Below are positions 1-64,000 of a stretch of DNA of 64,000 nt, piece by piece. The stretch comes from Guillardia theta CCMP2712 (lineage: Eukaryota; Protista; Cryptophyta), in contig NW_005434619.1 of NCBI RefSeq assembly GCF_000315625.1, positions 120,303 to 184,302 on the forward strand. Reading direction: 5' to 3'. Numbering within the stretch: position 1 is the first letter of the stretch; the number at the start of each line of letters is the position of its first letter. The notes under the pieces were generated by a model. It had not been told where the DNA came from. It worked only from the letters and a program-made list of their open reading frames with translations, and did no database searches. Both the position numbers and the translations under genes were made by a program.

Positions 1-1430
1 AGGGAGGGAGGGAGGGAGGGAGGGAGGGAGGGAGGGAGAACAGTAGGGGTGGAGGCCGTGGCAAGGAAAAGGATTTCGGGGGGGAGGAGGGTCTTTGGTG
101 GGGTGCCAGGAGGGGGTAGCGGGAAATCGAGGAGGGAGAGGAGAGAGAGAGAAGGAACTTGTGTGCGTTGAAGAGAATAACGAGGGCCTCTAACAATGTT
201 AAGGGAAGGAGTTGAGAGTTGTGAAGCAGATTGTGATGGAGGTCAGTATGATGATATGATCACGTCGTAGTTGCACTGTTGTACTGGCGAGAGAGAAGCT
301 GCTGTCACAATGAATGGATGGAATAAGAGCGTCTGACCAGGAGGTAATGAGGAGATGCTGTGGGATGAGGTGAAGATGGAAGTAAAACTCCTCTAATCAC
401 AACATGGTCACAAACAGCTCGCACGGTCCCAACTGGACTGAACGGACTGGAACTGAAACGACCCGACCTCCACGACTAGGTTTTAATCATTATCTAAGAG
501 CCTTCGAGATCTAGTTCCTCCCCCCGTCAGATTTACATGCTGTGTCGCATGGACTGCTTGATGTCACGGGACATCTGGGCAGTGCCTGTCATCGTCGAGC
601 ATCAGCAACCATGTCCGACATAAGCTTGCAGAGCACTCACTCTTGTACCAGTAGCCTGGCTTGTGGGTGAAGAGGGGCTGACCGCACTGTAGCGCAAAAA
701 AAAGTCACAAAGATGCATCAGAACAAGCTCATTGTTAAACAAACCGAGTCGCCAGTCAATCCACAATCCTGTAATGAACTCAGTCAGATATGCACCAGCG
801 AAAGTTGAGTCTGCAACAGTGTATGAACTATTTTGGTGTGGATCTAAATACAGTATTGAAACTATGCTTCACTCATCACACGACAATCGTTTCACAAGCA
901 TGACATCCCCACATCGATTGCAGGGAATCATAATGTGAAACAACTGGAATCGACTGTCATAAAGACGTTTGTCCGCATCAACATTGTTTCCTCCACACAA
1001 GATCATTCAAGAAGAATACATATGCGCACAATACACAATCAGATCCACGAGATAACTGGAATGAAGAAACAACTGAAATGGTCAGCGACACAGCTTATTT
1101 TTGTTCATATCAAAGCAGCTTCAAGCAAATCAAGACAGGCTTCAACAGCCAAATACCCAAGTTGGATGATCATTGCGATCCAATGTTTTGAAATACCATG
1201 TCAAACTATCTCACGATGAATCCTGTGCCCACTTCAAGCTGTACGATAGCCTAACAGGTTGAGCCACAACAACATACGCTCGACCAGATCGAACACTCAT
1301 CATCAGCTGTGATCACCAACAACTCAAGTTTATCTTTCCCCCATGATCTCATTGCTGCGCTCCCTGTCTACTGTTTTCCCACCTGAACGCCGAAGGCATC
1401 GAGCTTGGTGAACATGCGGGAGCCGAACAT
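1..1430 (-). CDS. Probable multi-exon hypothetical protein (structure unresolved, may run off the window start)
   Basis: ATG at about 1430 (MFGSRMFTKLDAFGVQ) followed by a GT donor and a CAG acceptor about 45 nt later, then short exon-like segments. No recognisable domain. Confidence 0.25.
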
Positions 1431-1929
1431 GGTGATCGCGAATAGACGCGTCTGTTCGAGAGCGGTTACCAACTGTAACCGTGATGGTCTTAGTTCGATA
1501 GGACCCTTTCGTAAGAAAATTTGCTTATCTGCGCCTATACCTTTTAACCCTACCATTTCCCACAAGAATACAGTATCAAGTACCGGTGATACATCACACC
1601 GGTTTGAATCTGGTAAATGGGATGGGTGGATATCAATGGGACACCTGGCCGAAGGGCTTTGAGGGAGGGGTTTGAAATCCAAAGAGGACCGGTAGGATCG
1701 GACTGGAGGGGTACTACTACCTGGTAAAAACATGAGGTAGAAGGGGGTATGTCGACTCAGCGACTTACAGGGTACCTCGTCCTCCCGATTCCGATCACAG
1801 GGGTCATTACAAACTTGAGGGACAATTTTGAAATTATACCATTTAAAAATATGAGGAAATTTGAAATATACACTGGGGAAGGGAAAGGGTGAAGGGTCGC
1901 GGGGGGAAGTCGAAGGGGCAGACAAGGGG

Positions 1930-1937
1930 TATAAAAT
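1930..1937 (+). promoter_or_regulatory. Possible TATA box for the 56-aa gene
   Basis: TATAAAA at the end of a G-rich upstream tract, about 190 nt before the ATG, with a likely 5'UTR intron in between. Confidence 0.35.
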
Positions 1938-2119
1938 CGGAAGAGGAAGCGGCAAGTGGCACAGGACAGGTCAGAACCATTTCTGCTCATCCTTGCACAT
2001 GTGTACGATTGTATGAGAAAGGCCGAGTTTGATGAACCTTTGTTTAATGCATGTTCTTGGAACTGTCGTTCTTTCTTGTATGTCATCTTATTCCGCGGTT
2101 TCCTGACTTCGATGCAGCA

Positions 2120-2290
2120 ATGATCCAGAAGCTCTTCGATCTTGAGGACTACGCCGGTACCTACCGCGAGACCCGCAACGCCTACCTCAAGGCTGCCAAC
2201 CAGCTCAAGCTCGCCACCGGCCCCTACAAGGCCGCTCGTGATGCCTACGTTGCTGCCACTGCCACCTACACCAAGTCCCTCTACGAGTAA
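2120..2290 (+). CDS. 56-aa small protein with an internal 21-aa repeat; candidate cryptophyte ejectisome (trichocyst) ribbon protein
   Basis: ATG 2120 to TAA 2290, MIQKLFDLEDYAGTYRETRNAYLKAANQLKLATGPYKAARDAYVAATATYTKSLYE. Very strong C/G-ending codon bias (TAC, GCC, AAG, CTC, ACC). CTGAC...CAG acceptor just upstream (2117) and TATAAAA at about 1930. The coding call is well supported; the function is inference. Confidence 0.75.
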   Translation: MIQKLFDLEDYAGTYRETRNAYLKAANQLKLATGPYKAARDAYVAATATYTKSLYE

Positions 2291-2506
2291 ATGTGTTGCT
2301 CTGTTCAGTTGCTTCGTTTTCCAAGCGAAGATTCTTGCTCAGATGTTTAATAAACGCATTCTCTAGATGAAGACTTATCTATTCCTCATTTACTTAGATG
2401 AGATATTCACACGAATCCCCAAGTGCATGGCTCGTGAAACACATGTTGGTGCAGGTTCAAACATGGATGTGCAGTATATTCTTAGTGTGTTACAAAACAT
2501 TTATTG

Positions 2507-3917
2507 TCAAGTTATACTTGAAATCATGCTACGGGCTTCTTTCCAGTCTGGATCAATATCTATACACAGCTTGAGGGCTGAGATCGCCTTCTCAGGATCT
2601 TCCATCTTCATATACAACTTCGCGAGGTTGAGCAAAACTCCCTTGTAACTCGGTGGCCAATCCCTTACGTCAAGCTTCCCGAGGCCCTCTTCCACGACCC
2701 TCTGACACTCTGCTACTGCCTCGTGCTCAGCAGAGGTCCAGTGAAGGTTAGCCAGGACACACCATGCTGTGAGAGCGTGAGGATTGTACTTCACGCACAG
2801 TCTGTACAGCTGGATGGCTTCTGACATCTGTCCTCTTCTCAACGCATTGCTGGCACGCTGCTCGAATCGCAAGCTGTGGTCGATGAACTTCGTGGAGCAG
2901 AAGAACATAGCCAGCACGTAGCGCACGCCCCCCTGCACAGGATGCCCAGCATGCCACACTGACCCTGCATGCGCAAGCCCATGGCCAAGCTTGACACGCA
3001 CAGAATCTTTCAGGCCTTCGATCCAAGTCCCCCCCTCCTTGATAGTTGACAGGGTCATTGAGGCTGACTGTCAGGGTCAGGAAGCTGAAGTCTTGGTGTA
3101 CAGGAGTGAGGATGGGAGAGCCGCTGCTGTTGTACTTCAAAACTGTCGCCTGGTAGAGCCTCAGGTGCTGGGCTCTAGCCTCAGGCACATCCGGAAACGC
3201 CGTCTCAAGCAGAGGATAGACCCTGGTAGCAAGGACGTTCCCGAGGAAGGCGGTACTGCGAGGAAGCTTCTCAACTGGCGTTCGATGAGGCATGAATTGC
3301 TCGTTCTCCTTCGACGCATACGGAAACCCTTGTGTCCATGCTGCTACCTGCTCTGCCTCTTCAATGACCTGTGAACATTCACTAGCGCTGAAGAGCGGTG
3401 TTTCGGACATTGCTACGTAAGTCTCTTTTGGCGATTGCTGCTTGAGCAAAACACCCTCAAACGATTTGAAGTCCCATTTGGTAGGGATACCACACCTCTC
3501 ATTGAGTGGCACTACCTTGCGAAAGTCGCACCATGGCCTTGAATTGCATTCCTGCCTGTGCTCTGCCACGTTTTCTCGGATGAACTCCTCCTCAACTTGT
3601 AAGTATCGGAGAGTGTTCACCTGCTGTTCCAAGCCAAGGAAAGCTTTCAAATTGGTAGGATCCATTCCTTGCAACACATTGATCCCTCGAGCTGTGCCAC
3701 TCATTTCCATCCTCACACGTGCATGGCGACTGCGGCACATCAGGCGGGATGAAAGATGCACTCTTGCGGATGGTGGGGATGATGGGTGCTGGAGGAGGAA
3801 GGCAGGGTGAGCAGTTGGTCGATGACGATGAGCAGGCTCCTGCCATTCGTGGTCTGCCAACCAGTCCGGTTGCGCCATGGTCAGGATCGCCGCGATCGAT
3901 GCCAACTTGGGGAGCAT
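2507..3917 (-). CDS. 2OG-Fe(II) oxygenase (prolyl/lysyl hydroxylase-like) with C-terminal TPRs and an N-terminal signal/transit peptide; interrupted by a 1-nt frameshift at 3029-3035
   Basis: VLKY...VHQDFSFLTLTVSLND..YQGGG then TWI...HAGSVWHAGHPVQGGVRYVLAMFF (HxD...H...R ligands). TPR-like AIQLYRLCVKYNP and AISALKLCIDIDPDW. The two halves lie in different frames joined at a G7 run. Confidence 0.8.
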
Positions 3918-4575
3918 AGTCGGGGAGATTGGGGAGGAAGGACCACCCCTCTTAATAAGGGGGTGGTGGATGGTAAATGTAAGGGTGGGAATGTATGTGG
4001 GGTGGATGTTCTCTGACGCTGGTTGTTGAGTAAAACAATTAAAAACTACTTTTAAACACAACTGGATCCCGAGGCGGACCCGGCAGGGCAACTGAGTAGC
4101 TACCGTACCCTACTGGCAAGTGCGGCTGTTGGGACTGCCCTAGGTACTGATGGGTAGCAATGGTAGGGAGGAGAGGAGGAGAGGAGGGGAAGGGGATGGA
4201 CATGGAGACAGCACTAGCAGTTCAGCCTGTGGTAGCCTACCATGAACCATGGAGAGGAGAACAACTATGGTTGCAGAAACTCAAAACAACTAAAGAGACG
4301 GAAAGGCAGGAAGACAGGCAGGAAGACAGGCAGGCCGGGCAGGCAGGCAGGCAGAGAGGAAGACCAAGCAAAGGTGATACGCGCAAGACGAGAGGAGGAT
4401 GGTGGTGAGATAAAAGACTCCGATCGCGGGGAGGAGTCTGTCAGGTTGGACCAACAATGCTGCAAGGACCTGACGGTGGTGTCTCTCAACAGCAGGAGAT
4501 CGTCATTTCGTAATGTACTTTCTCTCGTGATGCGAGGACGGAGATAGCAAGCTTTCATAAATCGTCAGCCCCGCC

Positions 4576-4850
4576 ATGGCGAACTTTTCAGGCAAGGTCG
4601 TCGTCAACGCCATTATCCTACTCAGTTTCCTCCTGCTGGTGGATCTTCTCTTCATCCTCGCATCCATGGCCCTCGCAGCGTCGCAGTGGAGCTCCCTGGC
4701 GCTGCCAGACATGGTCGTGTGGTGAGTGTGAGGGGGAGGGAGGAGAGAGCTGAGACGATGGGCAGGTCGAGCTACTCGGGCATCGGAATGGTCGGGGGGA
4801 TCATCCTGTTGATTGCTGTCTTAGTCTTCATTGAGAGGCGTAGATATTGA
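4576..4850 (+). CDS. Small (76 aa) two-TM membrane protein, 2 exons (intron 4722-4765)
   Basis: MANFSGKVVVNAIILLSFLLLVDLLFILASMALAASQWSSLALPDMVVW|SSYSGIGMVGGIILLIAVLVFIERRRY*. The GTGAGT...GGCAG intron joins the exons in frame. Missed by the ORF track. Confidence 0.5.
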
Positions 4851-5233
4851 ACAAACGAGGAAGAGGAGCTTGCTAGAGGTGCTGGAGGGATCAGAAGGGA
4901 GGAGAAGCTTGCTAGAGGAGCTGGAAGGAAGGGAGGAGAAGCTTGCTAGAGGGACTACGCGTAGAGAGCTAGGTTCATCTTGGCATCGCAGGATTTTAGC
5001 AGGGGATCCTGTTGAGCCTAAAAGTCAGAGACAGGCGACGAGAATGGAGGAGAGGGAGGAGACGGTGCTCTAGAGTGCTGAGAAGTCACGGAGGAGGGAG
5101 GAAGATGGGGAGAGGAGGAGGAGGTGTGCCGAAGAAACCTGCTTGCCTCTCCTGCGATAGATGTCGGTGGGATTTTCATTCAACCACTGATGTGAGTCGG
5201 GGAGATCAAAACCTGAAGGAGGGTGCGGTCAGC

Positions 5234-7948
5234 CTAAAAGTCTGCTTCTGCTCCTCCTGCTGCTCTTGCTCCTCCTCCTCCTCCTCCTCCTCCTCCTCCT
5301 TCTCCTATACAACTGCTGCTTACCGAGTCCTTCCAAGTTGTCTTGGGCTTTCTCTTGCCTCCCTCGCTGTTGGCTCGCGTCTCCCTACCGACTTCACTCA
5401 GCCGCACAGTCAACCCCCGGAACCTCCTCCCACCCTCGAATTCCAAGTCATCTCGTCAAAGGTCTCTTGAGAGAAATCCCGTGGGGGAAGCGGGCTGCTA
5501 GCGATCGTGTCGAAGAAAAACTGAACGAGGCGTTAGAGTTTCAGTTTGAAAGTAGAGGAGAGGAGTAGAGGAGAGCGGGAGAGGAGGAGAAGAGAGAAAG
5601 AAGTGGGGGAAGCGGCAAAGAAAGGAAAGGGAGTAGAGGAGGAAGAGAGGAGGCAAAGGAGGAGGAGGAGGAGAGAGGCAGAGGGGAACAGTGCTTGCCT
5701 GGTTGAGGTCGAGATGAGTGAGTCGTTTGTGGAACGATCCTCCCGGTGACCACGCGCTTCCTGCGACTGGAAGTGATGAACGAGGTCTCTATCTTCTCCT
5801 CCTCCCGACCTGTCAACTTGGCGTTGTTGTGCACTAGCAACGCAAGATGCCTCACGCAGTTGTCAAGCACCAGCTCAACCTCACACTGTGGTGAAAGTCT
5901 CAGCCGAGCTTTCCTCTTCTCAGCCGTCGGTCACCTGATCGCGGATCTGCGACAAGTTGGTCCAGGTTTGCCTCTCCCCTTGCAGCATGCTCTCTGCCTG
6001 CCCAACAAAGTCTGTACCCCACCATGAAAGGGAACGTAAAACCATCGCAGAGTCGGTCGGCGTCCACCAGTATCCCTTGAAGGTCTCCAGGCTGACTGGA
6101 GGGGCGATGGTGACGTCGCCAACGTATTTCTGAAAGGCAATTTAAAAGGAGGAGGAGGAGGAGGAGGAGGAGGAGGAGGAGGAGGAGGAGGAGGAGGAGG
6201 AGCAAGAGGAGGAGGAGGAGGAGGAGGAGGAGGAGGAGGAGGATGAGGATGGATCAGAAACCTGCTCAATGGTCTGCTTCAGGAGCTTCGGGGCGATTCC
6301 CAGAGAGATCGCCTAAGTGAAGATGAGGATGGGCGGAAGCAGAAGACGAGAAGGAGGACAAGAAGGCAGGCATGAAGGAATGACGTACTTGTTCGCATCG
6401 GTGAAGGACTTCGGATTGCACGAGGTACCTGCAAGGATGGATGAGAATCAGAGAAAGGGGAACAAGTCGCAAGTAGAAAGGAGAGCATACCCGACTGTCG
6501 AAGAGATCCTGGAGATCAAGCCTTTCTTTGCTCCCTTGCAGTCTATCTTGACCTGATCGGTTCATTTCCTTCAGTCTGCACTCACCAGACGAGAGGCCTC
6601 GTCACCTGCTTCTGCGATCGCTGGATGAAGGGGATGGCATGGAAGTTCGTCTGGGAAACGATGAAGAAGTTCACGTTGAAAAGCTCCTGCAGCCGATTGA
6701 TCGAAAGGTCCGAGTTCAGGCTCAGAGCATGCGCTTGCTCTCTATCCCCCCGGGAGTTGCTCCGAGTGGGATCGGAGTTCCCCCATGACCTCGCACAGCT
6801 CCCGTCTGGGTCCTTGACAACCAGGCACTTCCCAGGTCGGCTCAAGGGGAAACAGGAGGCAGCTACTGCGCTCCAGAGGAGCACGTTAGGGGATGTAAGG
6901 TAGTTAAGGAGGCGGGACTTCTCGAAGTTGCTCTCGGGGGGCACGACGACGTTGACAATCCTCCCCGTCCTCTCGTACGCCTCGTGGAAGGTGACATCCC
7001 CCAGCAGGTGGATCAGGAACCTCTCCAGACCATCGCTGTCCCATCTCGACTCCTCCTGCACCAGCAGCCGCATCTTCCCGTACAGGGACCCAGGAGGAAA
7101 ATCCGGGCTCTGACTCATCGCCGACTCACCGAGGTCAAGGAACATGGTCTCGAGCTCGTCGATGTTGCTTATCCCTACGAGCGCCGTCACAACAGCTCCG
7201 AAGCTCGAGCCTGAGATGATGCGGGGCAGCAGGCCCTGCCAGCTCCACCCGTTAGCAGATCAAGAACGCGTCAGGCGCTGGTCTCTTACATGTTCGTAGA
7301 GGGCCTTCACCACTCCGAAGTGGTACATGCCGTACCTGGCCAGCAGGTGAGCATGCACAGCAGCCGTCACCGTATTGCACTCACCGCAGCCCACCCGAGA
7401 GGAGCAGCGAAGTCTTCCCGAGCGCATGCCGGGACTCGGTGAAGAAGGCAAGGCGAGCCTCTACGGAGATGAGGTCGTCCCTCGCGTTAGCTACCGAGTA
7501 CATCATCCGGATCAGTTCTCGCTGATGCTTCTCTGTCATTTACAAGTCAGTCAGACACAGACAAGCGCGTCTACACACCGATGAGAAGCTTCGTTCCCAA
7601 ATGCGAGTACTCGTACAACGACTGGTTTCCTATCCCCACAAAGTTCCTCTGCAGGCCCGAGCGGAGCCACGACACGATGCTTTCGAAGTCCTCGTTCGCT
7701 TCTAGGAGCTGCAGCTGTCTCAGTCTCTCTCGGATCAGGGTGTGGTCGTAGTACGACGACTTAGCATCTGCCTTCCATGCATGGCTCCCTTCAAGCCCAT
7801 CAAGCAGTTCGGCCGCCTGCAGCCAATCCTCGTACTGCCTTGCGGTCTGCAGAGTGTGATAGCAGTGCAGTTTGCTCTGAGTGCATTCTGCCTCTGACAG
7901 TTCGCTGCTGGAAGAGATTTGACTCCTCAGCTCTGGGTTTGTATTCAT
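5234..7948 (-). CDS. Patatin-domain triacylglycerol lipase, SDP1/TGL3-5 family (multi-exon; 3' end approximate)
   Basis: YEDWLQAAELLD..W, LRSGLQRNFVGIGN..LY...GTKLLI, LLLSGGLRYGMYHFGVVKAL, LLPRIISGSSFG (GxSxG), TFHEAYERTGRIVN, LLNYLTSPNVLLWSAVAASC, LQELFNVNFFIVSQTN. Confidence 0.9.
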
Positions 7949-9665
7949 AGATACAAACTCCCAATGTCAATGCTTTCACGTCATCGAATACGGATTCTTG
8001 CAAAGGAGCGACGCTACAGTAAAGAATAGCCGGATTCCATTTTGTTCTCGATCACGCCAGGATGCTACTGTAAAACAATACATGTCATAAGACGTGAATC
8101 TCAGATTGCACAGATACAACTTTATTTGTTTCCCTTGTTTCTCCGTCATGTTTCCTATCCCGTTCTTTGAATCATCAGTCTACGAGCTGTACTCGTCAGT
8201 CTTTCTATCATGCCTGCTTGTCAACACTTAACATATCATCTTCATCGCTTTCCTCTCCTGCTCCCCCCTGCTATGCTCTCCCGCTCTTACCCCTCGCTCT
8301 CTTCCCCTACCCCTCCCTCCATTTCGCGATGCTCCCGTCGCATCCTATGTCGCTCTGAACATTCGTAAAACTAGTTTGTATACTAAAAGTGTTATAGGGC
8401 CCTTGGTCCCCTACAAAACTTTCCAGAAAAGAACCTTTTCGAAATTTTTAGAACCCAAAAACTTGTGTCACGGGTACATACATTACTTTTAACAGTACCC
8501 TACCCCGAGAAATTAGAAATGCATTACCCTCCCCCGTCGTATCCGATGCGACGGTTCTCTACTACCCTCCTTTCCCTGAGCGACAAGGGGCCAAGTACCC
8601 TATGTTTGCCAATTAGTGTACCCACCCCTCATACGGACTCCTTGGTCCCCACCCTTCAGGTATCTACAGAACCGCACCCCTACCCCCTGATATTCCAGTA
8701 CCACCCCTACTGCGTCCCTATCTTTTCAAGCATGGACAGGCGGCCGCCACAATGCCGACCCTTCCTATGACCCCCTATTTTCCCTTCAAACCACCCTGGT
8801 AGTACCCTAGAGATATGCGCCCTCACGGCAGGCGCCCGGCGCCGCCCGGGCCGCAGCCCGGAAGCCGGGCCCGGCAGCCCGCCCGGTGGCCGGCAGCCTC
8901 AGTTGTCACTGTCACGGCGGGGGCCACTGAGCGGCCTGACCGTACAGGTCGGGCCCGGCCGCCACTGACCCGGTAACAACGTCTGTGACAAGTCCAAGAT
9001 CAGATGGAACAGCGGCATGATATCAAGTTCAGTCCCGGGATGGGCCAGTACTATACGGTATTTCATATTGTTCAACAGGCCAGCCGGCAGTGTCGCTAAG
9101 TCGAAAAGTTTCATCACAATGATCATGTGCCGCGCCAGCAGCTGCTGAGCAGACCTGCCGCAGTGCTCTTACACTGAGCAGGCCCGAGGCTCCCGGGCCA
9201 CCCGGCGGCCTCACTGGCCCTGACCCGGGCCCTTGCCGGGGCCCGGGGGCGGCGGAGCCGGCCCGGCCCGGGACTCGGAGCGGCACAAAGGGCCGACGGG
9301 GCTGTCTTGTCAGAACACAAGTCAGGCTCAGCTAGTTCCTTGATCCTCCTCCAGTACTTGAAAGTTTGCCGCGTGCTGCATCAGCAACCGTTTCAGGTTT
9401 GTCGCTCTTCTCTGCGGTGAGTGCCTTCCTTGTCTCTCTCCTCCCGCCCTCGTCTCCGGTCCCTTCCATCCCTGAACTTACCTTTCGCAGCTACGTACCA
9501 GGACATCGGCAGCGGATTCTGCAACACTACTCAGGGCTTGTTATGGACAGTCTGCATCCTAGTCAGTACGCTGTTCTCCTACTACGGCAGTGGCCTTTGC
9601 CGTTGTCCTGTGTTTCATATGCTGCACTCCCGAGGCATGGGAGGACGAACAAAGAGTAGCAGTGG

Positions 9666-10540
9666 TCACCGGCTCAAAAGCTCTTCCGATCGCCATTGCG
9701 AACGAAGGGACCTATCCAGTAGTGGACCAGGACGCAGTGTAAGGCTCGAAATGTTCTGATTTGCACTCTGCATAGCAGTCTTTGAAAGAGAACTCTCGAC
9801 GCTCTCTGTACAGATTCTGTCCTGCAACTTATGCAAGTCACCGATGAATGATGTGTAGAATAGATTCGTTGAGTGATGGTTAGACAACAAACATTCATCT
9901 GACAAGAGAACGTATCTCCCTGCTACTAAGGAATGTGCGGTGTCATCTGCAGGGTCAACCGTGAGGGTCTGATTGCGATCCATCAAGTGCTACATTCAGG
10001 CTATCTCTAAAACAATGAAACTCAAGAAATTCTCTGTCTCAAGGTAGCATTGAGACTTCAACCTACTCACTTACTTTCAAACTTCTTCTCTTCTTTTCCA
10101 AGTGCACAACATTCTTCAGACCAATACTGGCACAGAAGTTTGTTGACAGGTAGGAATGATGCACCTCTCCCCTCCTCATCATTGCTTTCCTTGCTGCCTT
10201 CTGCCAATTATTCAGCATCACCTGATTCCTTTTGCTTTCGTTCTGGTCTTGATCGTCATCCTCGTAATCTTTGTTTTCACGTTTCCCCTTCTGCAGCAAT
10301 TTCGCTTGCAACTCAATCCCTCAAAAGTGTAATCATTGACGGTTGATCATGGTTCGATCTGTGTTTGTAACTTTATTTCTTCAATTACAAACCAGGTATG
10401 ATAGATCCATGTTCTATTCTTACTTCATTTTCATAACAACATACGCAAGGAGTTGTTCATGAACAGAGACGTATCGTTCTCCAACACGGCGTTTTCTGTC
10501 TTCCCTTAATTTTCTCACTCAGCATGTCTTTCTCATCATA
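9666..10540 (-). CDS. Possible hypothetical protein (fragmentary exons)
   Basis: Open segments 10063-10311 and 9666-9986 separated by intron-like GTAAGT...AG stretches. No motif recognised. Confidence 0.2.
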
Positions 10541-10745
10541 TTTCTTACATCATTTGTCTCGTCTCGTTGTATCATACTCGCACATCTTCAAATTAACTTC
10601 CGCATTTTTCGGTGTCCCGACCGCTGTGACCCCTACCCCTCCATTTATTCGGTAATACCACCGGTGCACCCAATTCATTAGACCCCTACCGCCAGACCTG
10701 AAATGTAGGGTGGGGTTGTTGTGACGTTTTGCATTTGAATTCGAG

Positions 10746-13700
10746 TTGGCGTGTAGGAGCAAGTGGAGAGAAGAAGCGAGGAAGAGAGAGGAACAAGAGA
10801 GAGGAGGAAGAGGAGAGAGGAGGTTGGGGCCATCAGCAAGTAGAGAAGACAACATGCTGTCATCTCCTTCAGCACAGAAGAACTTGCGGAACCGCAGGCA
10901 GTCCAAGCCGAGGATGCCATTGCAGGCGAGGGACGTGAATGTGACCTTTGAGACGGAGAAGTTCTCCTTCAAGGACAAGCAGTCCCCAGCTGTTAACAAG
11001 CAGCTCACGAGCAGCAAACGACACGAGCGACTGATGTTTGACGACAACACGAGTGCGAGCCCGACGAAACGACCAAGAGTGCTGTACCGCGATGACAAGT
11101 ATGCTTGCTGTGTTACTTGTCGAGTAGCACTAACACTCCTCTCCCTCCCCCTCGTCGTCCTCACCTTCAAATCCTTCCCTCCTTGTTTCTTGCAAGCAGA
11201 GACTTCAGGAGGAACATCACGCAGACAAGAATGCTTGCTGAGCTCAAGGCAAAGTTGCGAGAGCGAGAGCACATGAGGGAGGCGTCTTTCAACATGACGG
11301 TAGACGTGGAGTGCTTGCGAGCCAAGACCATGACAGATGTTAGGATGCTCTCCGTGATCTGAGAGATACTTTCTTGGAGTGGATCTCGACTATCAAGAAT
11401 GTCACGACAGGTAGGAGAGTAGAGAAGGAATGGATGATGATGGAGTAGATGATTGAGAGATGGAGACCGAGGTGACAATGGTGGTGCTTATGGAGATGAT
11501 GATAATGATGATGATGAATGCCACCGCAAAGATCTTTGCAAGAGCCTGCTTTTGTCCTGGATCTGGTGATTCCGATGTTGTCGTCGATGATCATGGCGGA
11601 AGAACTAGTTCACTCAATCGCTCACTATCTCTCAATCAGAGGTCTTCAACATGGAGGACGAGACCTCCTCGGAGGACAATGAGGATGACTGGCAGGAATA
11701 CAGTCATACCACTGAGACAGGTAGCTTGGCGCCTCCCCTCCCCTCCTCTCCTCTCCTCTCCTCTCCTCTCCTCTCCTCTCCTCTCCTCTCCTCTCCTCTC
11801 CTCTCCTCTCCTCTCCTCTCCTCTCCTCTCCTCCCCCCTGTGTTGCTCTACCTCCTCTTCGGCTCAATTTCTTACAGCAGACAAGGAAGAAAAGAACGAA
11901 AGATCTGTAGATTCGAAGCCTCAAGTAAGGATCAAACCAATCTTCCATCCTCTCCTTCTCCCTCTCACAATTACTCTTGTTCATGCTCCCTCCTCCCTTC
12001 TGCTGGGCTTCGTTAACATGTAGAGCAAGAGCAAGCCGCGGACTTCCACGTCTGCTGCTCTCGAGTCGCTCATGAGGTCATTCCATCTCGTCTCCTTCCT
12101 CCTCCTTGACCTCCTGCCAGGTCTCCTCCTGGCTCCCAAGGCAAGCTGAGGAGAATCTCTGGCAAGATGTGCAGGGCCGGGGGAAGCAGCGGTACGAGCT
12201 ACACTCAGTTACCACCACCACCACCACCACCACCACCTCCTCCTCCTCCTCCCCCAATAAGCTTAGGGGTGGAGGTGGGTATCAAGAANNNNNNNNNNNN
12301 NNNNNNNNNNNNNNNNNNNNNNNNNNNNNNNNNNNNNNNNNNNNNNNNNNNNNNNNNNNNNNNNNNNNNNNNNNNNNNNNNNNNNNNNCCCTCCCTCCCT
12401 CCTCCCCCTCCCCCCCCCCCCTTCCCCTTCCTCCTCCTCCTCCTCCTCCTCCTCCTCCTCCTCCTCCTCTTTTCCCTCCTTGTTTTTCCTGATGCTATCC
12501 TCTGAACGCGATTCTCCTGCAGCTGTCGCAACGTCCAGCGCTCTATATGAGGTGGTCGAGGTGCTCCCTATCCTCTCTTCCTGTTGCATTGCACAGTATG
12601 ACCTTCTCCTCTCCTCCTCTTTCCGCCTGCTCCTTCCTATCCGACTCTCCTGCTCCTCCTGCTTCTTTCCCCTCCTTCCCTCGGCCTGTTCTTGTTCTTC
12701 CCCAGCAGGGAGCCTTCGAATACGCGACAGGAGGTAAAAGTTCTCCTCCTTCTCCTCTTCACCCACACCAACACCTCCTCCCCCTGCTCCTCCTCCTCCT
12801 CCTCCTCCTCCTCGTCGTCGTCGTCGTCGTCGTCGTCAGGCTGACGCCTTGCCCTTCCTCCAGGAGCTCCCCTGGACCCCAGGAAACGCTCGAAGATCGT
12901 CTCTGGCGGGCATCACCGAGCCAGCCTTCGTCCTAAAGTTGATCTCTCGCTCCATATCAAGGCCAAATCTCCCGCAGGAGAGAGAGCAGCGTCGCCAAAG
13001 TCCTCTGTGTAAGACATCTCCTCCCTCCTCCCTCCTTGTTCCCCCTCGCCCCTCTCCTCCTTGCTCCTCTTCTTACCTTCCCCCTCTTCCTCCTTCTTCT
13101 TTCTTCTTCTTCTTCTTCTCCTTCTCCTTCTCCTTCTCCTTCTCCTTCTCCTTCTCCTTCTCCTCCTTCTTCTTCTCCCTTCCCTTCCCTCCCTCCCCTG
13201 CCTCCACTTCCTCGCATCCTCTCGCCCTTTCCTCGCTCTCCATCTCTCATCATCAATTCAGGTCTCCTTGCGTCCACTGCCAGCAGAAATGTAAGAGCAG
13301 TCCTGAGCCTCTTCTCCTCCCTCACTTGCTGGTCCTCAGGCAAGCAGCAGGAGGTCGTGCCAAAGATCTCTCCTCCTCCTGGCTTCCAGCGCAAAAATGA
13401 AGAGGTGGCCAAAATCCCCCCTCCTCCTCCCCCTCACTCCTCCCTCACTCCTCCCCCTCCCTCACTCCTCCCCCTTCCCCTCCGACTTATCCTCCCATGG
13501 ACCAATCCTCCCTCCTCGTGCCAGGATATCTCGTTCCTGCTCCAGCTCTGCTCTTCTTCCTTGTCTGACAACGAGCAGGGCAAGAGCGCGCTGATGCAGC
13601 TGTTCGAGCAAGAGGATGCGGAGGCTGCCATGACCCTGGCCTCCTCTCCTGCCAACAAGATCAAACCGAGGCAGCTCAAGTCTGGTGATATCCTCTCCCT

Positions 13701-16318
13701 CCTCCCTCCTCCCTCCTCCCTCCTCCCTCCTCCCCATCTGCCCCCTGCTATCCCGGCTCACTTGCTTGCAGTTGCTGCCAACTTTTGTACTCGTTGCACT
13801 TGTCACGCGAACAAGTGCCCGCAGGTACTTCGATTCTTCTTCCTCCTCCCCCTCCCCTTCCGCCCTCCTCCATCCACTCGCTCCTCCTCGCCTTCCTCTG
13901 CCCGCCCTCCTCGCTGATCGTTTGCCGTCAAGGAGAAGGAGCAGCAGCAACTCGTTCCAAAGATTTCTCCTCCTGGCAAGAAGAACGAGCGTTCAGACAG
14001 GCAGCAGCACGCGGCTGCTCCCAAGGCCCCGAGCCCAGCGAGGGAGGAGAAACAAATCATGAAGCAGCCCGAGGAGGAGAAGACGTTTCAAGTTCCTCCC
14101 CCTCCCCCTCCTCCTCCTCTTCCACCATCGTCTCTTCCGCCGCCTCCTCCTCCTCCTCCGCCGCCGCCGCCGCTTCCTCACTCTTCTCTTCCTCCCCCTC
14201 CCCCTCCCCCTCCCCATCCGCGACCCGCAGGGGAGGCGGGGCGCAGGGAGCAGCCGCGTGCCGCTGCCAGGGGTATTGAGCAAGCTGCTGGTTGTGCAGA
14301 GAGGTTTCTCCTCCTCCTCCTCCCCCACGTTCATCTGCACCGCAAACACAGCACTATGATCATCCATTGGTCTGAGGCCGCCAAGTTAAGCCTGTCAATN
14401 NNNNNNNNNNNNNNNNNNNNNNNNNNNNNNNNNNNNNNNNNNNNNNNNNNNNNNNNNNNNNNNNNNNNNNNNNNNNNNNNNNNNNNNNNNNNNNNNNNNG
14501 TCACGTAACTTCTCCTCCTCCTCCTCCTCCTCCTCCTCCTCCTCCTCCTCCTCCTCCTCCTCCTCCTCCTCCTCCTCCTCCTCCTCCTCCTCCTGCACCT
14601 TTTATCCTATGCTCGTTGCTCCGATCTCACTCATGGCTCAGCTCATGTCGAGAAGAGCACCAAGGACAAACTCGCCGATATGCAGGTGACCCTCGTCTCC
14701 TCCCCTCCCTTAGACACTCGCCACCCCCGCACCTCCTTTCTTTCCAGCACTCTCATCGCTTCCTTTCTCCTCCGCACTCATTCCCTTGCTCCTCCCCTTC
14801 CCGCCACCGCTCTTCTCCTCCCTCCCTCCCCCTCTCCTTCCTCCTCACCGCCGCGCAGAGGAAGCTCAACAGGAGGATGCTCAAGTCCGGCAAGGGGGAG
14901 GGGGAGGACAAGGACAAGGGTGCCTCCTCGCAGGATCTCAAGCTCAAGCAGTGGGTCGCGCTGCAGGCCAAGTCGAGGAAGATTACAGAGGAGGAGTTCC
15001 AGCAGCTAGCGACGAAGAAGCAGGAGGAGGTGAAGGACCTGCTGACCCGCATCCTCGCGTTTCGCTGCCGGCAGGGGGAGGACGGAGGGGAGGAGGAGCT
15101 GCAGGAGCTCACGAGCAGCTTCAACGACGCCTCCTCGTGGTTCGCCGGAGGGTTCAAGGAGGTGAAGGGGAGGCATGCGGAGAACTGGCAGCAGGTGGAG
15201 AGGAAGATTGAAAGCATGATGCTGTTCTCTGTTATGGTCGCAGACATGCGGGAAGGAGCAGGGAAAGAGGCCGAAGAGTCGCTCGCTGCCCTCCTGGAGG
15301 ATCCTTGGAGGCTTGCTGCGAGCGGGGAGGACGATGAGAGGGTGGAGGGGCTGGTGAGAGCGAGGGAGGGGCTGGAGAAGAAGAGGAGGAAGTGGGGAGA
15401 CGTGCGAGCGAATCTGGAGAGCTTCCGCAAGCTCGGGCTGGAGCTGGAGGAGGCAGAGGTCAAGACTGCTCTTCGTCGCACGATCTCCGAGAGCTGCATG
15501 GCGGCCATGATGGTGGTGGGAGCGGCGAGGGAGGCGAGCGCGAGGAGCAGCGAAGTTGCTGGGGAGGAGGAGGGGGAGGGGGAGGCGGTGAAGGGGAGGA
15601 GCAAGCAGGAGAAGATCCCCGTGTTGAGGGAGGAGGTGAAGAGCGCTATGAAGCTCCTGCTGGAGACTTGCGAGTATGTCGGAGAGGAGGGGATGGCGCG
15701 AGAGCTTGCGTACCCCGTGATGGCGGCATGCCTGGGGGCGGAGGTGAAGTTGGTGCAAGAGAGCTACTCGAGGAGGAGGAGGAGGGGAGAAAAGGGGACA
15801 GAGGTCCTGCGGGACTTCGAAGGGAGCATGAGACTTTTCCGGACGTTCGAGAAGCTGAGGGGTGTGTGCTCGGGGAAGAGGAGGGGAGAGAAGCTGGGAA
15901 TTCCCCAGCAGCTCTCCTGCAGCCTGGAGGAGGTCACCGACTGCCTCCTCCGGCACATCCTGTCGGAGTTCGACGCCTCCTCAGCTGCGAGCGGGCAGGG
16001 GGAGGAGAGGCAGGACAAGGAGCTGATCGGCTGGCTGGTGCTGGGATGCAACTTCATGAATGCCGTCATGAACCTCGTAGGAGAGATGAAGGACGCGAAG
16101 GTAAGTTCAACCCCTCTCTCGTCCTCCTTGCTGCTGCTGCTGCTGCTGCACAGTTGCTGTTTGCCTCCTGTCCGTTTGATCCTTCTGTGAATCCTCTTGT
16201 CTGTGCCTCCCTCCTCCTCATGATGATGATCATCGATCTCATTCTTGTCTTGGCTCGCTGGCAGGTCGAGGATCTCTTAGCTTCGTTCATGAAGCTTGAA
16301 AGCAGATTGTCCAAGTAG
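10746..16318 (+). CDS. Large multi-exon protein with polyproline tracts and a helical C-terminal domain resembling the CHUP1 C-terminus (could be two genes; spans two gaps)
   Basis: Consistent + strand exons with GT/AG ends, coding polyproline at about 14090-14225, a long exon at about 14860-16100 and a final exon 16265-16318 (VEDLLASFMKLESRLSK*). Confidence 0.55.
11744..11832. repeat. (CTCCT)n microsatellite, intronic
   Basis: Directly visible pentamer array. Confidence 0.95.
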
Positions 16319-16476
16319 AATTTTCAAGTTTTTGTTACAGTATAGTTTGACTTCACGGCACTTGCTCAAGACAAACTCATGCTACTCATACATTCATGGG
16401 GTCGTGGCATCAAAACTTCAGATCGTAGATGTGAACTTCTGTTGGAAAACGTCTTGCTTCGCCTGTTTGATCTCTT

Positions 16477-17869
16477 TTATGGCTTCGTTGGCTTCGTGTA
16501 CATCTGCAATAGATATTTCGTCAACGCACGACAACATTCAATGACATCTCCAGCACAATACACAGAATGACACTGAAGTACCTTTGAATTGCTTGCAATC
16601 CTTGATGAAGTTGTCATAGAAGGCAAGAAGCTGGTCAAGGTTTCTGAAGCGATTCTTGATGCTATCCTCGGCGGTCCAGGACTGTTTGGATCTGTTTGAA
16701 CAATCACCAGTACAACCCAACGTGTCATAAGATGTCACCTTTCAAGGAAATGAGCGAACTTGATTTCATCACACACAGACTTGAGCAACAAGCTTTGCTC
16801 CTCAACCTGCTCAAGAAGCATGAGAGACCTGCTGAATGAAGAAGAATCTATGAGCATCGGCGTTTGAAAGTCGTGTCTTGCCGCACTCTTCAACTTTCCT
16901 CCTCTCTTACCTTACTTGCGTAGTACATGATGAAGAACTCAGCTCTGCGACTGCTCTTTGACCGCGAGTTGGTCATGCGGAAACCACCAACCTCGAAGAG
17001 ATGAGACATCTCTCGCATCTTTGCCACATACTTCTTCTTCTCTGACTCTATCGCCTCCTTCTGGCGGGTCAAACTGGTGCAAAAACGTTCACATCCTCCC
17101 CTGGCGCCCATAGGTACCTCTCACATGGTAACTTTGTCGTCGTTCCTCTCCTTCCTCTCTGTCGCAGAATCAATTCTTTCACCCTCAGACTGACTGGCTG
17201 GCGGCTCTCCCGTGTAGCTCCACGAGGGGACCAGGAAGGAGAGGCTGAAGCTATTTCTGTCGGAGTTTGTGCTGAATGGCGAACTTTGCGTCGAATTTTC
17301 CTGCTCCCCCTCTGCAAACTTTGCGCTCTTCTCTCTTACCCTGGGAGGACTGAACCTGGGAAGACTGACCTCGCTGGAACCAAATCTCTCAGAACTTGTC
17401 GCCTCCTCCCTTAACTCCTCCTTCACCTCATTCCGCAGAACCAGTCAAAGGATTCTTCCTCTCTCGGAAAACAGCTCTGCCCGTCCACGAGGGACTGCAC
17501 GTCGTCTTCATGAGCAGCATCGTTGTTGTTGTCATAGTCTGCATCAGTTTCTGCCATGTTTTCATCTGAGTAGCCGAGATCGTTCAACAGCCGCATCAAC
17601 TCTGCATCGCCGAAGAAAATCATCGAGTTTGCGGAAGACCTTCGCCTTGTCGACGGGACATGTGGGAGAGACGGAGGAGAGTCGACAGCTTCTCTCCTGC
17701 CTTCTGCCTTCCCTCTTCTTTCTCCTCCTCCTCCTCCCATGATCTCTCCTCCTCCTCGAACCATGTCCTCCTGTGCACTGTCGCATTGACGCACCATCGC
17801 CCCAGTCAAACACTGCAGTCGCTCGCGGCGGGTGCAAAACAATCCCCACCCCCACCCCCAGCCCACCAC
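16477..17869 (-). CDS. Hypothetical protein with a possible degenerate DH (RhoGEF) domain
   Basis: Acidic low-complexity N-terminus, then TRQKEAIESEKKKYVAKMREMSHLF ... SIKNRFRNLDQLLAFYDNFIKDCKQF, resembling DH CR1 and the 'IF.N.E.I..FH..FL..L' segment. Exon structure unresolved. Confidence 0.35.
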
Positions 17870-18800
17870 CCCTCATGGGGACAGCACTGCTCCGATTACA
17901 CCCCTTTTATCCTAACTCTTCCAGACTAAAGACCACCCGTACTTCAACTCCTACCGTACCATATCGGACCCCACCCACACCGTTCTCACGCTCTGGACTT
18001 TGAAGGGTGTGTATATCGGACTTGACAACTACAAGTCACTCACTGAGTCCGGGCTGAGGCTCGTCGGAGTCGGATGCCGCGCGGCAGCGGCCCCCGGTTC
18101 ATGTAATTGCACGGTGACCGTCGCGCGAAAGCCTCCGCCGATGATCAGCGGCCAGCGGATGACATCGCTGCGGACCGTGTACACGGGCCATCCGATCGAC
18201 CGGGGTGACCGGCGGCGTCGGACCGTCCGACCGTGCCCGGCCCGCCGGCCCGCCGGCGTGGTACGGTCGGTCGGACGGTCTGTACGGTCAGAGTGACTGA
18301 TTTATTACTCAAAGTTAAGCAGTCACGAGTCAGTTGTCCGCCGATCGGATCAGTTTTGGTCAACTTGGCTTACTAGTTATGGGAGATCACCCCCCCACCC
18401 CCGGTCGCCCCCAGCATGATGTGGATGAGACTCCCGGGGGTCCAGGTAGTACAAATAAGGCCCGATTGACTCATGATACTAGCTTAGGTGTGGGGGGGTA
18501 CCTGCACCGCCTCCTATGGACCTCCTAGAGGAATTACCGTGCGGTCACTACCAGGGTTGTAGCCTGAGGGTGGGGGTGGTGGCTGACAGCCAGGGGTAGT
18601 CAGAAACACCCGATGGCACCTTCGGGGATGATGGAAGCGGTGCCGGGAGCGACCGAATAGGGGTGGGGTGATACAGAGATTGGAGCACTACCTACCATTA
18701 CATAAATAAATGGCAGGGATAATCAGGGGTGGGTAGTTATCAGGAAGTCTATGGGGTGGGTGTCTCAGAGCCTTGCGAGTGCGACTCGGGCAGTTGAGCT

Positions 18801-20726
18801 ATGGGCGATACGCAGCACACGTTGGGGCTGTTCTCATACGTTCCCTCCATCAGTCTCGGGTGAGTAGGGCAGGAGACACGCATGCTCGTCTTGTTGTGCT
18901 GAGATCATGGCGAACGAGTGCCAGGAGCCGCTCTGACTGTGAGTAGTTCTCGAGAGAGAACAAAGGTTGAACAAGGATTACATCTGTGTTTGTGTTTGGC
19001 AAGACTTTTGTTGCTGTGTACATGTGAAAGGACGCATGATGTTCAAGTGTCCCCAGTAAGCGTCGATCGGTCTGCAGGTGTCCATACAACAGCAAGGCTG
19101 GGAGTATTGATGACCGACAGAAGGGAAAACAGTTTCTAACAACCCCCTCCAAGAAAGGTGAGCTCAATCTTGATGCGATTTCGCAACAGCAGCTGACCTC
19201 ACTGCAATGCTGTCCAGGGAGCACACCCGACGTCACTTTCACAAGGTTCTCAACAGTCTCGGTCTGGATTCTCTTTCCGTGCAGTCAGGTTGTTGACTTC
19301 TGATGCTGTCTCAGGTGGGAACGCCCTACTCGCCGCCATTGCAGAACTTGCAGAGGGGGGAGAAGAGCTCGTGAGAGTTTGAGCCATGCTTCTATGCTTC
19401 TTTGTTGCGGACTGACTCGTGATTCTCATCCTCGCAACAGCAAGGAGAGCGTTTCGCAGCCTCCCTTTCGTCCTTCCAGTCCGACCAAGACCAGCCAGGG
19501 CTCAGGATCATACTACGGATGCTTTGGGGTCTGGAAAAACATGAAGACTACCAACAATTACGATAAAGTTCATGCAAAATCTCCGGACACAGGCTTGAAG
19601 GTGAGGTAGAAAGTGCGTTTATCATGATAACGTCAAATTGCCCTGTCGTTCTACCTTGTCATCACCGGTGTTCGATGCGCTATTCTCTATCTCAGTGTGG
19701 ATGTTGCTGGTGCCTGGTCTGATAAATCCTTGCAGAACTTTTTGATTCGACCGCCGAAAAAGGGAGGGTGCGGCACGATTGGTCTCAACATAGGGGGAAA
19801 TCCAGAGGGGCACGTAGGAGAGTACAAGTATTACCCTGAGCCAGCACCTGCTCGGCCCTCCTCGGCTCCTTCAGGTAGCACCTTCCGTGGGGTCATTGAT
19901 GGCATGCAGAGCACTGACATGAGCATTCAGAGCTGGCGCTGAAACCCTTTGTTCCTTCCTCTCCTCCTCAGAAGGGAACTTACGGCTACATGAACCTGAA
20001 CATTAACGGCATGTCGAGGCCGAAAGGCTGCGTCGGGGAGTACACCTACCAGTCCGAGCCCCTCGATCGGTTCAAGAGAGCTGAAGACGCTAGCAAGGAT
20101 GTGAAGCCCTTCCGACCCTCCAGCCCTTCAAGGAAGGGAAGGTAGACTCCCCCCCCCCCCCCCCTCTTTCTGCTCCGCCTCGTGGCTCAGATGTTATCAG
20201 GGGATTCTATGGAACCTTCACGTGGTCAGGGCAAACGTACATGTCTGACACAGATTCGCACTCGAAAGACATGAAGAAGTCTCCCTCAAACCCCGACCTG
20301 CCCAAATGTTTGGATGAGATGAATCGAGCTTGATGGTAGTGATGTGGATGTGCAGATGGAGTTTTCAAGCCTTGCTCGGGATCCAAGTCGTTGCGGGTGA
20401 CGTCGATTGCCAACCACCCGCGCAATCTAGAAGGAGGGCACCCCGTGCTGGTGTGCTTGCACTTGCCCCGTTGTTCATCTCGTGATGCTCGATCCTTCAG
20501 ATGCAGAGCAGACTGGCTCGGACCAACTGATCTGCAACTAGAGCTGCAGGAGACTGTTACGGGTGCTGCATCGATTGGCTCTGCACTGCCGCATCTACAT
20601 CGCCAAAGGTTGTGCGGAAGCAATCAGGTAGCCCCCGCCTATCAGTCTTGCAGTCATCAACAATGTATTGCCAAATCCTTAGGGTTTGGTGTTCATTGGT
20701 TAAGATCTAGTAGAAGTAGCAGGTAG
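18801..20726 (+). CDS. CFAP96: Cilia- and flagella-associated protein 96 (C4orf47/UPF0602, DUF4586) homolog, multi-exon; 3' end approximate
   Basis: MGDTQHTLGLFSYVPSISLG; PFRPSSPTK..GSGSYYGCFG; NFLIRPPKKGGCG; KPFRPSSPSRKG; GVFKPCSGSKSLRVTSIA. These match C4orf47 motifs (IGLFSEM, GLGSYYGTIG, TNPGKKGTGYG, FKPSSPGKK, FHPPSGPKS) in the same order. Confidence 0.8.
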
Positions 20727-23702
20727 ATGCACTAGGGTATCTGATCACCTTTTGTTGTCTACCTAAGACCTAGTTTGTACATATTTTCTTCTACATCCCT
20801 CTGTGCTCCGAGCTGAGCCTGTCAGAAAGTATCCGTGATTGCGTTCGCATCGCACATCCTCAGGTACTTGTCAGCAGTTCCTGCTTTACCACTTGACATC
20901 CCAACGGCCTAGTGGAAAAGAGTCGATTTCATGAAGTTGGGCAATCGTCTTAAAATGATATAGTCATCTGCCTGACCGTACGGGCACCCGTGACCCAGAA
21001 ACGTTTCCATAAACGGGCCCTGACTGACTCACCGACCAGTCGCTCCTCACTCGGCGACCTCTTGGCGGAGTCAGCCTGCGGCAGGATTAAGAAAAGATTA
21101 AGCAGCCCCAACCCGAGTCACCGTCACGGTAACTTAAAACTGAAGGTACTGAGCCCCGGACCCGGCGCCGCGGCGCCGGGCCCGGCCTCACCGTCGGACG
21201 GTCTGTGCCATGATGCCCGGATGATGGATGGACTGTGTACGGTCATAATGATGATAACTTTGAGAACCATACAATTATGATGATGGCAAGCTCGGGCCAG
21301 TCGGTGTACGGTAGCCCGACGGTCGGATCGGCTAGCAGGGAATCGGCGCCAGAGGGCTCAGGCATCCGACGGCACGCGCAGGGAAGCTCTGAGTCACAAG
21401 CGCAGATGAGTCAGAATTTGGGAAACTGCCTTCAACGCTATCAGTCCTCTGTTCATAGTTTCCAGACTCGCCATGGTCATCCAGGCTCCAAGCTGAGCAT
21501 TCAACCTTCGGCGCTGAAGCTATCATGGAAGCGAAGAGTCCTCTCTGACATAACGTGTTCCCTGTTGTTTATCCAAAGCAGTGGAAGAACCTCAACCCTA
21601 CTCGTGGCGACCTGATCTTGAATCATGCCTCCCAGAAAATAGTGATTTCAAGGGTTTATCAATATTTTCAAGGGTTTATCAATATTGATAGGGGGTGTTT
21701 ATCAATGTAAGAACAAACTGGCATGGCAGGACATCTAATGAACTATGTTGCTTTCATCAAGGGCGTTTGCAATACAATTCATACGCACGTATTTTAGTGG
21801 ACTAAGTCTGGTAGAGGATACGACCTTGCAATCAAATAAAGAACCCTGCATAATTTCTGATAATGGCATGACTGCATGGTAATGCAATGTCTTCTCTTAT
21901 GCTCTTCACTGAGCACGACTGCAAAAAAGTCTTTCAGAAGAATGAATCTTGATAGAAATCGTGCACAAAATCATAACATAATTCATAAGCAAGTCATCTG
22001 ACACGAGGATCATATGTTTTCAGCGCTTGCACTAACATCAGGCTAATGTCAAATTGATCTTCAAGATCTGAAGTCTCAAAGAATTCTTCTTCGTCTCTCG
22101 CACATGCTACAACAACACTCACCAAAGCGAACCCTACACGTTGGGAGGAAACAAACTCTCAAAGCTCTGCATTCAATGCCCTGCGATGCTTCTTCTCATA
22201 CCTTCTCGATCGAGGCAAGAGGAGGCGGCAGAAGGGCACGCCCCAATCACTTGAAAGGGCCCACCCTCTCCAGCGGCCTCCCCCCGCCCCCTCGTCACAG
22301 TGCATGAGCAGCACCCGTGCGGAGTAAACATGTTTGCAGGTTTGCGATGAGTAAAACCTGTCGGAGGGCCCCGGTGGTCTGGCACGTCGGACTGTCACAG
22401 GCCCCGTGGCACGTCGGGCACTGGCGGGTGTCAGGCCCCTCCCGGCCGCACGAGTTCTTAATTCCTCTCCCTGATCTTTAATCCCAGCGCTCCTCGAATC
22501 TCAATCTTGTTTTTTGCCCGGTGACCCCTTGCCACTGAGACGTAGCATCCTGGTACCCCATGCTTCCCCATGGGATACAGGGGTGGGGTGCGAAGGTATC
22601 ATCGAAAAAATGCGATTTCGAGTCAGGTGTGATGGTCATGTCCAGGTCACGTTACTGATACAAAAAAAAGTGTGTTCCGGACATCTCCTTCAGGACTACC
22701 CCACCCCAATAGCGGGTAACCCATGTACCAAGCTTCATTACCCCACCTTGCACCTTGGTTCAACTCGTTGTCGGTCTTATATGCACATACTTCAATTTTG
22801 CTTCATGTCACTTAATGAATCTTTCACCCTCATGTAGCCTGCTGTCCTCCTGATTGACCCTACCCTCTTTTGCAAAATCATCAGCACCCCCTACCTCCTA
22901 TCATTGTACCCCCACCCTACCCAAATATGAGTACCCGGACAAGACCGGTACTGGAGCAAAGTCATACCTTCCATCAATTTTGTACTTTACCACCCCCCAC
23001 CCTCCTACTACCCACCCACCTTGTTTCGAAGCAAAGGTTATGTTACTCCTGACCCTTTTGATAAACTAAACTACACCCTACCCATCACGCCTCTTGCTCT
23101 TCTACCACCCCTGGTTTGATTTATCCCCCTGCCTATAATTCGAACCAATCTTATGGACCCCGATTTGTTAGGGTTGTTCATGTGATGGGACCCGGTAGTC
23201 CTTCAATATGATCCTGAGAGCCCTATTCCCCTGACTACCCCCATAGAGTCACATCCTACCCCCCAATAAACTCCAAGATTGGGCATTCCAGATACCACCC
23301 ACCCCTAGCCCCTCAATGAAATTACCCCACCCTTGTGTTTCGTTCCGGGAAAAAAAGAGAACCACCAACCCCTTGTGGTCACGGAGAGCGCAAGGGGGAA
23401 GGGCTTGCTCCTGATCAAGTCTTCAAGAAGTAGGGAGGGAGTAAGAAGTCAAGGGCAGGACAGGCACTCGGTCAAGAAACCTGAAACAGGATAGACACTC
23501 GGTGCTGATACAGGCGGTCGGCTCAGAAACAAATCGCTTGCACGACATCGAGTTACCATCTTCAACAGGGAGCAGCGATATCATCGCACCAAAAGCTGAA
23601 AGACCTGCAATCTATCAAACAAGATCAGGAAAGACGAGATTTATCTGGATAAACAGCCTGGAATATTGACGAAAACTACAAAGCGTGGAAGATAATAGCG
23701 CA

Positions 23703-24494
23703 ATGCAAGATCATATTTTTGAAACTTACGAGACACTAATTGCAGCGGCTGTAAAGGAGCAAATGCACGACATATGGGAAGTAGGCAGCATCCTCGTACT
23801 GCTGCTGGTCATTCTCATAGCTGTCTTGTCCATCTACTCCAGCAAGCTCTTCTCCGTAGACAAGAGGAACCACTCCCTCGAAGCCAAGCTCAGAGAGGTA
23901 TTGATCTCGATCAAAGATCAGAAGCAGAAGCAGAAGAAGATGCAGGACTACATCTACTCCCTCGAGGCTCAGCTGCTATGCTCCTGCCAGGTGCCGAGGG
24001 CAACGAGGACGCCGTCGATCGGGTCGACAGGATCGGATGCAGAAAGCATGATGAGCGATATTGACAGTCCTCAGGTCTTGGGAGGGTATCAATGGATGTC
24101 ACAATCCTTCACAGACTCGAAGGGGAAGAGGAGGTCTCCCAAGAAGTGCAGGAGCCCCATCAGACGAGCTACAAGTGTCTGCGGCTCCTCCTGCATGTCC
24201 CTTACCAAGGAGGAGAGGACGACCCTCGCGGGGTACAAGCGCCTCTCCCCCAACAACGTGGACTATTCAGTCTTCCCCCACAACCTCCACTTCGACGACA
24301 ACCTTCACATCCCGGACTTCCTGTGTGGGGAGGAGCTGTTCGACATCGAGGAGAAGTCCAGCACGCAGCACATGCACGGCTGCTCGTCATGCACCAACAT
24401 CAGCGACCTGAAGCGAGCGCCGAGCCAGAGCAGTGGGTCGAGGTTCTACGCCAACGTGGTGAGGGAGAAGAGCGGGTACAGCAGCGGGAAGTGA
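23703..24494 (+). CDS. Intronless single-pass membrane protein with a short coiled coil, paralog A
   Basis: Uninterrupted ORF. TM segment SILVLLLVILIAVLSIYS, coiled coil RNHSLEAKLREVL...YIYSLEAQL, Ser-rich tail. Long near-identical blocks shared with 25917-26711. Confidence 0.75.
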   Translation: MQDHIFETYETLIAAAVKEQMHDIWEVGSILVLLLVILIAVLSIYSSKLFSVDKRNHSLEAKLREVLISIKDQKQKQKKMQDYIYSLEAQLLCSCQVPRATRTPSIGSTGSDAESMMSDIDSPQVLGGYQWMSQSFTDSKGKRRSPKKCRSPIRRATSVCGSSCMSLTKEERTTLAGYKRLSPNNVDYSVFPHNLHFDDNLHIPDFLCGEELFDIEEKSSTQHMHGCSSCTNISDLKRAPSQSSGSRFYANVVREKSGYSSGK

Positions 24495-25916
24495 GAAACG
24501 TGTAGAAGAGACAAGGAAGCTTCTGCTGGAGGCGATGGATGTGTAGTTTTTCGATGATTTTTTTGGGGGGGATTAAATTACAGATTGTTTGTATATGAGT
24601 GAACGTCCAACTCTCTGTTGAACTTGATGATGATCGCAGACTCTAAGAGGAAGCAATTTACCAGTTGAATATTTTGTCAGCCGGGATCTTGAAGCGGCGA
24701 AGTTTGAATTCGTCGTTCTCCTCAGGGTAATCATCCGCATCATGGTGTCACGGACTGTCGGCTGAGTCACGGTGCCAAAGTACCGTACTACGGCAGTACG
24801 ATCCCCGCGACTCGGCGAGGCCGAAGGTCACCGGGTGCCGCCAGATCGACTCCGAGGCTCGGGCCGCAATGTCAAGATGACACCGATCGGATTTCAATCA
24901 TTGGAAGCTAATTCAGTCACTGAGTGAGCCTCAGTGTACCGGGCCCGATGATGCGGCCCGCGAACTTTGGAAGCCTCGGCTGCCAGTGAGCGGATGCCGG
25001 TTACCGCCGTCCGATCAACTTGGCAAGTTCAGCAGTTGGCCGCGCATGCCGGGCCCGGCGACCCGGAGGACTTTCAAGCCGCTCGGAACTTCCGAACTTG
25101 GCAAGTTGGATGCAGCACTGGCAAGTTCCGTAAGGAACTTTGTACGGTCACTGAGAGCCATGGCCGCGCTTACTACTGTTACTAGCCGTACTGATTTTTC
25201 ACTTAACTTTGAGTAAAGGAAAGCCAGTAGGGCCGGCCGCCGCGAAGCCAAATTGACTTGAATTCGGCCATCCCGGCGATCATAAGTGATCATGGCGGCA
25301 TGGCATTCAGCTGACTCAGTGAAGTACTAGTATCAGTGCCCCGGTCGCCTGAAGGAGGCCGGGGCCCACCGTGCTGACCGGCGGGCCGGCCTGGCAGTGC
25401 GCAGTACCGCCTCCCCCCCCCCCACCCCCCTCCCGGATCGCCGGGACTCAGACCAGGACTCCGGACTCGGGACTCGCCGGTGATCGGAGGACCGGTGCCA
25501 ATGCCGGTCACGCCGCGGGCCCGCAGACAGAGTCTGCGGGCAACTGCCAAGAGGTCAGAGGTGACGGTATGAGGGGTGGTTATGAGAAGGGTAAAAGGGG
25601 TCCTGACTAGCTAGCTAGAGGGCGCGGATCTTAACTCCTGCCTGTAAAGTGAGTCACGTGGAGGTGTAACTATGGCGATCAGTTCGCGAAAAAACGAGAT
25701 TTCGTACGAGATACCATCGGAGATCCGGGGAGCTGCCTTACACGTCTATGTGTACCCCTACCCCTCGGACCCCACGATTACAGCTATTGATGCATTCAAC
25801 AGGGCTTACCTGACCCTCTCAAAGATATCTTATTGGCTCATTCGAGGAATCTGCTACCTTTGTTGGGTTATCTCGCACCCCGCCGATAGCAACCCTTCCC
25901 ACTTCCCAACCTTTAT

Positions 25917-26711
25917 ATGGTACGTAGAGTCGTACAGGCCGCGGGCGTACCCGGATCCTTTCAAGCAAGAGCGCGAGCAGCAGCCAAAGAGGCCATGCAG
26001 GATCTTTGCGAGCTCAGCAACCTCCTCCTCCTCCTCCTGGTCGCCCTTATAGCTGTCCTGTCCATCTACTCCAGCAAGCTCTTCTCCGTAGACAAGAGGA
26101 ACCACTCACTCGAAGCCAAGCTCAAGGAAGTTTTGAGCGTGATGAGAGACGCCGAACAGAAGCAAAAGAAGATGCAGGACTACATCTACTCCCTCGAGGC
26201 TCAGTTGCTATGCTCATACCAGGTGCCGAGGGCTACGAGGACGCCGTCGATCGGGTCGACAGGATCGGATGCAGAAAGCAGTGAAAGTCCTCATTCAGGT
26301 GCTGGATACCAATGGGACTCCAAGGGCAAGAGGAGGTCTCCCAAGAAGTGCAGGAGCCCCATCAGACGGGCAACCAGCATCTGCGGCTCCTCCTGCATGT
26401 CCCTTACCAAGGAGGAGAGGACGACCCTCGCGGGGTACAAGCGCCTCTCCCCCAACAACGTGGACTACACCTCCGCTCCCCATAGCTTTCACTTCGACGA
26501 CATCACGTGCGGGGAGGAGCTGTTCGACATCGAGGAGAAGTCCAGCACGCAGCACATGCACGGCTGCTCGTCATGCACCAACATCAGCGACCTGAAGCGA
26601 GCGCCGAGCCAGAGCAGTGGGTCGAGGTTCTACGCCAACGTGGTGAGGGAGAAGAGCGGGTACAGCAGCGGGAGACCTGTGGAGTCACGAGGATGGAATA
26701 AGAGTCTGTGA
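25917..26711 (+). CDS. Intronless single-pass membrane protein with a short coiled coil, paralog B (start uncertain)
   Basis: Same architecture as paralog A. Differences are in-frame indels and divergent termini, consistent with coding constraint. Confidence 0.75.
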   Translation: MVRRVVQAAGVPGSFQARARAAAKEAMQDLCELSNLLLLLLVALIAVLSIYSSKLFSVDKRNHSLEAKLKEVLSVMRDAEQKQKKMQDYIYSLEAQLLCSYQVPRATRTPSIGSTGSDAESSESPHSGAGYQWDSKGKRRSPKKCRSPIRRATSICGSSCMSLTKEERTTLAGYKRLSPNNVDYTSAPHSFHFDDITCGEELFDIEEKSSTQHMHGCSSCTNISDLKRAPSQSSGSRFYANVVREKSGYSSGRPVESRGWNKSL

Positions 26712-26963
26712 GGCCTTGGGAGAGATTGGCAGGAGAAGGAGTAGACGAATGAGAAGGAGAATAAGGAGAAGAAGAAGGAGGAGAAGGAGGAGAAGGAGGA
26801 GGTGAAGGAGGGGAGGAGGAGGAGGAGGAGAAGGCGGAGGAGGAGAAGGAGCAGGAGAAGGAGAAGGAGAAGGAGAAGGAGAAGGAGAAGGAGAAGGAGA
26901 AGGAGAAGGAGAAGAGAGGTTGTTTGTAAAATTTGCATGTTTGATTGATTAGAATACACACGT

Positions 26964-28520
26964 CTAGACGAGATGGCCCGGAGCAAAGTTGCCGACTTGA
27001 GTCACGTCAATCTTCTTGGAGATGATTGCAGACTGTAGACAAGGAAAGAGTAGAAGGAGAAAGACAAGATGTATAGGATGAGGATGAGGTGAAGGTTGAG
27101 ATGGCAGAGGAGGAGGGAGAAGGAGGAAGAGACAGCGAAGAGAAGCGGAAGGAGGAGTAGGAGGAAATGAGAGAAGGCGGAGACAGGAAAAAGTCAGCAG
27201 AGGGAAACATTGAAAGCGTGATGGGAGCAAGTGGAGATACAAGGCATTCACATCGCACCTGGTAGTCTCGATCTTTCTTGGAGTAGCTGGGAAAGAATCA
27301 TGATCAGGACGGAACGCAGAGGAACTGGAAGGGGAAGGAGGAAGGGGAAGGAGGAAGGGGAAGGGGGTCCGAAGGAGTCTCATGGAAGAGCAAGGAGAGC
27401 GCAAGGAGTTACCGGTCCCATATCGGTGAGCCTCGAGCTTTCTGCGACGAGCTTGGAACTTGCTGTTGATGAGTGTGAATGGAGAAAGATGTGGTAGTGG
27501 TGGTGAAGGAGGTGGGAGGAAGAGGTGGTGGTGGTGGAGGAGGAGGAGGTAGGAAGAGGTGGTAGTGGTGTTGGTGGGAGGAAGATCGTTATCTCGAAAA
27601 GATTAAATGACGGCAGAAGAGAGGAGATAGAGGAGGAGGAAAGAAAAAATCCACTCACGCTGATCATCGATCCTGGACTTGGAGATCTCGCGACGTGAAA
27701 AGTTGGAGAGCTGCTGCGAGAGCAGTGAGGAGGAAGAAAGGGAGGGGAGCTGAGAAATACTTGTATCTTTCGTTCGGACTCCAATCCTTGTTGTCAGCCT
27801 GCAGTCAAGCCTGAGGGGCAGGGAGGGAAAGGAGAGGAATGAAGTTGAGAGGGAGGAGAGGCGAAGGTGTTGGATGGCAGTGGAGCTGAGCAGGGAGTAT
27901 GGGAGAGGGGGAAAGAGAGGAGGGAGGGAGGTCGTGAACGGCATTCTGACTACCTGCATGGCGGGGCAGGGAAAAGACTCATATCGACGGAGTTGGAATA
28001 TTGAACATTTCCTTGCAGAAGAAGTTACCAACGCCTGCGTTTCCTCCTTCTCCTCGCCCCCCCCCCCCACCACCCTTTTCCCTTTCCCTGCTTCATTGCC
28101 TCCCCTCCCTCCTCACTCGCTCCCATCGCTCACCCTCCATCGGTCTTGGTCGCAAGAAGTCAAAGTAGTCCTGAGTGACCGCTTGGCGGAGGCTCCTGGT
28201 GGCTCGAGTCATGGGCGAGAGTGAGAGGGGGAGGGGAGGAGGAGAAGCGTGACGAGTGAAGGAGAGCAGCAGAGAGGAGGTGGCAGGGGAGGAGGATGGA
28301 GGAGCAGGAGACAGTGAGGAGGGATGCAATGGAAGATAGAAGGCGGAGGAAGAGAAAGTAGAAGCAGGGGTGAGATGATGGTGGAGGCAGAGGAGGAGCA
28401 GGGAAACCCGCAGGGGCGGGAAATTCTCACCATGCTGGATTTAGAGCTGGGGTCTGCGCTGGAAGAGAAGGCTGGTTGAAGGAGTGAGCAGGCTGCTCAG
28501 ATCGGGGCAGGTAGAAGTCA
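26964..28520 (-). CDS. Multi-exon hypothetical protein (possibly the 3' part of the upstream PDZ/TM gene)
   Basis: Short exons (LRQAVTQDYFDFLRPRP; LDCRLTTRIGVRTKDT; SAIISKKIDVTQVGNFAPGHLV*) separated by repeat-rich GT-AG introns. Confidence 0.4.
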
Positions 28521-28992
28521 ACAGCATGCTGCTCCTGTGGAGATGATTTCCTGTTGAGCGCGTTCACAAACAGAAGGAGGAGAAAGAGGAGGAGGAGGAG
28601 GAGGTAAACGACCAGCCAGAACAGCAGGAGAGGAGGAGGAGGAGGAGGAGGAGGAGGAGGAGGAGGAGGAGGAGGAGGAGGAGGAGGAGGAGGAGGAGGA
28701 GGAGGAGGAGGAGGAGGAGGAGGAGGAGGACGACGAGAGAGAGTAGGTGGACGACGGCCGGCGGANNNNNNNNNNNNNNNNNNNNNNNNNNNNNNNNNNN
28801 NNNNNNNNNNNNNNNNNNNNNNNNNNNNNNNNNNNNNNNNNNNNNNNNNNNNNNNNNNNNNNNNNGGCGGAAGGGAGGAAGGAGGGGGTAGGGCACTTGG
28901 CTAACAAGAGGGTGCAATGTCTGCAAAGAAGGTAAGGATGTAATTAGATACCAGTTCGAAACCGCGGTTGCTCCTTGGAATGCATCGGGAGC

Positions 28993-28994
<2 letters not shown>

Positions 28995-29062
<68 letters not shown>
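28995..29062. repeat. (CAGGAG)n microsatellite
   Basis: Directly visible. The same hexamer array occurs at 38477-38641 (queG intron) and, reversed, at about 40275-40317. Confidence 0.95.
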
Positions 29063-29063
<1 letters not shown>

Positions 29064-29204
29064 AATTTGATGTCTGGACGTGACATGATCAGAAATGTTT
29101 CAGTACATTCGCATCTCGCATGTGAAAGACCTCATGCTCCTGCGTACCATCACTTGACCTTTTCCGCCGCCTACCCGCCTTTCCCTCCTTGTCCCTCTAT
29201 CCAT

Positions 29205-32200
29205 TCAATCACCTTGATCGAAGCTTTTCCGACTATGTCCTCGTCTATTCTTCTCCCTCCTCTCTCTTCTCTCCTCCCCTCTCTCTCTTTCTCCCTCCTG
29301 TCCTCCTCCTCCTCCTCCTCCTCCTTCCACCTGTGCAGTCTCCGCAGGTCTCTCGTTGATGATCGAGAACTTGCTCTCTGCCCAGCAGGGGTCAGCACAG
29401 GAGCAACCCCGGGACCTCAAACTCTTCTCACTCGGGGGGTAGTCGTAGCGGATCTCCTCCTCCCTCCTCCCCTGCGCTACCGCTCCTGGGCTTCTGCTAG
29501 ACAGCAGGACGGAAGGGCTTCTCCTGCCGACGTACACCAGGAGGTAGACGAAGATCAGGATCCAGCTGAGGGCGAGGCAGGCGAGGCAGATGATGGACAA
29601 GATCAGCTTCGCGTCTCCCTGGCACTCTGCCACGTCCCTCCAGACGCCCTGGCAGCCGATCAGCCAGGCCCCTGCGCCCGTGCCGATGAGGAAGAGGAAG
29701 AAGGAGATGGTGAGCATGAAGTAGAAGATGCGTGGCACGCGCTGCTGCTCCTCCGCCGTCAGCTCCAGTGCCCTGGCCTGAATCCGCTGAGGAGAGGAGG
29801 CGATCAGAGACGAGAGGGAGGAGAGGGAGAGGGTATGAGTTAGTGAGGAGGCAACGGCAGAGAGGATCAAGCGGTAGACCGAGAGCTCCTAGGCCAGGAG
29901 AGTGGAGGAGGAGAGCGGAGAAGAAGAAGAGAAACAGAAAGGAGAGGATGGCGAAGAGAAAGAGCGAACAAGAACGTATGAAGAAGTGCAGAAGCAGGCA
30001 GAGCAGGAGGTTAGCAGGAGGAGGAGGAGGAGGAGGAGGAGGAGGAGGAGGAGGACAACAACGACGAAGAACCTGGTTAGCCGGTGGATCGCGGAAGATG
30101 AAACGTAGGATGTCGAGACTAGAGATGGTTTGCGGGAGGTTGCGGGAAACGTCCATGATCCTTACCTAGATGAACATTTCAGCCTTGCTTCCTCCTGCTC
30201 CGCGCTCCGTGCTCCCTCTCTTGTCCCTACCCCCGCTCCCGCTCCCGCTCCCGCTCCCGCTCTTTCCTTCCTCCTCCTTTTCCCCATCCGCCCAATGTTC
30301 TAATTCCCTTACATAATCGTCATTGGAGAGCAGGAGCTCCTCGATCGCCTCATACACGCGAGAGTTTGTGCTCAGCCTCGGAGGAGGAGACTTCCTTTCT
30401 GCAGAGAGACACGATGAGCATCAGGAGAGAGGCCCGACGGGAAGGAGGAAAAATCAGGAATGCGATGAAGGACGAGGGTTGAGCGAGAAAGGACAAAGAA
30501 ACACAGTGAAATCAGGTGGTGATGGTGATGGTTGCAGAGGATAGGAGGCGGTGACAGCTGAGGAGGATCAGGAAGGTGAGGAGGGAAACAAGGAGTATGC
30601 AAAGGAGGAGGAGGAGGAGGGAGGAAAGGAGGAAGAAAGGAGGGAAGTAGGACGGGAAGTGGAGGAGGAAGTAAGGGAAAAGGGAGGAGGAGGAGGAGGA
30701 GGAGGAGGAGGAGGAGGAGGAGGAGGAGGAGGAGGAGGAGGAGGAGGAGGAGGAGGAGGAGGAGGAGGAGGAGGAGGAGGAGGAGGAGGAGGAGGAGGAG
30801 GAGGAGGAGGAGGAGGAGGANNNNNNNNNNNNNNNNNNNNNNNNNNNNNNNNNNNNNNNNNNNNNNNNNNNNNNNNNNNNNNNNNNNNNNNNNNNNNNNN
30901 NNNNNNNNNNNNNNNNNNNNGGAGGGCACATTCAAGGAAACTAGCATCAGTTCAACCAGGAGGTGGAAGGGAGGAGGTGGAAGTCTTGAGGTATCTCACC
31001 AGCAAACAGATTCACCTCAACCACCTGCCTGAGGGGTCTGGACAGAAGCTCCTCCCTCTTGCTGGCCGATTGGCCAAGGAGATAGAAGAGCAGCTCTTTC
31101 CTGCTCACTCCAATCTCCCTCCTCCCCGCCTCCTCGTCCTCCTTCTTTCCTGCTTCGTTGAGGACGAGCACGACCTCCTCGTGCGTGTTGAGAAGGACGA
31201 GCGCGTCTTTGACAGTGGCGGAGGACGGGAGTAAAGGAGACAGCAAGTTGCCCTCCTTGCCGTTCGCCTCCTCCTCCTTCAACTTCAGCCGCTCCCCGAG
31301 GAGCGCCGAGATGGTCTTGGAGGAGTCGATGAAGACCTGAGGAGAGGGTGAAAGGGGGGGAAAGGAAATCAAGATTAGTATGGAGCAGGAGGAGAAGGGA
31401 AGGAGAAAAGATGAAGGATAAAGGAGGAAGGAGGAAGGAGGAAGGATGAAGAATGAAGGAGGAAGGAGGGGGAGCTTGTGCAGGTGGAAACGAGGCTGGA
31501 GGAGGTAGAGGTTGTACATGGTCTGGTGTGATCCATTTTAAATTTTCAACCTGCGCGGACAAGAAGAATCAACAACATTCAATGAGAAAATAAACATTCT
31601 CCTCGTCTTCCTACCCGTCTTTTGACTTGTTGCTTGAACAGAGTACTGGTATTCTCTCTCTCCGGAAGACTGGTCTTGTTTGCTGCCCAAATCAGAAGAT
31701 CAAAAGGGAAACTATGAAGTGAGCGTGTATGAACCCAGGCAAAGGGAGCGAGAACAAAGACAAGAAGGACAAGAAGGACAAGAAGGACAAGAAGGAAGAA
31801 AAGGAAGAAGTGAAGGAGGAGAGGAATGGACGAGAAGAAGAAGGAAGAGGAGGAGGAGGAGGAGGAGGAGGAGGAGGAGGATAAGGAGGAGGACAAGGAG
31901 GATGGGGGGAAAGGGGAAATGATTCGTTATCACCATCGTGTCTGTCCCTTGATGCCGAGGAGTACTTGACATCCTGGGAGGCGAACAAGGACGCTGGCTG
32001 CATTTTGAGACTCTGCGAAGGTTGAGGTTGCTGCGAGGAAGAGGAGACCAGGATGTGTTGCTGCGGAGGCAAGTACTGATCTTGCTGGGTGTAAGGCTGG
32101 GGAAAAGCAGGAGGAGGGGGTGGCGGGAAGGAGGGGGGAGATACAGCCAGTTGCTGAGCTCTTTGCGGCAAGCTAGTCCCAGCGTGCTTGTCGCTCCCTC

Positions 32201-33800
32201 TTGGGATCCCCCGAGCCCCTTCGTCCCTGTGCTCGGGCCAGTGCTGAGGACTAGAATCTAGCTGGAACGCTAGCAAGGCAAGTCAGGGGAGGAGGGGGAA
32301 GAAAAGGAAGAGAAAAGAAAAAGGAAGGAGAGAAGGGGAGGGAGCGGGGGGGAAAGAGACCGGAGTATGGGGAGCCGATGGGATCGGGCTCCGGGGGTGG
32401 GGCTAGTCTGTCGATTGGCTGGGAGAAATAGAATCGATCAGGTTGTGTCAGAACAATGGCTCGCGAAAGCTCAGGATAGTCAACATAGACCCGGTTTTGG
32501 CTGATTGAGCAGGGGCAGGGGCAGGGGCAGGGGCAGGGGCAGGGGCAGGGGCAGGGGCAGGGGCAGGGGCAGGAGCTTCGATAAGTCTGCACGGCATTCC
32601 TCTTGTCCTCTCCATCGTTCACAACCTGGCGCACCCTTCTGTATCATCCTCTCGAGCTCAACGACGATAGTCTTGCTCCTTCCTCCTGTCGTGCTGGGAG
32701 GCCGTTGCAAGATGAGCTTGACCTTGGTCCCGGGCTCTCCAAGGAACATGATACAGACCTGATCGAACATGCGACATGAATTCCATCCTCCTCCTCATCG
32801 TCATCATCAACATCTTCTCCTCGTCCTCCTTCTCCATCATCATCATCGTCGTCGTCGTCGTCGTCGTCATCATCATCATCATCATCATCGTCATCATCAT
32901 CATCATCATNNNNNNNNNNNNNNNNNNNNNNNNNNNNNNNNNNNNNNNNNNNNNNNNNNNNNNNNNNNNNNNNNNNNNNNNNNNNNNNNNNNNNNNNNNN
33001 NNNNNNNNNNNNNNNNNNNNNNNNNNNNNNNNNNNNNNNNNNNNNNNNNNNNNNNNNNNNNNNNNNNNNNNNNNNNNNNNNNNNNNNNNNNNNNNNNNNN
33101 NNNNNNNNNNNNNNNNNNNNNNNNNNNNNNNNNNNNNNNNNNNNNNNNNNNNNNNNNNNNNNNNNNNNNNNNNNNNNNNNNNNNNNNNNNNNNNNNNNNN
33201 NNNNNNNNNNNNNNNNNNNNNNNNNNNNNNNNNNNNNNNNNNNNNNNNNNNNNNNNNNNNNNNNNNNNNNNNNNNNNNNNNNNNNNNNNNNNNNNNNNNN
33301 NNNNNNNNNNNNNNNNNNNNNNNNNNNNNNNNNNNNNNNNNNNNNNNNNNNNNNNNNNNNNNNNNNNNNNNNNNNNNNNNNNNNNNNNNNNNNNNNNNNN
33401 NNNNNNNNNNNNNNNNNNNNNNNNNNNNNNNNNNNNNNNNNNNNNNNNNNNNNNNNNNNNNNNNNNNNTTGCTCCTCCTCCTCAGTGATGGCGAGGATAG
33501 GAGAGACTGTCTTGCTCCTCCTCCTCCTCCTCCTCCTCCTCGTTATCCACCTCCACCTCCACCTCCACCTCCACCTCCACCTCCACCTCCACCTCCTCCT
33601 CCTCCACCACCACCACCACCACCACCACCACCTCCTCCTCCTCCTCCTCCTCCTCCTCCTCCATCAACGCCTCCACGCCTCACATGCTCATCATTACAGT
33701 CATCTTGCTTGTCTTTGTAAGTGAAAGCCGGGGATTACCGCCACATCTGATGATTGCTTGTCCTCCTTCTGGTCGACCTTGACGTCATCGTTTCCCTTTT
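29205..33800 (-). CDS. Multi-exon PDZ-domain membrane protein with two TM helices (5' part disrupted by gaps)
   Basis: FLGEPGTKVKLILQR...VVELER (PDZ C-terminal strand motif) at about 32650-32760. TM hairpin IFYFMLTISFFLFLIGTGAGAWLIG...LILSIICLACLALSWILIFVYLLVYV at about 29530-29735. Confidence 0.5.
30683..30820. repeat. (GGA)n microsatellite abutting an assembly gap
   Basis: Directly visible; one of dozens of GGA/TCC tracts in the window. Confidence 0.95.
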
Positions 33801-34141
33801 TGCCCTTCTCATCAATCCGCGATGCTACACAAATCCTTCATCATAGACGTCTTCGTAATCGTTTCCTCCTCTTCCTGCCTACCCTGCCTTGTTCAGCGCT
33901 CCTTTCAGCCAGATAGCGAGAATCTTGTAGTGAGTTCAGATCAGATGCAGCAAGAAGGACGGGGAGTTAGAGCAGAGAGGAGAGGAGAGGGGAGAGGAGA
34001 GGGAGAGGAGAGGGGAAAGGAGGGGAGGGGAGGGGAGAGGAGGGGAGAGCAGAAGAGGAGAGGAGAGGGGAGAGGAGAAGAGGAGAGGAGCTAAGGCCGA
34101 GCTTCTCCTCACTCGTTCCCTAAGCTGACTTGACCTTCAGC

Positions 34142-37638
<3,497 letters not shown>

Positions 37639-37806
37639 AGGAGGTCAAACAAGCTGCTGGTCGTTGTAAATGTGAAGAGAAAAGAATTGTAGGGGTAAGG
37701 GGAGAGAGGATGAGGATGAGAATGAAAGTGAAGAGGAACAAACAAGTAGCAGCATGAGAACGCAAATGCGAAACCAGAGCTGCGAGCACGAATGTATCAC
37801 AAACTC

Positions 37807-38473
37807 CTACTCTGTTCTCCTCTGCTCTTCTCCCTTCGTCTCTCCTCCCTGCGTCCCTTCCTTCTTCGTCGCCTCCTCCTCCCCGCTCGCCGCCATCAAT
37901 CTGCTTTTCGCCCACTCGAGGTGCTCAGCGACCATCTCGTCCTTGCCCGCCCATGCTCTCAACGCCTCCTCCACAACAGGCACCAGCAGCTTGTTCCTCG
38001 AGTTCCCAGCCGCCACTGCGACGTTCCTGATGAACCGCGCGAGGCCGATGCGCTTGATGGGAGAAGAGGAGAAGGTCTGGAGGAATGAGTCTTCCGACAT
38101 GAGCAGGAGGTCCTGCGGAGGAGAGAAGCGATCATGGGGGGGGCGAGAGCAGCACAACAGGACATATTTGTCGTGCTCAGACACAAGTCAAAGTCAAACA
38201 CACGGAACGTCAACTACTCTTGTCATGAGAGACTCCAACAAACACAGTCATTCAGCATGATTCAGAGATCATTTCAACACGCTCCGATGACCCTCGTTTC
38301 ATCTTCACCTGTAACTTGGGCGCACTGACGGACAGATCGACCTGCCCGAAGAGAGGAGAGCCTGCGATATCTCCCCATTCGAACTTGTTCCATGGGCAGA
38401 CCTGCCATGCTGTCGTCACAGGAAAAGCATAGCAGGAGAGGAAGAGAAGGAGAAGGGCGAGCAAGAGTAGGAA

Positions 38474-38556
<83 letters not shown>

Positions 38557-38592
38557 AGAGCAGGAGCAGGAGCAGGAGCAGGAGCGAGGAGT

Positions 38593-38642
<50 letters not shown>

Positions 38643-40144
38643 CCCCGACTCTTCTTTACCTGCTGGCAGACGTCACAGCCGTAGATCCTGTTGCCCATCG
38701 GCTCCCGTAGCTCGTGTGGGATGCTGCCCTTGTTCTCTATGGTCAGATAGCTGATGCATTTCCTCGCATCCAGCACGTGCTCCCCAACAAACGCGTTCGT
38801 GGGACATGCCGTCATGCACTTGCTACACTTCCCGCACCCTGCCCTGCTCCTCTTGACCTCGTCGGCGGGAAGAGGGATCGTGGTGAGAATCTCTCCGAGG
38901 AAGAAGCCTGATCCGACCTTCGGGCCTGATCCATCCACATACATCAACGNNNNNNNNNNNNNNNNNNNNNNNNNNNNNNNNNNNNNNNNNNNNNNNNNNN
39001 NNNNNNNNNNNNNNNNNNNNNNNNNNNNNNNNNNNNNNNNNNNNNNNNNNNNNNNNNNNNNNNNNNNNNNNNNNNNNNNNNNNNNNNNNNNNNNNNNNNN
39101 NNNNNNNNNNNNNNNNNNNNNNNNNNNNNNNNNNNNNNNNNNNNNNNNNNNNNNNNNNNNNNNNNNNNNNNNNNNNNNNNNNNNNNNNNNNNNNNNNNNN
39201 NNNNNNNNNNNNNNNNNNNNNNNNNNNNNNNNNNNNNNNNNNNNNNNNNNNNNNNNNNNNNNNNNNNNNNNNNNNNNNNNNNNNNNNNNNNNNNNNNNNN
39301 NNNNNNNNNNNNNNNNNNNNNNNNNNNNNNNNNNNNNNNNNNNNNNNNNNNNNNNNNNNNNNNNNNNNNNNNNNNNNNNNNNNNNNNNNNNNNNNNNNNN
39401 NNNNNNNNNNNNNNNNNNNNNNNNNNNNNNNNNNNNNNNNNNNNNNNNNNNNNNNNNNNNNNNNNNNNNNNNNNNNNNNNNNNNNNNNNNNNNNNNNNNN
39501 NNNNNNNNNNNNNNNNNNNNNNNNNNNNNNNNNNNNNNNNNNNNNNNNNNNNNNNNNNNNNNNNNNNNNNNNNNNNNNNNNNNNNNNNCCCCTCCCTCCC
39601 TCCTCCCAGCCCTGACGTAACAACAACTGCCCTCCTCTCTACCTGAGAGATCCTTTCGCCTTCTCATTCGATCCTCGCGCGCCAGGAAGTTCATCTCTCC
39701 GTGGTACCCGCTCTCTATCCATCTCTCAAACGCCTCCATCCTCTGCGATGGCTCGCTGGTAGTCACATTCGCCCTCCACAGACCGAGCTCAGCCGCCTTA
39801 TTCTTCATCCTCTCCCTCAGCGTCAACAGCGCTTCCTCGTCATCCATGGGTACCGTCAGAGGACCTGCATCAACGACGTTCTTCGTCTTCTTCTTCCTCC
39901 TCTTCTTTGGCTCCCCCAAGCTGCAGAATCCCCTCCATCCCTCTATCCCTAGCAGAGACCTCCCTCTTCCTACCACTGGCAAAACATCTCGTCTTTCCAT
40001 CACTGACGAGTATCCTCCTCCTCCTCCTCCTCCTCCTCCTCCTCCTCCTCCTCCTCCTCTCGCTCTGCTCATCGCGCCCGTTGAGCTCCTCACGCAGGCT
40101 CCCGTCCATGGCGCCACGATACCAGCGATGCGCCTGCTCAGCAT
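37807..40144 (-). CDS. queG: Epoxyqueuosine (oQ) reductase QueG, intron-containing, with a mitochondrial-type presequence; middle lies in a gap
   Basis: WIESGYHGEMNFL; GSGFFLGEILT; CGKCSKCMTACPTNA; LDARKCISYLTIE; GNRIYGCDVCQQ|VCPWNKF; SPIKRIGLARFIRNVAVAAGN; EHLEWA. All eight 4Fe-4S cysteines are visible. GT-AG introns. N-terminus MLSRRIAGIVAPW...RGFCS. Confidence 0.93.
38477..38641. repeat. (CAGGAG)n array in a queG intron
   Basis: Lies between the GCDVCQQ and VCPWNKF exons. Confidence 0.9.
38950..39588. other. Assembly gap inside queG (other gaps at 12289-12388, 14400-14499, 28766-28865, 30821-30920, 32910-33468, 36726-37243 and about 52478-52577)
   Basis: Runs of N, most of them flanked by simple repeats. 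Confidence 1.
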
Positions 40145-40273
40145 GTGCGGGCGAAACTTTCCGAACTTTGAGCAACTGGATTTCTCAAACTCGACATGCA
40201 AAAGTTTCCGAAATTTCCTCAGGCTGTCGGGGAGGCAGAGGGATGGGCGTACCAGCTGCTCACATGTACTCTT

Positions 40274-40317
<44 letters not shown>

Positions 40318-40556
40318 AACCCATCTACTGCCCTTCCTCCTCTTCCTCCTCTTCCTCCTCTTCCTACACATAGTAGGTCTCCATCTCCTTCACAGTCGTC
40401 GACTCTCCTTTCCTCTGCTCCCATTCACTCCCCTCAAACCCCCAATGTCACCATCCTGTTCTCCACTTCCTTTGTGCCCCCTCCCTTTCACAAACCTGTG
40501 CTACATTGCTCCGGTGCCCTGAATCGCTCCTCGCATCGAACACCTTCACCAGATTC

Positions 40557-41666
40557 ATGTTCCTCCTCCGCCGCCTCTCTCCTCACCACGACGTCTCCTC
40601 GGCACAGTTCTTCACTCCCAAGGCGGGTAGGAGGACCATTGTCCAACCGCTCGTGCCGATCTCCTTGCAGCGAGCGAGGAGGAATCGTCCCAAGGTTCGC
40701 ATTGCTCGCCTTGCTCCTCCCCCTGGGCCTCTCCTCCTCATGCACACCTTCCGCCATCACGGGATCGGAAGAGCATGGCAGCATGAGATGGGGGGGGCAT
40801 GCGGGTCGAAGAGCGACGGCGATGCTTCGAATGAGGGGGAAGGGAGTAGACTTCCTTGTACGGCTGGACGACTCGGAGGATCCTAGAAAGGTTTACGGGG
40901 ACCCGCTCCCTATAGGGCTGGCGTGGGTGGACAATGAGAGGAGAGAGAGAGAGCGAGAAGGGGAGGACACTGTGAGTAGGAGCAGCTTGCAAGCCAAGGA
41001 GGAGGAGGAGGAGGAGAAGGAGGAGGAGGAGGAGAAGGAGAAGGAGAAGGAGAAGGAGAAGGAGAAGGAGCAGGAGAAGGAGACTGTGGAAGTTGACAGC
41101 TTCGAGAGGACAACGAGCTCGCTGTTGGAGAGGGTCAGTGCGCTCATGCAGGAAGGCGAGGTCGACGAGGCTGTCAAGGTCATGCAGGAGCTGATCACTC
41201 AGGTGGGCCCTCAGCCCAGCGTCGTCCTGCGTCTCGTGCGCCTGCTGGTTCTCAAGGGAGACTTCTTTGCTGCCAACGAAGTGGTGTTCCAGGCGTGCAA
41301 GGTGAGGGCGGACGGGAGAGGAGGAGAGGAGGCAGGTAGACGGGTTGGGTGGAAAGAGGAGGGGGATTGAGAAATCAAGGCACGGGACGATCTGGGGGAG
41401 AGGAGCAAGAGAAAGAGAGCGGAGGGATACGGACGGAGAAGGTAGGAATAGACAAGGAGGATATGAGAGCGTGAGAGCGGTGTTGTATTGAGCGACAGCA
41501 TGGCAGTGAACATGCTGACTGAGTTCTTACCAACAGAAATTCCCTGACGACGATGAAATGTTGTTTATCAAAGCTAGTCTGCTGAAGCAACAAGGCTACC
41601 TCGGGGAGGCTGAGAGCTGTTATAGGTGAAACTGCTGCTGCTGCTGCAGCTTGCTGCTGCTGCAGC

Positions 41667-41706
<40 letters not shown>

Positions 41707-44527
41707 TTCGCATGCTGTGTCACTAAGCTCTTCGATTCTCGTCTTTCTTCCATTGTTGTCTTGCTCCATGATGATGGTGTCGAGCAGGAGGGTTCTGGAG
41801 ATGAACAGCAAGAATGCGGACGCTCTCTGTCATCTCGGAACTCTGGTCGCCGCCAAGTCGCCTGAGGGTTACAACGATGAATCAGAGATGGTCCTTCCTC
41901 CTCCTCCTCCTCCTCCTCCTCCTCCTCCTCCTCCTCCTCCTCCTCCTCCTCCTCCTCGTGATGCCACTTCATCATAGTCTTCGTCCGCCTCTCGCTCTTC
42001 CTCCTCCTCCTGCTTCCCATCCTGCTCTCCCCTCCTCTTTTTCTTCCCCTCTCCTCCCTCTTTGAATTGGTAGCCCCATCTATCTCCTCCTCCTCCTCAT
42101 TGTCTTTTGCTTCACTTACTTGTCCTCCGTTGCTGCAGCTGCTCTCCGCCGCTCTTTCCTTGAAGCCCGATGACGTCATCATATTGACCAACTACGCAAA
42201 CATCCTTCAGAACCGAAAGAGTTTCGAGCGGGCCGGGCAACTCTTCAAGAGGTTTGCTACCTTCACCTGTCTTTGCTGTCTCCTTTTCCAATGCTCCTGC
42301 TAGCTGTTATGCGTGGTTTTAACATTTCTGTCGTTTCCTCTCTTCTCCTCTCCTCCCTCCTTCACTCCCTCCTCCCTCCTCCCTCTCTCCTGCTTCCTCC
42401 CTCCTGCTTATCCTTCCTTATCCTCCTACTGTCAACTTCGCTTCTTCGCCTCTGCCTCCCTCCAGGGCACTAGAGCTGCAGCCCCAACGAAGTCTCCTGC
42501 ACAGCAATTATGCGGCGCTGCTGTGGGACAAATACCAGGAGGAGAGGAGGGAGGGCAACCAAGACCAGTCAGACTACCAACGTGCGCTCCTCCTGCTCAA
42601 GGAGGCTGTTCGGCTAGATCCCGAGCATGCTCCATCCTTGAACAACTACGCCAGGCTGCTCGCTCAGGAGGGCGAGACAGATGCCAGGTTGTCTCCTTCT
42701 CTTCGTATCCTTGTACATGCTCTCCTCTCTCCGTCAGTCTCTCTTCGGTCCTGCTGTGTCGTCCTGCTGCTCCTTCCCTCTGTTCCACCCGATGCCCCTC
42801 CCTTGTCTTCCTGGTGACTCGTCACTTCCCCTTGCTTCTCCGCTTCTTTCCTCTTTCTCGTCTCCCTCCTCCCTCTCATTGTAGATTTGGCAGTGCTGCT
42901 GTGCCGAATGAAACTGAAGATGCCAACGAGATCTTTGAAAAGGCTCAAGAAGTCGATCCAAACAACGGAGAGATGAAGGTACCGAGGAGGAGGACGAGGA
43001 TGACGAGGATGACGAGGAGGGGTGAGGGGGAAAGCTATGACAATGACAATGACAATGACAACAAAAGGTTCAACATGCGAAGCATCTCATCAATCAGCGT
43101 TTGTTCCTCCCTGCCAAGGTCCATCCTCCCTCCCTTCCCCTCTCTCCCCTCTGCTCTCCTTCCTCTCGTTCTCCTCCTCTGTCTCCTCTCTCCGCTCTCC
43201 GCCCTCTCGTCACACGATCACAGGGCATTCTAGAGGAGGCTCTGAGCATGGACCCTCCTGTCAGCAACGAGCTCAGAGCAGAAGCGTTCATCCTGCATGG
43301 AATGGTCTGCTACCGCCTCCTCCCTTCAGCTGCCGCTGACATTGGTTTGAGATCTGCGAGGAGGAGGGAGGGATGCAGCAGCTCAAGGCAGCGGTCAAGT
43401 ACTACCAGCAAGCGCTCGAAGCCCTCCCGCACTCCCCTCCGTTCCATGCTGTCTTCCGCCATGCAGCACTGGTGAGGGATGACGATGGCTTGACTTGTTC
43501 GTTCGTGCGCTCCTTTTCCTCCTCCTGCTCGTCATCATCATCACCGCCATCATCATCACCACAACCACCATCACCACCATCTCCATCATCTCCATCATCT
43601 CCATCATCATCATCAACAACAACAACAACAACAACAACATCTTCTCCATCATCATCATCATCGCTCTATCATCGCTCCATCATCCTTCTTATCCTCCTCT
43701 TCCTCATGTTCATATGAATTATCAGAGTTTTCATGGATCTTGTCTTCCCCCTCTTTTCACATTCTTGCTGCTCCTTTCCTTTCCCTGTCCTGGTTCTTTT
43801 CCCTTCATTTCTCAGCTTGCTACACAGCAATGGATCTGCATGGAGAACCTGGAGGAGGCCGAGGAGAGCTTCAAGAAAGCTCTTGAAATCCAGCCAGACA
43901 GCAGGGAGTGCATGGTAAGGCACAGAGGGGGGGGAGGACACTAGCGGCTGTTGTCAGGGAAGCGAGGGGAGGAAAGAGGGTGGGAAAGTGCTGTTGTTAG
44001 GATACAGTGAAGTTGGAGGGAGATTGCATGGCTGGTTTGCCAAGGAGGAAGGAGGAGGGGGTCCAAACAGGAGTTGGAGGGGTCAGAAAGGGAACGAAAT
44101 CCTTGCGAGTACTTGACCATGGCCCAGGTCCAATACGCTATGCTGCTGTGGGAGGGGAAAGGAAATGATAAGGACGCGCTGCTGCTGCTTAGGAGGAAGC
44201 CTTCCTCACTCCGAACCTCATTTCTCCTGACCCTTCTGCAGAGTGCTGGAAGTCGATCCCAAGGACAAGACAGCGCTAGACGCATGTGCGCAGATCCTGG
44301 AGCAGCGGCAAGTTGGCTACTGTGAAGACGAGCATGTAGCCAGATCACTGCGGCAGGTTGCGGAGGAGGAGGAGCAGGAGGTGCAGGAGAAGGCCCTGCT
44401 TGAAGACGGTCGAGGGTCGGGAGGAGGGAGAGGGAACAGGAGGGGTTGGAGGAGATCGCTCAAGTCTGTAGTTCACCGTTTGAGGGCAATCGTTGCAAGA
44501 TTGTTTCCATTCCGTAAACGAAGATGA
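40557..44527 (+). CDS. Multi-exon TPR-repeat protein, probably secretory or plastid targeted (start uncertain)
   Basis: Repeated TPR motifs: AESCYRRVLEMNSKNADALCHLG; ALSLKPDDVIILTNYA; ALELQPQRSLLHSNYA; AVRLDPEHAPSLNNYA; AEESFKKALEIQPD. Hydrophobic FALLALLLPLGLS segment near the N-terminus. Confidence 0.85.
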
Positions 44528-45074
44528 TGAAAAAGATAGAGCGACAAAACTGTTGAGGGGAGGGAGGGAAGGGGGGGGGGAGAGAGAGAGGAAAGACTGA
44601 TCTGATGGAGAGGAAGAGAGATTTGAGACTAACAGGATGAAAGACGACGGGATAACAATACACCAGAAGACTGGGAAAGAAGAGGGTATGGAGGGCAGGT
44701 AGTCATAGGAAGAGTCAGCAGAAATTGGATCGGGTGTGAAGAATGGAGGAAGAAGACAAGAAGACAGTAAGGCAGGAACACTGTTCGTCAGATATCTTTC
44801 CAGTTGTTCGTTACTTTCCTGTAGGTGAAGTGAGAAAGCAAGCATGAGCTCCAGCAAAATTCGCAAATATGTCGGCAGTGAATATAGATGAAGCAGGAGA
44901 CAAAGAGTGGAAGACGGGCACGGGGACAAGGGAGGGAGGAGGAGCGCAGCAGAGGGCAAGAGAAGTTGTAATTACAGCTTTGTCGATGGAGCAAGGGACC
45001 AGCAGCAGGACAGCATCAGGACAGCATCAGCATCATACTGGACAACAGCAGGAGGTCGGGGAGTTCTGTCCCTA

Positions 45075-46563
45075 TCACCTGTGCGCAGAGAGACAAGTTG
45101 TCGAGCAGTACTGGAAGGTGAACTTGCTGAAAGACTGCCTCGACTTGGGGAAACCTGTCAGCAAAAGTCATGGACGAGGAGGGCGAGGGAGAGAGCATCA
45201 CTCTGCTTGCAGCTGCTGCACTCCCACACCTCCTCCTCCTGCTCCGACTCCTCTGGCTTCACGTAGTAGGACAGGATGCGGGCAAGGTTCCCCCTGCAGA
45301 TCCGATCCATCTGCTCCGCACCGAGTCGCATGCCCATCATCCTCGGAACGAAGTTGCGAGGGATGTGCTGCAGTCCGAACCCTCCTCCTCCTACCAGCTG
45401 CATCTTGTACTGGAAGCCGTGAGATAGGACTATCTGCTCGCCATAGCCTGCCGTGACCTTGTCACACCGTCAAGCGTGCTGGTCATACTGTCGTACCCTG
45501 GGAGACCATCTCGGCTATGCAGAGCGCGATGCGGTCGTCTCCTGGCGCCATGACGTTGTAGTGCTGCAGGAACGCTCCTGCGAGGTCCCCGTGAGCATCC
45601 AAGACACTCAACTCAGCGCCTCCTCCTCCTCCTCCTCATCCTCATCCTCCTCCTCCTCCTCCTCCTCCTCCTCCTCCTCCTCCTCCTCACCAGAACATCC
45701 GATACAGTCCATGGACACGTTGCAGCCTCGAGCCAGGACGGATCGTAAGTAGTCTCTATCGTCGCAAGAGTACGCCATGTTCAGCAGCACCGTCCGCTTC
45801 AGGCTCGCACCCTCCGACGCAACAACGTCCATCACCTCCTTCCCAAGCTTGCACCCCGGCTCCAGGTCCACGAAAAGAGGAGCTCCCGTCCTTGCCTGCA
45901 CCCTTGCCGCGGCAACCAGCACCCTCCTCTCCTCATCATGGAAGTTGGAGGACACACCAATCCCTCCTATGACGCCTGCTCTGATGGCTCCTTCCTCGTC
46001 AGACTCCACACACCCTCCCACCAGGTCCCGCTCCATCTTCATTGCAATCTCATCGGTACTCTCACCCACTAGGTAAGAGGGATGAAGCACATGAACGCTG
46101 AACCCTGTTCCCATCACAACGTGCACCCCAGTGAGCTTCGACAGCTTTCTCAGCATCTTCGGATTCCGACCGAGCGCTGAATAGACGTCAACGTGCATAG
46201 TGACGAGAGAAGGTCCTAACCTGGCACGGTCGTATCGACGACCAAGGTCCCTCCAGCCGCCTTGAAGCTCCTCATCTCCTGCTCTGCCATCGCTGCCTTG
46301 TTGAGGACTACGTTGTCCAGGTTGCTCAGCGGATTCTGCATGATCCTCCCTCGGTTCTCGAGCGCCAAAGGAGCATGGAGCAGTTCGGATGGGAAGTCGC
46401 GCGTACCTTGAAGAAGCTTGACGATAGAGGTCTGGTCGATGAAGAGGTGCTCATTCGATAGACACAACACGGGACCACCACCACCTCCTCCTCCTTCTCC
46501 TCCTCCTCCTCCTCCTCCTCCTCCTCCCATTTCCACCTCCCCCGTCACACTCATTATGGACAT
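45075..46563 (-). CDS. Phosphotriesterase-related (PTER/PHP-type) protein, predicted catalytically inactive, with a C-terminal VATC-like treble-clef zinc finger
   Basis: IMSVTG..LSNEHLFID; FKAAGGTLVVDTT; LGRNPKMLRKLSKLTGVHVVMGTGF; IRAGVIGGIG; AARVQARTGAP; GYGEQIVLSHG; GGGGFGLQHI. The spliced C-terminus reads WECSSCKQSFPKSRQSFSKFTFQYCSTTCLSAHR*. Confidence 0.88.
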
Positions 46564-47144
46564 GGCTGCAAGGGGTGGATCCGCGGAAGCCGGCAGAACA
46601 GTGCATGACCACCTGCTGACACTACCACCTTGAATGGCCTGCATCTTGGAATTTTGATTTCTGAGCCATATAAATATTTGAAAACAGCAGCAAAATATTC
46701 AATTAGTTTCACTTGACTGACCCCCTTAAGGACCCTTGTGATGACCAATGCTGATATAATTCACCATGTCCAGCGACTCCCATCAATATAAAATCTACCC
46801 TCACCCCCTTCGATACTTTAAAAGGACCCGGTGAATGGTGATCTGAGTAATAATGATTTAAAACTTGCTAGTAGCAGATTACAATACTTATTAAACTACA
46901 TGAGCACCCCCACCCCCCTTAAAACTACCTCACCCTCGCAATTCGTCTTATCTCAAATGGTCCCCCGGATGCTCCGTTCAGTCTGAGCGAGGAGGTACCC
47001 CCTATTTTCACTAGTAGAACTACCGGTATGAAGTCTATTAAAAGATAAGACCATCCCTACCCCCGTAGAATGAGTACCCCAAATTTGAGTACCCCACCAC
47101 ACACCATTCCTACCTGCATGGCCTGAGCCGACCGGATCTTCCAG

Positions 47145-50022
47145 ATGGCAGATAGGAGCGCGCAAGGAATGCCTCCTCCTCCTCTCATGTCAGACGATAC
47201 CAACACTTCATCAGAATCATCATCCTTCTCGTCTTCCTTCCCGCATGTCCCGGGAGAGACGCTATTCCTCCCATTCTACAACGAATCCCTGTGGGAAAAG
47301 GTTCGTAATTCCCTCCTACCGTTTCCGAAGGACTTGGACGAGCTTACTAAGGCCATGCAAGCTTATATTCCGGGCATTTCTCAGCTTCGCGGGCTTCAGG
47401 CAGCGATCGATGGAGTAGGAGGAGGGCCAGCTTGCGAGAATTTCTTTACGGAGACTCTGCCGGATATCATTCAGTCGGCGCTGAAACTGCAGGAGGTCAT
47501 GAAGAGTTGCAACATTGATCGCATCCCCCTCCTCAAAGACATCAAGACTACAACCAGCGCTGTTTTCAAAGTCGTCTTGCCTCGTGTGCTCGTCAGATCC
47601 CTCATGGCAAACATGTTTCTGTGCACGTTCCAAGAGCAGCGGGGGATGGAGGAGCCCATGCCTACCTGCACCTTCCAGGTTCTGCTGAGGAACACCTCAG
47701 TGCAGGAATGCGCAAAGTTGAGAATGTTCATCCACTACTTCGAGCGAACAAAGAGCGGACATGTTCCTGGTTGTGTCACGATCATACGACAGAAGATCTA
47801 CCTTGACGGGATGTAAGAGCGAGGCACTGCGATGTGAATCTGTTGACATGATATTTCTTTGGAAGGATCCTGGAGAACAGCAATAAGCCTCTCCTTGGCA
47901 TTTCTGTTGCTCCAGCTGGAGTTGGGTTCGAGGACGATGACAATGGGAAGGATTGTCTGCATGCCGACTTTGCGAACATGTACATTGGAGGAGGGGTGTT
48001 GACAGGAGGCTGTGTTCAGGTTGAACCTCTCATGTGATGTGTTGAGCGCACGATAAAATCGTGTTGGACAGGAGGAGATTCGTTTCTCGATCTGCCCCGA
48101 ACTGATCATATCCTGCCTGACATGCAGCGTCTTGAATCTTGGAGGTTGTTCTCATCGCACCGCCCCTTAGTGGTTGTTGATTGATTTTTCCTGCAGAGGC
48201 AATACAAATCCTCGGAGCAGAGCAGGTTGGATATTTCATCAAGTACTCACAAGAGTCTTACAAGCTCTTGTTTCAGTTCTCTTCATACTCGGGCTATGGG
48301 TTTGGTTTAAGGTTCGCCGGCCCGTTTGTGGACAATCAAAGGCAGGCAGATGACGGTGAGCGAGCGCTAGAGGGAGCGCGTTTGTGTGCTGGGAGGATAC
48401 GGGGAGAGGGCGGGGGAGATAGGGAAGGGGAAAAGGGAGGGGGAGGGGGAGGGCTTGGAGGAGCAAGGAGATCGCAACGGAGAGTGAATGCTCATCGGTT
48501 GAGCGACGTTGGTGATAGGTACCATCCTTCGGGGAATATTTGCCATGGATGCGTATGATGGGCGGCGAAGAGACTTCAACATAAGGGTACAGCTACAGGT
48601 ACGGCGTTCCTCCCTCCCTGACCCTCTCTTTGACTTCCTTCCATCCCTCCCTGCCTGTTCTCCTCCCCTCGAGCTTCCTCGCCTGTCTCTGATTTGACCG
48701 CCTCCTCTCCATAACTTGCTGGCTCCCGCCCCTCCCTCTCCCTTCCTCCTGAATTGATCAGTATTGTGAAATGTTTTGCTTCTTGCAGGAAGCCATGATG
48801 CTCAGGGAGATCAACAAGGCCGCGGCAGGGTTTTCTCTCATGGATGTGAGTCCTCCTCCTCCTCCTCCTCCTCCTCCTCCTCCTCAAGCTATCCTGACGC
48901 TCGCCGCCACAGGACTCTGTGAAGCAATTCTCCGTCTTGGCAACCGGTGAAGAGAGAGAGGGAGAAGGAGAAAAGACAGGGAGGGACGGAGTGAGGAGTA
49001 AGAGACCAAGGGAGAGGTGGACTGGACCATAGACCCGAGGAAGTGACATAGGATCTCTGTGCTTGCACTTACCATATTGCTCCCCTTCTAGGCAACTGGG
49101 GATGCGGCGTGTTTGGCGGGTTTGCTCCTCTGAAGGCGGTAAGGAGGTGCTACAAGTTATCCGCCATCCTCACACGTCTGCAGCTCCTGCAGTGGCTCGC
49201 GTCTTCCCATGTGGGAGTATGCATACGATATTTCCCTTACAACGAGGTTGGGCCTCCGCACCATCCTCCCTCTCCCACCCACTTCCAACCCTCATTTACT
49301 TCCTGTCTTCCTTGCTTCTTCTCACCCCCACGCCCCATCCCCTCGGTTTGTTGATCACTGCCTTGCCTTTTCCTCCCTCTCACTGACCCCATCCAACGTT
49401 CCTCTTGCTTTTCGCTCTTGTCGTAACGCTGAACGCTCGCAAAGGATTTTGGACCAGCCCTGCAGAAGCTGAGCGCGACGCTGACTAGTCGGAGATGTAC
49501 CGTAGGTGACCTCTGGAAGGTGAGGAGAGCGAGAGGAGGGGAGGGCGAGAGGAGAGGAGAGGAGAGGAGGAGCTAAGAGAGCATGCAGGGTCTTGGAAGG
49601 CTGTCAAAAAGGATGAGCTTGAAGGGAGACGGGGCTGTGATGGAGAGGTTGGCGAGTGAACGAGGGCGAGGAGAGAGGAACTCATACAGCAGCGCAGATT
49701 TTACGAGGAGTTGGTCGAGGAGCTAGGGAACCTTGGAACTAGCAGACAGAGTCCATCAAGAAGATCCGACGGAGACTGTAAGAAATCACCATGCTTCTCC
49801 TCCCATCCCCTGCTTCCCGCCTCTCGCATCTTGCCCCCTTCCCTCCCAGCCTCTTCCTACCCTGCTCTGTCCCTGACTCCCTCCTGCTTCCTGCTTGTCG
49901 TTCATTGTCGTCTTAACATGTTGGGTCAGGATGGGGACATCGGGCTAAGTGGGCTCTGCGAACTTTGTGGGCTTGTCTTTGGGCGAAGCCTGAAGATGAG
50001 GGGAGCGAGTGCGGAACGCTGA
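47145..50022 (+). CDS. PARG: Poly(ADP-ribose) glycohydrolase (multi-exon; 3' end approximate)
   Basis: LMANMFLCTF; KLRMFIHYFER; HADFANMYIGGGVLTGGCVQ|EEIRFSICPELI (GGG-x6-QEE signature); GAEQ|FSSYSGYG; LREINKA; ATGNWGCGVFGG; LQWLASS. Confidence 0.95.
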
Positions 50023-50149
50023 CTCGGAGCTGGAAGGAGGATACAATCAACCGGGCGGAGAGGGATGGGGGCTGGAGAAGCAGGCGGAGAACAAAAGAGG
50101 AAGGAGGAAGGAAGGGGAGGAGTTACCTGTCTCGATCACACTTGCGCTC

Positions 50150-52340
50150 CTGCTCTCACAGTCCAGCAGACTCCAGTTGGTCTTCATGGTGCCTAACGAC
50201 AACCTGGGGACCGAGTTTCAACGGAGGAGGAGGAGGAGGAGGAGGAGGAGGAGGAGGAGGAGGAGGAGGAGGAGGAGGAGGAGGAGGAGGAGGAGGAGGA
50301 GAGAGGCTGTTAAGGAATATCATGTGAGATGTGTGAGAACCTTTCTTTGGTCGGAATCCCCTCCAAATTCACGTCGTCCTCATCCTCTGATCGCCTGCGT
50401 CTCTGCGTTATCTTACACCCCCTTCCTAATCCTCGACTTCTTCTCTTGCATGTCCCTTCATCCCCTCTCCCTCCTCCTCATCCACCCCCTTCTACCTGCC
50501 TCTCACCCTTACTGCTCTGCTCCACTCGTCTTCCTATCGCTACAACTTCCATCGCTACCTCATCAGCATGGGGGACAGCGACGTTCCTCTCAGCTCCTCC
50601 TCTTTGGGCAGCTGCCATGGTGTGTAGGCTCCTGCCAACTGTGATCAGGAGGAAAGGAGGAGTAAGACAAATGGCGGACTGATGTCAGCGCCAAGGTGGA
50701 CTGGGGCCCTCCCCCTGCAAGAAGTTATAAGTGCCGCGATAAGCTCAAAGCTCGATCGATGTACGTCGCGTCGTTGGATACGGGCAGGCGAAGGCTCGAC
50801 CCTCTTCTCTTCTGCATAGCAATGGTAAGTAGCAACCAAGGAGGAAGAAAACTAAATGGGGATGAAATGCGGGAAGGGCCAAAAAAGCTGCTGGAGGAAA
50901 TGGAAGGGAATGAAGGAAGAGATCGGACAAGGGAAGAGGTAGGGTAACATTGAAGAGAAGAGGCAGGATGACGCAGCAAGGCGCCACAACGTTGCTAACC
51001 TTCCCTCCCGTTGGTGACCTCCCAGAACGAGGAGATCCTACCTCCCCGCTCGTCCACAGCGAGTCGAACTCAGCCTGCATCTGTGGGTCCTTGAGCGCCG
51101 ATGAAGCCTGCAACAGCTTTGAATAGAGCAGCAGCAGCACCCGCGGCCCTTCTCACTTGCAGCGTCCTGAAGAAAGTCGCTCCTATCAGATTCTCCGACT
51201 TCTTGTATGGAATGTAGCCCATGTCTGCCAAGCACAATCATGCTCAGTTTGCCAACCAGCCCCTCAAGTCGATGACTTACAGGATGCGGAAACAACCTTA
51301 GGGTCTCTGCAGAGGTTGAGATTGTGCCTGGAAGACAAGCAGAAAGCAGTCATTCCCTGACATTCTCCATCGTTGATCAACGTACAAGTTCCATCTGCTG
51401 TATCTCGGGTCAAGGTTGTCTTTCTCCCACAGATCTCTCATCTCGTTCTGCGGGGGAAACACTTCAGAGGGAGGGGGGAGAGGGAGGAAGGGAGAGATAC
51501 AGACACAGGCAGGCAGGCAGGCAGACAGACAGGCAGGCAGGCAGGAAGGCAGGCAGGCAGGCAGGCAGGCAGTAGTCTGAGAGGAAAGCAAGCAGCACAT
51601 CTTGGATTTCATGGTCGATAGACTTGCTTGTCCGGAAGCCAGTGGATTCCCAGCTCTGTAAATGACACTTGGTGAGCAAGAATACTCAAGTGCAGGATGG
51701 AAACGGACAGGTCAGGTCAGGTCAGGTCAGGTCAGGTCAGGTCAGGTCAGATCAGGGCAGGACAGGACAGGAAACGGCAGGGCAGGACAGGACAGGAAAC
51801 GACAGGAAAAGAAAGGAGACAGGGCAGGACACCCTAAGAGCCATTGTGGAAACATGCGTCATTCACCTGTGAACTCCCTCTTGTTCGCTGCAGCTGGGTT
51901 GCTTCCATAGCCTTGGCCCAAGTGCTTCCATACGCGTTGTTCGACACGTATCTTGAGCAAACAAGCAGTCAGTGGACCCTTGTCGTTGCCCTCCCACCTC
52001 CTCCATTGCTCACCCAGGTACGAACCCGGCGTATCCAACCATCCTCCTACCAACACTGTGAGCATCAGCTGAGCAGCAAACAAAAACATCTCCATCGACC
52101 TCTCGCCCGTCATCACCGTCCCTTGGCTGCTGCAGGGTGAGTGACTGGAGAAGGAGCAAGCAGTGAAGACCTGGAGGCCGAGAACGAGCTCCTCCTCGGA
52201 GACCAGGGGAGCGATCGAGCGCCCACTCTCTCAGAGTCGAACCGCGGAGTCACCATAGTGCGATGCCTGAACCAACAAGCCTCAGCAGCGACTCGATGAA
52301 ATGTTCTCCCCACTTTTCTGGGAACATGTAATGGAGCCAC
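50150..52340 (-). CDS. Multi-exon hypothetical protein
   Basis: In-frame spliceable exons (NEMRDLWEKDNLDPRYSRWNL|WHNLNLCRDPKVVSAS|YMGYIPYKKSENLIGATFFRTLQ|ASSALKDPQMQAEFDSLW) with canonical GT-AG introns. Family not recognised. Confidence 0.5.
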
Positions 52341-53443
52341 GTCAAGTTAGGAGCGACAAACCTCAAAACACGCACCACTACATTCATCATCGCTACATCG
52401 CCCTCTCATTCCTGTCAGTCATGTGCTCTCTCATCTTACCCTACCCTGCCCGGTCTTCCTCCCCCCCCCCCTTTCCTNNNNNNNNNNNNNNNNNNNNNNN
52501 NNNNNNNNNNNNNNNNNNNNNNNNNNNNNNNNNNNNNNNNNNNNNNNNNNNNNNNNNNNNNNNNNNNNNNNNNNNNNTCCTCCTCCTCCTCCTCCTCCTC
52601 CTCTCCTCCTCCTCCTCCTCCTCCTCCTCCTCCTCCTCCTCCTCCTCCTCCTCCTCCTCCTCTGCATCCTCCTCCTCCTCCTCCTCCTCCTCCTCCTCCT
52701 CCTCCTCCTCTGCATCCTCCTCCTCCTCCTCCTCCTCCTCCTCCTCTGCATCCTAGCTCCTCAACTGCCGCCATCGCTATACGCATCCTTGGATTGACAT
52801 ATGTCTAAACCACCCCACCTAGTACCCCCAAGATTAAACTGACCTCCACCCTTTGACTGGAACATATTGGTACCCCTACCCTCCATATATCCCATTTCGA
52901 GCAGGAAAGATACCCCGTTGAAAGTACCATTATTTTCAAGTACCCCGTCATCGACGCGATTGCCCCACCCTCACCCACCTTTCAACGCATTCTCCTCTTT
53001 TTTTCTTTGTTCTTCCAACACCGGTACTTCCGTCCACAAAAAACCAGACGGGTGTGGATTGTTTTTTTTTGGTAATTTAAGTACCGGTACTTCTTCCTTC
53101 CCTTCCTATACCACCCACCCCTACGATTGAGGCAGGATGCAGGTTTTACAAGAACTTTCCTCAATCTGTTCTGCCCCGACGCGTCATGCCTGTCTGCTAG
53201 TCCTCCTACCCTGCCTCCTCCTCCTCCTCCTCCTCCTGCCGCCGCCTCCGCTATTGATCTCGCTGCTCCACATCTCCCTGCTCACCTTGCCTCCTCCCTG
53301 AAGTCCATCTGATCCCTCTCGCTGTCTCCTGGGCTGCTTCCTGAGCCCTCCTATCCCTCCCAGTTCGCTCCCTCCTCGTACACCGAGCATCCTCTACCCC
53401 ACAAACGTCGTCCTGGTTAGCGACACAACTTCACTCTGTCCCC

Positions 53444-56122
53444 ATGGCTGGCTTTCTCGGTCGGCTGTCGCAAGGAATGGGAGGAGGGTCCCAGGAGGAG
53501 GAGGACATCAATGCCCCGATAACCTTCAGCCGCGCAAGGGCCCATCCTCCTCTGTCGTCCAACGTCGGCACCTTTGGCAGCACAGACACGGGGCTTCGGA
53601 GGAACTGGGTGACTGGCTATGTTTCCCCATGATGTTGCATGCGAGTCGCCGCTCCCTCCTTTCTCGCTCCCTCCCTCCTTTCTCGCTCCCTCCCTCCTTT
53701 CTCCCTCCCTCCCTCCTTTCTCCCTCCCTCCTTTCTCCCTCCGTCCCTCTTTTTTCCCTCCCTCCTTTCTCCCTCCCTCCTTTCTCCCTCCCTCCTTTCT
53801 CCCTCCCTCCTTGCTCCCTCCCTCCTTTCTCCCTCCCTCCCTCCCTCGTAGTTTCTTTCATGCTTGTTCTTCGCTTTCTCATTGCCCTGCCCCCACCCCC
53901 TCGTAATCCCACATGCAGGTTGAGGGCAGCTGGGCATCAGGCTCTCGCTACGGCCGCCTGGAGAAGGCGCCCTCTAGACCGTTTCTCAGCATAATCCTCA
54001 TCTCCGCCTTCTTCATCTTCGCCATGGTGGCATCTATCATGTGGTATGACGGCAAGGATCAGTTCAACCTCAACAACATGCTCCCCTGGTCCACCGGGGG
54101 AAGGGGCAGCGGATCTCGCCCGTCGGCGGGGTCTGGTAGAGCACGAGGGAGGGGAGAGACGAGACGAGGTGCGAGCAGGGTTCCTGCCCTTGTGCCGATG
54201 CAAAGTGACTCGACTTGTCCAGTGGAAGAAGCGAACGAGAAGCTGAAGTTCAAGTACCATGAGGCTCTCAGAGACGTCAGAGGACTGGAGAGCAAAGTGA
54301 GCCGGGTGGAGGAGAGAATCTGATTGAGGAGGAGAGGCTCTGGTCGGCGGCTGACGAGGACGGGGCAGGTTGGGGAGCTGGAGCATCTGGCAAGGGAAAA
54401 CTCGCGCAAGGTGCAACACACGACTCGGGGGGGGCAGGACGGGGCCCTTGTGGAGGAAAAGCTCAAGTATGAGGCAGCTGAGCGAGAGGTAGATGCCCTG
54501 GAGAGCAAGGTAGAGGGAGGGGAGGATCGAGGACGTCAGGCTGGTGACTCGAGCAGGTGGAGAAGCTAGAGAGAGAGGCGTTGAAGCAGAAGATGAGCAT
54601 GCGACAAGGGCAGGTTGGCAACTTATCTCCCTCCTCCTCCTCCTCCCCCTCCTCCTCCCCCTCCTCCTCCTCCTCCTCCTCCTCCATCGTGACATCCTCC
54701 CTCCTGAGTCTGCGTCATCCGGGTCGTTGAAACTAGCATCCTCATAAGGAGCATCTTGCCCTTGAACGCTTCTCCCCGCCGTCCTTGTTCCTCGCTGCTC
54801 CGTTGCATCTTGCGACTGACCCGCTGCCAACTCACAGGCCAGCGACCTGGGGCGGGCGAGCAAAGAGATCTCAAACCTGCAGGTGTAAAACTCTCAGTCC
54901 ACCAACGGTTGTTCACCCTTCCCCCACCAGGACACCATGGAGCGGCTGGAGGAGCTCGAGGCTCGAAGGAGCAGGGTAGCTGATCCCGAGCTGGGCTGAA
55001 GCATGGGCTCTGCCTGACCGTAGTGCTGAGCAGGAGCAGAGGATGTCGGAGAAGCAGATCGCAGCGCTGGAGAAGGAGAACGAGCAGCTTGAGGTGAGGA
55101 GGGAGTGGAGGGAACCACGGGACATGACGAGCACCTCGGTCCAGCTGAGCTTGGAAGATCGAGAGCAGGACAAGTGAGTCACCTGCAGGAGGCCAGCACA
55201 TCGTCTGAGTGATCCCCTGCTGCAGGCAAGAGATTAAGGCGCTCACAGACAAGGTCGAGGAGCTCTCAAGGTGGGGACGAGGGCAAGCGGCCGTTCCTCC
55301 GCCTCCTTGACTGCCGGCCAGGAACTCGGCGGCTGCTCGCAGGAGTCGGGAGAGTGGAGAGATCAAGAAGATCGAGGAGGCAATCAAGGCGCATCTGAAA
55401 ACAGAGGAGGACAGGTAAAAAGCCGTTGACATTGTCTCTGTTCGTCGTTCTTCTACTTCCTTTCTCCCGTTCACATCGCTTGTTCCCCCTCCTGAAGCTC
55501 TTCACAAGGGTTGCCAAGCTTACGAGGCAGCAAATCAAGCTCAAGGCCGAGCTGGAGGCGGCGAGGGCAGAGGCCCAGCAGTACAGAAAGCCTCAACCAG
55601 CTCCAAGGAGGAAGCGCGCGCAATCCTCTCTGCATCTTGGCCCATCGAACGATCTTGAGAGCACAGGCAAACGTTTGAGCTATGCGGATGAGGTGCAGGT
55701 ATACCTACTCTCCCTCCTTCCTGCCTTCGGATGATCCGTGTGGTGACAGCAAAAGGAGAAGAAGGAAGAGGAGAACATCTCGAGGCAGGTGTGAAACGAA
55801 GTCCTGTCGCCAGCGCAAGCCCTCTAACGCTCCTGGCAGGCGTCGAGGATGATGAATCACAGGGAGGAAGAAAGAGGGCTGGACAAGCGTCATCGCAAAA
55901 TGCTGGAGGTTAGGAAGAGGGTCGACGTCTGATCTAACAGGAAGAGTCAGGACATGGAAAGGAGCCAGGAGATGCGCGACAGGACGGCGGATCAAGCAGC
56001 CGACAGGTTCCACTCCTCGCCACGCTGCTTCCCCGTGCCTGACATGCCGTGCAAGGGATCTCAAGGTCAGGGAGAAGGAGATCGACAAGCTACTGGGCAC
56101 CAACACCAACTGCCCCGGGTGA
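53444..56122 (+). CDS. Type II single-pass membrane protein with a long coiled coil (multi-exon)
   Basis: TM segment FLSIILISAFFIFAMVASIMW followed by heptad-rich exons (KYHEALRDVRGLESK; KYEAAEREVDALESK; KLKAELEAARAEAQ). Last exon DLKVREKEIDKLLGTNTNCPG*. Confidence 0.7.
53650..53845. repeat. 15-bp pyrimidine minisatellite (CCCTCCCTCCTTTCT), intronic
   Basis: Tandem imperfect copies directly visible. Confidence 0.85.
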
Positions 56123-57226
56123 GATGAGCACGAGGATGAGATCCGAGCATCTGCTATGCTAACATTGGTCTACAAGGCCGGACTGCATGACCAAGAAGGT
56201 CGACCCCTCGATAGTTCAGGTTGCCATTTCAGAGGAGGTTGAAAGGGAATTCTTACTTTAACTCAAGGCAACGGACTATGCCAGGTCAAGATTCGCCTCC
56301 GGAGGAAAGCTCCGCTTTCAGTAGAATGGATTTTAATCATCCACAAATTGAATTTTCGTTTGCCGCAAAGCTTGTTTGCGTGTCGGGTTAGCTTGAGATG
56401 TCGCAGATCATCGACTCTCCGGGTTAGACTTACCATGAGGCGACTCTCGAGGGTGGACTTACCATGAAGATGGTTCAAATTGTCGTCTTGGTGTTGGTTT
56501 CCGGGACTTACCATGAAGTGGCATGGATGAGTAGAGATGGCGGCGGATGAGGATGAGAAGAATGATGGAGCATCGGAGTGGTGAAACTTGACAAATGAGC
56601 TTAGAGATCAGCGATGAGGACGAGTCTTGACTCTAGAAAAAAGCAGATGCTATGTTAGTACTTACGCGAAGAGCGTGGAAGGTATGGATGCGCTTCAAAA
56701 ACTTGATCCCGACTGTCAAAAACTAGGCTTGAGCCTTGCCCAGCGAGAAGTGTCGCGCTTGTATCAATCGAGCCCTTGCAACAGTGTTCCTGAAGTCTCG
56801 GTGTATGGTTGTTAACTTAAATCATCTTGGTAAGGTTTGCTATTAAATCATCTTGGTAAGGTTTGCTTGGCAGGTTCCATTTGGTGGAGTCTTGGCAAGA
56901 CTGGAATGGTTAACAGAACAGGATGTAAATGTTGGTGGGAGAGGTGTTTTGGGGGATTATTAACGACGAGAAGAAAATTAAGAGGGAGGGAAGGAACACA
57001 ATCCGAACAAATGTTCGTCAAGGGGCGACACGGTGGACCAAACTGAAGCCAGAGCACATGAACATTAATCTGCGACCTTCTGTATCATCATCCAGATTTT
57101 CCTCTGTCCCATGTGATCTATGGATCAACAATTCTGAGATCTCTGAGACGTAAACTCTCAATCAAGTAGAATTTCCGTCCCAGTAGAGTTGAATTCTTGC
57201 TCACTGGAGCAGTGAGGGATTCGAAT

Positions 57227-58733
57227 TCACTTCTTGTGGAGAGAGTTCATATGGTTCCTCACTCCCGTGTCAAAGGAGTCCCTCTCGTACCAATGCTGAG
57301 CATTGCGACACCCCTGACCAGACTGATTGCCCCCGTCTGACCGACCAGACTTCAGGCAATCACAGCATAGGGGGCACCACACCCATTGATGTCTGTCACT
57401 GCAGGCAACTGTTAAGTGGCCCCTTTTGTGAGCGACTCGGTGAACTTCCTTGGAGCAGGCACTGCCATTCTTCTTGCTGAAAAACTTACAGCAAGACAGG
57501 ATGCGGCACTGAACCGAATTTCTCTCCGTCGCCTGCTTCTTCGTCACGATCTGTCCATTCCTCGCAAAGTTGCCTTCTGGTGATCTGCGCTTTGCACAAT
57601 GTCCGATAGGGGGTCCATAATTCTGAACCTGAATCGGAAAATGCGCTGAACTATGGTTGAAGAGGATTCTGTGATCATCTCCATCAAACGGGCCTCCAGG
57701 TGTCGGACTGGTAGGTTTTGCATAACACATCTGAATGATGAGGTGAGGACAAGACAAACAGGCAAGACATAATTCAAACCTCTCTCACCCTCCAAATGTT
57801 TGCGGAAGGCTCATCGTGTTCCGTCAGCTTCGTGCTGTGCCTCGACTTGGCTTCGGAGAGCTTGTACCAGCTGTTGCAATTTACAGGTTGTTTCGGGGTT
57901 TCACTCTGTGCTTTCACTGTCGCACACTTTTTCTCACGCTGATTCTCGTCCTGTTTTGTACTTCCGATGAGCTGATCATAAGTTGTACTCTCAGATTTGA
58001 TATCGTTGTAGATCTGTTGAATTGTCAACGAAACTCATCAAGCGATGATTCCTTAACACAAGATACCTTCTGGAAAATGTCTTGTTGGCAGTAATCATCC
58101 GACACATCCACGAAGGGACCATGCGATTCTCCTGCGTTGACATTGTCGGCCTTCACATATGGGGAAGACCGCTGGACATCTTGACGGCAACCCAGCTCGT
58201 GGAAACAGAAGTTGACAGTCAAGCCGTCCGTTTTGCTGGAAAGGGGATGGTCTTGAAAGTTGATGTTCAGGTCATCGTTCGACAAGAGAAGTTCTTCCGC
58301 ACACAAGTTTGAGTCCGGGTGGAGGGGAGACAGCATTATCTGCTCCATCCTGAATGTACGAGCCGTCCAATGTACAGTGCCTCTGCAGCACGAGGATAAC
58401 CTATCTGTATCCTATCCAGTTCCGAGGAACAAATCAGACCGATTCGCTAATCCACATGAAAGACGATTTGAACTCCCAGAGCAGAACAGCGCCAGAAAAA
58501 ACGATACAATCACTTCCGCAGATCCGAGGAATGGGAACGGGAACAATGTGCTTGTTGACAGTCACAAGTTACTAGACCCCAAAGACCTCCACTGCTCCGT
58601 TTTGTCTTACGCTTGACGGTGGAGGCAGAACACACTATGATCTGCGAACTTCCACGTTTCCTCTGCTCGGGGTCGCTACCCACTCTTCCTCTTCCTCTTC
58701 CGCTCCTGTGCCTCTCTACAACAGCGCTTCCAT
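57227..58733 (-). CDS. Hypothetical protein with a C-terminal Cys/His-rich (putative zinc-binding) domain; boundaries approximate
   Basis: CRILSCCK...HRVAHKRGH...HQWVWCPLCCDC...CRNAQHWY...NHMNSLH, preceded by Ser/Asp-rich exons. Confidence 0.5.
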
Positions 58734-60601
58734 GGTGAGGGAGATTGCGTATCAGGTGGATTTGGGGGTGGGTGGACCAACAGATAAATTACAGGTGGGT
58801 CCTTCCAAAACTTTGTAAAAGAGGGGTGGGGGTGGAGCAGCTCAATTTGTTTTGGGTCGTTGGTGAGCAGAAAAAGGTGAAGGTGGGGTGGGTGTAAAGT
58901 TAGGGAAGAATGGGCCGAGAACAGACAATTTGAATAACTTTTTCGCAATTTTGACCAAATTTTGTGATCATACTTGTATGAAGATAGAATACTTTTGAAT
59001 TTTATAATCAAATTTCAATGTTTAGCTCTAAAACTGATAAACCAGGTAGGGGTCAATTCAACCAGACATTTCGGTCATGTTCAACCACAACAAGAGGGGT
59101 CGGGTGGGTGTACACGTGTCTCATTTGAAAGGGTAGGTCAGACATAATATAGGGAGGGGTGGATTGGGAAGGGGTAGGGTCAATTTAAGGGCAGTGGGAA
59201 GGACGGGTGCCTTCTGATACGACCCTTGTAGCACCTGTGTCTTAGGTACCTACCAACTTTGGATCGAATACAACCAATGAGTGTAGGAGGTCGTAGGATG
59301 CCTATGTTGGACGGAGTCGTTTCCGGTGTGAGGAAGGTCGTAGTGAAGGTACTAGGTTATTGTGAGGAGGGAGCAAGCCTCCTAAAAATAATTTAAACTC
59401 TTTTTATGAATAAATCCTTTTAAATTCGAGGGTTTTTTAATAAGGGTCATATCGGTTAATATGCACCCACAATCCAACACTACCCTTGTTACACCGGTAA
59501 AGTGAGGGGTGATACCAAGAAGCATTGCGGGTAGATTAATAAGCTAGTACTGAATTTGAAAAGGTGTAGTTTCGCCCAAACAGGCTGCATGATCCATGTC
59601 ATCGTCACGTTGTTCACACGGACCAACCATGCCATTGCCCAACAGTCAAAAGAGCTGACTGAAAGCGAAAATGGCAGGTCCGACGGTCACTTTCAAGTTG
59701 GTTCAGTCGGAGGCTCGTTCCGAACTCGGCTGCCACTCCGAGTACCTACGGCCCACGGTGTGACCGACCCGGCACCGCCGGGCCGGCCGCGCGGCCGGCC
59801 ACTGAGGGCACTCCCGGGCCGGGCCGCGAGCCGGGGCCCCCGGCCGGCGGCGGTCCCGGAGTCGGCCACGTTGAACGGTCCGATCAACGGTCACGGCGGT
59901 CCGATCTGGAACCACTGGCAGCCTGGGCTGACTTTGAACTGACTCGGCGTCCTCGGCCCGGAGCATGAGACTGAGAGTCATGGCACAGTACCGTGAACTA
60001 CTGCTGACTCTCCGAGGCTGGGTACGGTCACTGTCAAATCACAGCCTGATCGGACGGTGCTGGCCGGGCCGCCGGGCCCAACACGGCGCGGCCGAGTTAC
60101 CGTACCGTACCGTACCCGGTGACCTCACGTCACCGCGTGACTATGATACTAGCGTGCAACCGTTCAACGGTTCGGAACGGACTGTGAGTGACCGGGAAGT
60201 GATCGGATGATCGGATGGCGTCGGTGAGAGTCATCCGATGATCTCTATCGCCCCGCCGCGCGGCCGCGGACTTGAACCCCCGGCCCGGTGACGCCGCCGC
60301 CGCCGGGGTGAGTACTACCGGCCGCCGGGCGCGCGGCGGCCGGGCCCGCTAGTAGGCCGCCGCCGGGCCGCCGCCGCCGCTGGCCCGGCGGCCTCGGAGC
60401 GGCGGATCATGAGTCTCAGGCTACTTGAGTCAGTGATGACCGGACTGTGAGCTCGGAGCCTGGAGCGCGCACTGCGCCGCCACGCCGGCACAGCCTGAGC
60501 CGCACTGCGCGGCCCAGCCGCTATGGACTCCACTGAACTTCCGTACTCGACTTGACTTGCAACGTGAGTTCAAATCAATTCTAAGTACATGTCTGATTGA
60601 T

Positions 60602-61527
60602 CTACTTCTTGGACGGCTTTGCCTGATTGGCCGCCTCATCTTCCTGAGATTCGAGGGGAAAGTGTCAATTCCGGCAGATAAGAATTATCTTGCAACGACC
60701 TGGTTTCGTGGATCATTAGGGTCGTTCTTGTCCCAGAATTCCTCCTTGCCAGCTCCACAGATGGGGCACCTGCGCAACACAGCGGGGAAACTAGTGAACA
60801 CGCGTCGCGAGTAGTTCAGCTCAGACATACTTGAACTTGTCGGGAAAGAATTTTCCCTCGCGTCCCCTTGCTGGCATCATCTCATATCCGCATCCACCGC
60901 AAGCGAAGACATGCTGCAGCACTGTCATTTGAACGTCACAACAACGATCAAAATAAACTTACCAGCTCTTCGAGCTCCTGATCTGTCTGTGGAATGTACT
61001 TCGTGTCTTTGTTGTCAAGAATACTCCTGCCCTCCATCTGCATGCAGCTCTCACGCAAGTAGCAATCTTGCTTGTTTCCTGACCTTCTGCTTCACCATCT
61101 TCAAGACGGTCAGTCCCCCGATCACTGCCACCCAGAACGGCGCTTGTCCCATTCCAGCAGTGTTGACGGTTAGACCTCCAATCTTCTTCTCGACGACTTC
61201 CTCCTGTACCTGAAACGCAAGAGGGAGTGAGGAATTGCTGGTCGACCTCGATTTTCTTCTTACCTCCGTCTTTGCCATGAGGTGAACGTTCTCAAGCTTC
61301 ATTGGTACCTCAATGAGGACCTTCTGGCCATGGCCAAGCCTCATCTGCACACCTGGTCGCGTTACTCCCCGTTGTGCATTCCTCAAAGGCAATCCCGTGC
61401 TTGGTCCTATGTCAAACTCATAAGGGACTGTGCTGCAGGGAACAATGAAGACTTCACCGTTGATCACAAAGGCACTTGTCGTGCTGATTGACAATACTGA
61501 AAGTATCAAACATGATCTGCAGAGCAT
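60602..61527 (-). CDS. Plastid-targeted rubredoxin-like protein with one TM helix (about 7 exons)
   Basis: Signal peptide + SAF motif (MLCRSCLILSVLSISTTSA-FV). TM APFWVAVIGGLTVL. Spliced rubredoxin knuckles HVFACGGCGYEMMPARGREGKFFPDKFK|CPICGAGKEEF. Stop TAG at 60602. Confidence 0.85.
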
Positions 61528-63363
61528 GATTGTTCTGACCAGAACATGATGTCAGGATGTTTCAGAGAGCACGATACACTCGCGATACACTCTCGATTCA
61601 AACGTCACAATGACCATCCTTACTCTAGTATCTACCTCTTACAGAAAACACCCATTGATGATGTACTCATCATAGTCCCTCATAAAATGTATCGTTATCT
61701 AACATTTCAAAAGATGGTTCTCATTCTCAGTCTCACGTATAATCATCTCCACAGAAGACGACTTACATCCTCAGAATACATGATCCTCAATATCAAACAC
61801 AAGAGATTCGAACAGGGGCAGGCAAAACATCATTTAGATATTGCATGGAACAACTGTCAAAAGTAACAAGACATCGATACACCTTGAGACTACTTCGAGG
61901 AGGATCGCGACAAATCCTTGTGCTCTCTAGCTCTGTTCTTCACCTGCCATCCTTCATCCATTGCTCTAATTTCATTCCTCTACCTACACCTGTCATCTTC
62001 TCTCCTCCGCCACAACAATCATTGCGTTGCCATGCTGCACGGCGGCCGCCGGCGCCCATTTCATTAGCTAGCTGTCAGGCCAGGCGATGTATCGATTGTT
62101 CTGGTCACCCCCACCCCCTCCAACCTACCCTCAATAGAGCCGGCCCCCACCCAGCCTTTGATACTACCCCACCCCCTTCTGGATAAACCACCCACCCCAT
62201 TAAAAATACACCCCCGTCATTCCATGAATTTCACCCCTCCAGCCCCTGATATCGCATCGAGCTACCACCCCCTGACCCGTGCAGACTAAAACGGAAGTTG
62301 TTAGATAGAAGTTACGGCCTATCGGTAGCTGCAGTACCAAGCCAGAATTGCATTACAATACAATTTAAATATAATAATATAATTATCAGTACTTATAATG
62401 GAGGACTGAATTTGCTCGTACTAATATTGCTTAAAATATTGTAACCGATTCTACTGACCTCAATGAATGACCCTCCTCACTAGCACAAGAATTCACTCCA
62501 ATCCAAGTACCCCTACCTCCTGGAAAGTCAAGCCCAAAGTTCTACTACCCCTCAAGGTCTATTGACAACCTTGGGTGGAGAACAACCCTACCCCACAGGC
62601 TAGGCGTTGTGTGGGGACTACCCCCTGTTACAGATCACCACGCCCTACCGCAACATGCCGCATCCAGTTCTTTTAGGGGCTGCCCTAGTCGCATGTTTGG
62701 GAAAGAATGGGAAGACAGAGAAGAGGCAGCGTAGAAGCTCACATCGTGTAATGCAGAGAATCGGCAACTCTAAAATTTGTCTTGCTGTGGGAAAAGGTGC
62801 ACGGTCAGAAGTTTAAAGAGCTGCGGCTCATGTCAGATTTGCGCTGGTTTACAGCTGTTGTCTCTAGTCTAGCAGCAACAATGCATTTTCAGACTAAAGG
62901 AGTAGTGAGTGCAATGAGTTATAGATGGGTGGCATTCGCTTATCTCGAGGTTTCAGATCAAGATTTTTGCCATGTTCAAAGGTGTAGATAACTGCTGTAT
63001 GCATCTCATATGATTGCCCCAGAACAATCAAAGAGGGTTCTGCAAAACAGATTAGGAAAGGGCTTTGCAAACTCACAAGATGAAAATTTCTGAAGGATTT
63101 CAGTTTAACTGTTATAGAATTTTGTGTAATCCTCGCGTGGTAAAACTTGACATTTTTCCTGCAGCATCAAGTTGCCTGTGTATGAGGGTGTCTTCGACCG
63201 GAAGATCGCGCTTCGTTTTTACGTTTTGTCAAGTTCTGACCAATCAACGGCATACAACCTTGGAGCCCCTGGCATAGCCTTTGGATGTCTTGGTGACAGA
63301 TCAAACAGATTTTTTTGCTTTTCTCGCCTGCATAACCTGTATGAACTGCGCTAGGACTCTATC

Positions 63364-64000
63364 ATGCGCCTTTCAAAGATCTTTTGCATTTTCATTTCGA
63401 CACTCTACGCCCACCTTTTTGTCGAGGTTTTTGCGTTCTCTCAACCCAAATCCTTGAGGCTGCGATTCGATGGAGGCAAAGCTGCAAGCAAGGAAGCTCA
63501 TGGTTTGTCTTTCTCCTTGGCCAAGAACGTTTGTTCAAGGAGGAAGCATGCTCTCAGCACTTGCATGCTGGTGGATCTATCTTCGCCTCTCGCCATTGCA
63601 GCTCACAGCATGCAGGTCACATCACTTGTCGAATTCGATTCAACTCCTAACAAATTTTCAGGGTCTATCTGGAATTTTTAAGATTAGCCCGATTCAGATT
63701 GATGCTTTGACTGGAATGCTTCTGTACGTCCTAGGCAAGATAACGGCTGATAGAATCAATCAGGAAAAGACGAACAAGAAGGAAATCCGACGATGGGGCA
63801 CTGTTGGAGGTATTGACGGCTGCCTTGCGCACGTTTGGTACATTATCACGGATCACTTGGCAAGCATCTGCATCTTCCAACAAAAAATCTGGATTGTACT
63901 TGTTCAGGTGTTTTTGACGGAGTTGCTGTACACTCCGTTGTTCGTCAGCATTTTTCTGCTCGTCTCTGCTCGTTTTGATGGCAAGTCTCTGCAAGAATCT
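63364..64000 (+). CDS. Mpv17/PMP22-family membrane protein with a bipartite plastid presequence (3' truncated by the window)
   Basis: MRLSKIFCIFISTLYAHLFVEVFA-FS; after one intron, ALTGMLLYVLGKITAD...RRWGTVGGIDGCLAHVWY...VQVFLTELLYTPLFVSIFL, the Mpv17 G..H.WY...V..D/E....P pattern. Confidence 0.7.

What the first reader, a model, noticed from the sequence alone, without database searches (positions are those of the whole stretch)
37807..40144. Intron-containing, organelle-targeted QueG (cobalamin-dependent epoxyqueuosine reductase) in a eukaryotic nuclear genome
Seen: a QueG homolog with both 4Fe-4S motifs intact (CxxCxxCxxxCP, CISYLTIE, GCDxCQxxCPWN), split by GT-AG introns carrying the host's typical microsatellites, so it is not bacterial contamination. 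It has an Arg/Ser-rich, acid-poor N-terminal extension (MLSRRIAG...RGFCS) like a mitochondrial presequence. Established: QueG performs the last step of bacterial queuosine synthesis (oQ to Q on tRNA, after TGT and QueA) using cobalamin, while eukaryotes are held to salvage queuine via QTRT1/2. Inference: this alga may run a bacterial-type preQ1/oQ to Q route in an organelle, or convert salvaged epoxy-queuine, which would be an extra B12-dependent function. The segment holding the catalytic His/Asp/Arg residues lies in the N-gap and cannot be inspected.
Basis: partly seen in the sequence, partly recalled or inferred. Interest (0 to 1): 0.85.

Follow-up and report, generated by a model that had tools for sequence, protein, structure and literature searches.

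The report
Cryptophyte nuclear QueG gene, expressed
The alga Guillardia theta has a real, spliced and expressed nuclear gene for the vitamin-B12-dependent enzyme QueG, which finishes the tRNA base queuosine; it probably works in the mitochondrion, but the same pathway was already described for green and red algae in 2025.

Summary
On the minus strand at 37807-40144 lies a QueG (tRNA epoxyqueuosine reductase) gene with both 4Fe-4S motifs, GT-AG introns and a roughly 110-residue N-terminal extension. The genome is Guillardia theta CCMP2712.

The assembly gap was tested first. A spliced transcript contig joins all the exons and carries 292 letters that the assembly lacks. The reading frame is kept: 502 + 292 + 268 = 1062 = 354 codons. 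The 49 gap letters I could read encode QueG motifs (..SEILPEV.. and ..GFIGKNTLLI|GPKVGSG..). The catalytic His, Asp and Arg themselves remain unseen in G. theta. They are conserved in its four closest relatives.

The genome also holds YhhQ and QueA in one open frame, and a Chlamydia-type TGT. It has no QueE, QueF or QueH. This fits an organellar preQ1-salvage route rather than de novo synthesis. MetH and methylmalonyl-CoA mutase are present and MetE was not found, so B12 is already needed.

In a tree the protein sits in a eukaryotic QueG clade with red algae, next to Myxococcota-like and Anaerolineae bacteria.

Novelty is limited. A 2025 paper (PMC12301720) proposed this mitochondrial BL-TGT/QueA/QueG(/YhhQ) pathway for Chloropicon and red algae. 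This scan had already reported the YhhQ-QueA fusion of the same genome. I rate it a new member of a known kind. No eukaryotic QueG has been tested biochemically.

The parts
39643..40144 (-). Exon 1 (502 nt). The start codon is at 40142-40144. It encodes the roughly 110-residue N-terminal extension and the first ~55 residues of the QueG domain (..ELGLWRANVTTSEPSQRMEAFERWIESGYHGEMNFLAREDRMRRRKDLS). The donor is cag|GTAGAG at 39642.
   Evidence: (TIGR00276 positions 2-52). The transcript contig covers 39643-40003 without a break.
40004..40069 (-). A (GGA)n microsatellite inside exon 1. It encodes a run of 16 glycines within the presumed presequence. Transcript contigs break here.
   Evidence: and 17 (listed as a skipped repeat; the X1 record has 29 more letters beyond 40003).
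38928..39642 (-). Unresolved stretch. It comprises an intron start (39589-39642), the assembly gap (38950-39588) and an intron end (38928-38949). In reality it holds 292 nt of exon sequence, about 98 codons, which is the cobalamin-binding and catalytic segment, plus at least two introns.
   Evidence: the joint 38927/39643 has 292 letters between the two sides. The loose ends read ..SEILPEV.. and ..GFIGKNTLLI.. The genomic loose end at 38949 runs into a CCT repeat; no other QueG piece exists anywhere in the assembly.
38660..38927 (-). Fe-S exon (268 nt): GPKVGSGFFLGEILTT.., first cluster motif CGKCSKCMTACP, then CISYLTIE, then GCDVCQQ.
   Evidence: TIGR00276 positions 155-239, 141 bits; Fer4_16.
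38402..38659 (-). Intron (258 nt, GT..AG) filled with a CTCCTG microsatellite.
   Evidence: spliced out in X1 and X2 contigs.
38309..38401 (-). Exon (93 nt): VCPWNKFEWGDIAGSPLFGQVDLSVSAPKLQ. It completes the second Fe-S motif.
38113..38308 (-). Intron (196 nt, GT..AG).
   Evidence: the joint is seen in both X1 and X2.
37807..38112 (-). Last exon: the C-terminal helical (HEAT-like) region ..IKRIGLARFIRNVAVAAGNS..VAEHLEWAKSRL.., then an acidic tail and the stop TAG at 37807-37809. The transcript contig ends at 37817, so the stop and the 3' UTR are not verified by RNA.
   Evidence: (TIGR00276 positions 269-336).

Best explanation
This is a functional, expressed nuclear gene of Guillardia theta CCMP2712. 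It encodes a full-length tRNA epoxyqueuosine(34) reductase, QueG, which uses cobalamin and two 4Fe-4S clusters, preceded by an N-terminal targeting extension.

I infer that it is the last step of a bacterial-type preQ1-salvage route inside an organelle, most likely the mitochondrion. In this reading, YhhQ (in one open frame with QueA) brings in preQ1. A Chlamydia-type TGT puts preQ1 on organellar tRNAs with GUN anticodons. QueA converts it to epoxyqueuosine, and QueG reduces that to queuosine with B12.

Shown here: the gene, its splicing, its expression, its frame across the gap, its family, and the presence of the partner genes. Inferred: enzymatic activity, the compartment, and preQ1 as the precursor.
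For: Family: TIGR00276 matches on three exons. All eight Fe-S cysteines and the CISYLTIE motif are present. The protein is 64% identical to its nearest relative, P0003.

Expression and gap: a spliced contig at depth 40 in run X1 and contigs from a second study, X2. There are 292 extra letters, in frame, and both readable edges encode QueG motifs. The span is 98 codons, against 97 in relative P0003.

Relatives P0001-P0004 keep DYH, VDTG and MER(D), which correspond to B. subtilis His106, Asp134 and Arg141.

Partners in the same genome: QueA and YhhQ in one 914-residue open frame on C171. A BL-TGT on C135 is 100% identical to GUITHDRAFT_146805; its nearest named kin are Aphanomyces, Chlamydiales and Dependentiae. 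No QueF, QueE or QueH was found.

B12 use: MCM and MetH are present and MetE was not found.

Targeting: in residues 1-48 there are 5 Arg and no Asp or Glu, the sequence starts MLSRR, and the highest 12-residue hydrophobicity is only 1.43, so there is no clear signal peptide. Relatives P0002 and P0003 have similar leaders.

Literature: PMC12301720 predicts mitochondrial targeting for the same enzyme set in Chloropicon and Galdieria.

Tree: G. theta falls in a eukaryotic clade with red algae (85/98 support). Its own subclade has 100/100 support.
Against: 243 of the 292 gap letters were not readable with my tools, so a stop codon or a lost catalytic residue in G. theta is not excluded.

No targeting predictor was available. 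Cryptophyte plastid or periplastid targeting would need a signal peptide, and residues 6-18 (IAGIVAPWTGACV) are mildly hydrophobic.

The first 47 codons and the start codon are not covered by transcript contigs.

BL-TGT is cut by a scaffold end, so its completeness is unknown.

A QueC-like ORF and a PTPS/QueD-like gene exist, so deazapurine metabolism here may be richer than plain preQ1 salvage.

No eukaryotic QueG has been assayed.
Confidence: 0.7

Rival explanations
1. Same enzyme and same pathway, but located in the complex plastid (stroma) or the periplastidial compartment that houses the nucleomorph. There it would modify plastid or periplastidial tRNAs rather than mitochondrial ones.
For: The clade groups with red algae, which would fit a gene brought in with the red-algal endosymbiont. 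Residues 6-18 are mildly hydrophobic. Plastid genomes also encode GUN tRNAs (general knowledge).
Against: There is no convincing signal peptide: the highest 12-residue hydrophobicity is 1.43, and I saw no obvious cleavage site followed by Phe. The leader is Arg-rich and acid-free, like a mitochondrial presequence. The homologous set is predicted to be mitochondrial in Chloropicon and Galdieria.
Confidence: 0.15
2. The protein is made without a functional targeting signal, or it uses the basic KKRRKKK block as a nuclear signal or an RNA-binding patch. It would then act on cytosolic or nuclear tRNAs or on another epoxide substrate, for example tRNA carrying salvaged oQ.
For: A conserved basic block (PKKRRKKKTK in G. 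theta, GGKKARRRAK in relatives) precedes the domain. The first 47 codons are not verified by RNA.
Against: The same basic block is at the very N-terminus of a close relative in the bacterial-type sister group, P0005 (MGRRKRKRR). It therefore looks like part of the mature enzyme rather than an address signal. The cytosol already has the QTRT1/QTRT2-like genes and QNG1 for direct queuine use. QueA and BL-TGT, which are needed to make oQ-tRNA, are of the organellar type.
Confidence: 0.08
3. A transcribed but enzymatically dead relic, with catalytic residues lost in the unassembled segment.
For: The catalytic segment is unseen in G. theta.
Against: The frame and the length (98 against 97 codons) are preserved, and both readable edges are conserved QueG sequence. 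Every visible motif is intact. Expression is seen in two studies. The partner genes are retained.
Confidence: 0.05

Closest known systems
Bacterial QueG, tRNA epoxyqueuosine(34) reductase (TIGR00276; B. subtilis structures 5D08/5T8Y, S. thermophilus 5D6S)
   Same: The domain order is the same: a cobalamin-binding N-domain, a two-cluster ferredoxin domain and a C-terminal helical domain. The Fe-S motifs and the CISYLTIE motif are the same. The nearest relative P0003 aligns to 5D08 over residues 136-461 with E = 7e-56.
   Different: It is encoded in a eukaryotic nucleus with at least four introns. It carries a roughly 110-residue N-terminal extension that includes a microsatellite-encoded Gly16 run. 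The catalytic segment is not in the assembly. It belongs to a eukaryote-only clade whose nearest bacterial kin in my sample are Myxococcota-like MAGs and Anaerolineae, not alphaproteobacteria or cyanobacteria (the sample was biased towards best hits).
Mitochondrial bacterial-type Q salvage proposed for Chloropicon and red algae: BL-TGT + QueA + QueG (+ YhhQ), PMC12301720, 2025
   Same: The enzyme set is the same. QueF is absent. YhhQ and QueA are linked. BL-TGT is of the Chlamydia type. The leaders are presequence-like. The QueG proteins group with red-algal ones.
   Different: The lineage is different (a cryptophyte, with a secondary red plastid and a nucleomorph, hence more possible destinations). 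YhhQ and QueA lie in one open frame here rather than being neighbouring genes. I found no paper naming cryptophyte QueG.
QueH (DUF208), the cobalamin-independent epoxyqueuosine reductase
   Same: It catalyses the same reaction, oQ-tRNA to Q-tRNA.
   Different: It is an unrelated fold and cofactor, and it is not found in this genome. The step here therefore depends on B12.

Membership tests
QueG (TIGR00276 / PF08331 + PF13484) | Two 4Fe-4S cluster motifs (CxxCxxCxxxCP and CxxCxxxCP, with a further Cys in CISYLTIE) | tested here: met
   CGKCSKCMTACP, CISYLTIE and GCDVCQQVCPWN are read from the exons. Fer4_16 scores 70 bits.
QueG (TIGR00276 / PF08331 + PF13484) | A match to the equivalog HMM over its whole length, above the 200-bit cut-off | tested here: inconclusive
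   The exon-wise scores of 23.2 + 140.8 + 46.4 bits cover profile positions 2-52, 155-239 and 269-336. The crude sum is about 210 bits, and positions 53-154 are unassembled. No single scan of the spliced protein was possible.
QueG (TIGR00276 / PF08331 + PF13484) | A cobalamin-binding DUF1730 domain with the catalytic Asp134, the proton-relay His106 and Arg141 below the corrin ring (B. subtilis numbering) | tested here: inconclusive
   These residues lie in the 292 transcript letters that the assembly lacks. Only the edges could be read (..SEILPEV.. and ..GFIGKNTLLI..), and both are QueG-like. Relatives P0001-P0004 and the red algae keep DYH, VDTG and ER.
QueG (TIGR00276 / PF08331 + PF13484) | A C-terminal helical (HEAT-like) tRNA-binding region | tested here: met
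   The last exon matches TIGR00276 positions 269-336. RNVAVAAGNS and EHLEWA align with the bacterial sequences. The Pfam HEAT_2 domain itself was not called.
QueG (TIGR00276 / PF08331 + PF13484) | Reduces oQ-tRNA to Q-tRNA with cobalamin | not testable with these tools
   This needs complementation or LC-MS.
Algal organellar bacterial-type Q salvage (PMC12301720) | QueA and a Chlamydia-type BL-TGT are encoded in the same nuclear genome | tested here: met
   QueA lies at C171:86573-87490 with further exons downstream. BL-TGT lies at C135:375-1082 and equals GUITHDRAFT_146805; its nearest named kin are Aphanomyces, Chlamydiales and Dependentiae.
Algal organellar bacterial-type Q salvage (PMC12301720) | A YhhQ precursor transporter is present and preQ1 synthesis (QueE, QueF) is absent | tested here: met
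   Vut_1/YhhQ scores 76 bits in the same open frame as QueA. There are no hits for QueF (PF14489, TIGR03139) or QueE (TIGR03365). Caveats: the search works exon by exon, and a QueC-like ORF exists.
Algal organellar bacterial-type Q salvage (PMC12301720) | Mitochondrial targeting of the enzymes | tested here: inconclusive
   Only composition could be checked. Residues 1-48 have 5 Arg and no Asp or Glu, no strong hydrophobic core, and a maximum hydrophobic moment of 0.51. No predictor or localisation data were available.

The most novel reading that the evidence does not exclude
Cryptophytes and a set of uncultured marine protists (the P0001-P0004 clade from Tara Oceans-type data) run a complete B12-dependent, preQ1-fed queuosine pathway in an organelle. 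This would make QueG another cobalamin-dependent enzyme of red-lineage algae, beside MetH and methylmalonyl-CoA mutase. It would tie organellar translation to two bacterial micronutrients, B12 and preQ1. In G. theta the destination could even be the plastid or the nucleomorph compartment rather than the mitochondrion.
Probability: 0.5. Interest if true: 0.55.

Novelty: new member of a known kind. Interest (0 to 1): 0.38.

Why it matters
Algal B12 need is usually discussed through MetH, with methylmalonyl-CoA mutase and class II ribonucleotide reductase beside it. QueG would add another cobalamin-dependent enzyme to G. theta and its relatives, and it would link B12 and bacterial preQ1 supply to organellar tRNA modification. 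G. theta is a cultured reference species, so the 2025 proposal made from Chloropicon genomes could be tested there by measuring Q, oQ and preQ1 in organellar tRNA with and without B12. The work also repairs a gene model that the assembly gap had broken.

Tried and rejected
1. Looking for the missing exon elsewhere in the assembly. Only the three pieces at this locus match QueG.

2. Finding the G. theta protein or its transcript product in the protein database. There was no 100% hit; the best was 79%. The full 292 letters could therefore not be read, because read laying prints only 30 letters per loose end and allows a single call.

3. The raw RNA run X20. Nothing was laid from the 6% of the run that was read, so it is no test.

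4. Rfam gave no hit at gathering score in the window. At E up to 5 in 39589-42000 there was no preQ1 family, only weak miRNA and snoRNA noise.

5. Classifying the TGT copies against PDB sequences. This discriminated only weakly, and one call failed on an in-frame stop. The homologue search settled the C135 copy.

6. Literature on cryptophyte QueG. Nothing relevant was found. The 'QueG' hits in PMC10209819 and PMC13375345 were an author name and a remark about bacteria.

7. The supplementary trees of PMC12301720 are images, so I could not check whether Guillardia appears in them.

8. Bacterial contamination is rejected. Three introns are removed in cDNA-like contigs, and the gene sits in a 64-kb eukaryotic window.

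Full report
**What is there**

The region 37807-40144 carries, on the minus strand, a gene whose exons translate to QueG. NCBIfam TIGR00276 (tRNA epoxyqueuosine(34) reductase) matches three of the four visible exons:
- exon 1 at profile positions 2-52;
- the Fe-S exon at positions 155-239 (141 bits);
- the last exon at positions 269-336.

Pfam Fer4_16 matches the Fe-S exon. The motifs CGKCSKCMTACP, CISYLTIE and GCDVCQQ|VCPWN are intact; the last is split by an intron. Only this locus in the 87.1-Mb, 669-scaffold assembly matches QueG.

The assembly is Guillardia theta CCMP2712. A TGT fragment from scaffold C135 is 100% identical to GUITHDRAFT_146805.

**The gap (tested first, as asked)**

I laid four public runs on 37750-40250.
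- **Run X1.** One contig of 1339 nt at depth 40.5 maps as 37817-38111 | 38308-38399 | 38658-38927 | 292 letters not in the assembly | 39643-40003.
- **Run X2.** Contigs from another study show the same two downstream splices. They also have loose ends that run into the gap from both sides.
- **Run X16.** This DNA-like run keeps the intron flanks, and at 38949 it runs on into a CCT repeat.

The three introns are therefore really removed in RNA, and the two sides of the gap belong to one transcript.

The frame holds. Exon 1 from the ATG is 502 nt, then come the 292 unseen letters, then 268 nt to the end of the Fe-S exon. That makes 1062 nt, or 354 codons. The whole spliced CDS is 1461 nt, 486 codons plus the stop.

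The 19 and 30 letters shown at the two edges translate in frame to ..DLSEILPEV.. and ..GFIGKNTLLI|GPKVGSGFFLGE.. Both are typical QueG sequence. The unseen span is 98 codons, against 97 in the nearest relative.

I could not read the remaining 243 letters. The catalytic residues of G. theta itself are therefore inferred, not seen.

**Where the catalytic residues lie**

In B. subtilis QueG, Asp134 is the proposed general acid. His106 relays protons, and Arg141 shields the lower face of the cobalamin. Mutating any of the three lowers Q production (PMC5175355).

Aligning relative P0003 to PDB entry 5D08 places these residues at DYH, VDTG and (M)ER(D). All three fall in the gap-encoded part of the G. 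theta protein. They are conserved in P0001-P0004, in the red algae and in the bacterial neighbours.

**Relatives**

The closest proteins, P0001-P0004, are 73-79% identical over the Fe-S exon and up to 64% overall. They come from marine metagenome assemblies of protist size fractions (P0002: Tara PRJEB4352) and also carry long N-terminal extensions.

Next come red-algal proteins:
- Galdieria sulphuraria;
- Cyanidiococcus;
- Porphyridium purpureum, already named 'Epoxyqueuosine reductase';
- Pyropia;
- Hildenbrandia.

In an IQ-TREE analysis (63 rows, LG+C20+F+G4):
- G. theta groups with P0001-P0004 and P0121 at 100/100 support;
- this group sits inside a 29-row clade (85/98) that holds all the named red algae;
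- one unnamed member of that clade, P0141, lies on a contig with ThiF/E2_bind and LSM genes, so it is eukaryotic;
- the neighbouring groups are Myxococcota-like MAGs and Anaerolineae, and their order is unresolved.

The sample was drawn from best hits, so the donor lineage is only a hint.

**The rest of the pathway in this genome**

| Component | Result |
|---|---|
| QueA | present on C171 |
| YhhQ (Vut_1) | just upstream of QueA, in the same 914-residue open frame |
| Chlamydia-type TGT (BL-TGT) | on C135, cut by the scaffold end; nearest named kin Aphanomyces, Chlamydiales, Parachlamydiales, Dependentiae |
| Other TGT-family loci | C11 and C25 (C11 scores slightly better to QTRT1; C25 not classified), plus a duplicated fragment on C226/C496 |
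| QNG1 | present |
| QueF | not found with two models |
| QueE | not found |
| QueH | not found |
| QueC-like ORF | present, 104 bits against a cut-off of 150 |
| PTPS/QueD-like gene | present |

The YhhQ-QueA arrangement was already reported by this scan for the same genome (s1-435477).

Without QueE and QueF, de novo preQ1 synthesis is unlikely. I did not resolve what the QueC-like and PTPS/QueD-like genes do.

Methylmalonyl-CoA mutase and MetH are present and MetE was not found. B12 is therefore already required and, by general knowledge of MCM, is already delivered to mitochondria.

**How it most likely works**

*Shown:* a spliced, expressed, in-frame QueG gene with intact visible motifs, and the partner genes in the same genome.

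*Inferred:*
1. YhhQ imports preQ1 into an organelle.
2. BL-TGT exchanges G34 of the Tyr, His, Asn and Asp tRNAs for preQ1.
3. QueA builds epoxyqueuosine.
4. QueG reduces it to Q, passing electrons through the two clusters to cobalamin.

The compartment is most likely the mitochondrion, for these reasons:
- the leader starts MLSRR;
- residues 1-48 have 5 Arg and no acidic residue;
- there is no convincing signal-peptide core (maximum 12-residue hydropathy 1.43);
- the leader has a modest amphipathic segment;
- relatives P0002 and P0003 have similar leaders;
- the homologous set is predicted to be mitochondrial in Chloropicon and Galdieria.

A conserved basic block (PKKRRKKKTK) lies just before the domain. 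It also opens the close relative P0005 from the bacterial-type sister group, so I read it as part of the mature enzyme rather than an address signal. Plastid or periplastid targeting is the main rival, because cryptophytes have more compartments than green or red algae.

**Comparison with what is known, and novelty**

[quoted passage not shown] It notes the same set in red algae and proposes an ancient origin.

I found no paper that mentions QueG or queuosine synthesis for Guillardia or for cryptophytes. This is a new member of a known kind. Its added points are a corrected gene model, proof of splicing and expression, and a clade of marine protist relatives. No eukaryotic QueG has been tested at the bench.

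**Leads checked with a negative result**

Around QueG, Rfam finds nothing of that kind.

**Limits**
- 243 of the 292 gap letters are unread.
- The first 47 codons, the stop codon and the UTRs are not covered by RNA contigs.
- No targeting predictor was available.
- Absence calls come from exon-by-exon searches of a draft assembly.

Noticed in passing
L004 (G000:C171:85073-88990), about C171:85664-87490 on the + strand: The YhhQ/Vut_1 domain and the QueA domain lie in one uninterrupted 914-residue open frame, joined by a linker of about 170 residues. The remaining QueA exons follow downstream. This scan has already reported it (s1-435477).
   Followed up: partly
L005 (G000:C135:375-1082, - strand): A Chlamydia-type TGT (BL-TGT), equal to GUITHDRAFT_146805. 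The gene runs off the start of the scaffold, so the public 233-residue model is a fragment.
   Followed up: partly
L009 (G000:C226:37848-37982) and L010/L014 (G000:C496): Two further TGT-like fragments with identical scores (42.8 bits), slightly closer to bacterial than to eukaryotic TGT. They may be a duplicated or allelic unplaced copy, or a second bacterial-like TGT.
   Followed up: partly
L017:1501-2067 (G000:C20:534715-535281, + strand): An intronless QueC-like ORF. It has a PP-loop SGGVES and a C-terminal Cys cluster HCGTCKQC. It scores 104 bits to TIGR00364, below the 150-bit cut-off, and has a presequence-like N-terminus. Its role is unknown, since QueE and QueF were not found.
   Followed up: partly
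L028 (G000:C37:442989-443336): A PTPS/QueD-family gene (68 bits). I did not decide whether it is a eukaryotic PTPS or a QueD.
   Followed up: no
G000:C4:885683-887085 and G000:C43:461675-462650: Methylmalonyl-CoA mutase and the B12-dependent methionine synthase MetH are present. No MetE (PF01717) match was found, which fits B12 auxotrophy.
   Followed up: partly
window 40140-40205, - strand: A 19-codon upstream ORF (ATGTCGAGT...TGCTGA) ends 4 nt inside the QueG start codon region. It would matter only if it lies in the 5' UTR, and the transcription start is unknown.
   Followed up: no
window 39860-39915, - strand (residues about 78-95): A basic block PKKRRKKKTKNVVDAGP sits just before the QueG domain. 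It is conserved in relatives P0001-P0004 (GGKKARRRAKDSVDGG), and a similar block forms the N-terminus of P0005, a close relative from the bacterial-type sister group. It may be an RNA-binding tail.
   Followed up: partly
window 12289-52577: The window has eight runs of N. Five are exactly 100 nt and three are estimated at 518-639 nt. Two of the large ones (36726-37243 and 38950-39588) flank or interrupt the QueG gene, and both border CT-rich or CCT-rich microsatellites.
   Followed up: no
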